Sequence record: MZ501058
Source: Escherichia phage DaisyDussoix
DNA: 64,000 nucleotides
Reading direction: 5' to 3' (one strand)
Of the stretch, positions 1 through 64,000 are shown one piece after another. Below the pieces are notes generated by a model that worked only from the letters and a program-made list of their open reading frames with translations, searched no databases and had not been told where the DNA came from. Each line of letters starts with the position of its first letter. Positions within the stretch are counted from its first letter, which is position 1. Made by a program: the position numbers and the translations under genes.

Positions 1-198
1 CGAACAAAACTCTCTTTGTCGCGGTTAAAACGGAGACATTCGAAAGGAGCTACGCTACCCTCTTTATTAGTCAGCCAATAGACATAACGTGGAAGAACAC
101 CAGAAACGATACGAACACGAGTGATACCGTTGTTGAACTTCAGGAATTCGATTTTATCGTTAGAACCGCCAGTAGTTTCGCCCCAAGACTTAGCCATA
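1..198 (-). CDS. hypothetical protein, N-terminal part only (gene runs off window edge)
   Basis: ATG at 196-198 (rc) preceded by AGAGGAAA RBS; open frame MAKSWGETTGGSNDK... continues to position 1. Confidence 0.4.
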
Positions 199-474
199 TT
201 TTATTTCCTCTTTAAAGATTAATTTCGATTTGTTAATTGCGATTAGTGGGTTAGTGTCGATTACTAAACGTGGTATCCATACTGGAACATATTGTATGTC
301 CAAACTAGGATCGTTTGTAAACTTGTATTCGGCATAATTTCGTAGACTTAAAATTCCTAGATATTCTGCCAGTTGTCTATTAGACAATTTATTTGGATTA
401 TCAACTATTGTTGATTCATTCAAAATGAATGAGGAACCGACCAATAATTGGTGAGCATCAGGCTCTGTAAGCAT
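190..474 (-). CDS. hypothetical protein
   Basis: ORF track 94 aa; downstream of T5-type promoter; weak RBS. Confidence 0.35.
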   Translation of the reverse strand: MLTEPDAHQLLVGSSFILNESTIVDNPNKLSNRQLAEYLGILSLRNYAEYKFTNDPSLDIQYVPVWIPRLVIDTNPLIAINKSKLIFKEEIKYG

Positions 475-576
475 TCTTTTGAATAGCTTAATAATTAGGT
501 CGGAATTTCCTCTAGCTAGTAAGTATAGCTTTTCATAATCGAAGAATTTAATTTTTGTTTTCTCCTCGAATTTATG

Positions 577-621
577 TATATATTATACTAGATTTCGAGA
601 GAATTTAGCAACTAAAATTTT
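577..621 (-). promoter_or_regulatory. T5-type sigma70 promoter (-35 TTGCTA, -10 TATAAT)
   Basis: rc reads AAAAATTTTAGTTGCTA..N18..TATAAT with AT-rich upstream tract. Confidence 0.55.
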
Positions 622-677
622 TATTTTTCTGCTTCGGACTTTCTTATCAATCCGAAACTTTCTCTCTCAAATTTATG

Positions 678-716
678 TATATATTATACATCATTTATGA
701 GCTGTTGCCAAATGCA
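678..716 (-). promoter_or_regulatory. sigma70 promoter (-35 TTGGCA, 17 bp, -10 TATAAT) overlapping helicase 3' end
   Basis: rc reads TTGGCA-N17-TATAAT; tandem with the downstream promoter copy. Confidence 0.45.
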
Positions 717-2047
717 ATTTTAGCTAATTGAACTGCTTTCTCCGGAGTCATAGTAATAGTTTTCCACCCGTTGTTACGATATACTGCCATACGTCCAGAA
801 GCCTGTCTTAGTCCAGTGCCACCTTTCATAATTAGATCTACAACAATAGGGTCGAGTTTACCATCGACAATACGTTGAACACGGCCTGCAAGCTGTTCAA
901 TGAGAGATTCATTATTAATGAGGCTTCCCATTATTAAACAAGATAGCTCATTAAGGGAAATACCTTCAGAGAAGATACTTTGAGCTGCTGCAAGTACACA
1001 AGGCCCACCTTTTGCTATATCTTCCTGAATTTTTAATCGGTCATCTAAGTGGGTTGCGCCAATAATCTCATAGGTTGTGACTCCTCTCTGAGATAGTGCT
1101 TCTAGTACTGTTTGGATTAACTCTGTTCTATCACTTACAATGAGTACTTTATGCCCCATATTCACGTATAAATGTGCTAGATTTATAATAGTCTCTCGAT
1201 ATTCCGGATGGTTATATACATCATTAGCACGCAAAGCCCATGGAACATTCTGGTTTCCAGACAATTCAACTGGTACGGAGTACCTGTGGATTGTAGGAGC
1301 AACAGTATTATTAACCGGCGGGCTAAATATCTTATATCCAAAGAAATCTTTGAACATAACCTGCAAGCCATCCTTACGTTTTAGTGTACCGGATAGTCCA
1401 ATTTTATAGTGAGCACATGATATTTCTAGGAAGTTAGTGAAAGTTGTAGCTACACAATGGTGAACTTCATCAACTATAACAGTACCGAATACTTTAGAAA
1501 GATTATTCGCATGTTTATTCACTGTTTGAATATTACTGACTACAATTGGTGGATCAATATTGTACTTCCCAGAACCTATGATGCCTGGTTCAAACCCAAA
1601 CCATTTACGAACTTCTGCCGCCCACATTTCACGAATGGATGTATTCGTACAGATTACCAAAGTTTTCTGGCCAAATTTATACGCAAGTGCAAGGGCTAGG
1701 ATAGTTTTACCAAATCCAGGCTTACCATTAATAATACAAGTATCATCGCATTCTTCGTATATTGGAAGCTGATCTTCTTCACGCAATTTGAACTTAGGTT
1801 TTGGTATATCTACCGGAGCTAATGTGCGTTTATCGACTAATTCGTATTTTACTCCTTTAGCATCTAGTAAGTCCAGACGCGTAATAGGAATCCACTTAAT
1901 CTCTTTGGCAACAACACCACTATTCTTATACATAATAGGGTATTTACTAGTCATTGTCTCTATGTGATAAGTGGTTTGCTTACTACAATAATCCCAAAGT
2001 TCATCATCGGGCTTGAAATAGGCTTTATTAGATATAACAACCTTCAT
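695..2047 (-). CDS. SF2 DNA helicase (T5 D10-like)
   Basis: Walker A GKPGFGKT, DEVH box (VIVDEVHH), SGT and QLAGRVQR helicase motifs; 450 aa. Confidence 0.8.
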   Translation of the reverse strand: MKVVISNKAYFKPDDELWDYCSKQTTYHIETMTSKYPIMYKNSGVVAKEIKWIPITRLDLLDAKGVKYELVDKRTLAPVDIPKPKFKLREEDQLPIYEECDDTCIINGKPGFGKTILALALAYKFGQKTLVICTNTSIREMWAAEVRKWFGFEPGIIGSGKYNIDPPIVVSNIQTVNKHANNLSKVFGTVIVDEVHHCVATTFTNFLEISCAHYKIGLSGTLKRKDGLQVMFKDFFGYKIFSPPVNNTVAPTIHRYSVPVELSGNQNVPWALRANDVYNHPEYRETIINLAHLYVNMGHKVLIVSDRTELIQTVLEALSQRGVTTYEIIGATHLDDRLKIQEDIAKGGPCVLAAAQSIFSEGISLNELSCLIMGSLINNESLIEQLAGRVQRIVDGKLDPIVVDLIMKGGTGLRQASGRMAVYRNNGWKTITMTPEKAVQLAKIAFGNSS

Positions 2048-2541
2048 AATTTTATTCTAAGTCTAGGAATTTCAGGCTCCTCTTGATGGACTTGATAAAT
2101 AACGGGGCTATTATTTACCAGAATATAGCTTATATAAGCTGGAACATAGGATAATACAAATGGATAAGGGACTTTAGCCACATAGCATTGGTATTTTCCA
2201 TTATAAATTCTAGCTGAATGCAAAACTTTAGAGGTGACAACATCATAGAACGTAGTTTTCTTCCAATTAATAAGATTTCCATCAGAATCTATAAATTGGT
2301 TACGCTTTGACCCAACTAATTGAGACAACATTGATATTCTACCCCTAATAGGATAGAGCTTGTATGGTAATTCTTTCCGTTTCTCAAATAGGATAAGCCT
2401 ACGTTGAGAAAACGTGCCAGGCAACTTCCTGTTATCTAGCACATATTTATTATATCTTGTTGTAATTACGGAATAATCACCTTCTTGCTCAATTGATACA
2501 AACGCCCGTAACGCATAGACGGGCAATTTGAAATTAAGCAC
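2044..2541 (-). CDS. hypothetical protein
   Basis: ORF track 165 aa, overlaps polymerase stop by 8 nt (operon packing). Confidence 0.5.
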   Translation of the reverse strand: MLNFKLPVYALRAFVSIEQEGDYSVITTRYNKYVLDNRKLPGTFSQRRLILFEKRKELPYKLYPIRGRISMLSQLVGSKRNQFIDSDGNLINWKKTTFYDVVTSKVLHSARIYNGKYQCYVAKVPYPFVLSYVPAYISYILVNNSPVIYQVHQEEPEIPRLRIKL

Positions 2542-5101
2542 CGAGAATCCTTTTCACGTTATCCAGATCTTTACATACAGCAATAAACTTATCATCCTTG
2601 TACTTGCTGTGGTCTGGATGTTCTTTATCCATTGCAGCTAGTTTCTTATACTCGAACTCTGCATCAAGTAATACACCCTTGACATAACGAGTATATTCGT
2701 CATCATCAATACAAGCGATTGATGGGTGCTGTTTCTTCATCTTACCACAAGAATAGTCACGAGAACCTCCAGCTTCAGAATCTGAATCAATACCAATAGG
2801 ACAGCCAGGAATACTGATACCACGGTCTTTCTGAATATTACGAATCAGAATTTCATTGTATTGGTCGATCAAATCCTCACGAACAATAGCAACTACGGAG
2901 TCATGAACCAGCATAACAATCTTCATCTCTTGTTCTACGCCAAGAGAAATGATCTCATTATCTGCATCTACAGCACCTAAAAGTAGGCTATCAGAAGAAG
3001 CAGACTGAATGATTGCGTTAAATCCAGAACGGATTTCTTCACCCTGAACACCACGGTCTTCGGAATGGATATTATGCAGACGACGTTTACGACCAAAGTG
3101 ACTATAGATAAATCCATGATTCTTGATCTGATCGTGGCACTTATCAATCCAACGCTTAAGCTGTGGGAACTGACCGAAGTAAGTTTCAATGTACTCTTTA
3201 GCATCTGCAACAGTACATTCAACAAACGGTTCACCAGTTTTGGCTGCTTGTTCTAGCAATGCTTCGTTAACAGAATGTGCTACTTTAGCCGGGCCAGAAC
3301 CGTATAGAATACCGAAGGTAATTGCTTTAGCTGCTTGACGCAGAGCCGGGAATAACTTTTTAACATCACGAGGTTCGCATTGGAGCTTAAATACCATGTG
3401 TGCGATGTTAGAGTGGAAGTCAGGGTATTTATCAGGTTCATTTCTCATGTTGATAAATACTTGTTGCATATTTCTATCCCCAGATAGAACAGCAGCATAA
3501 TAAACTTCCGCAGTTGTTAAGTCCCATGCGATTACACGATACCCAAGAGGAGCTACTACACAACCCTTGATAATAGATTCATCACGGGGTAACTGTTGCA
3601 GGTTCAGTTTACCAGAAGAACTCAGACGACCAGAAGTAGTCATATGTTCATGGAAACCAGTACGAATGCAACCATCTGCATCAATACTCAGAAGAATCTT
3701 CTCAACATAAGTAGAGATTAGCTTAGTCAGCTTACGAATCTCTAGTAGAGTTTTAGCAATTGGATGCTGCGTAGCCAGTTCATTCAGAGCTTCTGCGTTT
3801 GTAGAATCTGCACCAGTATCTGTTAACTTACCAGTTGGAGTCAAACCAACATAATCGAACAGAAGAACACGAAGTTGTTTAACAGAGTTCGGGTTAAATG
3901 CTTCATTCTGATCTTGTTCTAGCTGTTTAACTTCTGGATAAGTGTACAGTTTCTCACGGGCTTTATTCAAATTATGAGTCAATTGATACTGAGCTTCTTT
4001 CAAACGATCAATAGAGATAGGTACTCCACGATCCTCAACACGTTGCAAGAATACGCAACCAGGCATCAAAACATCATAATACAGACTGCAAAGTTTTTCA
4101 TTCTTCTCAATTTTCGGTAAGAAGAAGTTGTGCAAACGTAGGGTGGCATCTGTATCTTTCGCAGCGTAAGGCCACATAATATCAAACGGAATTAAATCAT
4201 AGGTGAAATCTTCTTTCTTGATTTTATGTGCTTTGCAGTAATCATCTTTGAACTTATCTAGTTCGAAGTCATAGTCACCCATATCGGTATACTTCATTGC
4301 TAGAGATTTCAAGCCATGAGTACCACGACGTTCATCTAGAACATAATGCTGCAACATGGTATCATGGAGCCTGCGTTCTTTATGTGCTTTATCAAAAGTA
4401 AGTCCCAGATGGTACTTATAAAAGTGCATATCAAACTTCAAGTTGTGAAAAACAATAGTGTGGTTTTCACTATCCAGAATTTTCTGGAGATAATATACTG
4501 CAACCTCTGTGAGACAATCAGAATCGATATATACACCCTGATACTCTTGGTGAGACATAGAAACACCGAGCAGATAACCATCTCGACAGTATAGTGCTGA
4601 GGTTTCGGAGTCGAATGCGACAGGTCCGATAACCATATTATACACCATCTTGATATATTCTTCTGCCTCGTCAGGGTCAGTAATAGGACGGTAATCACCA
4701 GCTTTTGCAATCTTCTCACGACCATTGATAATATCGTGGATATTCTCTACTGTTGCATCAAAAACTGGTTTCATTTCAGGTTTAAAGTGTAACTGGGCTG
4801 GGCTGATACTCGCAATCCAGTTAGCATATCCATTATACTCTACACGTTTACCGGTATAATCACCAATACCTTTCTTACCTGCAAAGTACAGAAAAGGTTC
4901 GGCACCTACCAATATAACAAAATCATAATCATTCGGGTCAAATGGGTTTTCCGGAGTCCCGATAGTAATATGCTTTTTGAGCAAACGACCGGACAACTTC
5001 TCGTTACACATATGGAATACATCAACTTCCTCGCCGTATAGCTGGAAATGTTTATCATAACGAGTGTTGTTTAGAGCTTTATCAACTACTGCGATTTTCA
5101 A
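2534..5101 (-). CDS. DNA polymerase, family A, with 3'-5' exonuclease domain
   Basis: 855 aa; exo motifs (FDSET), pol motifs (DYSQIELR-like, KAITFGILYG, VHDS); length matches T5 DNA polymerase. Confidence 0.9.
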   Translation of the reverse strand: MKIAVVDKALNNTRYDKHFQLYGEEVDVFHMCNEKLSGRLLKKHITIGTPENPFDPNDYDFVILVGAEPFLYFAGKKGIGDYTGKRVEYNGYANWIASISPAQLHFKPEMKPVFDATVENIHDIINGREKIAKAGDYRPITDPDEAEEYIKMVYNMVIGPVAFDSETSALYCRDGYLLGVSMSHQEYQGVYIDSDCLTEVAVYYLQKILDSENHTIVFHNLKFDMHFYKYHLGLTFDKAHKERRLHDTMLQHYVLDERRGTHGLKSLAMKYTDMGDYDFELDKFKDDYCKAHKIKKEDFTYDLIPFDIMWPYAAKDTDATLRLHNFFLPKIEKNEKLCSLYYDVLMPGCVFLQRVEDRGVPISIDRLKEAQYQLTHNLNKAREKLYTYPEVKQLEQDQNEAFNPNSVKQLRVLLFDYVGLTPTGKLTDTGADSTNAEALNELATQHPIAKTLLEIRKLTKLISTYVEKILLSIDADGCIRTGFHEHMTTSGRLSSSGKLNLQQLPRDESIIKGCVVAPLGYRVIAWDLTTAEVYYAAVLSGDRNMQQVFINMRNEPDKYPDFHSNIAHMVFKLQCEPRDVKKLFPALRQAAKAITFGILYGSGPAKVAHSVNEALLEQAAKTGEPFVECTVADAKEYIETYFGQFPQLKRWIDKCHDQIKNHGFIYSHFGRKRRLHNIHSEDRGVQGEEIRSGFNAIIQSASSDSLLLGAVDADNEIISLGVEQEMKIVMLVHDSVVAIVREDLIDQYNEILIRNIQKDRGISIPGCPIGIDSDSEAGGSRDYSCGKMKKQHPSIACIDDDEYTRYVKGVLLDAEFEYKKLAAMDKEHPDHSKYKDDKFIAVCKDLDNVKRILGA

Positions 5102-5194
5102 ATTTAATCTCCTCTTGGTAAGTAAGTATAACTTCAGTGTTTCTTCTCTAACTTACCAATATATTATATCAAAATATTGGGATAATAGCAAATA

Positions 5195-5524
5195 CTATTT
5201 ATAGGTATGGAGTAATTTACGCATTTCATTGCGCTGCTTTTCTAGTACCCGAAATTCTTCGTCTATACGCAGAAAAGCATCTAGTGCTTTCATAGATTGC
5301 TCAGTATTTTCTACAACAGCCCAATCATATGTTAGGTATACTTCTTGACCTGTATCTTTTACTTTAAAGTAAATATAAGATGCAGGTAATTTAGGATCAC
5401 CAAATAAATGGAAATTCTTTCGTTTATTAAGGGACTCCAGTGTTGTGAATCGCTCTAGTTTAACCTCTTTGTGTGTTATACTATCATACACTGGAACATC
5501 CGCATAAATATATATGTATTCCAT
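5195..5524 (-). CDS. hypothetical protein
   Basis: ORF track 109 aa between primase and polymerase. Confidence 0.5.
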   Translation of the reverse strand: MEYIYIYADVPVYDSITHKEVKLERFTTLESLNKRKNFHLFGDPKLPASYIYFKVKDTGQEVYLTYDWAVVENTEQSMKALDAFLRIDEEFRVLEKQRNEMRKLLHTYK

Positions 5525-5550
5525 AGTAGCTCCTCAGTTATTTAGGATTA

Positions 5551-6441
5551 TTATACCAAATCTTTAAGTGATTCAGCAACTAAAATTTCAATACGTTTTG
5601 CTAACATATCAATTTCTTCTTTATTTAAGTCACCTGGGTCTTTACCTTCAGGCAGAAGAAAGTTAGCCACTACAGGTGTTAAACGCGTTTTTGTACGAAT
5701 TAGCTTGGCCAATGCTTGTGCAGCCTTATTACCAGAAGCATCATTATCTAGTAAGATAACAACAACTTTTACACCAGCAATAATATAGGGGCTGAACTTA
5801 TCTGCAATGTTATCCGAAGTAAACTGATGTGTACCGAAGCAACAAGAAGCATAGTCTATACCATTATCCTCTAGATTCAGCATATCAAAGATACCTTCAA
5901 CTAGAATAAGAACTGGAGTATTATATCGTACAGGGAAAATCGGTGGTGAAACTTGTTTTGGTTTTACTAAGTATTTAGGAGGGGCAGAACTGTTTATAGA
6001 ACGACCCAAAAATAGGATATTGCGTCCAACAGCATCTGTGATTGGGAATACAATTCTGCCTTCCCAGTTCTCTTGATGTTGGAAAGCAAAATATTTCTTC
6101 AAGGTCTTAGAACTGATACCTCGGAAATCACCTTCAAAAAGAAAGGCAGATTCTGGGATTGCAAGATTCGTAGATCCATTTCTAATCTCAGAAATTTTTT
6201 TACGTACTTGGGATAGTCTTGGAGATTGTCTATATTGAGTCTCATTAAAATAATGATAAATACTAGGTATACCTTTGCCAAAACCGCAACTCAAGCAGTG
6301 CATAATCCCGGTTTCAGGATCAATACGCAAACTTGGGTGTTTATCATCATGATCTGGGTTTAAGCAACAGATTAAAATATCTCCACCAGTATCTTTATAC
6401 TCAATTCCCTTAAGATCAAGTAATTCTGTTATTCTACTCAT
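5551..6441 (-). CDS. DNA primase (DnaG-like zinc finger + TOPRIM)
   Basis: Zn-binding CxxH...CLSC near N-terminus; TOPRIM-like EGIFDMLNLE ... VVILLDNDASGNKAA. Confidence 0.75.
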   Translation of the reverse strand: MSRITELLDLKGIEYKDTGGDILICCLNPDHDDKHPSLRIDPETGIMHCLSCGFGKGIPSIYHYFNETQYRQSPRLSQVRKKISEIRNGSTNLAIPESAFLFEGDFRGISSKTLKKYFAFQHQENWEGRIVFPITDAVGRNILFLGRSINSSAPPKYLVKPKQVSPPIFPVRYNTPVLILVEGIFDMLNLEDNGIDYASCCFGTHQFTSDNIADKFSPYIIAGVKVVVILLDNDASGNKAAQALAKLIRTKTRLTPVVANFLLPEGKDPGDLNKEEIDMLAKRIEILVAESLKDLV

Positions 6442-6971
6442 GAATTTATCTCCTCTAATGCAGGATAATTAGACGGGTCGAATATTTCTTGAATAGCATT
6501 TTCCCCATGAAATTGTAATCGTAGCTTATTAATCTTATCTACTGCTGATTCTAAATTCTGGTACTCAAAATATCCACCGAATATTTTCTTTTTATTGGTA
6601 TCTCTTAGTTGAACTTGCCATTTTTGCCGTTGTTTATTCCAACTAACTCCTATATACCCTGATTTACTTTTAGCTGCTTTATTCCTACTATTCTCTTGGT
6701 GAGAAGAATCTTTAAGATTAACCCAACGATTATCCCTTCGTATACGGTTTATATGGTCTACTTCTTCAGGTAAATAACCTTCCATATAGAGAAAAGCTAG
6801 TTGATGCGCATAGTAAGGCTTTCCATCTACCCATATACATATATAATCATCTTTTCTTAAAGAGCCAGCTATACTACCAGCTTTCTGATTACCTCTAGAT
6901 ACTTTTCTAGTAAACTCCCCAGTTTCTGGGGAGTAATCAAATAACTCTTTTAGCCTTTCCTGTGTTATCAT
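6438..6971 (-). CDS. HNH homing endonuclease (AP2-domain type)
   Basis: 177 aa; YxAHxLAFLYMEG...VDHINRIRRDNRWxNL; 5 paralogs in window. Confidence 0.8.
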   Translation of the reverse strand: MITQERLKELFDYSPETGEFTRKVSRGNQKAGSIAGSLRKDDYICIWVDGKPYYAHQLAFLYMEGYLPEEVDHINRIRRDNRWVNLKDSSHQENSRNKAAKSKSGYIGVSWNKQRQKWQVQLRDTNKKKIFGGYFEYQNLESAVDKINKLRLQFHGENAIQEIFDPSNYPALEEINS

Positions 6972-8491
6972 ATATCGCTGGCCTGTTCACCTGTTGAATT
7001 TTCAGCTTTGTCTTTCTTAGCACGTTTAGATTGAGCCAGCTTATCCTTCTCAATAGGGATAACGAACTCAGCTTCCATTTGAGATATATCTTCCATTGCG
7101 AGATTGGTAGTGTTATCCATCCGCAGGGTTTCCCAGTTCATTTTAGGCATAAACTTCACGCTATCAGAAGAACGAGTCTTAACGAAGTCAAACATAATAG
7201 CACCTTGACCATTATCCGCTTTTGCAGCATTAAGATTAGCAGCCATGTCTGCGGAATCAAGAATCCCCTTTGACATACGTGTTCTACCATCTTGATCAAT
7301 CTGGTAAGGAGCTACACCAGCCACGTTATGTTTCTGGCAGATAGATTTGAAAGACGAGCTAACAACCATCTGTTCTTTCCAGTCATACATATCAATGGTT
7401 TTAGAGTCTGGAAGTCGGGTTTGGTTAATATAGTCTAGTAAAGCTACTGTAACTTTATCCCCATATCTAGCAACTAATTTATTTAATTCTACGTCAACTG
7501 TTGTAATAGACAGCTCAGGATCATAAACAATAATCATAGGAGTATGTAGCTCATACCCTTCTATTAGCTTACTTTCCATATCGTAGAAATCACTCATCTT
7601 AGCCATTGTGTACTGTTTAACGAAGTTATCGAAAAGCTCTTCACCACCGTTAAACATCCTAGCTCTAGTTCTGGCTAATCTCAACAGAGCTGCACCTTCT
7701 AGAGTATTATTACGCATTGCTAGTGCTGATACACCAGCTAACATAGCTAGATTACGTCTAAATACTTCATGTTCTTTCATCTCAATTGAGAAGTATGGAG
7801 CAATATCTCCATTCAAATATTGCTGAACCTGTATGTTTGAACAGATAATGGATTTACCAGTACCACGCCAACCACCAAGCAGTAACGTTTCTGTGCGAGC
7901 TAAACCAATTTGAGCGTCGAACTCATTACAAATACCAAGAGCGATTAAGTTCAGTTTGGTATCTTCTTCTCTCTGGAAAATACGCATGTTATCTGCGTTG
8001 AATACTTTTCCAGTATTCGTTACTTTCTCTTCTAATTTTAAGTGAAGGGAGGCAACTCGGTTAAGAATTTCTCCCTGATCCAGCATTGTTAAGTCTTGAA
8101 GCACGTCTGTTTCTAGGAGCTTCAGGAATAAATCCTGTGTATATTCAGCCTCTAGGACTTCAAGTGCCTGTTCCATGCTCACTTCTGGAATTTGAGTGTT
8201 AGCTAAGACGACTAGAGCTTGAGAAAGGCGGGCGTTCCTATTAGCTTCAAGCATAAGTGCGTCAATGGACGGCATTGTGTTATATTTTTTATAATAATTC
8301 TGGACGGCTTGGTAAATTGAGGAGAAAGCGTCATTAAAATGATCTTTATGCAGTTTTGAGAATGTTTCCAATGCTATTTGCTTCTGTTCGGAAGCTAGAA
8401 GCATCTTCAACACTACAGCTTGCACGTTAAACAAGGTCATTCTCCTTTGCACGCTTTCGTGCCTTCTAAATGCAAAAAGGGGAAGGAGCAT
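6968..8491 (-). CDS. DnaB-like replicative helicase (true start probably ATG at 8440)
   Basis: Walker A GGWRGTGKS, FSIEMK and LLDYINQ DnaB C-domain motifs; annotated start lies inside a terminator-like hairpin. Confidence 0.7.
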   Translation of the reverse strand: MLLPLFAFRRHESVQRRMTLFNVQAVVLKMLLASEQKQIALETFSKLHKDHFNDAFSSIYQAVQNYYKKYNTMPSIDALMLEANRNARLSQALVVLANTQIPEVSMEQALEVLEAEYTQDLFLKLLETDVLQDLTMLDQGEILNRVASLHLKLEEKVTNTGKVFNADNMRIFQREEDTKLNLIALGICNEFDAQIGLARTETLLLGGWRGTGKSIICSNIQVQQYLNGDIAPYFSIEMKEHEVFRRNLAMLAGVSALAMRNNTLEGAALLRLARTRARMFNGGEELFDNFVKQYTMAKMSDFYDMESKLIEGYELHTPMIIVYDPELSITTVDVELNKLVARYGDKVTVALLDYINQTRLPDSKTIDMYDWKEQMVVSSSFKSICQKHNVAGVAPYQIDQDGRTRMSKGILDSADMAANLNAAKADNGQGAIMFDFVKTRSSDSVKFMPKMNWETLRMDNTTNLAMEDISQMEAEFVIPIEKDKLAQSKRAKKDKAENSTGEQASDI

Positions 8492-8512
8492 AGCCCCCTC
8501 CCCTTAGGTTTA
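8468..8512 (-). terminator. intrinsic terminator-like hairpin + U-tract between D5-like gene and helicase
   Basis: minus strand AAGGGGAGGGGGCUAUGCUCCUUCCCCUUUUUGCAUUU. Confidence 0.45.
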
Positions 8513-8522
8513 ATTTACCAGA

Positions 8523-9290
8523 TTATTCAGCAGCCGCAGCTTTTGCATCCAGTTTAGCACGCTTAGCGGCACCATCATAGTCCTTAGCAACCAGACCACG
8601 ACGAGACAGCATAGATTTAACACCGCGCTCAGACTTACCAGTTTTCTCAGCGATCTCAGCAACAGTCATGTTAACCAGATCCAGCCCTTCTAACAGATCT
8701 TCACGAGTTTTAGCACTTGAAGTTTCCTGTACCGGCATAGCGGCGATACGACCTTCACGAAGCAGGCTCAGAGCTTTACCACGGATCTGCTTGATATTAC
8801 GACCGAAGTGAGCAGCGATAGCTTCAATAGTAGCCCCAGCAACAACCTGATTAACAAAATCAGTTTCTTCATCAGGAGTGAAGGAACGAACAGCGGCAGT
8901 TTTTTCAGTTGGTTTAACAGAAGCGGTCATTTCCAGACTCAGGATCTTACCCTGTACCTGTTTAGCACCGAACTGACCACCAGCCACAGCAGCAGCGATT
9001 TCAGCATAGGTATACTGACCAGCATGAGCGTTCAGGAAATCAACCAGTTCAGCTTCCTGCTCAGGAGTCCACGGGGATTTCTGTACTTCGTTAGCTTTCT
9101 GTACTTCAAAACCTTCTTTACGCAGTTTAGAGCCAACAGAGCGAGCAGTAACATCTTTGCCAGTTTCAGCAGCCAGTTCAGTAGCAATAGCAGCTACTTG
9201 TTCTTGAGAGATTACAGCAACACCCAGAGCAGTGGCTTTTGCTTTCAGAGACTCGGTTACACCTTCTACGTTCCAGTTCAGTTTAGACAT
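8523..9290 (-). CDS. Ala-rich DNA-binding-like protein with four HTH-like repeats (possible T5 D5 homolog)
   Basis: 255 aa; repeated xxEIAxxxGKxxxxVxxKLxxxG units; about 28 kDa. Confidence 0.5.
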   Translation of the reverse strand: MSKLNWNVEGVTESLKAKATALGVAVISQEQVAAIATELAAETGKDVTARSVGSKLRKEGFEVQKANEVQKSPWTPEQEAELVDFLNAHAGQYTYAEIAAAVAGGQFGAKQVQGKILSLEMTASVKPTEKTAAVRSFTPDEETDFVNQVVAGATIEAIAAHFGRNIKQIRGKALSLLREGRIAAMPVQETSSAKTREDLLEGLDLVNMTVAEIAEKTGKSERGVKSMLSRRGLVAKDYDGAAKRAKLDAKAAAAE

Positions 9291-10056
9291 TATTATTTTT
9301 CTCCAATAGTTCTTTAATCGACAGGATTTCTATCCCATTCGTTTCGGCTTTCTTATAAGATGAGGAAGAACGTTTTGATTCATCCTCACAGATCAGGTAT
9401 TTGACGTCTTTGGTAACGGATTTCTTAACCGTATATCCTAGACCTTCTAAATAGTTTGTTGCATCCGTTCTATTTGCAAAATCTTGCAAAGATCCGGTAA
9501 TACATACCGCGATTTTATTTGGCTGGGCAACTAAATCATCAGTAACGACGGTTTTAGCTTTCGCACCTTTTGAAAATTTCCACGGTAATTCGATAACATC
9601 CTTGCCTTGTGGGGAATTTAGCCAGGCTTTATAATTTTCTCCAGCCTTGCCGTCAGCCTTCACATCATGGAAGCTAGTGCAATTTTGGGATAATTTCTTT
9701 GCTGCAACCTCTCCGATTAGAGGGATTCCTAAAGAACCGAGAACTGAACCAAAGTCAATGTCTCCGCGAACTTTAGTATTTAATTCGCTAATTAACTTAG
9801 CGGCAACCTTGCTACCCACGGCTCTAACCAAATCTTCTTCGGTTAGGTAAAATAGTTCTGAAATCTTCGTCAGCTCCAGCTTCTCAATAGTTTTTGGGCC
9901 AAAGCCCTTTAACTTCATTTTTGTACAGAAGTTCTCAATTAACTTACTTGATTGCGCTGGACAGTTGGACTTATTCCGACAGAATAATTGTCCGTTGACA
10001 AGATCTAGCTTAGAACCACAAGAGGGACATTGTGTTGGAATTTCGATTTTCATCAA
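9283..10056 (-). CDS. lig: NAD-dependent DNA ligase, C-terminal subunit (Zn finger, HhH, BRCT)
   Basis: CPSCGSKL...CRNKSNC zinc finger, HhH region, BRCT-like C-terminus. Confidence 0.8.
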   Translation of the reverse strand: MMKIEIPTQCPSCGSKLDLVNGQLFCRNKSNCPAQSSKLIENFCTKMKLKGFGPKTIEKLELTKISELFYLTEEDLVRAVGSKVAAKLISELNTKVRGDIDFGSVLGSLGIPLIGEVAAKKLSQNCTSFHDVKADGKAGENYKAWLNSPQGKDVIELPWKFSKGAKAKTVVTDDLVAQPNKIAVCITGSLQDFANRTDATNYLEGLGYTVKKSVTKDVKYLICEDESKRSSSSYKKAETNGIEILSIKELLEKNNNV

Positions 10057-10077
10057 ATTTCTTCCTTATCAATTTAT

Positions 10078-10120
10078 ATAAATATTATAGCAAGTATTTA
10101 AGCATTTAGCAACTACAATT
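10078..10120 (-). promoter_or_regulatory. T5-type promoter inside the ligase split
   Basis: rc AAAATTGTAGTTGCTA-N17-TATAAT. Confidence 0.55.
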
Positions 10121-10171
10121 TTAACTAACTTTGCTTACCCTCGCCATAACTTTCTATCCCTCAACTGAATG

Positions 10172-10212
10172 ATAATAGTATATACCTAAGCGGCGAAAAT
10201 GTCAATAACCAC
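10172..10212 (-). promoter_or_regulatory. consensus-like sigma70 promoter (TTGACA-N17-TATACT) inside the ligase split
   Basis: rc GGTTATTGACATTTTCGCCGCTTAGGTATATACT. Confidence 0.5.
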
Positions 10213-10257
10213 TTTATAATTCCGATATGGTAGATGGGTAGCAAAGGGTTACATATA

Positions 10258-11229
10258 TTAATCGTATACTCGCTCTACTATGCACGGGATTACACCACCA
10301 GCACGAATTACTCGAATCTGGCAACCGATCTCTAGATCAAGAGAGTTAATATAATCAACGTTATTAAGAGTCGCCTTAACAATTGTAGCATCATCAATAA
10401 TTACCGGTTCGAAATAACCAACTGGAGTTACTTTACCAGAAGCCCCTACCTGCCATTCAACTTTAGTAAGAGTTGTAATTTCGCCTTCTTCATCCTCTTT
10501 AATAGCGAATGCTCCACGAGGAAATTTATTAGTCCAGCCTTCACGGAAGAATTTGTTGTTGTCATTAATACGAACAACTTTACCGTCCGTCGGAATCCAT
10601 TTAAAGAAGGAACACACATTAACAACTGTTAAGAAGTTCTCATTCTCTAGCCAAAGCATATCTTTTAAATACGTTTCTGTAATACCTACAGATTCAGCAG
10701 AACACTGGACACCATATGCAACGAAGATTAAACCACCTTCCCCGATACGTTGTACGAAATCATCGCTATCTTTGAGGTTAATAGCACCAGAGGCAAAGTT
10801 ACGTTTATTTTCTACTTCTTTTGTAATTAGAACTTCGCCAGTGATTTGAGTAGGTACTTTTTGGGAAATCTTTTTAGGAATGTTCAGCAATCTTACGTTG
10901 CTTGTGACATCATTCCCTAGAATACCATTACCACGAGTTAGTGCTTGAACAAATTCGCCATTAATATATAACAGAGAAATCGCACAACCATCTAACTTAT
11001 CAGTTTCTACCTGACCTAATGGGTTAAACGGAGGTTTATCTCCACGATTATAATAAACTTTCTGTAAAGAATACATACGATACAGATGTGGAATATCACC
11101 CTTAGGCCCGATCTCTTCTTCTAATGGAAATCTTTTAATCAGACGATCATATTCTTCGTCAGAGATTAAAGACATTCCCTGGTAATATGCCTCTTGACAA
11201 CGTTTAATAAAGTCTTTTACATTATTCAT
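10258..11229 (-). CDS. lig: NAD-dependent DNA ligase, N-terminal adenylation/OB subunit
   Basis: KxDG adenylation motif (ETDKLDGCAISL), TRGNG motif; 323 aa. Confidence 0.8.
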   Translation of the reverse strand: MNNVKDFIKRCQEAYYQGMSLISDEEYDRLIKRFPLEEEIGPKGDIPHLYRMYSLQKVYYNRGDKPPFNPLGQVETDKLDGCAISLLYINGEFVQALTRGNGILGNDVTSNVRLLNIPKKISQKVPTQITGEVLITKEVENKRNFASGAINLKDSDDFVQRIGEGGLIFVAYGVQCSAESVGITETYLKDMLWLENENFLTVVNVCSFFKWIPTDGKVVRINDNNKFFREGWTNKFPRGAFAIKEDEEGEITTLTKVEWQVGASGKVTPVGYFEPVIIDDATIVKATLNNVDYINSLDLEIGCQIRVIRAGGVIPCIVERVYD

Positions 11230-11434
11230 CGTCTGCGATTTCCATTTTGAGTTCTTTATTATACTGAGCAGCCATACCAGCTAAATCAGCAGCTTCTTTC
11301 AACCACGCATCTTTGTACGCTTTCTGGTTTGGAGTGCCGATACTATCCTGGTAATTGATTCTTGCTATGGAGAGCAAATTAAGTTTTGCTTGAATTTTTG
11401 GAAGTGTTACTTTCATAATTGATCCTCCTATCAA
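11222..11434 (-). CDS. hypothetical small protein (likely start at 11416)
   Basis: AGGAGG RBS 7 nt before internal ATG (MKVTLPK...). Confidence 0.45.
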   Translation of the reverse strand: MIGGSIMKVTLPKIQAKLNLLSIARINYQDSIGTPNQKAYKDAWLKEAADLAGMAAQYNKELKMEIADDE

Positions 11435-11440
11435 TTTATA

Positions 11441-11484
11441 TAAATATTATATAACAAAACTGAGTTGAAAGCAAATACATTTAT
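11441..11484 (-). promoter_or_regulatory. T5-type sigma70 promoter
   Basis: rc TTGCTT-N17-TATAAT. Confidence 0.55.
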
Positions 11485-11501
11485 AAAGAAAAAGCCAAGA
11501 A

Positions 11502-11810
11502 CTAGGCATTCTTGGCTTTGAGTTCTTCAGCTCGTTTCTGTACTTCATGTAAAACCTCAGATTCGCTAAGAATCTGTGTAAACGCATAGAAAAGCTGTGA
11601 TGTTGTTTCTAGGGTGTAAGGAAAAGAGAAGCCAGATTTCGTTGGAAACCATTCATCATTAATATCAAGAAGCCAGTAACGAATACCCATGTATAGATTC
11701 CCACGAAATTCAGATACTGTTAATCTTACTTGTTCTCCCTCCTTCTCCCAAAGTATGATGGACTGGTCATCAACGTGTCCTTCATAGTTTTGATTTACCT
11801 GTTCGCTCAT
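11502..11810 (-). CDS. PC4/YdbC-like ssDNA-binding fold protein (tentative)
   Basis: 102 aa; VRLTVSEFRGNLYMGIRYWL...DEWFPTKSGFSF resembles PC4-like core. Confidence 0.45.
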   Translation of the reverse strand: MSEQVNQNYEGHVDDQSIILWEKEGEQVRLTVSEFRGNLYMGIRYWLLDINDEWFPTKSGFSFPYTLETTSQLFYAFTQILSESEVLHEVQKRAEELKAKNA

Positions 11811-11821
11811 TTACATATCCC

Positions 11822-11850
11822 AAATACACAAAAAGCCCCATATAGGGGCT
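11822..11850 (-). terminator. intrinsic terminator
   Basis: minus strand AGCCCC-UAUAU-GGGGCU followed by UUUUUGUGUAUUU. Confidence 0.6.
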
Positions 11851-11860
11851 AATTGGTTTC

Positions 11861-12157
11861 TTATCGGCCTACTGGAGAAGCACGATCTAACTCTGATTGG
11901 AGGCTAGTCACACGACGGACTTTCTCGACAGGAATAAAACGGAAGCTATCATTAGTACGAGAGAAGACAAGGATCTCATCATCTTTCGCTTTACGAATAC
12001 GTTCACGTTTAATACGCTCAGCCAGATATTTATCTTGGGCTGGATCAAATTCCATCGTACCCTGAAGGTACGTGGTTCCTTTCTGACGAAGTTTCTCGTA
12101 ATGAAGATAAAACTCACCAAATTTTTCACATTGTGCGATAATTTCAGCTTTGGTCAT
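11861..12157 (-). CDS. hypothetical protein
   Basis: ORF track 98 aa; chosen over overlapping alternative-frame ORFs because flanking genes are minus-strand. Confidence 0.4.
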   Translation of the reverse strand: MTKAEIIAQCEKFGEFYLHYEKLRQKGTTYLQGTMEFDPAQDKYLAERIKRERIRKAKDDEILVFSRTNDSFRFIPVEKVRRVTSLQSELDRASPVGR

Positions 12158-12193
12158 AACTGTGTTCCTTTTGTTGGTGGATTTATCTAAAAA

Positions 12194-12604
12194 TTACTTA
12201 GTGATAGCTCGGATTGCTTCTGCTAGATGAGCAGCCGCTTTACCGGTCAGTTTGTCGATAATTGCATCATCCAGAAAATCTGGTGCTAGGCCAGCATCAG
12301 AGAATGCTGAACGAAGATCGGCATGAGCTTGGGCTTTGGAAGTACGAGAACCACCAGAAGCTTTTTCTCCAGTAGATGCGCTAGATTTAGAAGCAGAGCC
12401 AGCAGCTTTCTTGATATACACACCTGCTTTAGTTAGCTTCATACGAAAACCGTTCGGAGTTACACCATTTTCCTGAGCAATCTCGCTAACAATTTCCATG
12501 CTAACACCCGGACGTTCATCCTCTGGGAATTGCTCCATACGAGCAACGTATTCGGAAGACATTTTTTCGAACAGTTCATCAGTCCACTGAGTTGGAGTAG
12601 TCAT
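12194..12604 (-). CDS. hypothetical protein with HTH-like repeat related to 8523..9290 product
   Basis: 136 aa; MEIVSEIAQENGVTPNGFRMKLTKAG unit. Confidence 0.5.
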   Translation of the reverse strand: MTTPTQWTDELFEKMSSEYVARMEQFPEDERPGVSMEIVSEIAQENGVTPNGFRMKLTKAGVYIKKAAGSASKSSASTGEKASGGSRTSKAQAHADLRSAFSDAGLAPDFLDDAIIDKLTGKAAAHLAEAIRAITK

Positions 12605-12656
12605 ATTTTATATTTCCTTAATTAAGAATTAAACAGAATAGTTCTTTCAAACTATG

Positions 12657-12700
12657 AGAATATTATATCAAGAATTATAGGATTAAGCAACTGAAATTTT
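12657..12700 (-). promoter_or_regulatory. T5-type sigma70 promoter
   Basis: rc AAAAATTTCAGTTGCTT-N17-TATAAT. Confidence 0.55.
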
Positions 12701-12710
12701 TCGGTAATTG

Positions 12711-12971
12711 CTACACATCTAGCTCAACAATCTCCCAATCATCCGCTAGAGCTTCATCTAGAGTTAATTCAACCTCTTCATCACTAGGCAGCAGTGTAGT
12801 GTCTGGAGGCATCCACACGTATTGGCGTACAGTATTGCTGTCTACGTCAAACTTCAATAGTACAGTATACTCTTTATTATTTTCCCAGCTATCCCGTTGG
12901 AGATATTTTACATCTCCATCTTTAAGTAAATCAGTTAGCTTACTCACGGCGTTTTCCTTTTTCTTTATCAA
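12711..12971 (-). CDS. hypothetical protein
   Basis: ORF track 86 aa. Confidence 0.45.
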   Translation of the reverse strand: MIKKKENAVSKLTDLLKDGDVKYLQRDSWENNKEYTVLLKFDVDSNTVRQYVWMPPDTTLLPSDEEVELTLDEALADDWEIVELDV

Positions 12972-13644
12972 GTTTTAGAGCAGCCTTAACAGCTTCGTTA
13001 ATCAACGTAATAATTTCTTCACGAGTCCATTTATATCCCAGAGATTTTACATCAACCCCTAGCTTTTCCAGATGTTTAACAGAAGCCAGCTCGTAATTCA
13101 TATAGTGGACGTTCTGTTGTTTGCCTTCTGATAGAAGCCATACACGGTAACAACCAACAGGATTATCCATTGCTTTTTTGATTTCACCAATACACTGGTA
13201 TCCAGGAACCCAAACAAGCTCACCAACTGCAAATTCTTCTGCTACAGCATCATCAGGAATAATCGGAGGATTCAATGGGTCTACAATATCATTCAAACGA
13301 AGTAGAGCACCATATCGTTCCAGAACAGATTTAACCATTGCTACAGAACGGTAATTACGATCGGCAATTTCTTCAAAAGAATCACCAGATAAATACTGCT
13401 CAATAACGTTAGCTAACTCAATGCCTTCAATGAGTGTGCCACGTTTCTTTTTCTTCATCTCGGCAACTTGAATTTGGCGATCTTGCCACTCTTCTATCAT
13501 CCTTTCCATAGTTGGGTTGGATGATACGCCAAGCATTTCACATGCTGCTTTCTTAGTACCACCGTTCTCCAGATGCTCTATAACCTTTTTAAAGACTTCA
13601 TCAGGGATTTCATGGATATGTTTCTTTCTACGAGAACCGGCCAT
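12940..13644 (-). CDS. HTH-domain protein (putative regulator)
   Basis: 234 aa; N-terminal GGTKKAACEMLGVS helix-turn-helix-like segment. Confidence 0.5.
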   Translation of the reverse strand: MAGSRRKKHIHEIPDEVFKKVIEHLENGGTKKAACEMLGVSSNPTMERMIEEWQDRQIQVAEMKKKKRGTLIEGIELANVIEQYLSGDSFEEIADRNYRSVAMVKSVLERYGALLRLNDIVDPLNPPIIPDDAVAEEFAVGELVWVPGYQCIGEIKKAMDNPVGCYRVWLLSEGKQQNVHYMNYELASVKHLEKLGVDVKSLGYKWTREEIITLINEAVKAALKLDKEKGKRRE

Positions 13645-13670
13645 ATTTAAACTCCTCTCTCAAATTTATG

Positions 13671-13714
13671 AATCTATTATACAGAAAACTTTTCCTGAAA
13701 GCAAATAAATTTAT
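13671..13714 (-). promoter_or_regulatory. T5 early promoter closely resembling PN25
   Basis: rc AAATTTATTTGCTTTCAGGAAAAGTTTTCTGTATAATAGATTCATAAATTTGAGAGAGGAG. Confidence 0.7.
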
Positions 13715-14291
13715 AAATAAGCTGCTTTCAGCTTGTTATATCTATAAAGAATAGCTGGGGCGCTTTTAAATCCAAGCACTCTAGCAGTTTTTCTCCAAGA
13801 ATTGGTTTTCTGGTATGTAGATTCTATTAATTCTAAGGTTAGGGTATCGCTGGAGGGAACAGCCACAATGTATTTAAGCATAGCCTTACGCCTATAGAAT
13901 GCAGCTGCTTTAGTTATGCCCATACTTTCTAATTTCTTAATTTCTTAATTTCTACTAGGAAATCTGGATGTTCTCTCCAATTTTTATTATGAAATTTTAT
14001 TGCATTAGCTCTGTAGGTTAATACCTGCAAGTTAGATAGTCTAGGATCTAACTTATCATCATTTATATGGTCTACTACCAATTCTGATTCTAACCCAGGA
14101 AGTAGCCCAAAACAATAAGCTACTAACCTATGCACCCTCACATTTATAGGGAGGCCGTCCTTCATTAAATTAACTTGTAAGTACCCAGCAGTATTTTGAC
14201 CTGGAGTAAGAAACTTGTAGGAGAGAAAAGAGTACACCTCTCCATTTTCATTCACTGCATAGTCAGGAAATTCGGGAATTCTTATAAACAT
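13711..14291 (-). pseudogene. HNH homing endonuclease (NUMOD4/HNH + C-terminal HTH) disrupted by frameshift; two ORFs 13929..14291 and 13711..13923
   Basis: 120-aa HNH part and 70-aa HTH part align to intact 191-194 aa paralogs; junction is an 8-bp tandem repeat. Confidence 0.6.
13931..13953. repeat. 8-bp tandem repeat AATTTCTT x2.9 at HNH frameshift site
   Basis: AATTTCTTAATTTCTTAATTTCT read directly; removing one unit restores the reading frame. Confidence 0.7.
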
Positions 14292-14632
14292 TATTGTTCC
14301 TTGAGCGAAGAAGAAAGTTCAGCATATACTTTATCTAACTCAAACCCTATGCGAAGGGATACGTTAGTCCTCCGTTGTTTAAGTAACCACTCGGATATGT
14401 TAGGGATGCCAGCTAATCTGTGCGGTACCACCCTACACAGCTTTTCCGAAGTATCATAAACAGGAACTTTACGTTCTTTTACTGGAAACTTCCTTGTTTC
14501 CCATTTTTTATTCTTCACTGTCATATCTCTCCGAGGGATTAAATTCACCAAACAGCTCTTTAACTCCCCTAAGGTATAGCTGATGGGCTTCTTCCGGGGT
14601 ATCTCGTCTACCAAAAATATGCTGCTTCCCAT
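14291..14632 (-). CDS. hypothetical protein (overlaps HNH gene; true start likely internal)
   Basis: ORF track 113 aa. Confidence 0.3.
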   Translation of the reverse strand: MGSSIFLVDEIPRKKPISYTLGELKSCLVNLIPRRDMTVKNKKWETRKFPVKERKVPVYDTSEKLCRVVPHRLAGIPNISEWLLKQRRTNVSLRIGFELDKVYAELSSSLKEQ

Positions 14633-15038
14633 CGCAGTAAGCGTAGGCCATATACCTATTACCTCGTTTTACAACTCCAGTGAATCCGGTAGAATTAGTA
14701 GAACACTTCTTATTCTTTCCATTTTCGGAATAGGTAGCCTTACGTAAATTATCCCACAAGTTGTTTAAACTATCACCGTCTTTATGGTCGATAGTTTTAT
14801 CTCCAGGATCTTCGCCTGTCTTTATAAACCAGATTATTCTATGGGCTAAGTAAGCTGTCCGCTCCCCATTTATCGTAAACTCTAGCTGTCTCCCAGTTTT
14901 CATTTTGGAGCCCGCTACCTTTCCCTTCCTTGGGCCAGATAACCAAATTAAGTCCCCAGTACTTTCGTCATACCTAAGCTTTTCTAGGATAAATGCCATA
15001 GGAGGCATTGGTTTATGCGTCTTCATTAGTTGCTCCAA
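14508..15038 (-). CDS. HNH homing endonuclease (AP2-domain type)
   Basis: 176 aa; AYLAHRIIW...IDHKDGDSLNNLWDNL. Confidence 0.75.
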   Translation of the reverse strand: MEQLMKTHKPMPPMAFILEKLRYDESTGDLIWLSGPRKGKVAGSKMKTGRQLEFTINGERTAYLAHRIIWFIKTGEDPGDKTIDHKDGDSLNNLWDNLRKATYSENGKNKKCSTNSTGFTGVVKRGNRYMAYAYCDGKQHIFGRRDTPEEAHQLYLRGVKELFGEFNPSERYDSEE

Positions 15039-17919
15039 GTTCGGACAGTACTTCTTCTGCCATAGCCTTCTCTTCCTCTGTCATGAATTTGAAAGGAATT
15101 GGCATACACTCGATTTTACAATAGGTTCTGTACCAGTCTACGATATTTTCAGTGTTCATATCCTTACCAATACCCATCATACCAAGATACATTCTAGCAT
15201 ATTTTGGGTTAGCACTCTGACCTGTTTTAAGGAAGAAGTCTTTCTTCTTACCCTTCAGAGCTTCTATGAATGGTTTAATAGTTACATTTGAACACTTCTT
15301 AATATCTTCCCAGAACATCTCGTGCATCTTATGGAAGAATGCAGCTCGATCATTCGGTTTATCTTTGATATATTGTTCAACATGCTCAACTGTTACATCT
15401 TTAAAAGACTCAAGATGATAATAGCGAACAAGAAGTAGTTTAGCTTCATATGCATCTGCATGACGTGGAGCACAATAATCTGGAGTTGAATGCAGAATAG
15501 CTTTGATTCGCTCTTCCGTATATTCTTTTCCTGCACCTTCGATAGTTCCCCAGCTTTCACTGAAAATATCAATAGTTGCACCCTGATCAAGCAAATAATA
15601 ACGTAAAGTACTAGTATAGTTCCTAGATTCCAGCTCCCTACGACGTGCGTATAATTGCTGTGCTAACTCCAGCCAACCTTCATCAATGTTATATTGCTCA
15701 GAACCTGCGGAGAATCCACTCGTAGATTTATCAATAAAATAATAAATGTTCTGAGCGCCACGGTCGCGCCTGATTGCTTGGAAACGCATGTTTGGCGCTT
15801 GGTTGCTGGTTCTAGTAATAACGAATACGTTATCAAAGTAGTTGAAGTCAACGCCACTTGTTACTGATGGACTACATAATAAGCAATCAATTTGTTGGTC
15901 AATTAGCTCATTAGTTGTGTAATCCAGAATACGTCGAATATCTACATCAGACGTAGAGTTTGAGTGGATTTCCTTAACTAATGCACCAGTATTACGACGC
16001 AGTGCCATACCCTTCTCATTCAGTTCATCCGGGCCACAGTCAGATACTAGGATAGATTTCTCCCCCATCTCTAGCGAAGTCTGAAGTGCAACCCAAATAC
16101 TGGATTCATCCGGGAACTCATAAGCATGAGCTTTTGACAGCATCTTACGGTGGTGATTATAAAATGCAACCGGTTTATCAAACTCAATCAAGGAACCATA
16201 TGCTTCAATTGTTTCTGCACTAATATCACCATCTGATAATATAATGATTTTTGCAGTTGCAAGAATATCCCGAAGAACCTGAATACATTCACGACGCTGT
16301 TTAACAACCGGGGCGAATAATAGGTCATTCATTACAGCATCACATTCATCGATAAAGATTGCATCGATTTGACCAATAAAACTCTTGAACTTATGCAAAG
16401 AGTGAATAGTTGTGGACATACGGTCAATAGCGCCACGCTTAAAATTAAGCATATCTACAGACTTATCATATTGTCCTGCACTAAATTTCTTAGCATTTGA
16501 AGATACCAGTGCTCGAGTATTGGTAATTGCTAAGAAATTACCTTTAATAACTCCTGAATCTAACCAACGCACAACCGCCGTAGTTTTACCTGTACCTAGA
16601 CTTGCTTTTACAAAAGTCATATAACCTTCTGGTGGTACAGTATTTAATTTCAAGAAGTTATCAGTTTCTAGGGAATTAGTTTCTAGCTTTTTAAGTGGAA
16701 TACCTTTTAAAACATCCGGTATATCACGTTTAGAATTATTAACAAACGCTTTCAGAGCCTGTTTACGACCGTTATTAAAGTAATCTTGAATATTACGACT
16801 ATTATCTTTAGTTGCAATGTATTCTGATAAGGCTGGACGGATTTCTTTTTCTAGCCATGCGAAGTCAACACCATCCTCTAAAGCTCTGTGATAAAGTTTA
16901 GGTATGATACGTAGGTACACCCCATCCTCAGCTTCTTCTAGTTCGCTGATAGTTTCCTCTACTTTATCGGAGGCAGCTTTTTTACCTTTAATTTGATCGA
17001 GTAGAGAGTAGAATTCCTCTTTAAACTCTCCTCTAGTTGTTTCATAGTCAACCAGGTTATTAGGTAAATTTACCTTTGAGCCTTTAACAAATACCAGACG
17101 TGAAGCACCCTCCGCTTTAAACGGATCAACTATACCATCAGTAAATAAAGGATCTGCAAAATAGTGGAGCTGTACGGAAGAGTAATAAGCTAAGTCGGCA
17201 ATATCAAAGCCATACTTTTGTCTACTACTTTCGTTGATAGATGTAAATAAGAACTTGATCTGACCCTGCGTAACTTTAACATTAGATTCTAGTATTAAGT
17301 GCATTCGGATACCTGGTTTTAGGCCAGCCGAAGACGATGCATGAGCGATAAACCCTGCATCAAGAGGAAACATATCCTCGCTAATACTATTTAACATCCT
17401 AATAATATGTCGAGCCATGCCAACAAGATCAAACTTGTTACAACCTCCTGTATCTACAATACCATCCACGTCCATTGCAATTATATGACTTGGATTAGAT
17501 ACATTAAAGTTGCCCTTCTTACGTCGCACATTATTTTTGGGTGCAAGACATCGACCTCGTACCGCAACGATATGAGGGTCAGACGTTAAACGTCTCATAA
17601 GAGGGAGCATTTCTACTAGGGTTTGAGGATCAACTTCATCAATTACATCAAACTTGAAGGGCATTGAAGCTGGTTTACCTTCAGGATGCTTTGAGGAAAA
17701 TCTTTTAGCAAAAAGATAGTCTTCTGCTTTAACTTCTCGCCAATTGCCTGTGGCTAAATCGCGATGAAATCCTGCATGACCTTGTAGGATTGAGAACACA
17801 ACAATACTCCTGTATTGGAAATGAAATAAGTTTTCTTTAGGACTATTCAGAAAGAATAGAACAACTGTTACTGTCAATTTCTCAACAATTAATCGCAAAT
17901 ACTGAAGGGGGGGTGGCAA
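15013..17919 (-). CDS. large SF2-type ATPase/helicase, putative replication origin-binding protein (likely true start ATG at 17664)
   Basis: Walker A SLGTGKTT, Walker B IFIDECD; track start is TTG with odd 85-aa N-terminal extension. Confidence 0.65.
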   Translation of the reverse strand: MPPPLQYLRLIVEKLTVTVVLFFLNSPKENLFHFQYRSIVVFSILQGHAGFHRDLATGNWREVKAEDYLFAKRFSSKHPEGKPASMPFKFDVIDEVDPQTLVEMLPLMRRLTSDPHIVAVRGRCLAPKNNVRRKKGNFNVSNPSHIIAMDVDGIVDTGGCNKFDLVGMARHIIRMLNSISEDMFPLDAGFIAHASSSAGLKPGIRMHLILESNVKVTQGQIKFLFTSINESSRQKYGFDIADLAYYSSVQLHYFADPLFTDGIVDPFKAEGASRLVFVKGSKVNLPNNLVDYETTRGEFKEEFYSLLDQIKGKKAASDKVEETISELEEAEDGVYLRIIPKLYHRALEDGVDFAWLEKEIRPALSEYIATKDNSRNIQDYFNNGRKQALKAFVNNSKRDIPDVLKGIPLKKLETNSLETDNFLKLNTVPPEGYMTFVKASLGTGKTTAVVRWLDSGVIKGNFLAITNTRALVSSNAKKFSAGQYDKSVDMLNFKRGAIDRMSTTIHSLHKFKSFIGQIDAIFIDECDAVMNDLLFAPVVKQRRECIQVLRDILATAKIIILSDGDISAETIEAYGSLIEFDKPVAFYNHHRKMLSKAHAYEFPDESSIWVALQTSLEMGEKSILVSDCGPDELNEKGMALRRNTGALVKEIHSNSTSDVDIRRILDYTTNELIDQQIDCLLCSPSVTSGVDFNYFDNVFVITRTSNQAPNMRFQAIRRDRGAQNIYYFIDKSTSGFSAGSEQYNIDEGWLELAQQLYARRRELESRNYTSTLRYYLLDQGATIDIFSESWGTIEGAGKEYTEERIKAILHSTPDYCAPRHADAYEAKLLLVRYYHLESFKDVTVEHVEQYIKDKPNDRAAFFHKMHEMFWEDIKKCSNVTIKPFIEALKGKKKDFFLKTGQSANPKYARMYLGMMGIGKDMNTENIVDWYRTYCKIECMPIPFKFMTEEEKAMAEEVLSELGATNEDA

Positions 17920-18293
17920 CTTCCCCTTTCACGCTACACTGCCGCTTCACTATACCGCACAAATCCTTGAGGATGGCCGCTAAGCCAGATTTGCTCACCT
18001 AATGCTTCATGTACTAGCTCATACTAGATGCAGTATACCTTACGTCATCACTTCTCAGAGTTTTTCACTCTTCCCGTCTCACTTCACAACCACCTCACAC
18101 TAGGTTGCTTCGAGGCCTTACCAGGGTTCCTACGGGGTGTAGATCGCTAAGTATTCTATTAACTATTTGTTTAAAAACTAACACGTAACAGTTAAAACAA
18201 CCCTTAATGGGGCAGCCTAACTGTTCCGTATCGCGGATTGTAAACAAGAAAAATTAGCAAAATCAGTTTTTACTAATGTCTCTCAATTCAATA

Positions 18294-18335
18294 TAAATAT
18301 TATAGCAAGATTTTGAGCATCGTGCAAGTAAATTT
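18294..18335 (-). promoter_or_regulatory. T5-type sigma70 promoter (-35 TTGCAC)
   Basis: rc AAAAATTTACTTGCAC-N18-TATAAT. Confidence 0.5.
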
Positions 18336-18418
18336 TTAAAGAGAATGCTATCATTGGTCTTGAGTACGGATAAAACCGAGCCAAAATGACTCGGTAATCA
18401 GGATTGAGCTAATGAAAA

Positions 18419-18814
18419 TCAATCATCATTTAGGCCTGGGACATAGATTCCAATGCGATTTAATTGACCTTTAGCTTCTTCGAGAATATCTTCGGTGTAC
18501 TCCCAAATATCATCTTCTACTTGCAAAAGATAAGGGGATTCACCAGTTTCGGGGTCACGTGTAATGGCTAAGCCACATGGATGGAATATAGAGAAGTTGA
18601 GGGCAACAATCAAGCCCATGCTGGACAATTCATTCCAGTCAGCTTCCCAACCATCATCTTCATTTTCGTCCACAAAGACACCTACACTAGGGTCTGTTAC
18701 AGAAGTAAACGGAAATGTTACACTAACCTTGTCAACCCCCAACCAACGTGCAAGGAGCCCCTCAGCACGCTCTACCAAACTAGGATCTATCTGACGCCAA
18801 AATACTTGTTCCAT
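18419..18814 (-). CDS. hypothetical protein, paralog A of tandem pair
   Basis: 131 aa; shares W.EL..MGL..ALN...F.P...R..TGE.P...IPGL pattern with 18824..19252. Confidence 0.5.
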   Translation of the reverse strand: MEQVFWRQIDPSLVERAEGLLARWLGVDKVSVTFPFTSVTDPSVGVFVDENEDDGWEADWNELSSMGLIVALNFSIFHPCGLAITRDPETGESPYLLQVEDDIWEYTEDILEEAKGQLNRIGIYVPGLNDD

Positions 18815-18823
18815 TCTGCCTCC

Positions 18824-19252
18824 TTAAGCAGTTAAACCTGGGATCATATACCCGAAACGACGAAGTTTCTGAATCCCCTCATTTACTTCCTCGGGCGAAT
18901 ATGACCAGCCCTCACGTTCATTTACCTGGAAAGCAGGAGCTTCACCAGTGCGATAATTTACAATAAGACGGTGATTTGCAGGCATAAACAGCTTATGATT
19001 CAAGGCAAAAACCAGACCCATTTCATCGAGTTCTTTCCAGTCTACAATCTCTTCTACTCCCTCCCCTAAATCCACGCTAACTCCAATACACGGAGCTTCC
19101 TCTAGCGGGCCTTTAAAGGATAAGAAGATATCGTTATTCTCACACCAAATCTTGAGCAGATTGATGGTTTCATTATACATACCATTAGGGAGAGAGCGCC
19201 AGAAGTTGAGAAGCATAGGATTTACCTCTTTCATGAAAATATTATTGAACAT
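18824..19252 (-). CDS. hypothetical protein, paralog B of tandem pair
   Basis: 142 aa; same conserved pattern as 18419..18814. Confidence 0.5.
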   Translation of the reverse strand: MFNNIFMKEVNPMLLNFWRSLPNGMYNETINLLKIWCENNDIFLSFKGPLEEAPCIGVSVDLGEGVEEIVDWKELDEMGLVFALNHKLFMPANHRLIVNYRTGEAPAFQVNEREGWSYSPEEVNEGIQKLRRFGYMIPGLTA

Positions 19253-19254
19253 GC

Positions 19255-19794
19255 TTATACCTTAAGTTTCTGAAGAGCCTTACACATTTCAAGATCTGGA
19301 CTAAACTCCAGCATATAGCTGATAGCGTTTAAATCTTGAAGGTTTATTCCAGTCCTGCCGTTTACAATAACAGTAGGAAATTGATACATCATAGCACCAG
19401 CATCATCTAGGACACACCAATGCTTGAGCTTATATTTTTCGACAAAACGTAAAACAGAATTACCCCGAGATAAACCACCTCCAGTAAAATCTGTTGTACC
19501 AAGAAAACGATCGATCAAACCGAGTCCGGTCATAATCTGAACGTTCTCCATTTCATTTCGTACAGAAAACCATGAAGATACCCCAACAATCATTATTGGG
19601 GATGGCTTAAGAAAGTTCTGAAAAGCCTGGAGTAATGGCTTGTAAACCCAATCACCACCAAAGAATAGCTTCTCACTATCTGGAGCATGATGGTGAGAGA
19701 TGCTCGAATTGAGCACCCCATCAATATCCAGGAAAATCACAGGAGTATTACTTATTTCCACCAGTAGCATCCCACGTCCAGACTTTAACTTCAT
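19255..19794 (-). CDS. HAD-superfamily hydrolase-like protein
   Basis: motif I VIFLDIDGVLN. Confidence 0.5.
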   Translation of the reverse strand: MKLKSGRGMLLVEISNTPVIFLDIDGVLNSSISHHHAPDSEKLFFGGDWVYKPLLQAFQNFLKPSPIMIVGVSSWFSVRNEMENVQIMTGLGLIDRFLGTTDFTGGGLSRGNSVLRFVEKYKLKHWCVLDDAGAMMYQFPTVIVNGRTGINLQDLNAISYMLEFSPDLEMCKALQKLKV

Positions 19795-20029
19795 CAGTAA
19801 AAGGAACTGGAACCTTCAATTCACCTTTACCCCACATAACAGATAGGAACAGAGAATAAATGGTAATCATACCGATTAGGTTGACAAACCATACTAGACC
19901 TTTCCAGATACCCTTAAAAATCTTCTTCACCATATTCTCCCTCCTTAATAAGGAACTCTTTCCACTCTGCTGTATCCTCATAGATAACGCAGAAATCATC
20001 ACTCTTCCATGAGAAGTCATCAGTAGCAA
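19748..20029 (-). CDS. small membrane protein (likely start 19933, about 61 aa)
   Basis: AAGGAGGG RBS before internal ATG; hydrophobic segment LVWFVNLIGMITIYSLFL. Confidence 0.35.
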   Translation of the reverse strand: MLLMTSHGRVMISALSMRIQQSGKSSLLRRENMVKKIFKGIWKGLVWFVNLIGMITIYSLFLSVMWGKGELKVPVPFTDEVKVWTWDATGGNK

Positions 20030-20237
20030 ATTCGAAACGGTAGCACCAACTACCGTCTGGCCATACTAAAAGATCACACATGCTTTTCTGGGACATAAAT
20101 ATTTCCCTCCATAAAAGCTTCAACTTGATCAATAAAGTGTTTATTACCAAAAACTTCGGCAGCTCCAGCACGCCATACAGTAACACCACGTTTCTCATAC
20201 TCAAGCTGTTCGTCATAACGAACTTGTGGGTTAACAA
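19914..20237 (-). CDS. hypothetical small protein (likely start 20096, about 60 aa)
   Basis: GGAGGG RBS before internal ATG. Confidence 0.3.
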   Translation of the reverse strand: MLTHKFVMTNSLSMRNVVLLYGVLELPKFLVINTLLIKLKLLWREIFMSQKSMCDLLVWPDGSWCYRFEFATDDFSWKSDDFCVIYEDTAEWKEFLIKEGEYGEEDF

Positions 20238-20925
20238 CCATCATCTTAGTTCCACGACATACAGCAGGAAATAGCTCCCAGTTGAAGTCGATTACTTGGT
20301 TGCTACAACCTACTACAATAACCATATCATTGCTAGTAAGTGTATCAAACAGGTTAATCTGACCCATATACCACGGAGCCGTCTCACCAAAGAATGTTAC
20401 GTTTGGTTTTACCCATTCGTAATCCTCAGGGGCAATAGCAGTATACCCAACATCTTCGATGATTTGGTTGCGACCCTGACGATAGATCACCTCTTTCAAG
20501 TACCCGTGAGCGTGAATGATTTCATCACGAGGGATACCAGCACGTTCCAGAAGGTCATCAACGTTAGTAGTGAAGTTCTTCACGCTATCCGCACCATAAC
20601 GCTGGAACCATTCTGCAATTCGCAGATGGGCAATGTTAGGCTCAACAGTCTGTAATTCCTGACGACGCATGTTGTAGAACTCATGAGTCTTGAGATACAG
20701 ATCGTTACCATCTTTATCAATGCCAGGGAAACGAGCACTGAAGTAGTTAGGATCATCTTCACCACAGAAGCGACGGAAGCCAGCTTCAAAGTTAGGCAAG
20801 CTACATACTTCCTCTAGATCGTACTCATCCCACAAGGATTTCCCACTAGCAGTATCAGTACGGAAAGCACGAACACCACTATCTACACTCAAACCTGCAC
20901 CACTAACAACGATTAGTCTACGCAT
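20074..20925 (-). CDS. Sir2-like (sirtuin family) NAD-binding protein
   Basis: GAGLSVDSGVRAFR, TTNVDDLLERAG, FFGE, VVGCS sirtuin signatures. Confidence 0.7.
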   Translation of the reverse strand: MRRLIVVSGAGLSVDSGVRAFRTDTASGKSLWDEYDLEEVCSLPNFEAGFRRFCGEDDPNYFSARFPGIDKDGNDLYLKTHEFYNMRRQELQTVEPNIAHLRIAEWFQRYGADSVKNFTTNVDDLLERAGIPRDEIIHAHGYLKEVIYRQGRNQIIEDVGYTAIAPEDYEWVKPNVTFFGETAPWYMGQINLFDTLTSNDMVIVVGCSNQVIDFNWELFPAVCRGTKMMVVNPQVRYDEQLEYEKRGVTVWRAGAAEVFGNKHFIDQVEAFMEGNIYVPEKHV

Positions 20926-21203
20926 TATACGATTCCTTGCTTGAATCCTTCGATGATATTTTGGAGCAGAATTGCTTCTTCTGGGCGAACCTTCTCTTGC
21001 TTAATAAGCATATCCAAACCAGCAATACAGGTAGCTACTCCAGCATTATACCCAGCATTCCACTGCTCCATAAGCATATTTTCTAAATTACTTTTTAGAT
21101 TCTGATTCAAGAAGTCCATAAAGTTTTTCCTCCAATTCCATAATACGATTTTCGTAAGAAGCACGCAGCTTCTCGATGGACAAAGCACGAACTGTAACTT
21201 CAT
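20925..21203 (-). CDS. hypothetical small protein (likely start 21119)
   Basis: GGAGGA RBS before internal ATG. Confidence 0.4.
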   Translation of the reverse strand: MKLQFVLCPSRSCVLLTKIVLWNWRKNFMDFLNQNLKSNLENMLMEQWNAGYNAGVATCIAGLDMLIKQEKVRPEEAILLQNIIEGFKQGIV

Positions 21204-21291
21204 CTGAATTGATCGCTAGCTGAGCTAGATCTTCTGTTTCCATACGTCCGTTGTAAATTAAGCGATATTTAAGATGTTTTACGTTTTTCAT
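21088..21291 (-). CDS. hypothetical small protein
   Basis: AAGGAA RBS; 67 aa. Confidence 0.4.
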   Translation of the reverse strand: MKNVKHLKYRLIYNGRMETEDLAQLAINSDEVTVRALSIEKLRASYENRIMELEEKLYGLLESESKK

Positions 21292-21300
21292 TCTTGTTCC

Positions 21301-21582
21301 TTAGTTCTGTACTGTAAATTCATTCTTATCACAGTGAGCATAATAATACCCATACATACGATAAATTTTCACAGCCTTAGTAGACCCCTTCGATTCTTCA
21401 TAATCAATCCAGAGCCACTTGTCTTTACCTACATAATGTACCCGAAACTTCTTAACTTTCTTATCATTCCATGTTGCAACAACACGACGATAATCAAATC
21501 CGCCCAACCAATCTAGAGCCTTACGTTCTTCACTAGGCTCTCCAAGATGGGAAACATCTACTTTCGGAAGCAATTCGCTCAT
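21301..21582 (-). CDS. hypothetical protein
   Basis: ORF track 93 aa; downstream of promoter at 21606-21649. Confidence 0.45.
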   Translation of the reverse strand: MSELLPKVDVSHLGEPSEERKALDWLGGFDYRRVVATWNDKKVKKFRVHYVGKDKWLWIDYEESKGSTKAVKIYRMYGYYYAHCDKNEFTVQN

Positions 21583-21605
21583 AGCTTTCTCCTCTCAAAT
21601 TTATA

Positions 21606-21649
21606 AATCAATTATACATAAGTTTTAGCTCGAAAGCAAATAAAATAAA
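21606..21649 (-). promoter_or_regulatory. T5-type sigma70 promoter
   Basis: rc ATTTTATTTGCTT-N17-TGTATAATT. Confidence 0.55.
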
Positions 21650-21676
21650 AGCCAGGTCGACTAGCAACCTGGCTGA
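21640..21676 (-). terminator. intrinsic terminator after nrdD
   Basis: minus strand AGCCAGGU-UGCUAGUCG-ACCUGGCU + UUUAUUUUAUUUG. Confidence 0.6.
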
Positions 21677-21680
21677 TTCA

Positions 21681-23555
21681 TTATTTAGCGCGAATGTCTT
21701 GATGTTTCACTCGACCCATAACCTCATGTTGTTTACCTGGGTTAAACGGACGAGCACCTGGATTTCCAAGATATCCACAAACTCGACGAGTTACCTCAAG
21801 AGTCTCAGGATCATGATTGCCACAAATTGGGCATTTGAAACCATCCTCAGAAGCTATAGTTTCACCCAAGAACCCACATTCCCCACAAGAGTCTACTGGA
21901 GTATTAATACCGAAGTAATGAACTTTACTTGCAGCATAGTTAATAACCCATTCCAGTGCATCAGGGAATCGTTTCATATCCGGTAATTCCACATAGGAAA
22001 TGCACCCACCAGAAGCAATAGGAGTAAAGTTAGACTCATAATCAAACTTCACATTTGGAGCAACCTTACGTTCTACATCAAGGTGATGGGAATTAGTGTA
22101 ATATCCTTTAGCCAGAATATCTTCATGCTCTGGGAAATACTCACGGTCTAGGCGACAGAAGCGATCACATAGAGATTCAGATGGTGTAGCATACAGACTA
22201 TACCCTAATTGAGTCTCTTCCTTCTTCTGATCAGCACGATCACGCATGTATTGTAGCACACGTTGAACGAACTTGATACAAGACTCAGACATTGTATCTA
22301 CATCTTTACCAAACATGAGCTGCAACATTTCGTGGCAACCAATATATCCTAGAGATACAGAAGCACGCTTGTAGAAATGATCAAATACATATTCATCTGG
22401 CCCCAGACGTAATCCAAAGGCTCCTGACATATAGAGGATGGGCGCAGCTTTAGCTTGAATGTATTTTAAGCGATCAACCCTCCACTCCAATGCTTTTAAC
22501 GCGGTATCCACACGCAGCTCAAGCAGATCGAAGAATAGATCAATATTTCCTTCCGCTTCGATAGCGATTCGAGGAAGGTTTACGGAAACAACGCCTAAGT
22601 TGTTACGACCAGAAGTTTCACCATCTTCCGCAGCAGCCAGGAACGAACGACAGCCCATAGAGACTTTGTAGTCCCCCGTAACTTCTACAACCTTATCATA
22701 ACTGATGTAGTCAGGATACATACGTTCAGCAGTACATTTCATAGCTAACTTCTTGATATCATAGTTAACATCACCAGGTTTCATGTTTACGCCCTCACGC
22801 AAAACAAATACCAGTTTAGGGAAGATAGCTGTACGTTTATTGATACCCAAACCATCCATACGTACTTCTAGTATTGCTTTCTGTACAAGACGTGCTTCCC
22901 AAGAAGTTCCTAGACCAAAACCAAAGGTAATAAACGGACTTTGACCATTAGAGTTGAACATCGTATTGATTTCATACTCCAGGCCCTGACAGGCATCGTA
23001 AACTTCTTTCTCAGTCATTTCCGTAGCCATTACAGATGCTTTAGCTTCATCCTTAGTCCAACGCTTTGCAAACGCATGATTCTTATCATAAGACTTACGA
23101 ACATAAGGAGCCAATACTTCATCTAATCGGTCTACAGAAGTACCCCCATATTGATGTGAACTAACCTGAGTGATAATCTGAGCTGTGATAGCAGCCGCAG
23201 TAGTAATAGAGTTTGGTGTACTGATTTCAGCATTACCAACCTTCATACCATTCTTCAACATATCTTCCAAAGCAACCAGGCAACAGTTAGTCATACCTAA
23301 CGCAGCGTAATCAGCATCATGGAAGTGAATATCACCAATCATGTGAGCATTTCGAATCTGGATGGGCATTTCTTCCAGAATCAGATATTTACTCAATTCC
23401 CCTGCAAGCATATCCCTTTGTGTAGGGAAACGTTCTGAGGGCTTATTGGCATTATTAAACAGCAGCTCTTCATCTGCTGAACCTTCGATAATTTCTTTGC
23501 AGTTTCGAATCAAGGACTGCATTCCTTTATACTTTAGTTCTTCATTGCGATTCAT
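21681..23555 (-). CDS. nrdD: anaerobic ribonucleoside-triphosphate reductase
   Basis: 624 aa; C-terminal glycyl-radical motif RRVCGYLG; Zn-ribbon cysteines. Confidence 0.9.
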   Translation of the reverse strand: MNRNEELKYKGMQSLIRNCKEIIEGSADEELLFNNANKPSERFPTQRDMLAGELSKYLILEEMPIQIRNAHMIGDIHFHDADYAALGMTNCCLVALEDMLKNGMKVGNAEISTPNSITTAAAITAQIITQVSSHQYGGTSVDRLDEVLAPYVRKSYDKNHAFAKRWTKDEAKASVMATEMTEKEVYDACQGLEYEINTMFNSNGQSPFITFGFGLGTSWEARLVQKAILEVRMDGLGINKRTAIFPKLVFVLREGVNMKPGDVNYDIKKLAMKCTAERMYPDYISYDKVVEVTGDYKVSMGCRSFLAAAEDGETSGRNNLGVVSVNLPRIAIEAEGNIDLFFDLLELRVDTALKALEWRVDRLKYIQAKAAPILYMSGAFGLRLGPDEYVFDHFYKRASVSLGYIGCHEMLQLMFGKDVDTMSESCIKFVQRVLQYMRDRADQKKEETQLGYSLYATPSESLCDRFCRLDREYFPEHEDILAKGYYTNSHHLDVERKVAPNVKFDYESNFTPIASGGCISYVELPDMKRFPDALEWVINYAASKVHYFGINTPVDSCGECGFLGETIASEDGFKCPICGNHDPETLEVTRRVCGYLGNPGARPFNPGKQHEVMGRVKHQDIRAK

Positions 23556-23579
23556 TATACCCTCCTTCTCTAACTAAGA

Positions 23580-23618
23580 CTACTATTATAACTCATTCGA
23601 AGGCGGATGTCAACAATA
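23580..23618 (-). promoter_or_regulatory. consensus sigma70 promoter for nrdD (TTGACA-N17-TATAAT)
   Basis: rc TTGTTGACATCCGCCTTCGAATGAGTTATAATAG. Confidence 0.6.
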
Positions 23619-23653
23619 TTTTACTATAACATTCTGTAAATTGATCTGAGTCA

Positions 23654-23695
23654 AAAAATTTTATTTGCCAACCTCTATTAAAAATAGTATAATCA
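23654..23695 (+). promoter_or_regulatory. T5-type sigma70 promoter (-35 TTGCCA)
   Basis: AAAAAATTTTATTTGCCA-N17-TATAAT. Confidence 0.55.
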
Positions 23696-23793
23696 CGCGC
23701 CCGTGTACGCGATATAAAATGATTATCTAGTACCATACATCTCCCAATAAAAGCAAGCAAATTTTTTATTTAAATGCAATATCATAGGCTTAT

Positions 23794-23836
23794 TTAAAAT
23801 TGTAGTTGCTTTCTCCCGTATATATTGGTATAATAT
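23794..23836 (+). promoter_or_regulatory. T5-type sigma70 promoter
   Basis: AAAATTGTAGTTGCTT-N17-TATAAT. Confidence 0.55.
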
Positions 23837-23898
23837 ATTTGTAAGTTGATAAACAAGATCTTTTTGTTGATCCTCTGTTAGCGAAGTACACTATAGGA

Positions 23899-24660
23899 GT
23901 GTTATTTATGGGAAAAGCACGTCAAAAAAGAGAGAACCGCAATGGTTCAAGAAAGCGTGGCAACAAGTACGAGAGTAACGTAATTCAAGCAGATTTCTCT
24001 GGTGATTACGCCAATCCAGTTGCTAAATCCCTAGTTGGTAAAAACCGTGAGCAAAAATCATATATCAATATGATCAAGAACAACACAGTGACTGTGGGTA
24101 TCGGTGAACCAGGTACTGGTAAAACCTTTATCCCGTCTGTTCTTGCAGCTCAGGAACTCGTAGACATTCACTCAGATATTGAGCAAGTGATCCTCGTACG
24201 TCCTAATGAACCTCTAGGTAAGTCTCTTGGTATGCTTCCTGGTGATCTAGCGGAAAAGCTAGAGCCTTGGTTAGAGCCAATAGCTGATGGTATGAAATGG
24301 GCCATCGGCGACCATGCCTATAAGGGATATGTCGAACGTCAGAAAATTAAATTTTTGGCTGTAGAACATGCTCGTGGCAGAACTTTCAACAACTCCTATG
24401 TAATTGTCGATGAAGCTCAGAATATTTCCGTTGAGGCAATGATTTGTCTCCTAACTCGTGTAGGGCAAGACTGCCGTTTAATTATCTGCGGAGATATAGC
24501 TCAGAAAGACATTAAAGGTGACTCAGGTCTAGCACTCCTTATGGAAGTCTATGAGAAATATGAAAATGCCCCATTCTCAATGATCGAATTGATTGATAAC
24601 GTTCGTTCTATTGAGTCTAAAGCATTCTATGATATTTTTAAAGACATGGGGAAGGTGTAA
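23899..24660 (+). CDS. phoH: PhoH-like ATPase (likely start ATG 23908)
   Basis: Walker A GEPGTGKTF, Walker B VIVDEAQN. Confidence 0.8.
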   Translation: MLFMGKARQKRENRNGSRKRGNKYESNVIQADFSGDYANPVAKSLVGKNREQKSYINMIKNNTVTVGIGEPGTGKTFIPSVLAAQELVDIHSDIEQVILVRPNEPLGKSLGMLPGDLAEKLEPWLEPIADGMKWAIGDHAYKGYVERQKIKFLAVEHARGRTFNNSYVIVDEAQNISVEAMICLLTRVGQDCRLIICGDIAQKDIKGDSGLALLMEVYEKYENAPFSMIELIDNVRSIESKAFYDIFKDMGKV

Positions 24661-24661
24661 T

Positions 24662-24883
24662 ATGGGAAACGTCGTTCATCTGAGCCGTAAAACTAAAATA
24701 CATCGTACTTCACTGAGTGCTGCTAATATGATTACACGTAAGGAAGGGGAAGAAAGTCCTAAGACAACCCTAGCGTGGAAAATTGTAACCTCAAATCCAA
24801 ATAAACCATTCAATTATAACGAGCTGAGCACTTCCATAGATATTCTATTAAAAGAAGTAGCTAGAGCTAAAGTAATTGAATAA
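24662..24883 (+). CDS. hypothetical small protein
   Basis: GGAAGG RBS then ATG; ORF track frame 24593..24883. Confidence 0.4.
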   Translation: MGNVVHLSRKTKIHRTSLSAANMITRKEGEESPKTTLAWKIVTSNPNKPFNYNELSTSIDILLKEVARAKVIE

Positions 24884-24920
24884 GCTAAAAAGCTAGACTG
24901 GTAATATACGAGGCCTGGGT

Positions 24921-27356
24921 ATGAAAATACTCGGGCCTTTTCTATCAGAAAATTTTATTTGCCTAATGACCGATAATAAAGTAGAATATTCCTTAAATCC
25001 TGATAACTATAAAAAGGAAAGCCAAATGAGCCATCGCATTGAAAAAGTAATTAAACGTGACGGTACTGTAGAAGACTTTGCTCCTGAAAAACTCAATGGT
25101 TGGGCAGAGTATGGTTGCAAAACAGTTGATGTAAGCTGGTCAGCCATTACTATGGCTGCTCAAAAAACTCTACCTAAAGGGGTTGTAGATTCCGACACTC
25201 TGATGGATGCATTAATTAAGGCTGCTGAAAGTCTTATCAAAGATAATCCAGCATACGATGTGCCAGCAAAGGAATTACGTCTTGCGCAAATGCGTAAACG
25301 CCTTTATGATTCTTTCGAACCACCTTCTCTACGCTTCTTCCATGATCACATGGTTAGCGTAGGTGCATGGGAAGACATGAGTGCATGGATTACCGATGAG
25401 CAATTTGAAGCTCTGAATCAGGTTATCGACCATGATCGTGACCGTCTTTTTACTAGTGGTGGGCTGAAGCAGTTCTTTGATAAGTATTCCCGTCGTAATA
25501 TAGCCACTGGTGAAATTTACGAAACTCCGCAATTCGCCTACATGGGTATGGCAATGGCGATGTTATCTCAACCTAACTGGACAATTCTAGATGCAATCGA
25601 CCTCTACAACGCAATGTCGCTCCACAAAATCAACGTTCCTACGCCGCCACTGGTTGGCCTGCGCTCTAGTGACCGTGGATTTGCTAGTTGCTGCCTCGTG
25701 GATTCCACTGACACGTTGGATTCAATCGACACCGCCGAGCACATCGTCTTCAAAATGGTCGCAGCCAGAGCGGGAATCGGGTATCATCTTGAAAGCCGAT
25801 CAATTGCTGATCCGGTGCGAAATGGGGCATTCCCGCATTCCGGAAAACTGCCATATTATCGACACATTGACCGCTCAGTAAAGGCCAATACTCAGCAAAC
25901 TCGTGGTGGTTCTGCTACAGTGTCTTATCCATATTTCGATCCTGAAATCATTCAATTGATGCAGGTTAAGCAACAACGTGCTACAGATGAGAATAAAATC
26001 GATAAGATGGATTATTCTCTGAGCTTCAACAATCTTTTGTTAAAACGTTATCTGAAAAACGAAGATATTACGCTAATGTCATACTTCTATGCTCCAGAAG
26101 TTCATGAGGCGTTTTATAGTGATGACGAGGCTAAATTTGAAGAAATCTATGTGGCAGCGGAGAAACGTGTGGCATCTCTTACAAAGATCGACCACGAAGG
26201 AAAGACAGTTCCAGCAGCTCCTAAGGTCTCTGCAAAAGAAATCCTAGATACTTGGCTACGTATCCGAATGGAAACAGGACGTATGTATGCTCATCACATC
26301 GGGGAATCTAATCGTCACGGTAACTTCCTTGATCCGATCCGTATGACAAACCTTTGTGTTGAAATTACTCAGCCTACACGCCCGTTCCATCATATTACAG
26401 AGCTGTATAAGACAAAAGAGCAGCTTGATCAAATGAAGCCGGAGGATATTGGTGAAGTATCCCTGTGTAACTTAGGTGGTGTTGTACTTGGACGCATGGA
26501 ATCTCTGGCTGAGTGGGAAAAAACTTGCTACATCCTTCTGAAATTCGTTGATACAATTATTGAAATTCAGGATTATCCGTTCCCAACTATGGAATATACG
26601 GCTAAGAAACGTCGTAACGTTGGTATTGGCCTGATGAATGCAGCAGGTGCAATGGCAGCAGAAGGTCTGGCTTACGAAGGTATTGAAGCCCGTAACTGGA
26701 TTCACCGTGAGGCTGAAAAACTGTCTTACTTCCTGCATAAAGCCTCTGTACGCCTGGCTAAAGAACAGGGCGCATGTGAGTGGTTTGATCGTACTAAACC
26801 ATCTAAAGGAATTCTAGTAATCGATACGTACAAGAAAACTGTTGATGAACTGGTATCCGTAGGTCTAGAAATGGATTGGGAGTCTCTGCGTGCAGATATT
26901 CTGAAATACGGCATGCGTAACTCTGTTCTGACTGCTCAGATGCCAGGAGAAAGTTCTTCTGTTCTGTTAGGTGTTACTAACTCTATTGAACCGCCTCGTA
27001 AGATTGTATCTATCAAGGGTAGTGCAGTAAATAAAGTAATTGCAATTGCTCCAGGTGCAACCGATTGGGAAACGTTAATGAGCTATAAATTGGCTTATGA
27101 TGTAGATCGTATCGAGTGGATCAAATGGGTAGCAACTATGCAGAAATTCTTCAGTCAGTCTATCAGTACGAATATGTACTATGACTACACCAAGTTTGAG
27201 AATGAGATCATTCCTGGTCCAGTAGTAGTTCGTGATTTCATGACTGCTGTTAAGTATGGGTGGAAAACTTGGTATTACGCTAACTTCAATACTGCAAATG
27301 GTGGAGGTGCTGGAGAAGAAGCAGCCGGTTGTGCATCAGGCGGTTGTACTATTTAA
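24921..27356 (+). CDS. nrdA: ribonucleotide reductase class Ia large subunit (likely start ATG 25026)
   Basis: ATP-cone at N-terminus, NLCVEI active-site motif, C-terminal CASGGC. Confidence 0.9.
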   Translation: MKILGPFLSENFICLMTDNKVEYSLNPDNYKKESQMSHRIEKVIKRDGTVEDFAPEKLNGWAEYGCKTVDVSWSAITMAAQKTLPKGVVDSDTLMDALIKAAESLIKDNPAYDVPAKELRLAQMRKRLYDSFEPPSLRFFHDHMVSVGAWEDMSAWITDEQFEALNQVIDHDRDRLFTSGGLKQFFDKYSRRNIATGEIYETPQFAYMGMAMAMLSQPNWTILDAIDLYNAMSLHKINVPTPPLVGLRSSDRGFASCCLVDSTDTLDSIDTAEHIVFKMVAARAGIGYHLESRSIADPVRNGAFPHSGKLPYYRHIDRSVKANTQQTRGGSATVSYPYFDPEIIQLMQVKQQRATDENKIDKMDYSLSFNNLLLKRYLKNEDITLMSYFYAPEVHEAFYSDDEAKFEEIYVAAEKRVASLTKIDHEGKTVPAAPKVSAKEILDTWLRIRMETGRMYAHHIGESNRHGNFLDPIRMTNLCVEITQPTRPFHHITELYKTKEQLDQMKPEDIGEVSLCNLGGVVLGRMESLAEWEKTCYILLKFVDTIIEIQDYPFPTMEYTAKKRRNVGIGLMNAAGAMAAEGLAYEGIEARNWIHREAEKLSYFLHKASVRLAKEQGACEWFDRTKPSKGILVIDTYKKTVDELVSVGLEMDWESLRADILKYGMRNSVLTAQMPGESSSVLLGVTNSIEPPRKIVSIKGSAVNKVIAIAPGATDWETLMSYKLAYDVDRIEWIKWVATMQKFFSQSISTNMYYDYTKFENEIIPGPVVVRDFMTAVKYGWKTWYYANFNTANGGGAGEEAAGCASGGCTI

Positions 27357-27364
27357 TAAAAACA

Positions 27365-27392
27365 AGGAGATCTTCGGGTCTCCTTTTTCTTT
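27365..27392 (+). terminator. intrinsic terminator (UUCG tetraloop hairpin)
   Basis: AGGAGAUC-UUCG-GGUCUCCU + UUUUCUUUG. Confidence 0.65.
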
Positions 27393-27435
27393 GAAATTTT
27401 ACTTGCTAATCGCTACCAGATTTGCTATAATATTC
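27393..27435 (+). promoter_or_regulatory. T5-type sigma70 promoter
   Basis: TTTTACTTGCTA-N17-TATAAT. Confidence 0.55.
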
Positions 27436-27462
27436 CTGAAATAGTGAGAAAGAGGAAAATCA

Positions 27463-28608
27463 ATGACTACTTTACTAAACCTGAACTGGGATCATACTAA
27501 TGCTGACCTTTTCCTGGGAGATTCTCTCGGTATCGCAGATTATGTACGTGTAGCACATCCAGAACTAGAACGTCTGGCACTACTGCAACGCTCTCAATTT
27601 TGGACTGAAACTGAAATCAGTCTGGAAGCAGATAAGAAACAATGGCCTAATCTCCCACGTGAAATTCAGGAAATTACACTCCTGAACTTAGCATGGCAAA
27701 CCCAAACCGACTCCTTTATCAGTCGTGCCCCTGAAGCAGCTATTATGCCGCTTGTAAGTCGTCCAGAATTGGAAGGTATGCTCAAGCAGTGGAGCTACTT
27801 CGAAGATCTGCATAGTCGTGCTTATAGTAATATTATTCGTAATGTGCTGACTGACCCAGCAGAATTTATTGATTCTGTAACCAAAAACCAAGAAGCATTT
27901 GCACGCATCGCTGATTCTGTTGAACTGTTCGATGAACTGTACCAGTTAGGTCAGTATTTCATCGCAGTACGTGATCATCGTGGTGACAATACGTATCCAG
28001 AAACTGAGTTCCCTGAAGTTAAGCGTGAAACTCAGGCTAAACTATTAGACGCTTACTTTGCGATCTATGGCCTGGAAGCAATGCAGTTTTACGCATCCTT
28101 TGCATGTACCTTTGCATTAGCAGAGAACGATATTCTGCAAGGTATTGCTAAAAATCTGCAATTAATCGCTAAAGATGAAGCTCTGCACACTCAGATGTCC
28201 AAAGCAATCATCCATATTATGTTTCAGCAATTTGACAAAGATCTGGTAGATGAAGCAGTGGCTAAAGCACCAGCACAGCTCCTGAAAACTCTGAAAACTG
28301 AAATTGAATGGGGTCATTTCATTTTCAAAGGTCGTAGTCTGATTGGCTTGAATGCAGAACTTCTAGAAGAATATCTGTATTTTGTGGGACGTAATGCATT
28401 TATGCACATCGGTGTAGAATGGCCTAGTCATTTACCAGTAATCACCAAAAACCCTATTCCGTGGATTATGAACTGGTTGGATACTACTTCTCTACAGCCT
28501 GCTCCACAAGAAATCCAGATTGGTGCAGCCTACCGTGTAGGTCAGGTAACTGAGACCTCTACTGATACTCTGAAAGATCTGGGCAATGAATTTGGAGATT
28601 TCCTATGA
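27463..28608 (+). CDS. nrdB: ribonucleotide reductase class Ia small subunit
   Basis: ferritin-like di-iron ligand pattern (EALHT etc.); 381 aa. Confidence 0.9.
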   Translation: MTTLLNLNWDHTNADLFLGDSLGIADYVRVAHPELERLALLQRSQFWTETEISLEADKKQWPNLPREIQEITLLNLAWQTQTDSFISRAPEAAIMPLVSRPELEGMLKQWSYFEDLHSRAYSNIIRNVLTDPAEFIDSVTKNQEAFARIADSVELFDELYQLGQYFIAVRDHRGDNTYPETEFPEVKRETQAKLLDAYFAIYGLEAMQFYASFACTFALAENDILQGIAKNLQLIAKDEALHTQMSKAIIHIMFQQFDKDLVDEAVAKAPAQLLKTLKTEIEWGHFIFKGRSLIGLNAELLEEYLYFVGRNAFMHIGVEWPSHLPVITKNPIPWIMNWLDTTSLQPAPQEIQIGAAYRVGQVTETSTDTLKDLGNEFGDFL

Positions 28609-29138
28609 TTACAGCAATATATGCAGTTGGGCCGAGTGGGGAGTTCGGCCTCCGAGGTAAGCTTCCCTGGGGTTCTTTTAAAGAAGAACTAGATGCTTTT
28701 TATTCACAATTAGATGTACTAAATCCCGATAATATTATTATGGGGGCAGGTACTTATTTAGCTCTTCCATATGCCGTTAGGGAACGTATGATTGGAGCTT
28801 CTGACCTATTTATTCGTGCTGATCGTCCACTGCCAGACGATATTACACATGATATTTACACTCCCATATCAATGATAGGTGATACATTACCTACTTTTCT
28901 AAAAGATCAGCAAACAGTAGTTCTAGGTGGAGCTAATCTTCTTCTAGAAATGTACCAACATGGGCATATAGAGAGTGCTTTTGTATCTACAATCTTTAGC
29001 GAACAGAAGCTAGAGGCAGATATATATCTAGATAGTATGATACTAGATTATAACTATGAATCCACTCGATTAGTCTATGCAGTTGGCGCAAACAGTGATA
29101 ACAGCCTGCGATTTGTACAGGAATTGGTTACTTATTAA
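28605..29138 (+). CDS. frd: dihydrofolate reductase
   Basis: N-terminal MITAIYAVGPSGEFGLRGKLPW DHFR signature; overlaps nrdB stop and thyA start. Confidence 0.75.
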   Translation: MITAIYAVGPSGEFGLRGKLPWGSFKEELDAFYSQLDVLNPDNIIMGAGTYLALPYAVRERMIGASDLFIRADRPLPDDITHDIYTPISMIGDTLPTFLKDQQTVVLGGANLLLEMYQHGHIESAFVSTIFSEQKLEADIYLDSMILDYNYESTRLVYAVGANSDNSLRFVQELVTY

Positions 29139-29977
29139 TGCAACAATACTTAAAAATTTTGACAGATGTAATTTTACTAGGTGAACCCCGTAATGACCGT
29201 ACAGGAACAGGCACAGTTTCAATTTTTGATTCCTATGCTAAGTTCGACCTACGTGAAGGATTCCCGGCTGTAACTACTAAACGCCTGGCCTGGAAATCAG
29301 TAGTAGGAGAACTTTTGTGGTTCTTGTCTGGTTCCACAAATCTTCATGATCTACGTGTATTCACATTTGGTCGTGACGAAGGACAGTGGACCATCTGGAC
29401 TCCAAATTATGAAGACCAAGCTATAAGTATGGGGTATGATAAGGGTAATCTAGGACCAGTATATGGTAAACAGTGGCGTAACTTTGGTGGGCGAGATCAG
29501 ATCCTAGAACTTATTGAAGGAATCAAGAATAATCCTCATGGCCGCAGACATCTAGTTTCTGCGTGGAACGTAGCTGAACTTGATAAAATGGCATTACCAC
29601 CCTGTCATTATGGTTTTCAGTGTTACGTAAGTAATGATGGATACCTAGATCTTAAATGGACACAACGCTCTGTGGATTGTTTCCTCGGTTTACCTTTCAA
29701 TATTGCTAGTTATGCTTTATTAACGCATATATTAGCAAAACTGACAGGATTAAAACCTCGTTATCTTATCTTTAGTGGTGGTGATACTCATATCTATAAT
29801 GACCACATGGAACAGGTAGAAGAACAGGTAAAACGCAAGCCACGCCCTCTGCCAACTCTAGTAATGCCAGAGTTTGTAGATCTTTACGATTTATTAGAAA
29901 ATAATACAGCAGCTTGGTCGTTCCATTTAGAGGGGTACGATCCTCATCCAGCTCTTAAAGCTAAAATGTCCTCTTAA
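29138..29977 (+). CDS. thyA: thymidylate synthase
   Basis: PPCHYGFQCYV active-site motif. Confidence 0.9.
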   Translation: MQQYLKILTDVILLGEPRNDRTGTGTVSIFDSYAKFDLREGFPAVTTKRLAWKSVVGELLWFLSGSTNLHDLRVFTFGRDEGQWTIWTPNYEDQAISMGYDKGNLGPVYGKQWRNFGGRDQILELIEGIKNNPHGRRHLVSAWNVAELDKMALPPCHYGFQCYVSNDGYLDLKWTQRSVDCFLGLPFNIASYALLTHILAKLTGLKPRYLIFSGGDTHIYNDHMEQVEEQVKRKPRPLPTLVMPEFVDLYDLLENNTAAWSFHLEGYDPHPALKAKMSS

Positions 29978-29982
29978 CTTAA

Positions 29983-30008
29983 ATAGCCCTTCGGGGCTAT
30001 TATATTTA
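29983..30008 (+). terminator. intrinsic terminator (UUCG tetraloop)
   Basis: UAGCCC-UUCG-GGGCUA + UUAUAUUU. Confidence 0.55.
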
Positions 30009-30050
30009 AAATTTCATTTGCTTATTTAGTGAAATTTTAAATATAATATA
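30008..30050 (+). promoter_or_regulatory. T5-type sigma70 promoter
   Basis: AAAATTTCATTTGCTT-N18-TATAAT. Confidence 0.5.
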
Positions 30051-30078
30051 CTAAATCAACCAATATGGACAAACAAGA

Positions 30079-30465
30079 ATGAGCAAAGATATAGAATTAG
30101 AACACGCCCTGCATAATTATACCTCTTACTTGGAGGGTAATGAAGTAAAAGAATTAACTAAGGAACAAATCCTACTAATTCTAGATTCTCTAGTTTTAAA
30201 GTTTAAAAAACTAGAGGAATACTACTCCGTAGGTAATGGGGATGAAAGAGTAGAACTATCTCTAAGTCTTCTAGAAGACATGGGGTGGGATGAAGATGAC
30301 CAAGTAGGGTACTTGGGGATTTCTGTAGAAATCTTAGAAAACACAGAACATGAAGATATTTTAGAAGTGAAAAGTAGAACAGCTATTCGTTATGGTACTT
30401 ATGGAAGTGGAATAACTGGATTAAAAGCGCTTCTTAGTATGGATCTAGGGTGGTTGGATGAGTAA
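30079..30465 (+). CDS. hypothetical acidic protein
   Basis: ORF track 128 aa. Confidence 0.45.
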   Translation: MSKDIELEHALHNYTSYLEGNEVKELTKEQILLILDSLVLKFKKLEEYYSVGNGDERVELSLSLLEDMGWDEDDQVGYLGISVEILENTEHEDILEVKSRTAIRYGTYGSGITGLKALLSMDLGWLDE

Positions 30466-31003
30466 ACAACCGACACTAGAGAGATTAAAAGAACTTCTAA
30501 ATTATGATCCTGATACCGGAATATTTACTAATAAAATAAGTAGAGGTAAGGGAGGTAAAGCCGGAGCAGTTGCTGGTTATTTAAGAAAAGATGGTTATAT
30601 AACTATAAAAATAGATAAAGTAGATTATCTAGCCCATAGACTGGCATTCCTGTATATGACAGGGAGTATTCCTGACTTAGTAGATCATATAAATCGTATA
30701 CGGTCAGATAATAGATGGAAAAATTTAAGAGAATCTACTAGTCAAATTAATAATAGAAACTGCACTGCCTCTAGCAAATCAGGGTACTTAGGGGTACATT
30801 GGAATAAGCAACTACAAAAGTGGCAAGTACAGATAATAAACTGTGAGGGTAAGAATATTTATGGTGGAATATTCGAATATCTAGACTTAGAGAACGCCGT
30901 ATTAAAAGCAAATATCTTGAGACACGAGTTACATGGTAAAGATGCTGTAGAAGAAATATTTTATAATAACTATTATCCCACATTAGAGGAACTTAATAGA
31001 TGA
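30458..31003 (+). CDS. HNH homing endonuclease (AP2-domain type)
   Basis: 181 aa; YLAHRLAFLYMTG...VDHINRIRSDNRWKNL. Confidence 0.8.
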   Translation: MSKQPTLERLKELLNYDPDTGIFTNKISRGKGGKAGAVAGYLRKDGYITIKIDKVDYLAHRLAFLYMTGSIPDLVDHINRIRSDNRWKNLRESTSQINNRNCTASSKSGYLGVHWNKQLQKWQVQIINCEGKNIYGGIFEYLDLENAVLKANILRHELHGKDAVEEIFYNNYYPTLEELNR

Positions 31004-31476
31004 GTACATTTCATATATACACAGATGGTGCTTGTAAGTCTAATCCAGGTCCAGGTGCTTGGGGTTTTATTGTCTATGATGATAACAACGATCGTTTAGG
31101 TTCTAAATCTGGTTATAATCCTAAAACCACAAATAACGAGATGGAACTCACAGCTATTGTAGAAGCTCTACGTTGGTCCGTTAAAAAAGATAATAGACCA
31201 ATTGCTATCTATACTGACTCTGCTTATTGCAAAAATGGCATGGAAAGTTGGATGTTTTCTTGGCAAAGGAAAGGCTGGAAGAAAGCAGATGGTGAAGTTC
31301 CTCTTAATCTAGAACTTTGGCAGGAAGCATTTAAATTAACACAGCAGTATATCAACTTTCATAATACTAACCCTACCTTTATTAAGGTTAAAGGACATTC
31401 TGGTATTAGTGGTAATGAAGCTGTAGATGCACTATGTAATACAGTTATTACTGAGCAAGAACTTGCTGAGATGTGA
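31000..31476 (+). CDS. rnh: ribonuclease H
   Basis: YTDGACKSNPGPGAWG, ELTAIVEAL, YTDSAY, VKGHSGISGNEAVDALC motifs. Confidence 0.8.
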   Translation: MSTFHIYTDGACKSNPGPGAWGFIVYDDNNDRLGSKSGYNPKTTNNEMELTAIVEALRWSVKKDNRPIAIYTDSAYCKNGMESWMFSWQRKGWKKADGEVPLNLELWQEAFKLTQQYINFHNTNPTFIKVKGHSGISGNEAVDALCNTVITEQELAEM

Positions 31477-31486
31477 TAAATAAATT

Positions 31487-31530
31487 AAAAATTTTCTTGC
31501 TTAAAGCCCCCTAATTTAGTATAATATTCG
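31487..31530 (+). promoter_or_regulatory. T5-type sigma70 promoter
   Basis: AAAAATTTTCTTGCTT-N17-TATAAT. Confidence 0.55.
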
Positions 31531-31552
31531 TATTGAAAGTGAGGAGGGCTTT

Positions 31553-31831
31553 ATGCGAATTTACAACTCAAATTCATTAGGATTTAAACCTTTGAGAAAA
31601 CTCGCACAACCTCCGCGTCAGATCAGAAAGGCAAATATTGGTGAGCCAGAAACTAGGCTTCCACCACCTCCGGAGCAACGTCTAGTTTACCTAGACGAAG
31701 AATTAGCCGAAAGGGAACGCAAAGCTCAAGAAGAAATTGAGCGCAAGAAACTGTGTACTGCTCCAGCGTATAATAAAGGAGCGTATCAATATGTCTCAGA
31801 TGCCGAACAAGCTAAGATGGTTGGTAGATAA
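31553..31831 (+). CDS. hypothetical protein
   Basis: GAGGAGGG RBS; 92 aa. Confidence 0.45.
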   Translation: MRIYNSNSLGFKPLRKLAQPPRQIRKANIGEPETRLPPPPEQRLVYLDEELAERERKAQEEIERKKLCTAPAYNKGAYQYVSDAEQAKMVGR

Positions 31832-31837
31832 TTTTTA

Positions 31838-31880
31838 AAAAATTCATTTGCTAAACGCTTCAAATTCTCGTATAATATAC
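31838..31880 (+). promoter_or_regulatory. T5-type sigma70 promoter
   Basis: AAAAATTCATTTGCTA-N17-TATAAT. Confidence 0.6.
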
Positions 31881-31914
31881 TTCATAAATTGATAAACAAA
31901 AAGGAAAACAAATA

Positions 31915-32430
31915 ATGGCTAAGCAGAAAAACGCAAAAACTCAAGCAGCTCCGGCAGTTAAAACTTTCCCGCAGACCGAGGCTAATCGCAAAGCTCGTCT
32001 GGAACGCCACCTGCGTAAGCATCCTACCGATGCTCAGGCTGCGCAAGCACTGAATAATCCGGCTCCGATTCGTAAGAAGCCTAAAGCTAAAAATGCCACC
32101 CGTAAATCCTACAAAATGGTTATGTATGTAGAAAATTACGGCCACAAATCTGTCCCAGTTTCCATGAGCTTCAACGCTGGGGCTGAATTATTCTCTCGTA
32201 ATGGTATGTCTATGAAAGACTATGAGAAGGCAGTTAACCAGAAGCGTAAACCAACAGCAGATGTATTGCGTGATACTCGTGGACAGTTTGGTTCTGTTAA
32301 GCCAAATATCTTTGGCGTAGAGTATAGTAAAGATAATGTTCGTGCTCTGTGTTACGGTGTAGGCATTAAGTTCACGGGTGATTCTGCTCGTAAATCTGCT
32401 AAACCAGCTCGCAAGCGTAAAGCGAAGTAA
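31915..32430 (+). CDS. hypothetical basic protein
   Basis: 171 aa, Lys/Arg-rich termini. Confidence 0.5.
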   Translation: MAKQKNAKTQAAPAVKTFPQTEANRKARLERHLRKHPTDAQAAQALNNPAPIRKKPKAKNATRKSYKMVMYVENYGHKSVPVSMSFNAGAELFSRNGMSMKDYEKAVNQKRKPTADVLRDTRGQFGSVKPNIFGVEYSKDNVRALCYGVGIKFTGDSARKSAKPARKRKAK

Positions 32431-32437
32431 TAGATAA

Positions 32438-32456
32438 ATAGGGGCAGAAGCCCCTA
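32438..32456 (+). other. stable GC hairpin (GGGGC-AGAA-GCCCC), weak terminator or processing site
   Basis: hairpin without clear U-tract. Confidence 0.35.
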
Positions 32457-32493
32457 CAATCTACTAATTCTCTAACTAATCAAGGATATTTTT

Positions 32494-32709
32494 ATGTTCT
32501 CTAAGAAACCACGTTCCGTTACTGAAATCGTTGCTTCCTTTACCACTATCACTGATGAGCTTCAAGCTCGTATTGAGGCTGATCAAAAAATTGCTGCGGA
32601 TATTCAGAAACAGCAGGAAGAACTCGCTTTAAAGTTGGCTGAAACCAACAAGAGCGAAAAATCTGCCCAAACTATTATGGAAAATATCCTTAAACTGCTG
32701 GGCAAGTGA
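32494..32709 (+). CDS. hypothetical small protein
   Basis: ORF track 71 aa. Confidence 0.45.
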   Translation: MFSKKPRSVTEIVASFTTITDELQARIEADQKIAADIQKQQEELALKLAETNKSEKSAQTIMENILKLLGK

Positions 32710-32717
32710 TTTAAATC

Positions 32718-32742
32718 AGGGGGCGAAAGCCCCTCTTATTTG
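32718..32742 (+). terminator. intrinsic terminator-like hairpin (GNRA loop)
   Basis: GGGGC-GAAA-GCCCC + UCUUAUUU. Confidence 0.45.
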
Positions 32743-32750
32743 GAGAAACT

Positions 32751-32987
32751 ATGCGTAATTTTGTAGCAAAGAATGATTTTAACCGTGCTAGCACCCATAA
32801 GTCAGCTAGGGATTATACACGACTTTCTAGTCATGAAGTAATGGATACCTGTTATGAAGAGCTGGAAGGTAGCTGGAATGACTGGCCCGACTTCTCTATG
32901 GAAGAGAACTGGGATGTCAGTGAGGATATGCTTCCTGGTTTTAAAGACCCCAAGAAGTGGGAGTCTATTAAAGAGACAGCTCTTTAA
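32751..32987 (+). CDS. hypothetical small protein
   Basis: ORF track 78 aa. Confidence 0.45.
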   Translation: MRNFVAKNDFNRASTHKSARDYTRLSSHEVMDTCYEELEGSWNDWPDFSMEENWDVSEDMLPGFKDPKKWESIKETAL

Positions 32988-33015
32988 TAGTTTTCTACAC
33001 AATAAAGGATAAGTT

Positions 33016-33717
33016 ATGAAAGTAAAACCATTTGGTATGCTAGATATTGAATCTCTAGGAACTCCAGGAGATTGTGGTACTACTCATATCGCAATGCCTT
33101 CTTTCGCTTTTGTGGCTATGCATGGGATTGATAAAGACCCTGACTTAGTATTTGCTACTTTGGATGTGCAGGATCAGCTTAATTCTGGTGCCAAAGTTAC
33201 AGCATCTACTCTAGCATTCTGGATGGATCAAGCTAAAAATAGCCCGTCTGCTATCCACATTATGGAAGCCATGAAGGAACGTAATCCAAAACTGATTGCC
33301 TTCCAAAATGGTAAACATCATTGCACTAATAAATTAGGCTCAAACTATGCTGCCTTCTCTATGTCTCAAAATATTATGGAGTTGGCTCTAGGTGAAAATG
33401 CTTTGTATTATGGCAATGGCCCAGAGTTTGATATGACTATCTACTCTGCAAACACGTTCCATGCTGGAACCAATGAAGAGGTAGTTCCGTGGAAATTCTG
33501 GAATTTGGGCAATGTTCGATCTCTTCGTAATCTCTGGATGCAAGCTGGATACAGTTATAAGGCTCTAGAGACCGAAGGTATTAGCTGGGCAATAGCTAAA
33601 ATGGAGAAGATGGACACTATTCGTTATGGGATCTATCCGGTTAAGCATGATCCTGCATTTGATGCCTTAGTTGAAAGCTATTGTGTTGCAGCTATGATCG
33701 AAAAAATGAAAATTTGA
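33016..33717 (+). CDS. DEDD-type 3'-5' exonuclease-like protein (T4 DexA-like, tentative)
   Basis: N-terminal LDIESLG (DxE) and C-terminal KHDPAFDA (H..D) signatures. Confidence 0.45.
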   Translation: MKVKPFGMLDIESLGTPGDCGTTHIAMPSFAFVAMHGIDKDPDLVFATLDVQDQLNSGAKVTASTLAFWMDQAKNSPSAIHIMEAMKERNPKLIAFQNGKHHCTNKLGSNYAAFSMSQNIMELALGENALYYGNGPEFDMTIYSANTFHAGTNEEVVPWKFWNLGNVRSLRNLWMQAGYSYKALETEGISWAIAKMEKMDTIRYGIYPVKHDPAFDALVESYCVAAMIEKMKI

Positions 33718-33752
33718 TTTGCTTCCGGCCCCAAAATTCTGTATAATATATT
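33709..33752 (+). promoter_or_regulatory. T5-type sigma70 promoter
   Basis: AAAATTTGATTTGCTT-N17-TATAAT. Confidence 0.55.
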
Positions 33753-33787
33753 CATAAATTTGAGAAAACAATAAAAGGAAAACATAT

Positions 33788-33970
33788 ATGCCAGTATCTA
33801 AAAATGTTCGTAAAAATGGTAAGAAAGCTACTCGTAATCTGGGTATCCGTCGTATGGCTGAACGTCAATCAGGTATCCAGAAAATCTTTGATCTGCTAAA
33901 TCGTGCTAATCCTAAAATTGATAACAGTAATGATACTGTTCTACGCACTCTGCTGGCAATTGGTCTGTAA
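33788..33970 (+). CDS. hypothetical small basic protein
   Basis: AAAAGGAAAA RBS; 60 aa. Confidence 0.4.
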   Translation: MPVSKNVRKNGKKATRNLGIRRMAERQSGIQKIFDLLNRANPKIDNSNDTVLRTLLAIGL

Positions 33971-34023
33971 TAGACCAACTTTAAACAAATTCAAATCTCA
34001 AACTTCATATAAGGAAGCAAATA

Positions 34024-34662
34024 ATGACTACTCGTATTTCTAAAACTCGCGCTCTGGCAACTATCAAATCTCTGGAAGCTAAAATCCGTAAAGCTACTGA
34101 ACAGCAGCTTCTGATCGCTGTTGGTGAAGGTAAGGATAAAAACCAAGTTGTAGTTGGCGCTGCAATCGAAGTAGCTGATCTGTCTACTCGTATTAAGACT
34201 GATTTCCAGTCTCTGCTGGATATGATGTCCCAGCGTGATCGTATCAAAGCTGCTCTGATTAAAAGCAATGCGGAAACAATCGTTGAGATTGGCTCTCGTA
34301 AGATGACTGTTGCGGAAGCAATTGAAGCTAAGCGTTCTATGGAACTTAAAGCCCAACTACTGGCTAACATGCGTAAGCAGTTCCATGCCGCTACGGTTAA
34401 GTTTAATACGCAGAAAGCACAGTTTGATGCTAAATATGAGCGTTTGCAGGATAGCATGGCTACCCGCGATAAGAAAACTTCCGAAGATGAAGTTAAAATG
34501 CAGCTCAACCTGCTGGAACTCAAGAATACTCCATTCTTGATTGATCCGCTGGAACTGGAAAAGCTGATTAAGCAGCATGACGAGGAATATCAGGACTTTG
34601 CAACAAATGTTGACTTTGTTCTGTCCGAGTCTAACGCTTCTACCTTCATTGAAGTAGAGTAA
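34024..34662 (+). CDS. hypothetical coiled-coil protein
   Basis: 212 aa; AAGGAAG RBS; overlapping minus-strand ORFs judged spurious. Confidence 0.5.
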   Translation: MTTRISKTRALATIKSLEAKIRKATEQQLLIAVGEGKDKNQVVVGAAIEVADLSTRIKTDFQSLLDMMSQRDRIKAALIKSNAETIVEIGSRKMTVAEAIEAKRSMELKAQLLANMRKQFHAATVKFNTQKAQFDAKYERLQDSMATRDKKTSEDEVKMQLNLLELKNTPFLIDPLELEKLIKQHDEEYQDFATNVDFVLSESNASTFIEVE

Positions 34663-35035
34663 TAATTTAAAAGCTAGTAAATCGGTAGACGAAAGCCCAA
34701 GCATCTTACCTCGCAGCAGCGGTTGAAATACGAGGTTAAATAAGACCGCTGACCATACTATAAAGTATAATCTATTGGAGATTATGTTTATTACATCAGA
34801 CATTTAATCTGACACGTAAAAACAAAAGGTCGTTGGTAGTACCAACACAACTTCAAAGATCAACGCTCAAGTATGAAAGCTGAAAAGTTAAAAGCACTCA
34901 AACTTCTAACCTTCTAAAGCTAAAAGATGCAAAGTATTCGTTGATGATTCAAACCCTAGATCAAAGGTACATGGCTCATAAGATATGGCCTGTGGCGCCT
35001 CTAGGCTGTTTATCGGTTTACTAGTCTCTCAATTT

Positions 35036-35078
35036 AAAAATGTATTTGCTAATTAGTTTAGTTTTCTATATAATATAT
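35036..35078 (+). promoter_or_regulatory. T5-type sigma70 promoter
   Basis: AAAAATGTATTTGCTA-N17-TATAAT. Confidence 0.55.
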
Positions 35079-35104
35079 TTTTAAATTGATGAGACGAGGC
35101 TATT

Positions 35105-35422
35105 ATGATTTTTCATATTCTTATTGATGATGTTCGTGTCCTGCATGGGATGGATATTATCATTCGAACCCCCGAAGCCGCTATTGAGTTTCTGAATACA
35201 ACCGATACCACCGGACATTTCGTTTATATGGATAACGATCTGGCTGTAGATGGTATGGAAGGTTATCAAATTCTTCGATTACTCCTAGAATTTGGTCAGA
35301 GACCCAAGAAAGTGGTACTAGTAACCTCGAACCCAGTAGCTAAAGAGACCATGCGTAATGATCTCCTAGACGAAGGGTATCAAGAAAGCCCTAATCGTAT
35401 TGAGTACGATTGGCCGGAGTAA
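35105..35422 (+). CDS. receiver (REC)-like domain protein (tentative)
   Basis: HILIDDV ... MDNDL ... VVLVTSNP pattern reminiscent of CheY-like fold. Confidence 0.35.
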   Translation: MIFHILIDDVRVLHGMDIIIRTPEAAIEFLNTTDTTGHFVYMDNDLAVDGMEGYQILRLLLEFGQRPKKVVLVTSNPVAKETMRNDLLDEGYQESPNRIEYDWPE

Positions 35423-35877
35423 ATAAAATGAAGGCAGCTTTGCTTTTAATAGCTGCCCTAACCTATAGCTTCAATAGTCATGCGACCTACGACTCAAAGC
35501 AGATTGATTGCATTGCAAAAAATATCTACTTCGAAGCACGAGGTGAGGGCACTAAAGGAATGATCGCAGTTGCACAGGTTACTAAAAACCGTGTTAACTC
35601 TGGTACTTTTCCTGATTCTTACTGTAAAGTAGTATATCAGTCTAACCAGTTCTCTTGGGTGGCCAAGAGACCAAAAGTTGATAAAACCGATGAGGCTTGG
35701 CAAGTTGCTAAGAATTTAGCTAGAGTGATATACTACGTTGATTTACCACAAGATCCAACACATGGAGCGTTATACTTCCATAGTGGTAAAGATAAACCTT
35801 ACTGGACAAAGAAGTTTAAGAAAACAACGAAGATTCAAGGCCATACGTTCTACAAGCCTGTGGTTAAGAAAACTTAA
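35410..35877 (+). CDS. secreted SleB-like cell-wall hydrolase
   Basis: signal peptide MKAALLLIAALTYSFNSHA; NIYFEARGE...AVAQVTKNR SleB-family motifs. Confidence 0.55.
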   Translation: MAGVNKMKAALLLIAALTYSFNSHATYDSKQIDCIAKNIYFEARGEGTKGMIAVAQVTKNRVNSGTFPDSYCKVVYQSNQFSWVAKRPKVDKTDEAWQVAKNLARVIYYVDLPQDPTHGALYFHSGKDKPYWTKKFKKTTKIQGHTFYKPVVKKT

Positions 35878-35918
35878 AAATTCGATTGCTTAAAGCCTTA
35901 AATTTCTGTATAATACTT
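35876..35918 (+). promoter_or_regulatory. T5-type sigma70 promoter
   Basis: AAAAATTCGATTGCTT-N17-TATAAT. Confidence 0.55.
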
Positions 35919-35945
35919 TCATAAATTAATGAGAGGAAGCGAAAT

Positions 35946-36116
35946 ATGAAATCAGTTGTAATTATTGGTGTTAATACTCGTGGTATCCGTACTACGAAAA
36001 CAGTTAAAACTACTAACGTTGCTGAAATTACTACAAACCCTAAGAAGTTTGATTTCGCCAAAGTCTCAGCAGTTATGACAGAGCAATCTTTTAACCAAGC
36101 ACTGGGGATGAAATAA
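35946..36116 (+). CDS. hypothetical small protein (56 aa; below ORF-track cutoff)
   Basis: GAGAGGAAG RBS, ATG 35946, stop overlaps next start (TAATG). Confidence 0.35.
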   Translation: MKSVVIIGVNTRGIRTTKTVKTTNVAEITTNPKKFDFAKVSAVMTEQSFNQALGMK

Positions 36117-36565
36117 TGGAAGAGAATATTCTAGATGTTTTGCGTAGGGCTTTGCAGGAATCTAAGGTTGATGGTTCTGATAAAGAAGTAGCTAAAAGCT
36201 ACCAGACCATAATCGGAGATCTTCAGCGTGTTGATAAAGACTTCATTACTTCTGAACAGTTTGTATCTTATCTAAAAGCTCAACTGAAAAGCATTAATCA
36301 GACGAAAGCTAAACTTCACGGTCAAGACATTGATAATTATAGCTTGCAGTCTGCTCAGTATGAATATATACTGAACAAATGGTTACAACAGTATCTGCCG
36401 CCTCAGCTTTCTGATTCTGAGATTCGCAAATACTTTGCAGAATTAGTTAAGTTGAACCCTGGGATTACGAAAGGTATGCTGATGAAAGCGATTAAGGAAG
36501 AATTCCCTGGTCGTTATGATGGTGGTATTGCTGCTCAAGTTGCTGGCGAATTCAATAAAAATTGA
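36116..36565 (+). CDS. GatB/YqeY-like domain protein
   Basis: C-terminal WLQQYLPPQLSDSEIRKYFAELVKLNPGITKGMLMKAIKEEFPGRYDG matches YqeY/GatB pattern. Confidence 0.5.
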   Translation: MEENILDVLRRALQESKVDGSDKEVAKSYQTIIGDLQRVDKDFITSEQFVSYLKAQLKSINQTKAKLHGQDIDNYSLQSAQYEYILNKWLQQYLPPQLSDSEIRKYFAELVKLNPGITKGMLMKAIKEEFPGRYDGGIAAQVAGEFNKN

Positions 36566-36600
36566 TTTGCTAAACGCTTCAAAATTCTGTATAATAGATT
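36557..36600 (+). promoter_or_regulatory. T5-type sigma70 promoter driving ORF-free RNA region
   Basis: AAAAATTGATTTGCTA-N17-TATAAT. Confidence 0.55.
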
Positions 36601-37454
36601 CATAAATTAGAGAACAGCGAGCCGATTACGCTGAGTGAGTTTAGTGATTCCTAATAGGATAGCTATCCCACTGAATAGAGTCGGTGAGTTGGAGACTAGT
36701 AAGTACTCTTAGAGAGGCTACGAGCTAACGCTTATTGCTATTGATAGGGAACTGAAAATCTGCGGAAAACTCGGGAGCTGTCCCGAAATCTCGTAAACTC
36801 TTCTCTAGTTTATGTTAGTGGGGTGTCGAACTGACTTATGTGATAACACTGCCGTCCTAGTATAAACGGTAATATCAAACCGTAACTGGTGGAAGATGCA
36901 GGTTCGAATCCTGCGGTCGGAAAGAATCAGATAACTCGGGCTTATACCGGATAAGCATTCGCTGCTGTAGTACATACTATGACGGTTCAGGAGGTACGCC
37001 GCCTGATCAGTATTAGGTTAGAATCGAAACAGCTAAACCACGAGGAAACCTGACGGCCTCAATCAAACTCGGAACTCGGGATCACTGCCTAGTGTGTGCC
37101 CCGTTTAACCTGAGACTAGGCATCCAGCTTCGCATCGAAAATCGGAGGTGCGATTCTAACAGACCGCGTGAATATGAGAGTGGGAAATGCTGACATGAGA
37201 GATGTCACTAATGGTGCCCAATAGTACAGGTAATTCGCGATAATTCCTGTTGAGCGGCAGCAGTAGGCTGGGAGTCATGACCTAAGCCTAACCGAGTTCT
37301 TCACATACGGAGAACATAACCACAAAGTCACCCTGACTTAAACTGGAGGATATTATCTGACGGAAGGGCTGCAGAGCTTAATCTGAGGGGGCTGACCCTA
37401 CCTACCGTCGGGTATCTTTAAGAGCTTTTATAAGAGTTCTTAAAAATACCTAAA
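36601..37454 (+). ncRNA. candidate structured ncRNA / degenerate tRNA region (no ORF of 60 aa or more on either strand)
   Basis: 850 bp ORF-free directly after a strong promoter; tRNA T-arm copy at 36898-36914 without matching acceptor stem. Confidence 0.3.
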
Positions 37455-37529
37455 CGGGGTGTAGTCTAAGGGATAGGCAGGAGTCTTCTAAATTCCTTTA
37501 TGCAGGTTCGAATCCTGTCACCTCGGCCA
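37455..37529 (+). tRNA. tRNA-Arg (anticodon UCU)
   Basis: manual cloverleaf: acceptor CGGGGUG/CACCUCG, anticodon loop CUUCUAA, T-loop UUCGAAU, CCA encoded. Confidence 0.6.
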
Positions 37530-37555
37530 ATTTTATTAACTGCTAGGAAAATAAA

Positions 37556-37756
37556 GTGAAAACACGATATATAGTAAAAGTAGTAGGTGAACATTCACAA
37601 GTAAATACCACCGATGTTACAGCGCTAGCATTTGAAGTAGTCTCCGGTATAGTCATATTTCATAACGGAGATATCAAAGCTCCTGAATTTGCTGTGGATG
37701 CTAGCCTGTTTATTTCTGCAACTAAAGTAACTGTAGTAGCTAACTCTTCTAAATAA
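37556..37756 (+). CDS. hypothetical beta-rich small protein (possible NfeD-like partner of SPFH protein)
   Basis: GTG start with AGGAAA RBS; 66 aa immediately upstream of SPFH gene. Confidence 0.4.
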   Translation: MKTRYIVKVVGEHSQVNTTDVTALAFEVVSGIVIFHNGDIKAPEFAVDASLFISATKVTVVANSSK

Positions 37757-37767
37757 TAAGGAAATAT

Positions 37768-38712
37768 ATGTTTACTAAAAATATGAAAGAACTGACTTCT
37801 GAGCAAAAAGTAATTCGCACTATTAAACGTTGGGGTATTGGTGCTGTAGTTGGTTTAGCAGGTTTAATCCTAGCTTTTAATTCATATACTATTGTTTCTG
37901 ATGGTACGGTTAAAACCCAAACATTTCTTGGTAAAGTAGATCCTAATCCAGTATTACCTGGTTTCCATCTTGTAAACCCATTTGCATCTTTCGATACTTT
38001 TAGTACAAAAGATATTGCTGTAAAATTAGATAAACTTCAGGTTCCTAGCCAGGATAAGTTTAAATCCACTGTTGACCTGACTGTTATGTTGCAGTTTGAC
38101 GGTTCTAAGGCACCGATCAACCGTATTAATGCAGGTACTCAGGATCAGGCTCTAGATAAGTACGTAACTGAAAAATTACTGTCTACTATTCGTGAGTTTG
38201 GTAAGTCTGTACCTAAAGCACAAGATTTATTTGATGCTAAAATTCAGGCTCAATTGCAAACTGCAATTCAACAGGAAGTTGAAGAGTATGCACGCCCTTA
38301 TGGTTACACAGTTAAGCAAGTGTTCCTTCAGGATATTACGTTGCCACCGGTAATCATGGAACAGGTACAAAATACCAAAGTTCGTGAAGAACAGGTTAAT
38401 GCTGCGAAAGCTGAGTTGGCTCGTGTTGAACAAGAAGCACAGCAGAAGGTTAAACAAGCAGAAGCAGATCGTGAAGCTCGTAACAACCAAGCTATTGCAA
38501 ACGAACGTGATGCAGATGCTAAACTGTACGCAGCTAAGAAAGAAGCCGAAGCTAACGCCGCGCTGCAACGTACTATTACTCCTGAGATGATTCGCTGGAA
38601 ACAACTAGAAGTTGAAATGATTCGTGCTCAGAAATATCAAGGTGGTGTACCGCAAACAGTGGTTGGCACTGGTTATGATGGCCAGATGATTATGGATATG
38701 CGTAACAAGTAA
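37768..38712 (+). CDS. SPFH/band-7 (stomatin/prohibitin-like) membrane protein
   Basis: N-terminal TM (WGIGAVVGLAGLILAF), band-7 core, long Ala/Glu/Gln coiled-coil tail. Confidence 0.6.
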   Translation: MFTKNMKELTSEQKVIRTIKRWGIGAVVGLAGLILAFNSYTIVSDGTVKTQTFLGKVDPNPVLPGFHLVNPFASFDTFSTKDIAVKLDKLQVPSQDKFKSTVDLTVMLQFDGSKAPINRINAGTQDQALDKYVTEKLLSTIREFGKSVPKAQDLFDAKIQAQLQTAIQQEVEEYARPYGYTVKQVFLQDITLPPVIMEQVQNTKVREEQVNAAKAELARVEQEAQQKVKQAEADREARNNQAIANERDADAKLYAAKKEAEANAALQRTITPEMIRWKQLEVEMIRAQKYQGGVPQTVVGTGYDGQMIMDMRNK

Positions 38713-38735
38713 TATCCGCATGTAATCTCTGAAGT

Positions 38736-38770
38736 AAACCCTGTGTTCCCTGGAGAGCGCAGGGTTTTTC
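38736..38770 (+). terminator. intrinsic terminator
   Basis: AACCCUG...CAGGGUU + UUUUCUGU. Confidence 0.55.
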
Positions 38771-39327
38771 TGTATAACGTATTTATAAAATCAACTAGGA
38801 GATCAAATATGAGTGTTGATGAGTTGACCCGGCACCTTCTATCTAGAGGGTTTGATACAGATAAATATCATTGCTGGTTAAGTCCGGAAGGATGGCTAAC
38901 AGTCCCGTTGTATGATTTCTCTGGGATGTTGAGGGGCTATCAGACGTATAATCCTTCTGCTCCAAAAGGTCATGGTAAGTGTCCCTTTGAGGCTAAATAT
39001 TTTACCTACTCTACTACCCAGTGTGTATGGGGACTAGAAACTCTCAATGGAGATGAAAAAGTAGTATTGATTGCTGAATCTGTATTTAAGGCAGTTGCAT
39101 TACATAATGCTGGTTATCCAGCCCTAGCAATGTTGGGTTCTACCCCAGGAAAAGCGTTATTAAAGCAACTGAAATTACTACCTTTTAAATTGGTAGCTGT
39201 CGGGGATAATGATCCTGCGGGTGAAAAATTTGCTAGAAAATTAAACGGCTTTGTTTCTCCTGTAGATGTGGATGAGATGTCTACCGAAAACTTGAAAAAT
39301 TTTCTTGCTATGAAGCTAAATTTCTAA
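38743..39327 (+). CDS. TOPRIM-domain protein (likely start ATG about 38809)
   Basis: VVLIAESVFKAVAL ... LVAVGDNDPAGEKFARKL TOPRIM-like E/DxD pattern. Confidence 0.45.
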   Translation: MFPGERRVFLYNVFIKSTRRSNMSVDELTRHLLSRGFDTDKYHCWLSPEGWLTVPLYDFSGMLRGYQTYNPSAPKGHGKCPFEAKYFTYSTTQCVWGLETLNGDEKVVLIAESVFKAVALHNAGYPALAMLGSTPGKALLKQLKLLPFKLVAVGDNDPAGEKFARKLNGFVSPVDVDEMSTENLKNFLAMKLNF

Positions 39328-39338
39328 TATAATATATC
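39295..39338 (+). promoter_or_regulatory. T5-type sigma70 promoter for tRNA transcription
   Basis: TTTCTTGCTA-N17-TATAAT inside 3' end of preceding ORF. Confidence 0.55.
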
Positions 39339-39348
39339 TTATAAATTC

Positions 39349-39437
39349 GGAAGAATAGCATAACGGTATTGCAGCAGATTGCTAATCTGTCGGTTTGAAA
39401 TATAGCCTTGTGGGTTCGATTCCCACTTCTTCCGCCA
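39349..39437 (+). tRNA. tRNA-Ser (anticodon GCU), type II
   Basis: acceptor GGAAGAA/UUCUUCC, anticodon loop UUGCUAA, long variable arm, T-loop UUCGAUU, CCA. Confidence 0.65.
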
Positions 39438-39444
39438 AATTCTG

Positions 39445-39521
39445 GTTCTCAAGCTCATATGGTATGAGCACCCAGCTCATAACTGGAAGGTACGTAGGTT
39501 CGAATCCTCGGGGAGCCACCA
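39445..39521 (+). tRNA. tRNA with CAU anticodon (Met or Ile-lysidine)
   Basis: acceptor GGUUCUC/GGGAGCC, anticodon loop CUCAUAA; T-stem imperfect. Confidence 0.5.
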
Positions 39522-39540
39522 ACTTAATTAGGGGATTACA

Positions 39541-39730
39541 AGTGGAATTATACATAGTTTATGTTGTGTTTATTCAAGATAGAGAATACCCTGATGAATA
39601 TAAAAAAGGATATAGGTTAGCCAGAGCTACCTCTGAAGCCCAAGCTATGGATAAAGTGGCAGATTATATGATTACGGTAGAAAACGTACACTATATCGAC
39701 TACCTTGAGGCCTCAAAAGTAATTGACTAA
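39541..39730 (+). CDS. hypothetical small protein (GTG start after tRNA)
   Basis: AGGGGA RBS; 5' part of track ORF 39395..39730 overlaps tRNAs and is rejected. Confidence 0.3.
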
Positions 39731-39739
39731 GGAGACTAT

Positions 39740-39925
39740 ATGTCCAAGTTTCAAGAACTCAAGCAAGAGCTAGAAGAATGTGCCTGCCCTGAGTGTAGGG
39801 GAATTGGTGAAAGTTCTGATGCAGAAGCAGGAGATACTTTTTGCAATATCTGGGTTTGCCCAAATTGCAATGGTACAGGTATTAATCCTAACTGTGGTAT
39901 TTCTCTAGATATTGAAAGAGGGTAA
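39740..39925 (+). CDS. Cys-rich zinc-ribbon-like mini-protein
   Basis: CACPECRG ... CPNCNGTG. Confidence 0.4.
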   Translation: MSKFQELKQELEECACPECRGIGESSDAEAGDTFCNIWVCPNCNGTGINPNCGISLDIERG

Positions 39926-40026
39926 TATCTGTGAAACTAAAAGATTATTATATTGGTTGGTTTGTGGGACTAGTAGTAGGATTTTCACTAGGCTATAATA
40001 TGTATCAACTAATAAACTGATTACAC

Positions 40027-40103
40027 GGGGGTGTAATCGAATTGGCATAGGTACTGGACTTAAAATTCAGGTTTTGTGGGTTCGAATCCCACCACCCCTA
40101 CCA
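40027..40103 (+). tRNA. tRNA, apparent anticodon UAA (Leu-like) with short variable arm (atypical)
   Basis: acceptor GGGGGUG/CACCCCU, anticodon loop CUUAAAA, T-loop UUCGAAU, CCA; D-arm unclear. Confidence 0.45.
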
Positions 40104-40278
40104 AATTAAGGAAATAAGATGTATAGACCTCCACCTCCGCCAACACGTCGTTCTAGAGAAGTTATCCTCATGGAATTGACTAAAAACTTCAAGGCAACTC
40201 TTGAAGATAGAGATTTAGGCACGGATGAAGACATTGATTTTATTTGTAGACTATTAAAGATGAAACTGGAGAAACAAC

Positions 40279-40485
40279 ATGGCTAATCCTGAAATTACCG
40301 CACAACGTTTCATGCTTAAAGGCATGATTGCTGAAGCAGGTATGACTCAAGAGGTTGCAGACTTTCATAAGCAAATTCTTGATATTATAACCCTAGCTAA
40401 AGAGACTGGAGAAAAAGAGCACGCAGCAGCAATTATGGCTATATCTCTTATTAGTCTAGACTTGGCTGAAGAATCTGGAGTTTAG
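40279..40485 (+). CDS. hypothetical small protein
   Basis: ORF track 68 aa. Confidence 0.4.
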   Translation: MANPEITAQRFMLKGMIAEAGMTQEVADFHKQILDIITLAKETGEKEHAAAIMAISLISLDLAEESGV

Positions 40486-40505
40486 CTCCTCCAAATAGAA
40501 TTTTT

Positions 40506-40550
40506 AAAAATGTACTTGCCTTTTGCTTTAAATTTCTGATATAATAGTTA
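40506..40550 (+). promoter_or_regulatory. T5-type sigma70 promoter
   Basis: AAAAATGTACTTGCCT-N18-TATAAT. Confidence 0.5.
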
Positions 40551-40575
40551 TATAAATTGATGAAGGAGTTAACTA

Positions 40576-40851
40576 ATGCAAAATCGTGTTATAGCAACTG
40601 GTATTGAAAGTGCAATCTGTAAATCCTGGGAAGGCTGGGAAGGTGAGATTGAATGGCTTTATTTCTACGATGTAGAACTTCTGCCGGAAGTTAAAGCTAA
40701 ATGTGTTGAAGCTGGAATGGCTCCAGATGCAAAAGCTGATATTGATATTTCAATGTCTGAACTTAAAGGCCGTGTAATTACTGTTAGTGATGAGGGTGAA
40801 GAAGTTTTCGAACTTCCATTCTCCTTAACTGTCACTCCTAAGTTCGACTAA
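40576..40851 (+). CDS. hypothetical acidic protein
   Basis: AAGGAG RBS; 91 aa. Confidence 0.45.
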   Translation: MQNRVIATGIESAICKSWEGWEGEIEWLYFYDVELLPEVKAKCVEAGMAPDAKADIDISMSELKGRVITVSDEGEEVFELPFSLTVTPKFD

Positions 40852-40877
40852 CTAATACAGCACTGAGCAAGTTCTTT

Positions 40878-40920
40878 AAAATTTGACTTGCTCAGTGCCT
40901 TAAAACTTGGTATAATAGTT
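40878..40920 (+). promoter_or_regulatory. T5-type sigma70 promoter for tRNA operon
   Basis: TTGACTTGCTC-N17-TATAAT. Confidence 0.5.
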
Positions 40921-40932
40921 ATCTAATTTGGA

Positions 40933-40982
40933 AACATATTTAAAAGTGTTTAAACTAGTATTTTAGTACTTTTAAATATGTT
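40933..40982 (+). repeat. 15-bp perfect inverted repeat with 20-nt spacer between promoter and tRNA-Tyr
   Basis: AACATATTTAAAAGT ... ACTTTTAAATATGTT. Confidence 0.6.
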
Positions 40983-41059
40983 GGATTAGTATCGTAGAGG
41001 TAGCGAAGCAGACTGTAAATCTGCCGACTCGGGTGGTTCGACTCCATCATCCAACACCA
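40980..41059 (+). tRNA. tRNA-Tyr (anticodon GUA)
   Basis: acceptor GUUGGAU/AUCCAAC, anticodon stem GCAGA/UCUGC loop CUGUAAA, CCA. Confidence 0.55.
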
Positions 41060-41066
41060 AATTTAA

Positions 41067-41143
41067 GTCCTGTTAGACAAACTGGTAAAGTCACTACCCT
41101 TTCAAGGTAGGATTTGCGGGTTCGATCCCCGCACAGGACGCCA
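41067..41143 (+). tRNA. tRNA-Glu (anticodon UUC)
   Basis: acceptor GUCCUGU/ACAGGAC, anticodon stem CUACC/GGUAG loop CUUUCAA, T-loop UUCGAUC, CCA. Confidence 0.65.
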
Positions 41144-41152
41144 ATTTCTGCA

Positions 41153-41228
41153 TTCCTAGAGTGTTACTGGACAGCATGTCGGTCTCCAAAACCGTACGGT
41201 CTAGGTTCGAGTCCTAGTAGGTTTGCCA
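41153..41228 (+). tRNA. tRNA-like gene, possible Trp (anticodon CCA); acceptor pairing poor
   Basis: T-arm CUAGG-UUCGAGU-CCUAG, anticodon loop CUCCAAA, CCA end; 5' acceptor strand not resolved. Confidence 0.35.
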
Positions 41229-41234
41229 AAATTT

Positions 41235-41309
41235 GCACCTTTAGCTGAGATGGATTAGCGCTTGCCTGAAGAGCTTGAGAGGTTCGTTCGATACGAACAG
41301 GGTGCACCA
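41235..41309 (+). tRNA. tRNA, probable Phe (anticodon GAA)
   Basis: acceptor GCACCUU/AGGGUGC, T-arm GUUCG-UUCGAUA-CGAAC, loop CUGAAGA, CCA. Confidence 0.45.
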
Positions 41310-41311
41310 AA

Positions 41312-41599
41312 TTGAAGGAGCTGCTGATGCATCCTGAAAACTTCTTTATTTACTGCGCGGATAAGTCGCTGAAACGTAGAATTAACAAAGTCTATCATTA
41401 TCGTGCTAGTCAACAGCCTTATGTATACGCTTTTGACGGTAATCACATTCCATTAGAACAATTATCCTGTGATTACATGATATTGAAGAACTTTGACGAG
41501 ACAAAGATCTCAAGCGTTCACAATCGACAGAATCCATTAACGTGGAAACATAAGAAGAAAAAGAAAGGTATCAAATTCTTAAAAAATGTAGTTGCTTAG
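41312..41599 (+). CDS. hypothetical protein (likely start ATG 41327)
   Basis: AAGGAG RBS before MHPENFF; 3' end carries next promoter. Confidence 0.4.
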   Translation: MKELLMHPENFFIYCADKSLKRRINKVYHYRASQQPYVYAFDGNHIPLEQLSCDYMILKNFDETKISSVHNRQNPLTWKHKKKKKGIKFLKNVVA

Positions 41600-41625
41600 T
41601 TTCCAAAAGTTCTGTATAATAATTA
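41582..41625 (+). promoter_or_regulatory. T5-type sigma70 promoter
   Basis: AAAAATGTAGTTGCTT-N17-TATAAT. Confidence 0.55.
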
Positions 41626-41667
41626 CATAAATTGAACTGGAGAAGCAACATGACAGAACAAGATAAA

Positions 41668-41743
41668 CCGACCGTTGGCTGAATGGCTTAGGCGAAGGAT
41701 TGCAAATCCTTTTTATGTGAGTTCAAATCTCATGCGGTCGTCC
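41668..41743 (+). tRNA. tRNA-Cys (anticodon GCA)
   Basis: acceptor CGACCGU/GCGGUCG, anticodon stem AAGGA/UCCUU loop UUGCAAA, T-loop UUCAAAU, CCA. Confidence 0.6.
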
Positions 41744-41765
41744 AAATTACTAAAGGAAAGAAGTA

Positions 41766-42284
41766 GTGCATACAAAAGTTTTTGATAGTTTGGTAAAGAA
41801 AGGCGTTGTTACTAATGAGCCCTTCTGTATAACCGCAGAACTAATCCAAAGATTTATGGAAGAATATATAAATCTTTCAGGAACCAATGGTAACACCAAA
41901 AAGAATACAAATACTATGTATTCGAGAAAACTTGCTGCACTTTCCTTTATAAAGTTTAAGCAGGAAAATAAACTTCCTATTTCTGAAGGTTTTGTATACT
42001 GTATTAGTAATCCTGCATGGAAAAATCAGTATAAAATAGGTATGAGTCAAAATCCGAAGGAGAGATTAGCTCAATATCAGACTTATTCCCCTTATAGGGA
42101 TTATAAGTTAGAGCATTGGTCTTTTTGGTTTGACAAACGAAAAGGTGAAAAACTAATTCACCAGTATTTCAAAGATTTAAAAGAACATGAGTGGTTTAGT
42201 ATAAATTCTAGGGATCTTAGTAAATATCTAGGACGTATTAACTCTAGTTCTGACTTATATGGTTCCTTAGCTCTAATTGGTTAG
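41766..42284 (+). CDS. T5orf172-domain protein (GIY-YIG-like nuclease superfamily)
   Basis: 172 aa; GFVYCISNPAWKNQYKIGMSQNPKERLAQY core; 3' end overlaps tRNA-Asn start. Confidence 0.65.
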   Translation: MHTKVFDSLVKKGVVTNEPFCITAELIQRFMEEYINLSGTNGNTKKNTNTMYSRKLAALSFIKFKQENKLPISEGFVYCISNPAWKNQYKIGMSQNPKERLAQYQTYSPYRDYKLEHWSFWFDKRKGEKLIHQYFKDLKEHEWFSINSRDLSKYLGRINSSSDLYGSLALIG

Positions 42285-42338
42285 AGCGGCATCTTGTTAA
42301 GTTGAGGGTTGCTGGTTCGAATCCAGCAGGAACCGCCA
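42261..42338 (+). tRNA. tRNA-Asn (anticodon GUU)
   Basis: acceptor GGUUCCU/AGGAACC perfect, D-stem GCUC/GAGC, loop UUGUUAA, T-loop UUCGAAU, CCA. Confidence 0.55.
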
Positions 42339-42440
42339 AATTCTGTGTAGAGTTAAGTAAACCGGTAGCCAACCAGCTATCATTGCTGACATCGAATTCA
42401 GCCACAGATACCATTTTCATTAATAACTGAGGAAACAAGC

Positions 42441-42626
42441 ATGTCCAAGAATGTGATTGCGCAGCTAGAAGTTCATCGTGATAGCACTATCAACAACATT
42501 GAAGTTGAAAAGAAATACATCGAAGAACTTAAACATGATATACTAGTAAGTCTCAACCGTCTTAATGTACGAAAAGAGTTTCTTAAAGAACTTAATGCAG
42601 CTATTGAAAAACTCAAAGCTGAGTAA
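42441..42626 (+). CDS. hypothetical coiled-coil mini-protein
   Basis: ORF track 61 aa; GAGGAAA RBS. Confidence 0.4.
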   Translation: MSKNVIAQLEVHRDSTINNIEVEKKYIEELKHDILVSLNRLNVRKEFLKELNAAIEKLKAE

Positions 42627-42635
42627 ATAAATTAT

Positions 42636-42712
42636 GCGACCGGGGCTGGCTTGGTAATGGTACTCCCCTGTCACGGGAGGGAATGTGGGTTCAAATCCCA
42701 TCGGTCGCGCCA
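42636..42712 (+). tRNA. tRNA-Asp (anticodon GUC)
   Basis: acceptor GCGACCG/CGGUCGC perfect, anticodon stem CUCCC/GGGAG loop CUGUCAC, T-loop UUCAAAU, CCA. Confidence 0.7.
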
Positions 42713-42737
42713 AATTAATTTAGTATGAGAATATACT

Positions 42738-43085
42738 ATGCGTAATGCAAAAGAAGAGCTGTTACTTGCCTTAAAAAATACTAATTCTGAAGTTAAATGT
42801 ATTAAAATAGAATTCGGGTATTATGGGGATAAAAAAGTTTGGGTATTGCCTTTAGGTTACACAGAAGAAGATATTGAGGATTTTCTTAATAACCTAGACT
42901 TTAAATATGACTCTGGATATGGTGGACAATTACTTTATGGTAATGTATGGTTTGCCGATGGAACTTGGTTAGAACGTGGTGAATATGATGGTTCTGAATG
43001 GTGGGAATATAAGGCTACACCAGCAATCCCAGAAGAATGCCGAACAATTAATGGTGAAGTAGATAATACTTTACGGTTAAACTAA
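42738..43085 (+). CDS. hypothetical protein
   Basis: ORF track 115 aa. Confidence 0.45.
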   Translation: MRNAKEELLLALKNTNSEVKCIKIEFGYYGDKKVWVLPLGYTEEDIEDFLNNLDFKYDSGYGGQLLYGNVWFADGTWLERGEYDGSEWWEYKATPAIPEECRTINGEVDNTLRLN

Positions 43086-43089
43086 TAAA

Positions 43090-43460
43090 ATTTCAGTGCA
43101 GAACACGGAGCTAGCAATTAGGAAGTGCTGACTCATGATAAGCTGCCTATGTACTTGCAAAGCGGTCGTGTCCAAGACTCGGACTCTTGCACTGAAAACA
43201 ATCAAACATTCTAGCGTGGTTGATGGGGAAACCAGCTTGGCTAGGGCAGAAGCTCGTTCGATTCGAGTGAAAGAATGGTTCTCGTAAGTCCGCACAAGTG
43301 ATAATAGGTTCGAGTCCTGTCTAGAATGACACTATAAAGTTTACTTATTATGTAGGTTCCGATAGATCGGAGGGTCTATTCTGGCATTTAAGAGAGGTCT
43401 CGCAAACGTCTTTGTCAGCCGTGGGGTTGGTAGCCTCCAGGTGGCCTACACAATAAGTAA
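43090..43460 (+). ncRNA. candidate structured stable RNAs (ORF-free), including a 121-nt tRNA-like element 43208..43328
   Basis: long-range stems UUCAGUGCA/UGCACUGAA (43092-43100 / 43188-43196) and AUUCUAG/CUAGAAU closing a T-arm (AUAGG-UUCGAGU-CCUGU). Confidence 0.35.
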
Positions 43461-43467
43461 ATTTATT

Positions 43468-43510
43468 AAAAATTCATTTGCTATTCTGCTTTATTATCTG
43501 TATAATATAT
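43468..43510 (+). promoter_or_regulatory. T5-type sigma70 promoter
   Basis: AAAAATTCATTTGCTA-N17-TATAAT. Confidence 0.6.
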
Positions 43511-43538
43511 TTTATAAAGTGAAGAGAAGGAAAGCTAA

Positions 43539-44114
43539 ATGGAAGGATTTAAGCCAATACCCGAGTATCCAGAATACTTAGTATCTGAGAAGGGAGAAAT
43601 ATACTCTACTATCAGTAATAAATATCTAAAACCTACTATAAACGGAAAAGGCTATTACCACTTTGCAGTACGTGAAGATACTAATAAGTATAAATGGCTC
43701 CAGCTGCACAGAGTCATATGCAGAGTTTATGGCAATCTCCCCTCTTTAGATAGTGAAATGGAAGTAGATCATAATGATCGTAATAAGCTTAATATACTCC
43801 CTAGTAATTTAGTTGCCAGAGAGAAGAAAGATCATTATGATAAAACTACACTGGAGAGAGGAAAAACTATAGGGGGCACTAGATGTATAGTCTGTAATAA
43901 GAGGATACACTCTGGTCGAGAATACTGTATAAATTGCAGCCCAGTTAAACAGACTAAATCTCCAGAGATTACCGCAGAACAGATAGAATATTGGGTATCA
44001 AAGTATTCCTGGACTAGAGCTGCAAAAGAGTTAAATTTATCTGATAATGGTCTACGAAAACGGTATACTAAATTAACAGGTAAATCCCCAAAAGAAATTA
44101 AAAAATCAGGGTAA
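43539..44114 (+). CDS. HNH homing endonuclease (NUMOD4/HNH + C-terminal HTH type)
   Basis: 191 aa; HRVICRVYG...EVDHNDRNKLNILPSNL; C-terminal RAAKELNLSDNGLRKRY HTH. Confidence 0.75.
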   Translation: MEGFKPIPEYPEYLVSEKGEIYSTISNKYLKPTINGKGYYHFAVREDTNKYKWLQLHRVICRVYGNLPSLDSEMEVDHNDRNKLNILPSNLVAREKKDHYDKTTLERGKTIGGTRCIVCNKRIHSGREYCINCSPVKQTKSPEITAEQIEYWVSKYSWTRAAKELNLSDNGLRKRYTKLTGKSPKEIKKSG

Positions 44115-44184
44115 GGGCGATAAGGTACGCCACCTCGTTTGGGGTGAGGAAATCTTTAGAGTTCGAGTCCTGCCGCACTGACCA
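44107..44184 (+). tRNA. tRNA-like gene, possible Pro (anticodon UGG); acceptor/T-stem imperfect
   Basis: anticodon stem CCUCG/UGAGG loop UUUGGGG, D-stem GGCG/CGCC, T-loop UUCGAGU, CCA; several mismatches. Confidence 0.35.
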
Positions 44185-44190
44185 AACAAC

Positions 44191-44268
44191 TGCGGGTTAG
44201 ATCTCTGGTAGAGATCGCTAGTCTCATAAGCTAGAAAGAGGTAGGTTCGATTCCTGCACCCGCTTCCA
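44191..44268 (+). tRNA. tRNA with CAU anticodon (Met or Ile-lysidine)
   Basis: D-stem GAUC/GAUC, anticodon stem CUAGU/GCUAG loop CUCAUAA, T-loop UUCGAUU, CCA. Confidence 0.55.
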
Positions 44269-44288
44269 CTTTAATAGAGGATTTCGAA

Positions 44289-44456
44289 ATGAAAGTATTT
44301 CGATTAGTAGTAAGTGACAAACGTTTAGGTAATAATACATCAAAATCCTTACTCGCTCATTACGGTAAAAATTGGGATGAAGTAATGGCAGAGTTTAGTA
44401 CTAATCACCCTTACTTGAAAGTTCACTCTATTAAAGAAGTGTACAATGGTTACTAA
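44289..44456 (+). CDS. hypothetical small protein (55 aa; below track cutoff)
   Basis: AGAGGA RBS then ATG; MKVFRLVVSDKRLGNN... Confidence 0.3.
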   Translation: MKVFRLVVSDKRLGNNTSKSLLAHYGKNWDEVMAEFSTNHPYLKVHSIKEVYNGY

Positions 44457-44457
44457 T

Positions 44458-44536
44458 AGATCGCTAGCTCAATAGGTTTAGTAGCATCCGACTTTTAATC
44501 GGAAGGTTCTGGGTTCGAGTCCCAGGCGATCTACCA
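44458..44536 (+). tRNA. tRNA-Lys (anticodon UUU)
   Basis: acceptor AGAUCGC/GCGAUCU perfect, anticodon stem UCCGA/UCGGA loop CUUUUAA, T-arm CUGGG-UUCGAGU-CCCAG, CCA. Confidence 0.65.
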
Positions 44537-44540
44537 AATT

Positions 44541-44614
44541 GCTCGGTTAGTTTAATGGGAGAACCCCGTCTTTACACGGCGGTTGAGATAGTTCAATTCT
44601 ATCACCGAGTACCA
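44541..44614 (+). tRNA. tRNA-Val (anticodon UAC)
   Basis: acceptor GCUCGGU/ACCGAGU, anticodon stem CCGUC/GGCGG loop UUUACAC, T-arm GAUAG-UUCAAUU-CUAUC, CCA. Confidence 0.6.
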
Positions 44615-44633
44615 ATTAACTCAAAATAAGGAA

Positions 44634-44993
44634 TTGCAAATGCAATTATCAAGCAAGATTCAAGGTTATTTCGGTCATGTAACAATGGAGTTCGCTATCT
44701 CTAAAGGTTGGGACTTCGAACAAGATTTAGCTGAGTTCTACAAAGATATTGATCTGAACGTACCATACATGGGACTTTCTACTGGTCAGGAGATCACAGA
44801 AGCCGATGTATTCAAGGCAAGTCAAGGTGAGGTAACACCTAGTTTTGCCGAGTTCTGGTTAGGCATTACGTTAAAAGAAGATGCACCAGATAGTGGTGTA
44901 CTAATGTCTAGTATGCACTCTGGAAGTTCCGATTACCTTTTCATTAGCGATGTTAAGGAAATACAAGAAGTCTGCAAAAATGTACTTGCTTGA
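44634..44993 (+). CDS. hypothetical protein
   Basis: ORF track 119 aa; next promoter sits in its 3' end. Confidence 0.45.
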   Translation: MQMQLSSKIQGYFGHVTMEFAISKGWDFEQDLAEFYKDIDLNVPYMGLSTGQEITEADVFKASQGEVTPSFAEFWLGITLKEDAPDSGVLMSSMHSGSSDYLFISDVKEIQEVCKNVLA

Positions 44994-45018
44994 TGCTTAA
45001 TTTCTTGTTATAATATTT
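44976..45018 (+). promoter_or_regulatory. T5-type sigma70 promoter
   Basis: AAAAATGTACTTGCTT-N17-TATAAT. Confidence 0.55.
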
Positions 45019-45029
45019 ATATAAATTGA

Positions 45030-45252
45030 TGGGGAGAAATCCTCATCATAGTTCACTAAGGTATTAGCTCGACCTAGGACTGGCTGCCAAAAAGCACGAT
45101 CCCTACAATTCGGGAGAAGTTCTAGATTAGTCCACTAGATTCAGCGGCAACTGAATAGTGTATCGGGTTTGCGAGATGACGCAGTTCCTTCCGCTCGAAG
45201 CGAAGGTGCTGTAGTTACGCCGAGCTAATAGCCTTAGTAAACTAAATAATTT
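45030..45252 (+). ncRNA. candidate structured leader / small RNA (ORF-free, hairpin-rich) ahead of tRNA-Ala
   Basis: hairpins GAUGGGG..CCUCAUC, UUCAG..CUGAA, CCUUCCGCUCGAAGCGAAGG. Confidence 0.25.
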
Positions 45253-45327
45253 GGGCGAATAGTGTCAGCGGGAGCACACCAGACTTGCAATCTGGTAGGG
45301 AGGGTTCGAGTCCCTCTTTGTCCACCA
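45253..45327 (+). tRNA. tRNA-Ala (anticodon UGC)
   Basis: acceptor GGGCGAA/UUUGUCC (G-U pairs), anticodon stem CCAGA/UCUGG loop CUUGCAA, T-arm GAGGG-UUCGAGU-CCCUC, CCA. Confidence 0.65.
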
Positions 45328-45332
45328 AATTC

Positions 45333-45417
45333 GGGGCTATGCTGGAACTGGTAGACAATACGGCCTTAGATTCCGTAGCTTAAATGCGTGGGAGTTCGAG
45401 TCTCCCTAGCCCCACCA
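45333..45417 (+). tRNA. tRNA-Leu (anticodon UAG), type II
   Basis: acceptor GGGGCUA/UAGCCCC perfect, loop CUUAGAU, long variable arm, T-arm GGGAG-UUCGAGU-CUCCC, CCA. Confidence 0.6.
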
Positions 45418-45434
45418 ACTCATAGGATTTATGT

Positions 45435-46019
45435 ATGCAGTTTGTACCAATAAAAGATGCACCAGGGTATTTAGTAAATGAGGCGGGGGATGTGTTCTCT
45501 ACATTTACTAATAAAGTTTTATCAAGATATATAGTTGATGGATACCCTGCTGTAAAATTACAGATAAATGGTAAACAAACCTCTGTACTTATACACCGAA
45601 TTATTTCTCATGTATTTGGGGACTTATATAATCTATTTGACCCTGAACTAGAGGTAGATCATAAGGATAGAGATAGACTGAATCTATCTAAAGATAATCT
45701 TCAAGTCCTATCAAAAATAGAACATCAGAGGAAAACTAATAAAGATAATGGGTGGTCTGACAGTAGAGTACCTTGCCCCCTATGTGGGAGTCTAATGCTT
45801 CAGAGATCTGTAACATGTACAAATTGTAAGCCAAAACCTACAGGAAGGTTGATAAAACCAGAATTGTCTTTAGACGACATAACTGAAAAGGTTTTATTAA
45901 TGGGGTGGGTTAAGGCAGCTAAAGAGTTAGAAGTATCAGAGTCCACTTTGCGCAGGAGGTATACTAAACTAACTGGATTAAGCCCAAAAGTATTAACAGA
46001 ACAATGGAAAAGCAAGTAG
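45435..46019 (+). CDS. HNH homing endonuclease (NUMOD4/HNH + HTH type)
   Basis: 194 aa; HRIISHVFG...EVDHKDRDRLNLSKDNL; C-terminal HTH. Confidence 0.75.
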   Translation: MQFVPIKDAPGYLVNEAGDVFSTFTNKVLSRYIVDGYPAVKLQINGKQTSVLIHRIISHVFGDLYNLFDPELEVDHKDRDRLNLSKDNLQVLSKIEHQRKTNKDNGWSDSRVPCPLCGSLMLQRSVTCTNCKPKPTGRLIKPELSLDDITEKVLLMGWVKAAKELEVSESTLRRRYTKLTGLSPKVLTEQWKSK

Positions 46020-46097
46020 ACTGGCGACTAAACCCGATTGGAAAGTGGCTGACTTGTGAAAGCAGGCTTGAGAGTTCGAATCTCTCTTCTTCCGCCA
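46006..46097 (+). tRNA. tRNA-like gene, probably type II (anticodon unresolved)
   Basis: T-arm GAGAG-UUCGAAU-CUCUC, 3' UUCUUCC-G-CCA; 5' strand GGAAAAG pairs 6/7. Confidence 0.35.
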
Positions 46098-46120
46098 AAC
46101 AATAGAAGATAGGACGTAGT

Positions 46121-46195
46121 GGTACGTAACCGGTCTTGAAAACCGGCCCGCTGTAGTGATACGGTGTAAGGGTTCGATCCCCTTACCTACCTCCA
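46121..46195 (+). tRNA. tRNA (anticodon unresolved)
   Basis: acceptor GGUACGU/ACCUACC (6/7), D-stem CCGG/CCGG, T-arm AAGGG-UUCGAUC-CCCUU, CCA. Confidence 0.45.
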
Positions 46196-46561
46196 AATCT
46201 TGAAGTATGCCGAAATCGGTAGACGGGGCTGCCTAAAAGGTTTATAGGGAACATCCACTCCCTACAACATACCTCATAAAGCGGCTGAGATAAATGGTCT
46301 ATCTCGTGAAGGTTCAAGTCCTTCTGCTTCTTGATACATCTATGGCTCAAAGTGTAACGGTGCTATTTGATGCTCTTGGTAAGACTTCCCCGACATGCGT
46401 TCGGGAGTAAGCTGCTAAGACTAGAGTAGAAGAGTTTCTGAGAGCCGCCACAATTGAAAATTCGTACTCGTCTTGAGCTGCGCGCAATAGGAGATAACTT
46501 GATTAGTATTCTAGAACATGCTAATTGAGGAAGGTTTCGCTAACCCTGCGAGTTTTCAATT
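46196..46561 (+). ncRNA. candidate structured RNA region (ORF-free) with 18-bp imperfect inverted repeat
   Basis: IR arms 46447-46464 (GCCACAATTGAAAATTCG) and 46549-46566 (CGAGTTTTCAATTGTGGC); T-arm-like hairpins without acceptor stems. Confidence 0.3.
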
Positions 46562-46638
46562 GTGGCTATATCATAATTGGTTAATGATCCTGATTGTGAA
46601 TCAGGCCTATGTGGATTCGAATTCCACTAGCCACCCCA
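46562..46638 (+). tRNA. tRNA-His (anticodon GUG)
   Basis: acceptor GUGGCUA/UAGCCAC perfect, anticodon stem CCUGA/UCAGG loop UUGUGAA, T-arm GUGGA-UUCGAAU-UCCAC, CCA. Confidence 0.65.
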
Positions 46639-46668
46639 AATTAACTTAACTTAAATAGGAAATAAAAT

Positions 46669-46863
46669 ATGGCTGATTTCTGCAAACAATGCTCCATTGA
46701 TATGTGGGGCAGAGATACTGGTGATCTTTCTGGTTTGATTACAGAAGCTGAGGTCAAAGAAGGTTATGGTGCAGTTGTGATTTGCGAAGGATGCGGAGTT
46801 ATTCGAGTAGATCATGAAGGCAAACGTTTAGAAGAATCTGAGCCAACAACAATTTTTCCGTAG
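46669..46863 (+). CDS. Cys-rich zinc-ribbon-like mini-protein
   Basis: CKQC ... CEGCG; 64 aa. Confidence 0.4.
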   Translation: MADFCKQCSIDMWGRDTGDLSGLITEAEVKEGYGAVVICEGCGVIRVDHEGKRLEESEPTTIFP

Positions 46864-46869
46864 AATAAG

Positions 46870-47451
46870 ATGAAATTAGAGAATTTCAAAGTAATTCCTG
46901 AGTATCCAGAATACTTAATCTCTCCATACGGAGAGGTTTACTCTACCAAGAGTAATAAATTACTTACACATCATTTAGGCAGTGCGGGATACCTGTTTGT
47001 AACGTTCTATGAACAGGGTAAAAATGTTTCTGTTGTACTGCATAGATTATTGGCTAGAGTATTTAAAGATTTACCTTCGCTAGAATCTGAACTAGAGGTG
47101 GATCACAAAGATAGGAATAAATTGAACTTTGCCCTGGATAATCTAGTTGTCATGACCAAGGAAGATCACAGAGTAAAAACTACACTTGAAAGAGGACATA
47201 TAATAGGTGGTAACAAGTGCCCTTATTGTAGTAAACAAATAAATTCTTCAGCTAAAACTTGTTTTGATTGTAAACCTAAGAGTAACCCTGCTATTACAGC
47301 AGAGCAAATAGAATATTGGGTAATAAATTATTCGTGGGTTAAAGCATCAAAAGAGCTGGGACTATCTGATAATGGTCTACGTAAACGTTATAAATCCTTA
47401 ACAGGTAAAGATCCAAAAAGTATTAAGAAGAAGGTTAGCCAAGTCGGTTAA
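46870..47451 (+). CDS. HNH homing endonuclease (NUMOD4/HNH + HTH type)
   Basis: 193 aa; HRLLARVF...EVDHKDRNKLNFALDNL; 3' end overlaps tRNA-Gln start. Confidence 0.75.
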   Translation: MKLENFKVIPEYPEYLISPYGEVYSTKSNKLLTHHLGSAGYLFVTFYEQGKNVSVVLHRLLARVFKDLPSLESELEVDHKDRNKLNFALDNLVVMTKEDHRVKTTLERGHIIGGNKCPYCSKQINSSAKTCFDCKPKSNPAITAEQIEYWVINYSWVKASKELGLSDNGLRKRYKSLTGKDPKSIKKKVSQVG

Positions 47452-47504
47452 GGCTGGGGTCTCTGAAATCCTGATCAGTGGTTCAAATCCACTACTTTCT
47501 GCCA
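47429..47504 (+). tRNA. tRNA-Gln (anticodon CUG)
   Basis: acceptor AGAAGGU/ACUUUCU, loop CUCUGAA, T-arm AGUGG-UUCAAAU-CCACU, CCA. Confidence 0.55.
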
Positions 47505-47510
47505 AACAAT

Positions 47511-47588
47511 TGGGGATTAGCTTAGCTTGGCCTAAAGCTTCGGCCTTTGAAGTCGAGATCATTGGTTCAAATCCAATATCCCCTGCCA
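47511..47588 (+). tRNA. tRNA-Gln (anticodon UUG)
   Basis: anticodon stem UCGGC/GUCGA loop CUUUGAA, T-arm AUUGG-UUCAAAU-CCAAU, CCA. Confidence 0.5.
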
Positions 47589-47599
47589 GCCAAATTAAT

Positions 47600-47674
47600 G
47601 CGTGATTAGTTCAGTGGCTAGAATAACTGGCTTCCAACCAGTAGACACGAGTTCGACTCTCGTATCCCGCACCA
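47600..47674 (+). tRNA. tRNA-Gly (anticodon UCC)
   Basis: anticodon stem ACUGG/CCAGU loop CUUCCAA, T-arm ACGAG-UUCGACU-CUCGU, CCA. Confidence 0.65.
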
Positions 47675-47688
47675 AATAAGGAAACACT

Positions 47689-47940
47689 ATGCACGTTTTT
47701 GAGTTTCGTAATAAAAGTACCGATAAGCGAGTTATCATTATTGGAGAAACATATCGAGCATATGAACAAACTGACGGCTCTGTTATCTTGAATGATGAGA
47801 AAGGAGGTTTTAGCTTTTATCCAGAAGAACCTTATGAAGAGTTTCGAAAACAATTTAACCTAGACTGGAGAAAGCATTTAAACACTGTTGCTTCATCTGT
47901 AATATTGCCAACTACCAGTACTGTACTCTCTAATGGCTGA
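47689..47940 (+). CDS. hypothetical protein
   Basis: AAGGAAA RBS; 83 aa. Confidence 0.4.
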   Translation: MHVFEFRNKSTDKRVIIIGETYRAYEQTDGSVILNDEKGGFSFYPEEPYEEFRKQFNLDWRKHLNTVASSVILPTTSTVLSNG

Positions 47941-48107
47941 CAACCTAAAAGTAAAGATTGATAAACAAAAGAAACGTGTAGAAGTAGAGATTGGTGAAGA
48001 ACGTGTTGCCTTTACTTTTGAATTTCTACAGCAAATGGCAATGACAGTTATGACTGATAAGTCCCCTGTTATTGAAAAAGAAATCCCGTTGAAATAACGG
48101 GATCATA

Positions 48108-48182
48108 GCTCCTAAAGCATTGCTGGCGATGCAGTTGCCTTGTAAGCATCTGAACCGGGTTCGATTCCTGGTGGGAGCACCA
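48108..48182 (+). tRNA. tRNA-Thr (anticodon UGU)
   Basis: acceptor GCUCCUA/UGGGAGC, D-stem GCAU/AUGC, loop CUUGUAA, T-loop UUCGAUU, CCA. Confidence 0.65.
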
Positions 48183-48187
48183 AATTT

Positions 48188-48230
48188 AAAAATTCATTTG
48201 CTTTCTCTCTTATTTATTGTTATAATAATT
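48188..48230 (+). promoter_or_regulatory. T5-type sigma70 promoter
   Basis: AAAAATTCATTTGCTT-N17-TATAAT. Confidence 0.6.
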
Positions 48231-48256
48231 ATATAAATTAATGAGAGGGAAACCAA

Positions 48257-48547
48257 ATGAAACGTTATCTTTCTGTAGTATTCCAAACTGGCGGCCAAAG
48301 ATACACCTATGAATTTCCACCCTCTTGGAAAATCAAAGAGGGTGATCAAGTAGTAGTGTTAACACCGCGTGAAGGATATAAAGTAGTAACGGTTAAACAA
48401 GTATTTCTAAAAGATCATGAACCAGCTAAAGGCATCTGCTATAAGATGATTCATGGTGTGGTTCGTCAAGTACCACGAACTGAGGTAGAAGTAGATAAGA
48501 CTGGAGAAACTAAATTCCATTATACTTCTTACTTAGACAGTGTGTGA
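48257..48547 (+). CDS. hypothetical protein
   Basis: GAGAGGGAAA RBS; 96 aa. Confidence 0.45.
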   Translation: MKRYLSVVFQTGGQRYTYEFPPSWKIKEGDQVVVLTPREGYKVVTVKQVFLKDHEPAKGICYKMIHGVVRQVPRTEVEVDKTGETKFHYTSYLDSV

Positions 48548-48562
48548 TGTAAATATTTTAAT

Positions 48563-48639
48563 GCTTCGGTAGCTTAGCGATCTAAAGCACTCGGCTGATA
48601 ACCGAGAGATCGGGGGTTTAAATCCCTCCCGGAGTACCA
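48563..48639 (+). tRNA. tRNA-Ile (anticodon GAU)
   Basis: acceptor GCUUCGG/CCGGAGU, anticodon stem CUCGG/CCGAG loop CUGAUAA, unusual T-loop UUUAAAU, CCA. Confidence 0.6.
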
Positions 48640-48736
48640 AATTTAGGAATTAAGACTATGCGTCCAGGAAAGTTTAAAAAAGCTAATTGGACTAAAGAGT
48701 ATAAAGAATACTTACTTAGTCTAGTAAAACATAATA

Positions 48737-48811
48737 GTTAGTTGGCAGAGTGGTTATGCACCTCCTTCATACGGAGTGACTACAGTGGTTCAAATCCACT
48801 ACTAACTACCA
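48737..48811 (+). tRNA. tRNA with CAU anticodon (Met or Ile-lysidine)
   Basis: acceptor AGUUAGU/ACUAACU perfect, loop UUCAUAC, T-arm AGUGG-UUCAAAU-CCACU, CCA. Confidence 0.55.
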
Positions 48812-48848
48812 TTAAAAGAGCTAGAGATAGCTAAATTTAGGAGCAGCT

Positions 48849-49043
48849 ATGTTAACAATTAAAATAATGTCAGCCAAGAATGGGGAGCAGATTCATACAG
48901 GAAAAAGTGTAAGCTTTAATCCTAGAAATAAAAGATTGGCTATAGTTGGAGTAGACCAAGCCATCTTTTTAAAAGAAGATGAAGTAGCATATGTCATGAA
49001 CCAAACTGGTAAGACAGTTTCCGTATACTATGGAAAAGTATAA
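48849..49043 (+). CDS. hypothetical small protein
   Basis: TAGGAG RBS; 64 aa. Confidence 0.4.
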   Translation: MLTIKIMSAKNGEQIHTGKSVSFNPRNKRLAIVGVDQAIFLKEDEVAYVMNQTGKTVSVYYGKV

Positions 49044-49085
49044 AGAATAAAGAGCTGAGCCAAATTCTAATATCGTGGAGATCTA

Positions 49086-49454
49086 ATGAAAGCATATCAA
49101 AATCTTAAATCCGGCGTAATCAACCTCGTTCATGAAAATCAGATTATTCAGCTATACTCCGACAACGGTGAACTTAAACAGAAAGTTCTAGTTGAAGATC
49201 TAGAAGGTATCACACCACAATTCGATCCTGAAGCCTTCCGTGAAGTTAAGGTGGAAGTCGCCCCTCAAATCGAAGGTGGTCAGCACCTAAATGTCAATGT
49301 GTTAAGCCGTGATCAGCTTTTGGATGCGCAGAAACATCTTGAAAAATATCCTCAGTTGACCATCCGTGTCTCTGGCTACGCTGTTCGATTTAATGCACTG
49401 ACTCGTGAACAACAGAACGACGTTATTAGTCGTACATTTACTCAGGCGATGTAA
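49086..49454 (+). CDS. hypothetical protein
   Basis: ORF track 122 aa. Confidence 0.45.
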
Positions 49455-49535
49455 TGGGGTTTGGATACGATTTCTCCCAGCTACGCAAGGTAGTCGAGCA
49501 AACTCCATTTATCTCCCAAGTTTTAGGAGAAATGT

Positions 49536-49850
49536 GTGGATCGAGCATTAAGACGTCATCACCGGCAACGTGTGAAGAACAACCGCAAGAAGTATTGGAC
49601 AGTCTTCCCACATGAAGAAAGCCCTAAGCGGTTAGGTATTATCACTACTACTCCTTGCATCTGTTCTTGTTGGATGTGTGGGAACCCTCGCAAATATTAT
49701 AAGAATAGTAAAGCAGGTATGAAAACCTCGGAGATCAGGAAAATGGAAGCAATGATTATGGGCATTTCAAATGATGAATTTGATGGCTTTGTAGGATTCG
49801 GAGAAGGAATCAGCTCAGGCTGTTTCGAAGATGAACGCCCCTATCTGTAA
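49536..49850 (+). CDS. hypothetical Cys-rich basic protein
   Basis: TAGGAGAAA RBS, GTG start; CICSCWMC motif. Confidence 0.45.
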   Translation: MDRALRRHHRQRVKNNRKKYWTVFPHEESPKRLGIITTTPCICSCWMCGNPRKYYKNSKAGMKTSEIRKMEAMIMGISNDEFDGFVGFGEGISSGCFEDERPYL

Positions 49851-49859
49851 TTAATAACA

Positions 49860-49896
49860 AACCCCAGCTATTGAATAAGTAGTCTGGGGTTTTTCT
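49860..49896 (+). terminator. intrinsic terminator
   Basis: ACCCCAG...CUGGGGU + UUUUCUGU. Confidence 0.6.
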
Positions 49897-49971
49897 GTAT
49901 AAAGGTACATAATATATGTATAACAAAATTCATCCACATTAGGTTAATTTAAAAGACTTAATGGAGGTAAT

Positions 49972-50319
49972 ATGAGCCGTACTTATCGTAAACAATCTGG
50001 TGATCAGTGGTGGAAGTCTAAAGCTAATTACACCCAGGGATATACTTTCCTCAAAGCAAGTGGCTACTACATTCGTGTTACTTATGCTAAATCCTGGGAT
50101 GAGGTAGAACAGGAAATGGAAGAAGCAACCATTCGTAATGAGAAAAAGGATGGTTATAACTGGAATTCCATTAGTAAGAATGTTAAGTGGCACTCTAATA
50201 AAATGGTTCGTCAAGGGAATCGTCAAGAACTTCACCGCGTGATGAAAGATCCAGAAAATTACGACTATAATCGTGATCATGACATGCGTAAGCGTGGGTT
50301 ATGGTGGTGCTATGACTAA
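49972..50319 (+). CDS. hypothetical protein
   Basis: GGAGG RBS; 115 aa. Confidence 0.45.
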   Translation: MSRTYRKQSGDQWWKSKANYTQGYTFLKASGYYIRVTYAKSWDEVEQEMEEATIRNEKKDGYNWNSISKNVKWHSNKMVRQGNRQELHRVMKDPENYDYNRDHDMRKRGLWWCYD

Positions 50320-50326
50320 ATTCTGA

Positions 50327-50370
50327 AATAATTCATTTGCTAAACCTCTCTTTTCTTGCTATAATATGTT
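50327..50370 (+). promoter_or_regulatory. T5-type sigma70 promoter
   Basis: AATTCATTTGCTA-N17-TATAAT. Confidence 0.6.
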
Positions 50371-50395
50371 TATAAATTGATGAGAGAGGTTTGAA

Positions 50396-50677
50396 ATGAA
50401 AACTCGTCTAGACTGTGCTGTTCATGTTCTTGAGCATGATGTTGCTGGAACCTGTATGTCTTACCACGAAGCAGGTCGTTTGATTAAAGAACGTGTGGCA
50501 GATGTGTGTGGATTGAAGATTACTGCTGAGGAAGCTGATGATCTTTTAGGTCAAGCACTGGAGAAAACCGAAATGTTCCTCTGCGATTCTTGTTCTTGGT
50601 GGTGTGAAGCTCACGAACGTTCTTTCAATGATTATGATGTATGTCGTGATTGTAGTGGGGAGGATGAAGATGAATAA
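50396..50677 (+). CDS. Cys-rich hypothetical protein
   Basis: CDSCSWWC ... CRDC; 93 aa. Confidence 0.45.
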   Translation: MKTRLDCAVHVLEHDVAGTCMSYHEAGRLIKERVADVCGLKITAEEADDLLGQALEKTEMFLCDSCSWWCEAHERSFNDYDVCRDCSGEDEDE

Positions 50678-50969
50678 GTTTATTATTGCACTGATGATCT
50701 CCGCAGTTAGTTTCGGTTCTCTGGCATCTACCAAAGTTTCTATGAAAAATGGTAATGTTAAAGTCCAACAGAACGGTATTATTACCGAGTATGGTAAAGT
50801 TCGTGATGTTAAAGAACGTAATGGTAAAGTAGAAATCTATACTAATAAAAACTTCTCTACTCCAGCCGTTACTATTGGCAAACGTGGTGAAATAACCACT
50901 CAACGTACTAATAGTTCCAGCTCTTTTACTTGTCGTTATGATTGCGACTTTGAAGGTGAAGATGAATAA
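50604..50969 (+). CDS. secreted small protein with signal peptide (likely start ATG 50673)
   Basis: GGAGGA RBS before MNKFIIALMISAVSFGSLAS signal-like N-terminus. Confidence 0.4.
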   Translation: MKLTNVLSMIMMYVVIVVGRMKMNKFIIALMISAVSFGSLASTKVSMKNGNVKVQQNGIITEYGKVRDVKERNGKVEIYTNKNFSTPAVTIGKRGEITTQRTNSSSSFTCRYDCDFEGEDE

Positions 50970-51357
50970 TTTAGACCCTAGAATTAAATTTGCAATTACG
51001 GAAATCCAAGATCAAATTGATGAGGACTTCACTGTTTGGTCAAGGTCTGGTAATGGAGAATATTGCCAGCTTTATAGCATGAAAATGGGTATCTCAATTG
51101 AGCTTAATATCAACTCTGAAGGCAGAGTAGAAGCCCAACCCATGTTTAGCGTTCCAGGCTTCTCTGGATTTGTTGCAGGTATAAAATTGTGTCTACCAAA
51201 TAACCATCTTCATCGAGTTATTTGTCAGCTAGAGACTATTAAGCATTTCTTGCCAGAAGATAACATTAATGACTACTACCACGAAGTTGTAGCAGCTCAT
51301 ATGATGAAAGAATCTAAACGTCGGAGAGAAGAACGTGAAAAGACTAAACATCAATAG
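50938..51357 (+). CDS. hypothetical protein (likely start ATG 50962)
   Basis: GAAGGTGAAG RBS; 139-aa track ORF. Confidence 0.45.
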   Translation: MIATLKVKMNNLDPRIKFAITEIQDQIDEDFTVWSRSGNGEYCQLYSMKMGISIELNINSEGRVEAQPMFSVPGFSGFVAGIKLCLPNNHLHRVICQLETIKHFLPEDNINDYYHEVVAAHMMKESKRRREEREKTKHQ

Positions 51358-51631
51358 CACAGTGCAGATTCCAGCAACTAAGGATGTTTTAACATTCCTA
51401 CGAAGTGAAAACGCTCAGTTTTGGCATGATCATGTTGTAAAGAACGGTAGTATTCCAGATGTAGTTGCCTTTGCCAAAAAACGTATTGAAGAATATAAAG
51501 ATCCAGAGATTAAAGATGGGATGATCACTATGCAATTGTGGGTAGCCATGAATACGTTTGGACCTACTATGAGTCTAGGAGTTACTCCACTGTTTACTAA
51601 TATTCTAATTAAGGAAAAGGATCTGAAATGA
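51335..51631 (+). CDS. hypothetical protein
   Basis: ORF track 98 aa. Confidence 0.45.
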   Translation: MKRLNINSTVQIPATKDVLTFLRSENAQFWHDHVVKNGSIPDVVAFAKKRIEEYKDPEIKDGMITMQLWVAMNTFGPTMSLGVTPLFTNILIKEKDLK

Positions 51632-51912
51632 TTATCTCTCCATTTGCTCTTTGGTTCGTCATTGGATCTATAGTAGCTATTTACAGCTTGGTTGATGATC
51701 TGTATATTTCTAAGAATAAAGATGTAATATTATACGTTATACATAAAACTCGACCGTTAGATCTGCCTCCTCTTGATGATAAAACATTACTCAGATGTGC
51801 TAGATCTATGATATTTGTTGTGGATATTCTTCTAGGCCCAACATCTGTGTTTTTCTTTTATAGAAAGACTCGTAATATGAAAAAATTTAAAGCTGAAATG
51901 CAGAATACCTAA
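51628..51912 (+). CDS. small membrane protein
   Basis: two hydrophobic segments; 94 aa. Confidence 0.4.
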   Translation: MIISPFALWFVIGSIVAIYSLVDDLYISKNKDVILYVIHKTRPLDLPPLDDKTLLRCARSMIFVVDILLGPTSVFFFYRKTRNMKKFKAEMQNT

Positions 51913-51986
51913 AGAACTCGCGTAGGACCGAGTTGCGTCACCTGCAACTGTTACGGATAAGGGAGTCGTGCCCCTTAGTGCGGTAA

Positions 51987-52367
51987 GTGGTGAGGTGGCT
52001 GCTAGCCATAACTGGAGATAATATGACTATATTACTAATTCTTGTTACAACTTGGTTTTTAATCGGTGCTGTATATGCGATAGCTATTATTAGACATTTG
52101 GATGAACATTCTGCTGAATGGTTTGTTAAGTATCTACGTATTGATGATCAAGAACAGAAGTTTAAAGATGAAAAGCAGAAAAAAGCAGTAAATAATATGA
52201 CAGCCAAAGAATGCTTGTTCTACATGCGTATTGTAGGGTTCTTTGGACTATTAGTTGCTGGCCCAATTGGTTCTACCATTGCTCCATATAAAGAAACAGT
52301 TGCTGACATCAAATTGTGGAGAAATGCAGGGGTACTACGCAAAGCTAGAGAAACTAATATTACATAA
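51987..52367 (+). CDS. membrane protein
   Basis: N-terminal TM LLILVTTWFLIGAVYAIAII and second TM. Confidence 0.45.
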   Translation: MVRWLLAITGDNMTILLILVTTWFLIGAVYAIAIIRHLDEHSAEWFVKYLRIDDQEQKFKDEKQKKAVNNMTAKECLFYMRIVGFFGLLVAGPIGSTIAPYKETVADIKLWRNAGVLRKARETNIT

Positions 52368-52411
52368 GATTGATACTAAATCAACTTACTAGCAAAAGCA
52401 AATAATGACAA

Positions 52412-52448
52412 AGCCCAGCCTGCACTTTTGCGACTGGGCTATTTTTAT
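52412..52448 (+). terminator. intrinsic terminator
   Basis: AGCCCAG...CUGGGCU + AUUUUUAU. Confidence 0.6.
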
Positions 52449-52451
52449 AAT

Positions 52452-52495
52452 AAAATTTTAGTTGCTTAGATGCCCAAACTTTTGTATAATATGTT
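52452..52495 (+). promoter_or_regulatory. T5-type sigma70 promoter
   Basis: AAAATTTTAGTTGCTT-N17-TATAAT. Confidence 0.55.
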
Positions 52496-52521
52496 TATAG
52501 ATTGAGGCAAGAGGATTAAAT

Positions 52522-53220
52522 ATGAGGATTATTTCTAAGTTCGCCGATGTGTATGATTTGCAGAACAGTTTGTTCGACCCAGATCGTGTTTGGGAGCGTA
52601 AAACTGAAGAGTTGCTGGTTAAAGTAACCGATGATGCAGAAAAGAACATTGTGCATACTCGCCAGGTATTTCGTGATGGCTCGCTATCTTTTCGTGGTGA
52701 TTTCGAATATTTTGTAAACCCACTATTTGTTGCAGGTGAAGTTTACTGGTTACACGAGCTGTACTGCTGGCATCCAGAGTTTAGCTTCAAAACGTTCGAC
52801 CTCGACACTATGTTCGATAAAATGGAAGAGATGGGATTGCATGCTCGCTCTTATTTAATGGATAAGAGTCGTGGAGATGTTCGTGAAACAATGCGTGATT
52901 TGCTAGTTGAAGCAAAACCTAAAGCAGAACGTATCTTATCCGAACTGCGTGTACCGATTGCATATGTGAAAGGTATTAAAAAGAACGATAACGATGATGT
53001 TCGTAACTTCGTGATTCAGACTAACATTCGTTTCCATCAATCAGGTATTCCGTGGCAGGAAATTGAAAGTAACTTATACCGTTTACACCAAGTTCTCGAA
53101 CAGTATATCTTTGGGGTACTAGGAACTGGTGAGCCTGATATGATTAAAGTATCAGATAAAGACAGGTTAGCAGCGCATGGATTTGATACAAAAACTTCTT
53201 TCAGGAATATGGCACGGTAA
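52522..53220 (+). CDS. hypothetical protein
   Basis: ORF track 232 aa. Confidence 0.5.
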   Translation: MRIISKFADVYDLQNSLFDPDRVWERKTEELLVKVTDDAEKNIVHTRQVFRDGSLSFRGDFEYFVNPLFVAGEVYWLHELYCWHPEFSFKTFDLDTMFDKMEEMGLHARSYLMDKSRGDVRETMRDLLVEAKPKAERILSELRVPIAYVKGIKKNDNDDVRNFVIQTNIRFHQSGIPWQEIESNLYRLHQVLEQYIFGVLGTGEPDMIKVSDKDRLAAHGFDTKTSFRNMAR

Positions 53221-53626
53221 GTGGTATATCCTGGGAGCAGGTCTAGCGATAGGCATCGGGTTTGGTGCTTATCACTTAGTAGATAAAGTGGAGACTCTAG
53301 CAGGTGATCTTGCAGTAGCTACTAAAAAGATCTCTTCTCTAGAGACTTCGCTTAATAAGGTGAAAGCTGAAAGTGAACTTCGTGAGACTAGAATGAATCA
53401 GTATTTCACGATGAATAATATTTCTCAAGCAGATCTAGACAAAAAGATTAAGCAGTTAGATAAAGCACTTAGTCGCCAAGATATTATAGCTGCAAAGCCT
53501 GGATTGGTAACATTAATTGCTAAAAAGCAGAGTAAAGAGTTCGAGGAAAGATTAGCGTGTTTAACTGGAAACTTGGAATACTGCTCGCAGCCGCAATCAC
53601 AATCACAGGCTGTGCAGAAGAAATAA
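53177..53626 (+). CDS. i-spanin-like protein (N-terminal TM + coiled coil), tentative
   Basis: TM WYILGAGLAIGIGFGAY then coiled coil; next ORF overlaps out of frame. Confidence 0.4.
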   Translation: MDLIQKLLSGIWHGKWYILGAGLAIGIGFGAYHLVDKVETLAGDLAVATKKISSLETSLNKVKAESELRETRMNQYFTMNNISQADLDKKIKQLDKALSRQDIIAAKPGLVTLIAKKQSKEFEERLACLTGNLEYCSQPQSQSQAVQKK

Positions 53627-53910
53627 AACCAGAGCCATCTCATGAGTTAAAGCAAGCTCACGTAGACTGGCCTAAAGGACTTCAACCTTGTAGCTTTGAC
53701 TTTAAGTTTGAAAAGAAATTAGCTACAAATGGAGAAGATGGCGTAGTAGTTGTTGTACCATATAAAGATTGGAATATGTTGGCAAAATGCCGTGAGGCAG
53801 AATACTCATATATTTCACGACTGACAAGTATGGTTTGCTTCTATCGTCAAGATTTACAAGAAAAACGTTGTTTAGTATATTATCCACCAATTAACAATAG
53901 GAAAGATTAA
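53557..53910 (+). CDS. lipoprotein, o-spanin-like, tentative
   Basis: lipobox LAAAITITGC with signal-like N-terminus; starts inside 53177..53626 in another frame. Confidence 0.4.
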   Translation: MFNWKLGILLAAAITITGCAEEIKPEPSHELKQAHVDWPKGLQPCSFDFKFEKKLATNGEDGVVVVVPYKDWNMLAKCREAEYSYISRLTSMVCFYRQDLQEKRCLVYYPPINNRKD

Positions 53911-54662
53911 TGTCAGTATTAGTCGGTTTACATGGTGAAGCTGGTTCGGGAAAAGATACCGTTGCAAAATTAATTATCGATTGGTGTAATGACACGTATC
54001 CAACGTATTTATATCGTCGTTATAGTTTTGCTAAGCCCGTTTATGAACTTGCATCCGTAATCCTCGGTGTAACTCCAGAGTTTCTAGGAGAGCGCAGGGG
54101 AAAAGAGATTGACCAATGGTTTACGGTCACACAATCTCAGTTGGAGCGAGCCAGGGATGTATGGTTTAAGTACGGTATCGATAAGTTCGAAGACTTCTCG
54201 TACGTTTGGCCTATTTTTGAGGAAAAATATCTTAATCCTCAACAACTTATATCAGAGAATAAAGAAGACGGTCTTTATAGCTTATTTATTTCTCCGAGAA
54301 AAATGTTACAGCTCATAGGAACAGAGCTAGGAAGGCAGCTGGTGCATGAACGCATTTGGCTCATAATTCTGGAGCAATCCATCGCTAAAGACGACCCAGA
54401 TGTCGCCGTAATAACAGATGTTAGATTCCCCAATGAAGGAGAGCTACTCAGAGAAACAAACCATTTAGATATGGATTCTTTGATAGTAAATGTAGTACCA
54501 GCTGAGCAGAAGTTCACTATTAAATCAGATCATCCATCTGAAAGTGGTATTCCTGCAAAATATATTACTCACGAATTAGTTAATAAATTCGATGGTATCA
54601 ATAACCTTAAACTAGAAGTTTATAACTTCTGTGACTTAGAGCTAGAACCACTAGTTGGATAA
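53910..54662 (+). CDS. dnk: deoxynucleoside monophosphate kinase
   Basis: P-loop GLHGEAGSGKDT at N-terminus; 250 aa. Confidence 0.7.
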   Translation: MSVLVGLHGEAGSGKDTVAKLIIDWCNDTYPTYLYRRYSFAKPVYELASVILGVTPEFLGERRGKEIDQWFTVTQSQLERARDVWFKYGIDKFEDFSYVWPIFEEKYLNPQQLISENKEDGLYSLFISPRKMLQLIGTELGRQLVHERIWLIILEQSIAKDDPDVAVITDVRFPNEGELLRETNHLDMDSLIVNVVPAEQKFTIKSDHPSESGIPAKYITHELVNKFDGINNLKLEVYNFCDLELEPLVG

Positions 54663-54674
54663 TCAAGGATCGCT

Positions 54675-55274
54675 ATGACTAATAAAAAAGAAGAAAAGAC
54701 TAACCTGTTTCACTCCATTCGCCAATCTAATGAGTATACCTTTTTCTTTGATGAAGAATTAGGCCCGCCGGATGAATACCGTGATTTATCAATGGTACTT
54801 ATGCAAGCAAATGAGGACGACGAAATTAATCTGATGATTAATGGCCCTGGTGGTTATGTTGATACTGCTGCACAGTTATCTAACTTAATTGCTAATTGCC
54901 GTGGAACAGTTATAGGACATCTGGTTGGTCCTAGTGCTTCTGCTTACTGCACAATTTTTCTATCCTGTCATGGATGGGTAGTATATCCACATGCTACGCT
55001 AATAGGCCACACGTTCTCTGGTGGGTTCTGTGAGAAAGGTCAGGAAATCAAGAAAGCCTATGAATCTTACAACAAGTTTGTAGAAGATATGATGCTAGAT
55101 GTCTACTATCCATTTTTCTCAATAGATGAAATCGACGAGATGGTAAAAGACAACAAAAATATCTATCTAGATAGCAAGGAAATCCATAAGCGTATTGAAA
55201 TCTTGGCGAAATATCGATCTGAGCAATATAATAAAGCCCAGTTACCTCAATCCGAGGAGCACAACGAAGAGTAA
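54675..55274 (+). CDS. ClpP-like serine protease
   Basis: INGPGGYV ... SASAYC ... H pattern of ClpP-family. Confidence 0.6.
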   Translation: MTNKKEEKTNLFHSIRQSNEYTFFFDEELGPPDEYRDLSMVLMQANEDDEINLMINGPGGYVDTAAQLSNLIANCRGTVIGHLVGPSASAYCTIFLSCHGWVVYPHATLIGHTFSGGFCEKGQEIKKAYESYNKFVEDMMLDVYYPFFSIDEIDEMVKDNKNIYLDSKEIHKRIEILAKYRSEQYNKAQLPQSEEHNEE

Positions 55275-55283
55275 GTAATTTTA

Positions 55284-55315
55284 AGCCAGGGTTTAACGAC
55301 CCTGGCTTTTCTTTT
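55284..55315 (+). terminator. intrinsic terminator
   Basis: AGCCAGGG-UUUAACGA-CCCUGGCU + UUUCUUUU. Confidence 0.65.
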
Positions 55316-55367
55316 ATCTAAAATTCTTCTTGACAACGACAAAATTTTGTGCTCCAAAGAAAATCTT

Positions 55368-55410
55368 TAAAAACACATTGTAATTTTCCTCCAAAATTAG
55401 TATAATGGTA
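55368..55410 (+). promoter_or_regulatory. sigma70 promoter (-35 TTGTAA, 17 bp, -10 TATAAT) for lysis cassette
   Basis: read directly; followed by GAGGAGG RBS and TTG start. Confidence 0.45.
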
Positions 55411-55430
55411 CTGGTTAGAGGAGGTTACAA

Positions 55431-56087
55431 TTGGAAAAGTTCTTACAATTATTAACGGTACTGCTCCAAGAAGCGAAAGATCCAGCATCGCTTCTTAAAC
55501 GTCTGCTAACTATCTTAGTTGCTGTCATTATTTTCTTATTTGTTAGTAATACTAGCGAGGTGATGTCATTCTTAAAGACTTTCTCCACGTCTGCGGTTCT
55601 ACAGGATGTTCAAACTCAAAGGATAGATAACTTTCCTAATGTAGCTAGAGAAAAGAGCATGGTACTCTTTTCTCAAACGGGTGCGGATGCTGTTTTTGTA
55701 GTCAAGTATAAACCCGATGCCATTAATGATTATTCTAACATTATTGCATGGGAAAGCAATGCGCAATTAGATAGGGCTGACTTGGCCGATAAAGCAGTAA
55801 ATAAAACGTCTGAGCTATACAGACGTCACTTAGAGGGCTTTAACTACGCATCGGATTTAAGTGTAAGAGTAAATAAATATACGGGGTTAAATATACCTGC
55901 GTTTAAGAACGTTACTTTTAATTACATATACACTTGTCCATATTTCAATCTAAACAATATCTATGCTGGATATATTGGTATTGCTTGGAAAGATAATCCT
56001 GTAGATGCAGCCGATTCTGAGAAATTTAAGGAATATTTAACAAAGCTCTGTTCCCCACAACAGAGATCTTTAGGTAGATCAATATGA
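55431..56087 (+). CDS. hol: holin-like membrane protein (TTG start)
   Basis: TM LLTILVAVIIFLFV; immediately upstream of and overlapping endolysin gene. Confidence 0.55.
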   Translation: MEKFLQLLTVLLQEAKDPASLLKRLLTILVAVIIFLFVSNTSEVMSFLKTFSTSAVLQDVQTQRIDNFPNVAREKSMVLFSQTGADAVFVVKYKPDAINDYSNIIAWESNAQLDRADLADKAVNKTSELYRRHLEGFNYASDLSVRVNKYTGLNIPAFKNVTFNYIYTCPYFNLNNIYAGYIGIAWKDNPVDAADSEKFKEYLTKLCSPQQRSLGRSI

Positions 56088-56497
56088 GTTTTAAATTTGG
56101 TAAAAATAGCGAAAAACAATTAGCTACCGTTAAGCCAGAGCTACAAAAAGTAGCTCGTAGGGCTTTAGAATTATCTCCATATGATTTCACGATCGTACAG
56201 GGTATTCGTACAGTAGCACAAAGTGCCCAGAATATTGCTAATGGTACTTCATTTTTAAAAGATCCTAGTAAAAGCAAGCATATTACTGGGGATGCTCTTG
56301 ATTTTGCTCCATACATTAATGGCAAGATTGATTGGAATGACTTAGAAGCATTTTGGGCAGTTAAAAAGGCTTTTGAACAAGCGGGTAAAGAACTAGGCAT
56401 TAAACTTCGTTTTGGTGCTGATTGGAATGCTTCGGGAGACTATCACGATGAAATAAAACGTGGTACCTATGATGGCGGTCATGTCGAACTAGTTTAA
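56084..56497 (+). CDS. lys: endolysin, L-alanyl-D-glutamate peptidase (M15-like)
   Basis: 137 aa; H..GDALDF...DGGHVEL zinc-peptidase pattern; matches recalled T5 Lys N-terminus MSFKFGKNSEKQ. Confidence 0.8.
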   Translation: MSFKFGKNSEKQLATVKPELQKVARRALELSPYDFTIVQGIRTVAQSAQNIANGTSFLKDPSKSKHITGDALDFAPYINGKIDWNDLEAFWAVKKAFEQAGKELGIKLRFGADWNASGDYHDEIKRGTYDGGHVELV

Positions 56498-56506
56498 TTA
56501 ATAACT

Positions 56507-56532
56507 GAGGCGGGAATATTCCCGCCTTTTTA
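56507..56532 (+). terminator. intrinsic terminator
   Basis: GGCGGGA-AUAUU-CCCGCC + UUUUU. Confidence 0.7.
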
Positions 56533-56574
56533 GGCAAAGGGGGCTTTAATAATTTTTGAAGATAGGAGAAAGCC

Positions 56575-56991
56575 ATGTTTGCAGAACTATTCACTATGAT
56601 GCTGCTAGGTATCTGGAAAATAAGTCTAGTAGTATTCGTTTTAATGATAGTCTTTACTATCATTGCATTAACTACCCGAAATAGCTTATTAATAAAGGTT
56701 ATTCACGGACTAGAGTATATAATTATGGGTTCATTCGGCGTTTGTAAATGCAATTGCCCTAGAGATACGAAATATTGTTGGTTATGGATGGAACTAGAGA
56801 ATCCTATATCCATAGCTTTGGCTGTTTCATTCGGTATGATTCTTATGGCCCTTACTCTAGCATTAATACCTTTGATGTTAGCTGGGGGAGTTACAGCGTA
56901 TTTCACCCTTTTCTCCCCGATACTTATGTACTCAATTTACCCAATAACTATGTATCTAGTTAGGAAAAAATTTATACATGCAGTAGATTAA
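56575..56991 (+). CDS. multi-pass membrane protein
   Basis: four hydrophobic segments; 138 aa. Confidence 0.45.
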   Translation: MFAELFTMMLLGIWKISLVVFVLMIVFTIIALTTRNSLLIKVIHGLEYIIMGSFGVCKCNCPRDTKYCWLWMELENPISIALAVSFGMILMALTLALIPLMLAGGVTAYFTLFSPILMYSIYPITMYLVRKKFIHAVD

Positions 56992-56994
56992 GAT

Positions 56995-57038
56995 AAAAAA
57001 GTAGTTGACTTTTAGCCCTAGTTATTATATAATATATA
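56995..57038 (+). promoter_or_regulatory. sigma70 promoter (-35 TTGACT, -10 TATAAT)
   Basis: AAAAAGTAGTTGACT-N17-TATAAT. Confidence 0.55.
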
Positions 57039-57066
57039 CATAAATTAGTTAAGAGAGGTATATATT

Positions 57067-57495
57067 ATGTCTGATCGTTTCTATACTCAAATGGCGGAAC
57101 ATTTTCGTATACCACATTACGAGCTAAACATTGCACTCCGTGATCATGACTCTCCTGAGTACAAAAAGCTCGAAAAGAAAGCGGAAAAATCTATTGATAC
57201 AAAGGTAGGTGCATCTATGTCTAAGGGCAAAAAGTTAACTCGTCTTGATCTTAATAAAATTTTAACTGAACTTTTGGGTACTGATATTGAAGGTGCTAAA
57301 TTACCGCTTCTTGTACTAGAGACTATGATTAAAAAGGTCAAAAATAAAGAGTATAAGAAGGTAGAAGTCCCAGAAGGCAGATTAAAGGCTCCCTATCAGG
57401 AAGCATTAACCGAGTGTTTGGGTGTAAATCTTGATCTGAGCACCGCAACCGTTAAGTGCATGAAAAACTTCTTAGAAGCTATTAATAAACTATGA
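57067..57495 (+). CDS. hypothetical protein
   Basis: AGAGAGG RBS; 142 aa. Confidence 0.45.
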   Translation: MSDRFYTQMAEHFRIPHYELNIALRDHDSPEYKKLEKKAEKSIDTKVGASMSKGKKLTRLDLNKILTELLGTDIEGAKLPLLVLETMIKKVKNKEYKKVEVPEGRLKAPYQEALTECLGVNLDLSTATVKCMKNFLEAINKL

Positions 57496-58019
57496 TTACA
57501 CAGGATACTCTTAAACAGATGTTCAATTACGACCCTGAAACGGGAATCTTTACATGGAAAGTAAGTAGAGGACCGAAAAAGAAGGGTGATATAGCAGGAA
57601 CACTCACTAAAGATGGGTACATTAGGATAACCATTAATAAACGCCCTTATTATGCGCAGCAATTAGCATGCCTATACATGACTGGAGAATGGCCAGAGCA
57701 TGAGATGGACCATGAAAATCGCATAACCTATGATAATAGGTGGTGTAATATTCGTAATGCTACTAAACAGGAAAATCTAAGAAATAGGAAAGCATGGAGT
57801 AAATCCGGCTATTTAGGAGTTTCATGGAATCGAGGTAAGTGGCAAGTCTACGTCGTGAACTCAAATGGAGAAAGTATATCCGGCGGGCGTTTTGAACATA
57901 AAGATTTAGAATTGGCAGTTAAATCAGCCAATACTTTAAGAGCAAAATTGCACGGGGAACGTGCTATTTTTGAAGAATTTACAGGATATATACCTAATAT
58001 TGGAGAGTTAAATAAATGA
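57492..58019 (+). CDS. HNH homing endonuclease (AP2-domain type)
   Basis: 175 aa; YYAQQLACLYMTGEWPEHEMDHENRITYDNRWCNI. Confidence 0.8.
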   Translation: MITQDTLKQMFNYDPETGIFTWKVSRGPKKKGDIAGTLTKDGYIRITINKRPYYAQQLACLYMTGEWPEHEMDHENRITYDNRWCNIRNATKQENLRNRKAWSKSGYLGVSWNRGKWQVYVVNSNGESISGGRFEHKDLELAVKSANTLRAKLHGERAIFEEFTGYIPNIGELNK

Positions 58020-58306
58020 GTAAATTAGTTTTTTTATTGAAAGGTTCTACTTGCAATCCTTGCAAAATGTTTGAGCCAGTATTTGATAAAGTAGTCAATG
58101 AATATAATTTGGAAGTCCATAAAGAGACTGATAATACAGAATTAATGCAGAAATTTGGTGTGCGCCAAGTACCTGTAGTAGTTCTGGCGGATCGCTTACC
58201 TAATGGTCGAGTAGAAGCTAATCATATTTTGATTGGACGTCAGCTTCGTAAAGAAACTATGCACGAAGCTATTAAAAATTTCCTGGACGATAATCCAGAG
58301 GATTAA
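58016..58306 (+). CDS. thioredoxin-fold redoxin (CxxC)
   Basis: CNPC active-site-like motif near N-terminus; 96 aa. Confidence 0.5.
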   Translation: MSKLVFLLKGSTCNPCKMFEPVFDKVVNEYNLEVHKETDNTELMQKFGVRQVPVVVLADRLPNGRVEANHILIGRQLRKETMHEAIKNFLDDNPED

Positions 58307-58312
58307 TAAACC

Positions 58313-58345
58313 AAGCCTGATCTTAGCGGATCAGGCTTTTATTTT
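58313..58345 (+). terminator. intrinsic terminator
   Basis: AGCCUGAUC-UUAGCG-GAUCAGGCU + UUUAUUUU. Confidence 0.7.
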
Positions 58346-58380
58346 ACTTGCTTTTTGCTAAAAATTTTGGTATAATATTT
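58338..58380 (+). promoter_or_regulatory. T5-type sigma70 promoter
   Basis: ATTTTACTTGCTT-N17-TATAAT. Confidence 0.55.
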
Positions 58381-58403
58381 ATATAGATTGATAGGAGGAT
58401 TAA

Positions 58404-58649
58404 ATGTTAGCAGAGCAAGCAAAACATTTAGCTAGAGTTAATAGAGCCGCATCCCTTAAGAGCCGAAAGAAAACGTATAGATGGGTTAAGCGGAGGATAG
58501 TATCTTCTGTCGAGATTGGAGGTTCTTTTGTACAGCTTAATCGTGACGAAATTAGTTATGAAGCTATAAAAGCTCTCAATAAAGAGGGTTATACTCTCCA
58601 ACTATCTAATGATTATGGCACAACTATTTTAACTGTTATTTGGGAATAA
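58404..58649 (+). CDS. hypothetical protein
   Basis: TAGGAGGA RBS; 81 aa. Confidence 0.4.
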   Translation: MLAEQAKHLARVNRAASLKSRKKTYRWVKRRIVSSVEIGGSFVQLNRDEISYEAIKALNKEGYTLQLSNDYGTTILTVIWE

Positions 58650-59515
58650 TTATGAAAAAAGAATTTAATGTACATAAAACTCTAGTAGTGCCGGATGATG
58701 CCAACTTGTTTTTCGTTGGTGATATTCATGGATGCAATGATTTGCTAGAAGATGCGTTGATGTTAGCTGGGTATAATAGCAAAAAAGATTGCCTAGTATG
58801 TGTTGGTGACTTAATTGACCGGGGCACACAAAACTTACAAGTTTTAGCCAAATTCCTGTATAACCCACGTTTTATCAGTGTCCGTGGCAATCATGATCAA
58901 TTTATGATTGTGGGAGATTGGGCTAATTGGATGTATAATGGTGGTATGTGGGCCATGAATGAACTAGATGCAGACACCATTAAAAATATTGCCGAAGATA
59001 TGGCTGAAAAAATGCCAGTATTCCTAACTGTTAGACATCGTGGTAAGAAGTTTGGTGTTGTTCATGGTGGTGTACCTTTTACATACAAAGAATGTGGTAA
59101 TGAAGTAGAAACCCCAGTATGGGATAATCTTATTGCACAAGTAGAAGCAGCTAAGGAAGACCCACATGATCATCCTGGATACCATGTTGAGCCATATTTA
59201 TGGGATCGAGATGTAATCCAAGAAATAGGCTTCTACTTGTCCAAAAATGGCGAGGAACACCCGTATTTCCAGCGTTATGCAGGATTTAAGGAAAAATACA
59301 TGGTAGAAGTGCCAGAAGTTAAAGGGGTAGATTTCGTGTTTCACGGACATACTGGGGTTCCTTACCCAATACTCCATAAAAACCGTGTTTATCTTGATAC
59401 TGGCGGTGTTTTCAACGGGCAGTTGACGGTTGCGCAAGTTAACGATGAAACAGGTAAAATCACCACATTTACCACAGACAAAAATAATAGCTGCGGTGTA
59501 CAGAGGACTCTATAA
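58640..59515 (+). CDS. Ser/Thr protein phosphatase (calcineurin-like metallophosphoesterase)
   Basis: GDIHGC, GDLIDRG, GNHD motifs. Confidence 0.7.
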   Translation: MGIIMKKEFNVHKTLVVPDDANLFFVGDIHGCNDLLEDALMLAGYNSKKDCLVCVGDLIDRGTQNLQVLAKFLYNPRFISVRGNHDQFMIVGDWANWMYNGGMWAMNELDADTIKNIAEDMAEKMPVFLTVRHRGKKFGVVHGGVPFTYKECGNEVETPVWDNLIAQVEAAKEDPHDHPGYHVEPYLWDRDVIQEIGFYLSKNGEEHPYFQRYAGFKEKYMVEVPEVKGVDFVFHGHTGVPYPILHKNRVYLDTGGVFNGQLTVAQVNDETGKITTFTTDKNNSCGVQRTL

Positions 59516-59883
59516 TGGAACGTGAAGAACGTTATGTAGTTATAAAGCTGTCTGATATTGAGAAAGCCCTAGAATTAGGGCATATCACTCAAAGCAACTT
59601 TACCACTTTGGAACATATCCTATCTAAACTACGGTATAGTCGAGCACAACGTGGTAAGGAGGATCTCAAAACCGTCGTAGTAGAGCATGATTGGCCAGAG
59701 TACGAAGAAGTCTGGAAGATGCTAGAGAATCGTGTTGAATTTGAACAAGCACGACAGGAAGAGATTGACAAAGGCTACCAAGAAGCGAAAGAGCACTATG
59801 AGGTTTATGATGAAATATTCAAACTTCGTGGTATTAGTAGTTATTGTCAGGGTTGGAATAAATATGCGGAGGAAGTTCTGTAA
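59515..59883 (+). CDS. hypothetical protein
   Basis: ORF track 122 aa; start overlaps previous stop. Confidence 0.45.
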   Translation: MEREERYVVIKLSDIEKALELGHITQSNFTTLEHILSKLRYSRAQRGKEDLKTVVVEHDWPEYEEVWKMLENRVEFEQARQEEIDKGYQEAKEHYEVYDEIFKLRGISSYCQGWNKYAEEVL

Positions 59884-59990
59884 TGAGAAGGACACGCCAA
59901 GAAATTGATGCCGAAGTTCTTCATGGCATTGCAGTTTGTGTTAGGCTAGCTTTGTTGATGGCCTTACCGTTTATTTTATAAGGATTAAAC

Positions 59991-60581
59991 ATGAAAGTTA
60001 AATTCTGGTCAGACTTGCACCTAGACCACCCTGGAGCGTTACGTTTCCGTCCGTGGTTTAAGAACATGAAAGAGCACGATGAGTATATTCTAGATACTTT
60101 GTCCAAGCATATTGGTAAACGAACAAAACTTATTTTGCTAGGAGATATTGCAGTAGGTCGTGAAGGTCTAGCTAAATTAAAGTCGGTTATCCACAATGTT
60201 CCTAATCAACTGATTATGGGTAATCATGATGCAGAACGTCAGGGACTGAGTATTAGGGACTTGGCGGAAGTTTATGACGATATTCAGGCTCTAGGTAAAC
60301 AGACTGGAGGCGGCAAAAAGTTTTGGCTATCTCACTGTCCTTTGCACCCTAATGAACTTCGTGGCAAACTAAATATTCATGGACACGTACATACTACTTC
60401 TCTACGTGATCCACGTTATATCAATGTTTCATTTGAAATGAGTAAAACTCCAATTTCATTAGAGGATATTGTGTCTGGTAAGTTTACTAGTTACGATAGA
60501 GTAGTTAACTGTACTACCGGCGAGGTATTACAAATAGGGGAAGACGTAGCTGCTGTATTGCGTGGTGATATAAATGTATAA
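59991..60581 (+). CDS. metallophosphoesterase
   Basis: SDLHLD ... GDIA ... GNHD ... GHVH motifs. Confidence 0.6.
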   Translation: MKVKFWSDLHLDHPGALRFRPWFKNMKEHDEYILDTLSKHIGKRTKLILLGDIAVGREGLAKLKSVIHNVPNQLIMGNHDAERQGLSIRDLAEVYDDIQALGKQTGGGKKFWLSHCPLHPNELRGKLNIHGHVHTTSLRDPRYINVSFEMSKTPISLEDIVSGKFTSYDRVVNCTTGEVLQIGEDVAAVLRGDINV

Positions 60582-60697
60582 GTATATAGCTGAGGCTATT
60601 ATTAAACGAATCATACAAGCGATAGCAATACTTATAATCATTTGTATTGCTATTGGCACAGGACTAGGCATTTTAATTAAAAGTTTTATTTGCTAAA
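60575..60697 (+). CDS. possible 40-aa hydrophobic peptide (below track cutoff)
   Basis: ATG 60575; MYKYIAEAIIKRIIQAIAILIIICIAIGTGLGILIKSFIC. Confidence 0.2.
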
Positions 60698-60722
60698 ATG
60701 CTTAAGTTTCTGTATAATTACT
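60680..60722 (+). promoter_or_regulatory. T5-type sigma70 promoter
   Basis: AAAAGTTTTATTTGCTA-N17-TATAAT. Confidence 0.55.
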
Positions 60723-60748
60723 TTATAAATTGATGAGAAGGAATCAAA

Positions 60749-61180
60749 ATGAACAAAGTTGATAAAGCTCTAGTTTTCGCAGCAGCAGATAAGTTTGAAC
60801 AAGTTAAGGCAACTTTCCGAACCTTGTTCCAGTCTTACGTTCAGGATAAGTCTAATCCTATCTCTGAACGTTTGATGGTCTGGGAATGTCATGCTTGCAA
60901 TGCCCTATTAATTGCGGATTATCGTAGCGATATAGATAAAGATCTGTGCGAAATTCTTATCGCTGAGGAGGCAGAACGTTATCAGTTAATCTCTTTCCAA
61001 GATTTGGCGGAGCATATCATTCCTGATGATCTTTGGGATAAATACTACGGTGATCCTGAAGATGAGGGAATGACTCCAGAAGCCTGTATTGAGCTGATCT
61101 GCAAAGATCATCCTGAAATTGCAGAGAAATTTGAAAAAGTTTTTGCTTCTGAGTTCTCCGGCGTTGTTAACGATTGGTAA
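60749..61180 (+). CDS. hypothetical acidic protein
   Basis: AAGGAA RBS; 143 aa. Confidence 0.45.
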   Translation: MNKVDKALVFAAADKFEQVKATFRTLFQSYVQDKSNPISERLMVWECHACNALLIADYRSDIDKDLCEILIAEEAERYQLISFQDLAEHIIPDDLWDKYYGDPEDEGMTPEACIELICKDHPEIAEKFEKVFASEFSGVVNDW

Positions 61181-61186
61181 GTAATT

Positions 61187-61230
61187 AAAAATTCAGTTGC
61201 TTTAAGCCTTAAAATTCTGTATAATAAGTT
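61187..61230 (+). promoter_or_regulatory. T5-type sigma70 promoter
   Basis: AAAAATTCAGTTGCTT-N17-TATAAT. Confidence 0.6.
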
Positions 61231-61239
61231 CATAAATTA

Positions 61240-61533
61240 ATGAGAGAGGAAATTCTAATGGAAAACATGACTAAAGACTTCGATGCCTCTAACCTTACCA
61301 AGACTGAAATGGCCAATGTATTAGCAATTCTCCTCGACATGCAAGGATTTGAGGGGCAACTGATGAAAATGTCCATCCCAGCAATGAAAAAGATGTACGA
61401 TTCTCTTAATAAGAACGCTATGGCCTTTAACTTAGCGAAACAAGAGGCACGATTTGCTAAGGAGCATCAAGCAGTGGCAGAACGCCGAGCAGCTAGCTTT
61501 GAGCGCGAAGTCAAGCAATTAAAGAAAAAATGA
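61240..61533 (+). CDS. hypothetical protein (likely start ATG 61258)
   Basis: track ATG 61240 is only about 15 nt after the -10 box; GAGAGAGG RBS precedes ATG 61258. Confidence 0.45.
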   Translation: MREEILMENMTKDFDASNLTKTEMANVLAILLDMQGFEGQLMKMSIPAMKKMYDSLNKNAMAFNLAKQEARFAKEHQAVAERRAASFEREVKQLKKK

Positions 61534-62066
61534 TAACACAAGAAAGATTAAAAGAATTATTTGAATACCGCCCGGAAACGGGCGAGTTTATAAGGAAAGT
61601 CAGTAGGGGGCGAGGTAAAGCAGGTAGTATTGCGGGCAGTCCTGATAAGGATGGTTATATATTTATTGGAATAAATAGAAAAAGATATGCAGCCCATAGA
61701 TTAGCCTTTTTGTACATGGAGGGGTATATTCCGAATCTAGTACACCACTTAAACAATATAAGAAAAGATAATAGATGGTGTAATTTAAAAGATTGTACGT
61801 CCCAAGAGAATAATCGTAGCAAAATCGCTCAATCTAATTCAGGGTACTTAGGAGTTACCTGGAAAAAAGATCGACAACAATGGAGAGTCCAGGTCAGAAG
61901 CGCCGAAAGTATTACAGTACACGGAGGCTACTTTAGGTATTTAGATTTAGAGTTAGCAGTTCAAAGAGCTAATGAACTACGTTTAGAACTACATGGGTCT
62001 AACGCTGTTATAGAAACTTTTGATCATACAAAACCCTTACCTACTTTAGAGGAATTAAATAAATGA
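61530..62066 (+). CDS. HNH homing endonuclease (AP2-domain type)
   Basis: 178 aa; N-terminus MITQERLKELFEY nearly identical to 6438..6971 product. Confidence 0.8.
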   Translation: MITQERLKELFEYRPETGEFIRKVSRGRGKAGSIAGSPDKDGYIFIGINRKRYAAHRLAFLYMEGYIPNLVHHLNNIRKDNRWCNLKDCTSQENNRSKIAQSNSGYLGVTWKKDRQQWRVQVRSAESITVHGGYFRYLDLELAVQRANELRLELHGSNAVIETFDHTKPLPTLEELNK

Positions 62067-62344
62067 TTACAGAAATTCTTATTGGATTACTAATTCTTAC
62101 TACGCTAGCAGCGATTGGTGGGGTTATTGGTATTGTAAGCATGCGAAAAAATATAGAGAGTATGCTTACTACTAATAGTGGACTTCACTGCCGCTTAATA
62201 GAACAAGAACAAGATATTGAACTAGCACAGAGACGCTCAGATATTCTAAAAGAAAAACTAAACAATATTGAAGCAATTGCTGGGAATACAAAACTACCTA
62301 ATAAAGTAATGCGTGCTCAGATAATTACGGAGATTAAAAAATGA
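62063..62344 (+). CDS. small membrane protein
   Basis: TM ILIGLLILTTLAAIGGVIGIV. Confidence 0.4.
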   Translation: MITEILIGLLILTTLAAIGGVIGIVSMRKNIESMLTTNSGLHCRLIEQEQDIELAQRRSDILKEKLNNIEAIAGNTKLPNKVMRAQIITEIKK

Positions 62345-62586
62345 TGATGTTTATTCTAGCGTTTTATCTAATTGTGGTTGGTGTACTGGTTACTAAGTAC
62401 CACACATGGACACCAAAGAATGTAGCTAAGGTAGCTTTATTTGTTATTCCAGTTCCACTTATTATCTTTTCTATGTTACTGGTGATGTTAATCGGTAAAA
62501 TAACAAAAACCGATATTAAACGTATTGCTGATGAATTGCAACAGTCTTGTGATATGGTAGAGGATATTCTTAAAGATGAAGCTTAA
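62341..62586 (+). CDS. small membrane protein
   Basis: two TM segments; 81 aa. Confidence 0.4.
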   Translation: MMMFILAFYLIVVGVLVTKYHTWTPKNVAKVALFVIPVPLIIFSMLLVMLIGKITKTDIKRIADELQQSCDMVEDILKDEA

Positions 62587-62902
62587 TTTTAATGAATTAA
62601 ATACCTTACATGAGATATTACAGTTTGTGAATAATAATATTAGTATTCCAGATGATACACTAGAAGTTCTCATGTTAATCGAGAAAAAGGTAGGAATTGA
62701 GATTGAGGACTCTTGGAAACCACTTTCTGTATTAACACCACTTAATATGAAAGTGATAGTTAAAAATATTGATACTGGTGAAGAGTGTGAAATGATTCGT
62801 AAAGAACTAGCTGATAGCTATTCACCAAAGTCTGTAGTAATGTACCATGATGATACTGCTAAGACTCTACAGACAGCTAATTACGTATGGCGTCTCCCAT
62901 GA
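62576..62902 (+). CDS. hypothetical protein
   Basis: ORF track 108 aa. Confidence 0.4.
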   Translation: MKLNFNELNTLHEILQFVNNNISIPDDTLEVLMLIEKKVGIEIEDSWKPLSVLTPLNMKVIVKNIDTGEECEMIRKELADSYSPKSVVMYHDDTAKTLQTANYVWRLP

Positions 62903-63001
62903 TTGATTTAGTACCAATTACTGCGGGGCTAATAGCACTATTAGTGCTTGCAGTTTTTATTATTGTGGAGCAGGCCAAAGTAATAAGGAGACTTAAAAAC
63001 A

Positions 63002-63202
63002 ATGGTAAAACGTCTTGTTTATCAGGCACCAAAGATTGTAACTGAGTATTTTGTATTACTGCCCCAGATTGTATTTCTAACAGCACTATTTAATATACTT
63101 TTTCGACATCTAGGAATAACGGAAAATATCTTCTACACTTCTGAACTACTTCCTTTTATGTACGAAGGCATCATCGTGGCAATTAACGGAGTTCGTAAAT
63201 GA
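63002..63202 (+). CDS. hypothetical small membrane protein
   Basis: AAGGAGA RBS about 11 nt upstream; 66 aa. Confidence 0.3.
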   Translation: MVKRLVYQAPKIVTEYFVLLPQIVFLTALFNILFRHLGITENIFYTSELLPFMYEGIIVAINGVRK

Positions 63203-63660
63203 CAGCACTACAACAACTACAGAATTACTGGTTTGATAACCAATTTAACGATCTCTTTATCCAGTTATTTGTCGAAACGAACGGACGCTTCAACTACCGA
63301 TTCTTTAATAAGTTTCACGAAACAAAATTCTCTCATACAGAAATTAATGCAGCAATTCAAGATCTAACGGGTTCTAAAGTAATTCAGTATCGTGAAGTAG
63401 ACTTTACACCGGATTGTTTTGGGTTTGAGTTGTTTAAGAAAGCGTATAAATTTGGTAAGTTTGAAGATGCTCGTCAATGGGTTCACGATTTCTGGTATAA
63501 TACCGATATTGTCCCTAGTCGTGTGCTGATTCTTAACTGGATTGCTAAACAACATCCACCTAAAGCTCAATCGTCCTTCTTACCGACTGACACAGGAAAC
63601 CTCTACCATGACAGAAAAGAAAAATCCATTATTGGAGCAGATGAAGGAGTGGGAGAGTAA
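63199..63660 (+). CDS. hypothetical protein
   Basis: ORF track 153 aa. Confidence 0.45.
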   Translation: MTALQQLQNYWFDNQFNDLFIQLFVETNGRFNYRFFNKFHETKFSHTEINAAIQDLTGSKVIQYREVDFTPDCFGFELFKKAYKFGKFEDARQWVHDFWYNTDIVPSRVLILNWIAKQHPPKAQSSFLPTDTGNLYHDRKEKSIIGADEGVGE

Positions 63661-63979
63661 TATTGAAACTGGTCTAATAGACGGTGAAGATATTGTTAAC
63701 TCCATGCTAGAAGTAACAGTAGATAATATTAATCCTATTTTGGCTGGAGAAACCTCAGATCTTATAGGACTCTATAGCACATTTGATTCTTTGGCTAAAT
63801 TAGCTTTAGACGATGAAGAGATAACCAAAGAAGATCTCGCTACAGCTATGAATATGGCTATTAATGCTTACATCAGTAAACGTACTGATGAACTTGGTAA
63901 ACAGATCAATAAGCGTGATGCTACGCTAGGTCTTATGGAAACGGCCACTATGTTAAGAAGTGGTAAACAACTTCATTAA
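63542..63979 (+). CDS. hypothetical protein (start likely internal, after 63660)
   Basis: track ORF overlaps previous gene by 119 nt. Confidence 0.35.
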   Translation: MLNNIHLKLNRPSYRLTQETSTMTEKKNPLLEQMKEWESNIETGLIDGEDIVNSMLEVTVDNINPILAGETSDLIGLYSTFDSLAKLALDDEEITKEDLATAMNMAINAYISKRTDELGKQINKRDATLGLMETATMLRSGKQLH

Positions 63980-64000
63980 TTTTAGGGGGCCAGGACTTAA

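What the first reader, a model, noticed from the sequence alone, without database searches (positions are those of the whole stretch)
36601..37454. 850-bp ORF-free, structured segment directly downstream of a strong T5-type promoter, with an orphan tRNA T-arm copy
Six-frame ORF track shows nothing of 60 aa or more on either strand for about 850 bp, although flanking DNA is tightly packed. A consensus T5-type promoter (36557-36600) fires into it and a canonical tRNA-Arg(UCU) sits at its 3' end (37455-37529). Inside, 36898-36914 carries a T-arm (GCAGG-UUCGAAU-CCUGC) almost identical to that of the tRNA-Arg (37502-37518), but I could not find a matching acceptor 5' strand. This looks like a pseudo-tRNA or tRNA-derived element embedded in a long stable transcript, or unannotated small RNAs.
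Basis: seen in the sequence. Interest (0 to 1): 0.6.

Follow-up and report, generated by a model that had tools for sequence, protein, structure and literature searches.

The report
Large structured phage RNA (T5 RNAX)
The ORF-free stretch is a real gene for an ~850-nt, elaborately folded non-coding RNA, the counterpart of phage T5's annotated but unstudied "RNAX"; it carries a tRNA look-alike on a long stalk and resembles the giant "ornate" RNAs that other phages keep beside their tRNA genes.

Summary
Window 36601-37454 has no ORF above 56 aa, follows a TTGCTA-17-TATAAT promoter and ends at tRNA-Arg(UCU).

The "orphan" T-arm is not orphan. Rfam's tRNA model matches 36851-36922 at 29.3 bits (cut-off 29), with an acceptor strand but a degenerate anticodon arm.

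The window is Salmonella phage 3-29. The T5 RefSeq record annotates the syntenic, homologous segment as misc_RNA rnaX, "stable RNA with unknown functions". So the transcript is already annotated, but I found no Rfam family and no paper on it.

Homologues of 0.65-1.35 kb occur across Demerecviridae: Markadamsvirinae, Mccorquodalevirinae and, for the core only, Priunavirus. Two sub-alignments covering 102 base pairs are 85-90% paired, against 33-44% in slid controls. They hold 22 and 29 pairs with compensatory changes.

Modules are swapped between phages. The 5' domain is optional, and the tRNA-like tip is replaced by a plain hairpin in some.

Two loops carry self-complementary sequences. One (UCAUGA) is near-invariant. 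The other changes sequence between lineages and stays a palindrome of 6 nt or more in most (only CGCG in one group). This is the pattern reported for kissing loops in GOLLD, ROOL and OLE.

It is not a detectable GOLLD or ROOL member. Its function is unknown.

The parts
36556..36600 (+). Early sigma-70 promoter: A/T-rich upstream tract, -35 TTGCTA (36567-72), -10 TATAAT (36590-95). The start site is inferred at about 36602.
   Evidence: Consensus scan. Hexamers are invariant in 22 homologues. T5 annotates the equivalent as promoter P16-17.
36602..37454 (+). The whole RNA (about 853 nt), orthologue of T5 RNAX (misc_RNA rnaX, T5s08).
   Evidence: Synteny with and homology to T5 rnaX. Strand-specific folding, z = -3.9. 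No conserved ORF.
36602..36813 (+). 5' domain closed by helix P1 (36602-14 with 36801-13). Inside it: hairpin P2 (36615-19/36629-33); the P2 loop 36621-27 pairs with 36679-85 (pseudoknot or alternative fold); hairpin 36771-76/36781-86 with loop GCUG. This domain is optional across the family.
   Evidence: P1, P2, the loop pairing and the GCUG hairpin all show compensatory changes across lineages. The domain is reduced to a 30-nt hairpin in T5, SA001, K44 and Gostya9, and replaced by an HNH endonuclease ORF in SE3 and CitS1.
36831..36939 (+). Stalk helix (36831-44 with 36926-39): 12 pairs plus conserved C.C and G.G mismatches. It carries the tRNA-like module at its tip.
   Evidence: 99.0% of cells paired; 7 of 12 pairs have changes on both sides. 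The stalk is kept in Providencia phage PSTCR5, which was not in the model.
36851..36922 (+). tRNA-like module: acceptor 36851-57/36915-21, D arm 36860-63/36872-75 with the GG loop, degenerate anticodon arm 36879-81/36888-90, T arm 36898-902/36910-14 with UUCGAAU. There is no 3' CCA.
   Evidence: Rfam tRNA 29.3 bits, and 26.6-50.2 bits in homologues. Pair counts. The 'anticodon' differs in every lineage. The module is replaced by a plain hairpin in Sds2 and L158.
36940..36956 (+). Conserved hairpin GCUUAU-ACCGG-AUAAGC directly 3' of the stalk.
   Evidence: 93% paired. Pair 149:157 occurs as UA, AU and CG; pair 146:160 as CG and GC.
36817..37042 (+). Domain II. The closing strands AGUGG (36817-21) and CCAC (37038-41) enclose the stalk, the tRNA-like module and a variable region.
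   Evidence: Both strands change together to ACGG / CCGU in DU_PP_V and My1. Which strand pairs with which is ambiguous (see domain III).
37043..37178 (+). Central linker region, variable between lineages. One block (37128-37170) is more than 90% identical in Yersinia and Klebsiella phages.
   Evidence: blastn blocks and alignment.
37179..37324 (+). Domain III, closed by AGUGG (37179-83) with CCACA (37320-24). Hairpins: Ha 37191-96/37202-07, Hc 37226-30/37246-50, Hd 37265-72/37281-89, He 37296-300/37311-15.
   Evidence: Pair counts and controls. The closing helix changes G:C to A:U and U:A to C:G in DU_PP_V and My1.
37231..37245 (+). Hc loop, with the palindrome UCGCGA at 37235-40. It is a candidate symmetric kissing loop.
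   Evidence: The loop sequence differs by lineage: UCGCGA, CGCGCG, UCCGCGGA, GUGCGCAC, GUGCAC, and only CGCG in one group. The stem covaries. Joint shuffle test: 132 of 200000.
37273..37280 (+). Hd loop AGUCAUGA (palindrome UCAUGA; GUCAUGAC if the closing pair is included). It is a candidate symmetric kissing loop.
   Evidence: The GTCATGAC core is identical in 56 of 57 loci; My1 has GUCAUGCC. The supporting stem covaries.
37326..37409 (+). Domain IV: hairpin AGUCA-CCC-UGACU (37326-38), the conserved UAAACUGGA, and a three-way junction (37359-63/37405-09, 37366-70/37375-79, 37386-89/37396-99) around the conserved UUAAU.
   Evidence: Three non-homologous sequence versions of the junction keep the same fold and are shuffled between phages.
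37411..37450 (+). Terminal 18-bp A/U-rich hairpin, 4 nt upstream of the tRNA-Arg 5' end.
   Evidence: 95.6% paired, with 3 pairs changed on both sides. It stays with the RNA when ORFs separate the RNA from tRNA-Arg.
37455..37529 (+). tRNA-Arg(UCU), co-transcribed. RNase P cleavage at its 5' end would create the 3' end of the large RNA (inferred).
   Evidence: ARAGORN, Rfam 49.3 bits. T5 annotates rnaX as ending exactly at the tRNA-Arg 5' end.

Best explanation
The segment is the Epseptimavirus orthologue of phage T5 RNAX: a gene for a large (about 853 nt), non-coding, highly structured RNA.

Shown:
- It lies downstream of a strong early sigma-70 promoter and is followed directly by tRNA-Arg(UCU).
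- It is a chain of helical modules: an optional 5' domain closed by P1; a long stalk with a tRNA-like module at its tip; two domains closed by the same GUGG/CCAC helix; a three-way junction; and a terminal hairpin.
- The helices are maintained by compensatory changes across Demerecviridae.

Inferred:
- The 5' end is buried in P1.
- The 3' end is made by RNase P cleavage at tRNA-Arg, 4 nt past the terminal hairpin. Both features would explain why the RNA is stable.

Most likely mode of action (inferred, not shown): it works as an RNA in its own right, of the same kind as the GOLLD and ROOL 'ornate' RNAs that other phages keep in tRNA islands. On this view it displays a tRNA acceptor/T/D-elbow mimic on a stalk. 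It also self-associates through two self-complementary hairpin loops (UCAUGA and a lineage-specific GC-rich palindrome). It would then act as a scaffold or decoy in the phage-host conflict over tRNAs.

Confidence by step:
- Real structured ncRNA and RNAX orthologue: about 0.95.
- Ends formed as described: about 0.6.
- Self-association through the palindromic loops: about 0.35-0.4.
- Role in tRNA-related conflict: about 0.3.
For: Identity:
- The window is 100% identical to Salmonella phage 3-29.
- T5 NC_005859 annotates misc_RNA rnaX, 'stable RNA with unknown functions', between promoter P16-17 and tRNA-Arg.
- The T5 locus matches the family HMM at 465 + 113 bits and the core covariance model at 169 bits.

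Structure:
- The + strand folds at z = -3.9; the - strand at z = -0.95.
- Block 36814-36962 is 89.5% paired against 33-44% in slid controls. It has 22 pairs changed on both sides against 2-9, and 0 of 500 shuffles reach this.
- Block 37176-37454 is 84.6% paired against 37-44%, with 29 pairs against 7-14 and 0 of 500 shuffles.
- P1, P2 and the pseudoknot strands covary.

Not coding: no ORF is conserved in position.

Breadth:
- 568 phage records hold a match.
- Mccorquodalevirinae phages DU_PP_V and My1 have it.
- The core is found in Priunavirus PSTCR5 at 61 bits by a model that had not seen it.

Self-association:
- The GTCATGAC core of the Hd loop is identical in 56 of 57 loci.
- The Hc loop keeps a palindrome while its sequence and its stem change between lineages.
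- This is the signature used as evidence for intermolecular kissing loops in OLE, GOLLD and ROOL (PMC12286853).

GOLLD parallels: phage origin, next to tRNA islands, conserved 3' and variable 5' region, tRNAs sometimes in the linker.
Against: - No experimental data were examined. 'Stable RNA' rests on a GenBank note whose basis I could not trace: no paper was found in 9 counted literature searches (for example).
- No Rfam family other than tRNA matches, including GOLLD and ROOL, at E <= 10 in the window and 8 homologues. nhmmer against GOLLD env-38 and ROOL env-120 finds nothing.
- The palindrome argument is post hoc. Single-loop shuffle frequencies are only 0.007-0.29. One lineage keeps only CGCG. 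My1 breaks the UCAUGA palindrome.
- The tRNA-like tip is dispensable in Sds2, L158 and PSTCR5. The whole 3' half appears absent in PSTCR5. So no single module is universal apart from the stalk region.
- In many homologues ORFs sit between the RNA and tRNA-Arg. RNase P at tRNA-Arg therefore cannot be the general route to the 3' end.
Confidence: 0.5

Rival explanations
1. A monomeric tRNA-mimic decoy. The large RNA exists to present the tRNA-like element, which titrates or misleads a host factor that recognises the tRNA acceptor/T-arm/elbow, for example a tRNA-cleaving defence nuclease, RNase P or a modification enzyme. The rest is packaging.
For: - Acceptor, D (with GG) and T arms are conserved while the anticodon arm varies freely.
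- The element sits exposed at the tip of a 12-bp stalk.
- T5 tRNAs are known counter-measures to tRNA-targeting defences: PARIS (listed) and retron Eco7 (cited in PMC10644984).
- The upstream gene is YqeY/GatB-tail-like: Pfam 25.4 bits, below the cut-off of 27; PDB 1ng6, E = 0.029.
Against: - The tRNA-like tip is replaced by an unrelated short hairpin in Sds2 and L158, and by about 30 nt in PSTCR5, while the rest of the RNA is kept.
- Most conserved sequence and covariation lies outside the tRNA-like module.
Confidence: 0.2
2. A long structured 5' leader that serves only the expression or processing of tRNA-Arg(UCU), as a transcription or processing spacer with no function of its own.
For: - It shares a promoter with tRNA-Arg and abuts it.
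- T5 defines rnaX as everything between the promoter and the tRNA.
Against: - The RNA is retained with its terminal hairpin where ORFs of about 500 nt separate it from tRNA-Arg (NR01, K44, STWB21, phiR201, KEY).
- 0.65-1.35 kb of covarying helices and near-invariant loops is far more than a leader needs.
- Other tRNAs in the same window have no such leader.
Confidence: 0.12
3. A cluster of separate small RNAs and decayed tRNA genes, left over from tRNA-array turnover.
For: - The T5 record lists seven other small 'stable RNAs', some of them tRNA-like, in the tRNA region.
- The locus is a recombination mosaic with homing-endonuclease insertions.
Against: - Only one tRNA-like element is detected at E <= 10.
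- Long-range helices with compensatory changes join distant parts into one fold.
- A single conserved promoter is present; the scan found no second + strand promoter and no + strand terminator in 35800-38200.
Confidence: 0.06
4. Protein-coding after all: several small ORFs, as some GenBank records annotate (Seabear, Klebsiella phages).
For: Records annotate 33-70 aa 'hypothetical proteins' inside the segment.
Against: - These ORFs are not conserved in position or frame between lineages. The window itself has none above 33 aa on the + strand.
- The substitution pattern is that of paired helices.
Confidence: 0.02

Closest known systems
Phage T5 RNAX (misc_RNA rnaX, locus tag T5s08, NC_005859 40848-41566)
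   Same: - Same position: after the YqeY-like gene and an early promoter, ending at tRNA-Arg(UCU).
- Homologous sequence from the stalk region to the terminal hairpin.
- Same tRNA-like module and the same palindromic loops.
   Different: - T5 has the short form: 719 nt as annotated, with the 5' domain reduced to a 30-nt hairpin.
- T5 has a different central region and an extra insert of about 85 nt flanked by a 23-nt repeat in the 3' domain.
- The T5 annotation gives no structure, no internal tRNA-like element and no function.
GOLLD RNA (giant ornate phage/bacterial RNA; 14-mer nanocage, PMC12286853)
   Same: - About 800 nt or more, multi-domain, phage-encoded beside tRNA genes.
- Conserved 3' part and variable 5' part.
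- A tRNA can sit in an internal linker.
- Symmetric palindromic kissing loops.
   Different: - No detectable sequence or structure homology. The Rfam model is silent at E <= 10 on 9 sequences, and nhmmer is silent against env-38.
- Here the tRNA-like element is at the tip of a conserved stalk, not in a disordered linker.
- The oligomeric state of RNAX is unknown.
ROOL RNA (ornate phage/prophage RNA; 8-mer nanocage)
   Same: Phage-borne, near tRNA islands, function unknown, conserved symmetric kissing loop.
   Different: No homology. ROOL is shorter (about 580-670 nt), its 5' and 3' parts are intertwined, and no tRNA-like module has been described.
MALAT1/mascRNA-type 3'-end formation (RNase P cutting at a tRNA or tRNA-like element to release a long stable RNA)
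   Same: A long non-coding RNA whose 3' end would be made by RNase P at an adjoining tRNA structure, leaving a protective terminal structure. The papers are listed; the analogy is my own inference.
   Different: MALAT1 is eukaryotic and unrelated in sequence. Here the downstream element is a genuine tRNA-Arg. Processing has not been demonstrated.
HIV-1 dimerisation initiation site (6-nt palindromic kissing loop GCGCGC / GUGCAC; from my own knowledge)
   Same: The Hc loop shows the same kind of GC-rich 6-8-nt palindromes (CGCGCG, GUGCAC, GUGCGCAC), which vary between lineages while staying palindromic.
   Different: The molecules are unrelated. Dimerisation of RNAX is untested.

Membership tests
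T5 RNAX (annotated stable RNA of Tequintavirus T5) | Position between the early promoter downstream of the YqeY-like gene (T5.081) and tRNA-Arg(UCU) | tested here: met
   Window: YqeY-like ORF 36116-36565, promoter 36567-95, tRNA-Arg 37455. T5: T5.081, promoter P16-17, rnaX, tRNA-Arg.
T5 RNAX (annotated stable RNA of Tequintavirus T5) | Sequence and structure homology to the T5 rnaX segment | tested here: met
   The family HMM hits T5 locus L016 at 465 + 113 bits. Covariance model R1 scores 169.0 bits on T5 and 169.9 bits on the window.
T5 RNAX (annotated stable RNA of Tequintavirus T5) | Accumulates as a stable RNA in infected cells | not testable with these tools
   Only the GenBank note is available. 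No paper was found.
tRNA (Rfam RF00005), for 36851-36922 | Score at or above the family's gathering threshold | tested here: met
   29.3 bits against 29: marginal. Homologues score 26.6-50.2 bits.
tRNA (Rfam RF00005), for 36851-36922 | Called as a tRNA gene by ARAGORN | tested here: not met
   Not called in the window. Called in some homologues, with a different anticodon each time.
tRNA (Rfam RF00005), for 36851-36922 | 5-bp anticodon stem with a 7-nt loop and an anticodon conserved among orthologues | tested here: not met
   The window has 3 bp and a 6-nt loop (read). The assigned identity changes between lineages: Ser-CGA, Pro-UGG, Ser-ACU, Leu-UAG, Ser-AGA, pseudo-UAA, SeC-UCA, Pro-CGG.
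tRNA (Rfam RF00005), for 36851-36922 | 7-bp acceptor stem | tested here: inconclusive
   5 of 7 pairs in the window (G.A and U.U mismatches). All 7 pairs in T5, Gostya9 and L054. 80.6% of cells are paired across the family, with 5 pairs changed on both sides.
tRNA (Rfam RF00005), for 36851-36922 | T arm with a UUCGAAU-type loop and a D loop with GG (elbow) | tested here: met
   The T arm is 92.7% paired, and the GG of the D loop is nearly invariant.
tRNA (Rfam RF00005), for 36851-36922 | Encoded 3' CCA, as in the neighbouring phage tRNA-Arg | tested here: not met
   The acceptor is followed by AAAG, which continues into the stalk. tRNA-Arg ends in GCCA (read).
GOLLD RNA | Match to the curated covariance model or sequence homology | tested here: not met
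   No GOLLD match at E <= 10 in the window or in 8 diverse homologues. nhmmer of the RNAX profile against GOLLD env-38 finds nothing at E <= 100. The text-held part of the supplementary files of the GOLLD/ROOL survey (one file was cut when stored) names no T5-like phage.
GOLLD RNA | Large multi-domain RNA of phages, next to tRNA genes, with a conserved 3' and variable 5' region and a tRNA allowed inside | tested here: met
   0.65-1.35 kb. It sits at the head of a 23-tRNA region. The 5' domain is optional and the 3' blocks are conserved. A tRNA-like element is inside. This is a resemblance only.
GOLLD RNA | Homo-oligomeric nanocage held by kissing loops and A-minor contacts | not testable with these tools
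   Two palindromic loops are compatible with it, but assembly needs experiment.
ROOL RNA | Match to the curated covariance model or sequence homology | tested here: not met
   No ROOL match at E <= 10. Nothing against ROOL env-120.
ROOL RNA | Phage or prophage location near tRNA islands | tested here: met

The most novel reading that the evidence does not exclude
RNAX is a third, sequence-unrelated class of self-assembling 'ornate' phage RNA. Its two self-complementary loops (the near-invariant UCAUGA and the lineage-specific GC-rich palindrome) would be inter-subunit kissing bridges, building a closed homo-oligomer (ring or cage) that displays or encloses the tRNA-like stalk tips. Because it sits in phage T5 and its relatives, which infect E. 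coli and Salmonella, the unknown function of such RNAs could be studied by ordinary genetics.
Probability: 0.3. Interest if true: 0.85.

Novelty: new variant of a known kind. Interest (0 to 1): 0.62.

Why it matters
GOLLD and ROOL were recently shown to form RNA-only cages, but what they do is unknown. By my own assessment, their native hosts are harder to work with genetically than E. coli.

A comparably large, modular, covariation-supported RNA at the head of the tRNA region of T5-like phages would give a tractable system. E. coli and T5 have CRISPR-based knock-downs, known tRNA-targeting defences and public RNA-seq. That system could be used to ask why phages pair giant structured RNAs with tRNA genes.

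On the practical side, the family is missing from Rfam. In GenBank it is left blank, given spurious small ORFs, or its tip is called 'tRNA-OTHER', 'tRNA-Sec' or 'tRNA-Ser'. A family model would correct hundreds of phage annotations.

Tried and rejected
- **Rfam.** At gathering threshold and at E <= 10, on the window and on 8 homologues, only tRNA matched. There was no GOLLD, ROOL, OLE, group I/II intron, RNase P, tmRNA or riboswitch match.
- **Direct comparison with GOLLD and ROOL.** nhmmer against GOLLD env-38 and ROOL env-120 found nothing.
- **Distant homologues by pattern.**
  - AGTCATGACC..AACCAC in IMG/VR returned mostly chance hits; the true ones were all T5-like.
  - GGGGTGT.GAA..AACACTGCC was run on IMG/VR, JGI metagenomes and 185,579 species genomes.
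  - Every match outside T5-like phages was a chance match in coding DNA.
  - With these motifs the family therefore appears confined to Demerecviridae.
- **Whole-length RNAalifold** on a projected alignment was unreliable, because modules are non-homologous replacements. I switched to block-wise analysis.
- **A brute-force helix finder that counted G-U changes** was too noisy to use directly.
- **Helix Hb** (GUGC/GCAC, about 37214-37225) and a UGGUGCC/GGCAGCA pairing were considered and dropped for lack of consistent support.
- **Coding potential** was rejected.
- **GTCATGAC as a genome-wide DNA motif.** There are only 2 copies in 64 kb, about what chance gives.
- **Literature.** No paper on RNAX was found, and none links T5-like phages with GOLLD or ROOL.
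Full report
**1. The observation**

The interval 36601-37454 holds no ORF longer than 56 aa on either strand. The flanking DNA is packed with genes: 36116-36565 upstream, and 37556-37756 and 37768-38712 downstream.

A sigma-70 promoter with 10 of 12 consensus matches lies directly upstream: TTGCTA at 36567-72, a 17-nt spacer, and TATAAT at 36590-95.

ARAGORN and Rfam both find tRNA-Arg(UCU) at 37455-37529. It is the first of 23 tRNA genes in the window.

The T-arm copy at 36898-36914 is real. Rfam's tRNA model aligns 36851-36922 end to end at 29.3 bits, against a gathering score of 29. The acceptor is GCCGUCC/GGUCGGA with 5 of 7 pairs. There is a D arm with a GG loop and a canonical T arm. The anticodon arm is only 3 bp with a 6-nt loop, and there is no CCA.

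The + strand folds much better than shuffles (z = -3.9), whereas the - strand does not (z = -0.95). G+C is about 0.49, against about 0.38 around it.

**2. What it is**

The window is 100% identical to Salmonella phage 3-29 (Epseptimavirus, Demerecviridae), whose record leaves the interval blank.

The RefSeq record of phage T5 annotates the syntenic interval as misc_RNA rnaX (T5s08), "RNAX, stable RNA with unknown functions". It lies between promoter P16-17 and tRNA-Arg and is 719 nt long. The T5 segment is homologous to the window:
- family HMM 465 + 113 bits;
- core covariance model 169 bits.

So the transcript is already annotated in the type phage. I found no Rfam family for it. I also found no paper that mentions it, in 9 counted literature searches (for example).

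**3. Distribution**

blastn finds the segment in 568 phage records from Salmonella, Escherichia, Klebsiella, Yersinia, Citrobacter, Erwinia and other hosts.

Using the neighbouring YqeY-like gene as a guide, I also found it in two further lineages:
- Mccorquodalevirinae: Pectobacterium phages DU_PP_V and My1.
- Providencia phage PSTCR5 (Priunavirus). A covariance model that had not seen this phage found the core there at 61 bits. The 3' half appears absent.

Pattern scans of IMG/VR, JGI metagenomes and one genome per 185,579 prokaryotic species gave only T5-like phages plus chance hits in coding DNA.

**4. Anatomy (window coordinates)**

- **P1** (36602-14 with 36801-13) closes a 5' domain. 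This domain contains a hairpin (36615-19/36629-33) whose loop (36621-27) pairs with 36679-85, and a GCUG-loop hairpin (36771-86). All of these show compensatory changes between lineages.
- **The 5' domain is optional.** T5, SA001, K44 and Gostya9 keep only a 30-nt hairpin with the P1 sequence. SE3 and CitS1 have an HNH endonuclease ORF there instead.
- **The stalk** follows the near-invariant AUAGUGGGGUGUCGAA. It runs 36831-44 with 36926-39: 12 pairs plus conserved C.C and G.G mismatches. It carries the tRNA-like module at its tip and is followed by a hairpin (36940-56).
- **Pair counts for this block.** On 25 distinct sequences it is 89.5% paired, against 33-44% when partners are slid. It has 22 pairs with changes on both sides, against 2-9. 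No shuffle out of 500 reaches the observed values. The stalk alone is 99% paired, with 7 of 12 pairs changed on both sides.
- **The tRNA-like tip is swappable.** Sds2 and L158 have an unrelated short hairpin there, closed by a compensated helix. PSTCR5 has about 30 unrelated nucleotides.
- **The tip does not behave as a decoding tRNA.** Where it is present it scores 26.6-50.2 bits as tRNA. Programs and annotators give it a different anticodon in every lineage. What is conserved is the acceptor, the T arm and the D-loop GG, that is, the "top half and elbow".
- **A variable central region** spans 37043-37178.
- **Domain III** (37179-37324) contains four covarying hairpins.
- **The 3' end of the RNA** holds a small hairpin (37326-38), a three-way junction (37359-37409) that exists in three non-homologous but isostructural versions shuffled among phages, and an 18-bp terminal hairpin (37411-50).
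- **Pair counts for the 3' block.** It is 84.6% paired against 37-44% in slid controls, with 29 pairs changed on both sides against 7-14, and 0 of 500 shuffles.
- **Four complementary short motifs.** AGUGG at 36817 and 37179, and CCAC at 37038 and 37320, are mutually complementary. All four switch together to ACGG/CCGU in DU_PP_V and My1. This supports two closing helices but cannot say which strand pairs with which.
- **No conserved ORF.** None is conserved in position across the family.

**5. Two loops stand out**

The Hd loop AGUCAUGA (37273-80) contains the palindrome UCAUGA. Its GTCATGAC core is identical in 56 of 57 loci, while its stem covaries. My1 is the single exception.

The Hc loop (37231-45) contains UCGCGA in the window. 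Other lineages have CGCGCG (T5), UCCGCGGA (Klebsiella phages), GUGCGCAC (phiR201, CitS1) or GUGCAC (Pectobacterium phages). One group has only CGCG. Each sits on a stem that also changes.

A 6-8-nt palindrome in a hairpin loop cannot pair within the loop; it can only pair with a second copy. In shuffles, all four independent loop classes reach 6 nt or more together in 132 of 200000 trials. The test is post hoc, and the single-loop frequencies are weak (0.007-0.29).

Kretsch et al. (PMC12286853) used this same pattern as evidence for intermolecular kissing loops in OLE, GOLLD and ROOL: palindromes that change while staying palindromic, or symmetric loops that are simply conserved.

**6. How it most likely works**

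Shown:
- one promoter;
- one long, covariation-supported fold on the + strand;
- a modular build;
- a tRNA-like module on a stalk;
- tRNA-Arg immediately downstream.

Inferred:
- The transcript starts at about 36602, inside P1.
- Its 3' end is made by RNase P at the tRNA-Arg 5' end, 4 nt after the terminal hairpin. Both ends would then be protected, which fits a "stable RNA".
- In phages where ORFs intervene before tRNA-Arg, another route to the 3' end is needed.

My best guess for function is an RNA acting in its own right, in the manner of GOLLD and ROOL. Those are also large, phage-borne and placed beside tRNA islands. GOLLD in addition has a conserved 3' and variable 5' region and sometimes tRNAs in an internal linker. 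RNAX would self-associate through the two palindromic loops and present tRNA-like elbows, with a role in the tRNA-centred conflict between T5-like phages and host defences.

This is analogy, not homology. The Rfam GOLLD and ROOL models and direct profile searches are silent.

The upstream YqeY/GatB-tail-like protein is a possible partner, but only weakly supported: Pfam 25.4 bits, below the cut-off, and 1ng6 at E = 0.029.

**7. Rivals**

- **A pure tRNA-mimic decoy.** This is weakened by the dispensability of the tip.
- **A mere leader for tRNA-Arg.** This is weakened by retention of the RNA when it is uncoupled from the tRNA, and by the amount of conserved structure.
- **A heap of small RNAs or dead tRNAs.** This is contradicted by the long-range helices.
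- **Small proteins.** This is contradicted by the lack of any conserved frame.

**8. Verdict**

The element is the orthologue of an already annotated but uncharacterised T5 RNA.

What I could not find in the T5 annotation, in Rfam or in the papers searched is:
- its family-wide, covariation-supported architecture;
- its modular swapping between phages;
- the stalk-mounted tRNA mimic;
- the palindromic loops that point to self-association.

I rate it as a new variant of the known kind "large ornate phage RNAs beside tRNA genes". Interest is moderate to high because it sits in a model phage.

Noticed in passing
window 39444-39518 (+): Rfam's tRNA model scores 38.2 bits here, but ARAGORN does not call it. 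It directly follows tRNA-Ser(GCU) at 39349-39437, the place where T5 has tRNA-Ile2(CAU). It is probably a genuine tRNA that ARAGORN missed.
   Followed up: no
L016 (T5 NC_005859 24000-44000), features at record 30284-33949: The T5 record annotates seven further 'stable RNAs with unknown functions' inside the tRNA region: RNAI, RNAIII, RNA1, RNA2, RNA2H, RNAIV and RNA3, some described as tRNA-like. I did not look for their counterparts in this window.
   Followed up: no
L142 407-1541 (SE3), L143 453-935 (CitS1): In these phages the promoter is followed by a 160-aa HNH_3 endonuclease ORF in place of the 5' domain. The RNA resumes at the AUAGUGGGG motif. The locus seems to be a target of homing-endonuclease traffic.
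   Followed up: partly
L015 1769-2278 (STWB21), L011 1317-1817 (K44), L004 2351-2911 (NR01): ORFs of 166-186 aa are inserted between the terminal hairpin of the RNA and tRNA-Arg. The two I scanned (STWB21 and K44) have no Pfam match.
   Followed up: partly
L016 (T5) and L175, 3' domain; equivalent to window ~37326-37348: T5 and one metagenomic relative carry an insert of about 85 nt flanked by a 23-nt direct repeat, AGTCACCTTGAC(T/A)TAAACTGGAA. The hairpin and UAAACUGGA motif is thus duplicated.
   Followed up: no
L005, L013, L014, L015, L006, L131, L141, L158: between P1 and the AUAGUGGGG motif: Several lineages have an extra module of 170-250 nt inserted after P1, for example CAAAACGAUGGUUCUCAACAUGAGC...CAUCGAA. 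It is conserved among Klebsiella, Yersinia and some Salmonella phages. Its structure was not analysed.
   Followed up: no
window 36556-36609 and other sites in the loci (e.g. L001 826-879 and 3856-3913): The promoter sequence TAAAAATT..TTGCTA..TATAAT recurs at about 80% identity upstream of other early genes. It is a family of T5-type early promoters.
   Followed up: no
window 36835/36935 and 36840/36930: Two non-canonical oppositions (C.C and G.G) inside the stalk are conserved from Salmonella phages to Providencia phage PSTCR5, while the surrounding pairs covary. This suggests a specific recognition or tertiary-contact motif.
   Followed up: no
window 35946-36116 (+): The 56-aa ORF just upstream of the YqeY-like gene matches Pfam DUF7616 over its full length (114.8 bits). 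It is a conserved small protein of unknown function in the same gene block.
   Followed up: no
literature: PMC10644984: Phage BF23, a close relative of T5, is reported to encode no tRNA-Arg. It would be informative to see whether BF23 also lacks RNAX.
   Followed up: no

What the first reader, a model, noticed from the sequence alone, without database searches (positions are those of the whole stretch)
37556..38712. SPFH/band-7 membrane protein preceded by a small beta-rich ORF (NfeD-like pairing?) inside the tRNA region
The 314-aa product has an N-terminal TM segment, a band-7 core and a long coiled-coil tail. SPFH proteins usually occur in two-gene operons with an NfeD partner; the 66-aa beta-rich ORF 37556..37756 immediately upstream may be a minimal OB-fold partner. 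A membrane-scaffold module is unexpected in a lytic phage early region and could modulate host membrane proteases or defence systems.
Basis: partly seen in the sequence, partly recalled or inferred. Interest (0 to 1): 0.45.

Follow-up and report, generated by a model that had tools for sequence, protein, structure and literature searches.

The report
Known phage SPFH gene, no NfeD partner

Summary
Both ORFs are real. The window is a T5-like phage (Demerecviridae). ORF 37768-38712 is an SPFH/Band-7 protein: Pfam PF01145 E=1.9e-17, and its AlphaFold model matches full-length erlin, prohibitin, HflK/C and QmcA cage subunits. It is the homologue of T5.080 (PHROG 200) and occurs in 724 phage records, including T5-like and T4-like phages. 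It has been labelled SPFH since 2006, so it is not unexpected in a lytic phage. The common "lipoprotein" label is unsupported, because the protein has no cysteine.

The 66-aa ORF 37556-37756 is a real coding gene: it has an SD site, variation concentrated at third codon positions, and a 49%-identical homologue at the same position. It shows no NfeD signal, whereas a YbbJ control scores 3.5e-12 against Pfam NfeD. It has no transmembrane segment and no significant fold match. It precedes SPFH in only 192 of about 435 T5-like records and in none of the other SPFH-bearing phages. T5 and AKFV33 lack exactly this 202-bp cassette.

The positive-inside rule places the SPFH domain in the periplasm, as in HflK/C, a class without NfeD partners. 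The likely role is an early-expressed inner-membrane cage; its target is unknown. Interest is low to moderate.

The parts
36567..36595 (+). Sigma-70/T5-type promoter-like site (TTGCTA-17-TATAAT) just after the YqeY-like gene. Likely start of the transcription unit; positional counterpart of T5 promoter P16-17.
   Evidence: Consensus scan, 10 of 12 matches. T5 annotation places promoter P16-17 at the equivalent place upstream of RNAX, tRNA-Arg and T5.080. Function is inferred.
36596..37454 (+). ORF-poor leader about 860 nt long, equivalent in position to T5 'RNAX' stable RNA. Contains a tRNA-like element at 36851-36922.
   Evidence: Only short ORFs here. Rfam tRNA 29.3 bits at 36851-36922, not called by ARAGORN. 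T5 annotation: RNAX, stable RNA of unknown function.
37455..37529 (+). tRNA-Arg (anticodon TCT), 26 nt upstream of the small ORF.
   Evidence: ARAGORN; Rfam tRNA 49.3 bits.
37556..37756 (+). 66-aa accessory gene (PHROG 11609). Soluble, no transmembrane segment, predicted beta-rich. Lineage-restricted and fast-evolving; not NfeD-like.
   Evidence: ORF with AGGA Shine-Dalgarno site. PHROG 11609 E=2.5e-48. 12 of 17 variable sites are at the third codon position, and the start is ATG at the same position in other phages. A 49%-identical homologue, P0124, sits in the same position. No NfeD signal.
37768..38712 (+). 314-aa SPFH/Band-7 membrane protein, homologue of T5.080 (PHROG 200). Layout: cytoplasmic N-tail 1-23, transmembrane segment about 24-42, SPFH core about 40-191, long helices 194-269 and 272-289, C-terminal strands 299-309.
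   Evidence: Pfam PF01145 E=1.9e-17. PHROG 200 E=1.6e-86. AF2 pLDDT 76.5. Foldseek matches to erlin, prohibitin, HflK/C and QmcA, E 1e-14 to 1e-9.
38736..38777 (+). Rho-independent terminator-like hairpin (13-bp stem) plus T-run, ending the unit.
   Evidence: Terminator scan. AKFV33 and T5 annotate a terminator at the same place after the SPFH gene.

Best explanation
The locus is an early, accessory transcription unit of a T5-like phage: promoter, RNAX-like leader, tRNA-Arg, 66-aa gene, SPFH gene, terminator.

The SPFH gene belongs to a phage-borne clade (T5.080 / PHROG 200) that has moved horizontally among T5-like, T4-like and other lytic phages of Gammaproteobacteria. Its product is anchored in the host inner membrane by one N-terminal helix. 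The short basic N-tail is predicted to be in the cytoplasm and the SPFH domain in the periplasm, which is the HflK/C-type orientation. Like other full-length SPFH proteins, it most likely assembles through its long helices and C-terminal strand into a homo-oligomeric ring or cage that encloses a patch of inner membrane.

By analogy with HflK/C, prohibitin and QmcA, it would sequester or gate a host membrane protein, with FtsH-type quality control as the leading candidate. Alternatively it could stabilise the membrane during infection.

The 66-aa gene is a separate cytoplasmic accessory gene. It was inserted as a 202-bp cassette with its own ribosome-binding site between tRNA-Arg and SPFH in the Epseptimavirus lineage. 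The junction between the two genes is a recombination boundary in this window. It is not an NfeD-type partner.

Shown here: gene structure, family membership, fold, distribution and the cassette indel. Inferred: topology, oligomerisation, early expression and the target.
For: SPFH identity and fold: Pfam Band_7 E=1.9e-17. PDB sequence hits to QmcA and prohibitin. The AF2 model (pLDDT 76.5) has a transmembrane helix, an alpha/beta core, a 76-residue helix, a second helix and C-terminal strands. Foldseek matches full-length cage subunits at probability 1.0.

Phage clade and horizontal spread: 724 phage records. T5-like are at least 90% identical, Slopekvirus/RB43 76-80%, Grimontviridae 75%, Aeromonas T4-like about 60%. 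The closest relatives in a 5.8-billion-protein database sit on phage-sized contigs.

Accessory status: the gene is absent from BF23 (PMC12752171).

Topology: K+R count is 3.5 before the transmembrane segment against 1.7 after it, and 22 of 27 family members have more on the N side.

Transcription unit: promoter-like site and terminator, matching the T5 annotation P16-17, RNAX, tRNA-Arg, T5.080, terminator.

Small ORF as a real gene but not a partner: third-position bias 12 of 17 sites. AKFV33 and T5 lack exactly this cassette. 192 of about 435 T5-like records have the junction. The window and phage smaug differ at 0 of 201 nt in the small ORF but at 14.5% of positions in SPFH. All NfeD tests were negative, with a positive control.
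Against: No experiment bears on function; papers up to 2026 state that the role of phage SPFH proteins is unknown (PMC12752171, PMC13239085).

The topology rests only on the positive-inside rule. By sequence, the closest solved relative is cytoplasm-facing QmcA, not HflK/C.

Oligomerisation was not modelled. No FtsH-contact feature could be tested.

The small ORF is never seen away from SPFH (192 of 193 records) and has kept its position in a lineage where it has diverged to 49% identity. A functional link is therefore not excluded.

The small-ORF model is too poor (pLDDT 50.5) to rule out a divergent OB-like fold.
Confidence: 0.6

Rival explanations
1. The 66-aa protein is a minimal, highly divergent NfeD-like (OB-fold) partner that binds the SPFH cage.
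For: The two genes are adjacent (11-nt spacer) and co-directional. The small ORF is always next to SPFH when present (192 of 193 records). It is syntenic even at 49% identity. It is predicted to have five strands, and its size is compatible with an OB barrel. Some NfeD homologues are known to be barely recognisable by sequence (PMC2636767).
Against: No Pfam NfeD hit at E<=10 while the YbbJ control scores 3.5e-12. hhalign probability is 0.1%. No transmembrane anchor. No fold hit at E<=0.001 and no OB or NfeD among the top 50. The ORF is absent from about 56% of T5-like SPFH carriers and from all other SPFH-bearing phage lineages. Small neighbours in other lineages are unrelated. The predicted topologies are opposite: small protein cytoplasmic, SPFH domain periplasmic. 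It evolves about 4-5 times faster than SPFH.
Confidence: 0.07
2. The SPFH protein is an exclusion or counter-defence factor. An early membrane cage would block DNA entry by superinfecting phages, or blunt membrane-targeting abortive-infection effectors, rather than regulate FtsH.
For: It is an early-region accessory gene that has been moved horizontally among unrelated lytic phages. In T4-like phages it sits in the variable tk-rI region beside the lysis-inhibition genes rI and rI.-1. The fast-evolving small neighbour is typical of arms-race loci.
Against: No PADLOC or defence-family hit. The SPFH protein itself is highly conserved, with an invariant VPSQDK motif and 57-98% identity across the aligned homologues (A2), unlike typical arms-race proteins. 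No experimental data were found.
Confidence: 0.15
3. The SPFH protein works with phage NAD+ salvage, for example by scaffolding the PnuC transporter or NMN adenylyltransferase at the membrane.
For: SPFH is followed directly by a NadR-type NMNAT plus PnuC in Epseptimavirus. It is followed by a non-orthologous NadM/Nudix-type NMNAT in Slopekvirus KP15 and in RB43.
Against: This window, T5, AKFV33 and Shivani have SPFH without adjacent NAD genes. 44RR2.8t, IME13, vB_CsaP_009, LAh_8 and Ahp1 also lack them nearby. Both sites are hypervariable accessory regions, so two adjacencies could be chance.
Confidence: 0.05

Closest known systems
Phage T5 gene T5.080 (YP_006908.1) / PHROG 200 'lipoprotein' / 'SPFH domain-containing protein' of T5-like and T4-like phages (RB43ORF139c, 44RRORF098c)
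   Same: Same family and same genomic position (tRNA-Arg, then SPFH, then terminator). PHROG 200 E=1.6e-86. 99.7% identical to proteins of sequenced T5-like phages.
   Different: In this window and in Epseptimavirus an extra 66-aa gene sits between tRNA-Arg and the SPFH gene. The 'lipoprotein' name does not fit: no Cys, so no lipobox.
E. coli HflK/HflC (periplasm-facing SPFH cage around FtsH; PDB 7WI3, 7VHQ, 9CZ2)
   Same: Single N-terminal anchor, predicted N-in/C-out topology, SPFH core, long wall helix and C-terminal cap elements. Foldseek E 1e-11 to 1e-8. No NfeD partner.
   Different: One gene rather than a heteromeric pair. Sequence similarity to HflK/C is too low for HMMER to detect. 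FtsH binding is untested.
E. coli QmcA-YbbJ (SPFH-NfeD complex, PDB 8Z5G) and archaeal stomatin-NfeD operons
   Same: QmcA is the closest solved sequence relative of the phage protein (E=1.8e-6 for the single sequence, 2.8e-7 for the profile). Both are two-gene, co-directional arrangements.
   Different: YbbJ has transmembrane helices and a PF01957 OB domain; the 66-aa ORF has neither. QmcA faces the cytoplasm, whereas the phage protein is predicted to face the periplasm. In E. coli the nfeD gene lies downstream of qmcA.
Prohibitin / erlin cages (PDB 8RRH, 9O9Z, 9VVJ)
   Same: Best structural matches over the full length (Foldseek E about 1e-14 to 1e-12; TM about 0.5-0.6).
   Different: These are eukaryotic organellar complexes with only 16-19% sequence identity. 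The similarity is a shared architecture, not orthology.

Membership tests
SPFH / Band 7 superfamily (Pfam PF01145) | Sequence match to the Band_7 profile above the gathering threshold | tested here: met
   64.3 bits against a 23.6-bit cut-off, E=1.9e-17, residues 51-224.
SPFH / Band 7 superfamily (Pfam PF01145) | N-terminal membrane anchor followed by an alpha/beta SPFH core, long coiled-coil helices and a C-terminal strand (cage-subunit architecture) | tested here: met
   KD19 1.79 at residues 24-42. AF2 elements H11-37, core 40-191, H194-269, H272-289, E299-309. Foldseek probability 1.0 to erlin, prohibitin, HflK/C, stomatin and QmcA.
SPFH / Band 7 superfamily (Pfam PF01145) | Assembly into a multimeric ring or cage on a membrane | not testable with these tools
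   Only monomer prediction was available. Needs cryo-EM, negative stain or multimer modelling.
SPFH-NfeD two-gene operon | Partner carries the NfeD C-terminal OB-fold domain (PF01957) | tested here: not met
   No hit at E<=10, while the YbbJ control scores 3.5e-12 in the same search. hhalign probability 0.1%. No OB or NfeD fold hit, although the model is of low confidence.
SPFH-NfeD two-gene operon | Partner is membrane-anchored by transmembrane helices | tested here: not met
   KD19 maximum is 1.39 (1.20 in homologue P0124) and the segment contains D and E. YbbJ control scores 2.05.
SPFH-NfeD two-gene operon | Partner gene co-occurs and co-evolves with the SPFH gene across the clade | tested here: not met
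   The small ORF is in 193 of 724 SPFH-bearing records, all T5-like. It is joined to SPFH in 192 of about 435 T5-like matches. It is absent in T5 and AKFV33. Identity across lineages is 49% for the small ORF against 89% for SPFH.
SPFH-NfeD two-gene operon | SPFH protein belongs to a subfamily that has NfeD partners (SPFH1/2/5 per PMC2636767; the E. coli members QmcA and YqiK are predicted cytoplasm-facing per PMC10434171) | tested here: inconclusive
   The positive-inside rule predicts a periplasmic domain (22 of 27 members), but the closest solved sequence relative is QmcA.
HflK/C-type FtsH modulators | Type II topology with a periplasmic SPFH domain | tested here: inconclusive
   Supported only by charge bias: K+R 3.5 before the transmembrane segment against 1.7 after it. 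No experimental topology.
HflK/C-type FtsH modulators | Hetero-oligomer of two paralogous SPFH subunits | tested here: not met
   A single SPFH gene in the locus. tblastn gives one place per phage record: 725 places in 724 records.
HflK/C-type FtsH modulators | Physical association with FtsH and an effect on its substrates | not testable with these tools
   Needs pull-down or substrate-stability assays.
Bacterial lipoprotein (the RefSeq/PHROG label) | Signal peptide ending in a lipobox with an invariant Cys | tested here: not met
   Zero Cys in the window protein and in 23 of 27 family members.

The most novel reading that the evidence does not exclude
The phage SPFH clade is a single-gene, periplasm-facing mimic of HflK/C that lytic phages deploy early. 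It would take over inner-membrane quality control (FtsH access) or shield the membrane from abortive-infection effectors. The fast-evolving 66-aa protein would be a new, non-NfeD regulator acting on the cytoplasmic N-tail of the SPFH protein.
Probability: 0.12. Interest if true: 0.6.

Novelty: already known. Interest (0 to 1): 0.22.

Why it matters
SPFH proteins are universal membrane organisers whose bacterial roles are still poorly defined. A conserved single-gene version has been carried by hundreds of lytic phages and exchanged between unrelated phage families, so it could be a simple handle on what an SPFH cage does in the E. coli or Salmonella inner membrane.

For this finding the main value is corrective. 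The gene is ordinary for T5-like phages. The 'lipoprotein' label that propagates through databases is wrong. The proposed NfeD pairing should not be carried forward into annotation.

Tried and rejected
(1) NfeD identity of the small ORF. Tested with Pfam at E<=10 with a YbbJ positive control, hhalign against YbbJ, Foldseek of the AF2 model, phmmer of YbbJ against the six-frame translation of the window, and tblastn of YbbJ against all phage records, which found only a 1.7-kb fragment that looks like host DNA. All were negative.

(2) Distant homologues of the small ORF. The word-indexed search found only near-identical proteins. Exhaustive HMMER found one true homologue, P0124. The high-scoring hit P0123 is an AHNAK-like eukaryotic repeat protein, and P0126 and P0127 are repeat proteins with a 'DATAxAxDIVSGKxAYxNG' motif. 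I judged these repeat-inflated local matches rather than homology.

(3) A conserved small partner in other SPFH-bearing phages. The neighbours 44RR ORF099c, ORF097c, CsaP_009 ORF27 and RB43 rI.-1 are unrelated to each other and to the 66-aa ORF.

(4) An SPFH+NMNAT cassette transferred as a unit. Rejected, because the T5-like and T4-like NMNATs are not orthologous.

(5) Defence or anti-defence family membership. No PADLOC or NCBIfam hit for either protein.

(6) Literature on function. Searches found no experimental work on phage SPFH proteins and no mention of T5.080.

(7) The extreme DNA conservation of the small ORF between the window and smaug (0 of 201 differences) was considered as a sign of an RNA-level element. 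It was rejected. Within Epseptimavirus the small ORF diverges at the same rate as SPFH (7.0% vs 7.0%, 4.0% vs 3.8%) with third-position bias, so the pattern reflects a recombination junction.

Full report
**What is there.** The window is a T5-like phage (Demerecviridae). The 1.6-kb region matches 454 phage records, almost all Salmonella or Escherichia T5-like phages. The surrounding 11 kb carries 23 tRNA genes. Both ORFs exist as described. ORF 37556-37756 has a GTG start, encodes 66 aa, and has an AGGA Shine-Dalgarno site 7 nt upstream. ORF 37768-38712 has an ATG start, encodes 314 aa, and has an AAGGAA site upstream. tRNA-Arg ends 26 nt before the small ORF, and the two ORFs are 11 nt apart.

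A T5-type promoter-like site (TTGCTA-17-TATAAT) lies at 36567-36595. A strong terminator-like hairpin lies at 38736-38777. In phage T5 itself the homologous stretch is annotated as promoter P16-17, then stable RNA 'RNAX', tRNA-Arg, T5.080 and an efficient bidirectional terminator. The unit is therefore most likely an early transcript carrying RNA genes and these two ORFs. This is inferred from the T5 annotation.

**The 314-aa protein is an SPFH protein.** Pfam Band_7 scores 64.3 bits against a cut-off of 23.6, E=1.9e-17. PHROG 200 gives E=1.6e-86. Sequence search of the PDB finds QmcA (1.8e-6) and prohibitins.

An AlphaFold model built from 27 homologues has mean pLDDT 76.5. It shows an N-terminal helix (11-37), an alpha/beta core (40-191), a 76-residue helix (194-269), a second helix (272-289) and short C-terminal strands. 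Foldseek matches it over its full length to cage subunits of erlin, prohibitin, HflK/C, stomatin and QmcA, with E from 1e-14 to 1e-9 and probability 1.0. The hydrophobic segment is at residues 24-42 (KD 1.79), and the tail is 62% A/E/K/Q/R.

The widespread RefSeq/PHROG name 'lipoprotein' is unsupported. The protein has no cysteine, and neither do 23 of 27 relatives.

**It is not unusual for a lytic phage.** tblastn finds the protein in 724 phage records:
- about 440 T5-like phages at 80% identity or more
- Slopekvirus, Pseudotevenvirus and other T4-like phages at 76-80%
- Grimontviridae (92-kb phages) at 75%
- Aeromonas T4-like phages at about 60%
- Vibrio and other phages at 30-35%

In a 5.8-billion-protein database the closest 120 clusters sit mostly on phage-sized contigs. 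The family alignment is highly conserved, with an invariant VPSQDK motif. The SPFH domain in RB43, 44RR2.8t and Aeh1 was tabulated in 2006 (PMC1524935). The T5 record already links T5.080 to those ORFs. Many GenBank records call it an 'SPFH domain-containing/band 7 protein'. It is an accessory gene, absent from BF23 (PMC12752171). Recent papers still say its role in phages is unknown.

**The 66-aa ORF is a real gene.** Across six phages, 17 sites vary and 12 of them are third codon positions. The start is ATG at the same position in TrudiGerster, rokbiter and AKM_HA2021_32. It matches PHROG 11609, a family of unknown function. Exhaustive HMMER against 1.8 billion representatives found one true distant homologue, P0124 (63 aa, 49% identity, E=5e-10). 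That homologue lies 8 nt upstream of an 89%-identical SPFH gene in divergent T5-like contigs. The small gene therefore evolves roughly 4-5 times faster than its neighbour.

**It is not an NfeD-like partner.**
- There is no Pfam hit at E<=10, while E. coli YbbJ in the same search hits NfeD at 3.5e-12.
- hhalign against YbbJ gives probability 0.1%.
- There is no transmembrane segment: KD19 maximum 1.39 against 2.05 for YbbJ.
- The AF2 model has five strands but pLDDT 50.5. It has no PDB match at E<=0.001 and no OB or NfeD fold among the top 50.
- No YbbJ-like sequence exists elsewhere in the window. Among phage records the only match is a 1.7-kb fragment that looks like host DNA.

**The pair is not conserved.** The small ORF occurs in 193 records, all T5-like and all at 90% identity or more. 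A junction probe shows it fused to SPFH in 192 records. About 240 other T5-like records match only from window position 37758 onward.

T5 and AKFV33 go from tRNA-Arg to the SPFH start in 34 nt. The alignment shows a clean 202-bp indel carrying the small gene with its own RBS. T4-like, Grimontviridae, Aeromonas and Vibrio carriers have unrelated neighbours.

Within Epseptimavirus the two genes diverge in step (7.0% vs 7.0%, 4.0% vs 3.8%). In this window, tRNA-Arg plus the small ORF are 100% identical to phage smaug, while the SPFH gene differs at 14.5% of positions and is instead 95% identical to AKFV33. A recombination junction therefore lies at about 37757-37782.

**Topology and mechanism.** Family-wide, K+R residues are enriched before the transmembrane segment (3.5 against 1.7; 22 of 27 sequences). 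This predicts an N-in orientation with the SPFH domain in the periplasm, as in HflK/C.

NfeD partners are documented only for subfamilies SPFH1, 2 and 5, and not for HflK/C or prohibitin-like groups (PMC2636767). [quoted passage not shown] The soluble, signal-less 66-aa protein would be on the opposite side of the membrane from the SPFH domain.

My best-supported model is an early-expressed, homo-oligomeric SPFH cage on the periplasmic face of the inner membrane. It would enclose or gate a host membrane component, with FtsH-type quality control the leading candidate by analogy. Membrane stabilisation or exclusion are alternatives. Family, fold and distribution are shown. Topology, oligomerisation, timing and target are inferred.

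**Verdict.** The SPFH call is right. The NfeD pairing and the 'unexpected' framing are not supported. The gene is an already-known, already-annotated phage family of unknown function, so interest is low to moderate.

Noticed in passing
window 36566-37454: An ORF-poor stretch of about 890 nt lies between a T5-type promoter-like site and tRNA-Arg. It is positionally equivalent to T5 'RNAX', annotated as a stable RNA of unknown function. It contains a tRNA-like element at 36851-36922 (Rfam tRNA 29.3 bits, at the gathering score) that ARAGORN does not call; the smaug record annotates a 'tRNA-OTHER' upstream of tRNA-Arg in the equivalent leader region (correspondence not checked by alignment).
   Followed up: partly
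window 38743-39327 (probable true start ATG 38809): A small Toprim-only protein, the T5.076 homologue, is labelled 'DNA primase' in RefSeq. It has only weak matches: TIGR00646 5e-5, DnaG TIGR01391 0.033, and PADLOC DRT 'RTasDnaG-like' 6e-7. The primase label looks like over-annotation. BF23 lacks both this gene and the SPFH gene.
   Followed up: no
L001 5216-6950 (smaug); L003 5077-6138 (KP15); L006 4061-5119 (RB43); L014 8143-9907: The phage SPFH gene is followed by an NMN adenylyltransferase in two unrelated phage groups. In Epseptimavirus it is a NadR-type enzyme plus PnuC. In the T4-like phages KP15 and RB43 it is a NadM/Nudix-type enzyme. The two enzymes are not orthologous (BLASTP E=6e-4 over 33 aa). 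This could be coincidence in hypervariable regions or a hint of a link to NAD+ salvage.
   Followed up: partly
window ~37757-37782: Recombination junction. To the left, tRNA-Arg plus the small ORF are 100% identical to Epseptimavirus smaug. To the right, the SPFH gene is 14.5% diverged from smaug, about 95% identical to Tequintavirus AKFV33, and 99.7% identical at protein level to EC122 and PS3-1.
   Followed up: yes
L003 3218-3914; L006 2211-2739; L019 4600-5359: In T4-like phages the SPFH gene sits in the variable tk-rI region, next to or near the lysis-inhibition genes rI and rI.-1.
   Followed up: no
window 37556-37756 (residues ~8-39): There is weak local similarity to a repeated 'DATAxAxDIVSGKxAYxNG' motif in the repeat proteins P0126 and P0127 (P0127: Pfam DUF7409 just below threshold). 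The E-values are inflated by the repeats, so this was not taken as homology.
   Followed up: partly
P0002 (Salmonella phage vB_SenS_SB6 small ORF): One natural variant of the 66-aa protein carries an in-frame 3-residue duplication (EFA) after residue 43. This suggests the loop around residues 40-46 tolerates insertions.
   Followed up: no
window 37768-38712 and database labels: PHROG 200 and many RefSeq records name this family 'lipoprotein', and one record names it 'modulator of FtsH protease'. The protein has no Cys and therefore no lipobox, so the lipoprotein name is a propagated misannotation.
   Followed up: yes
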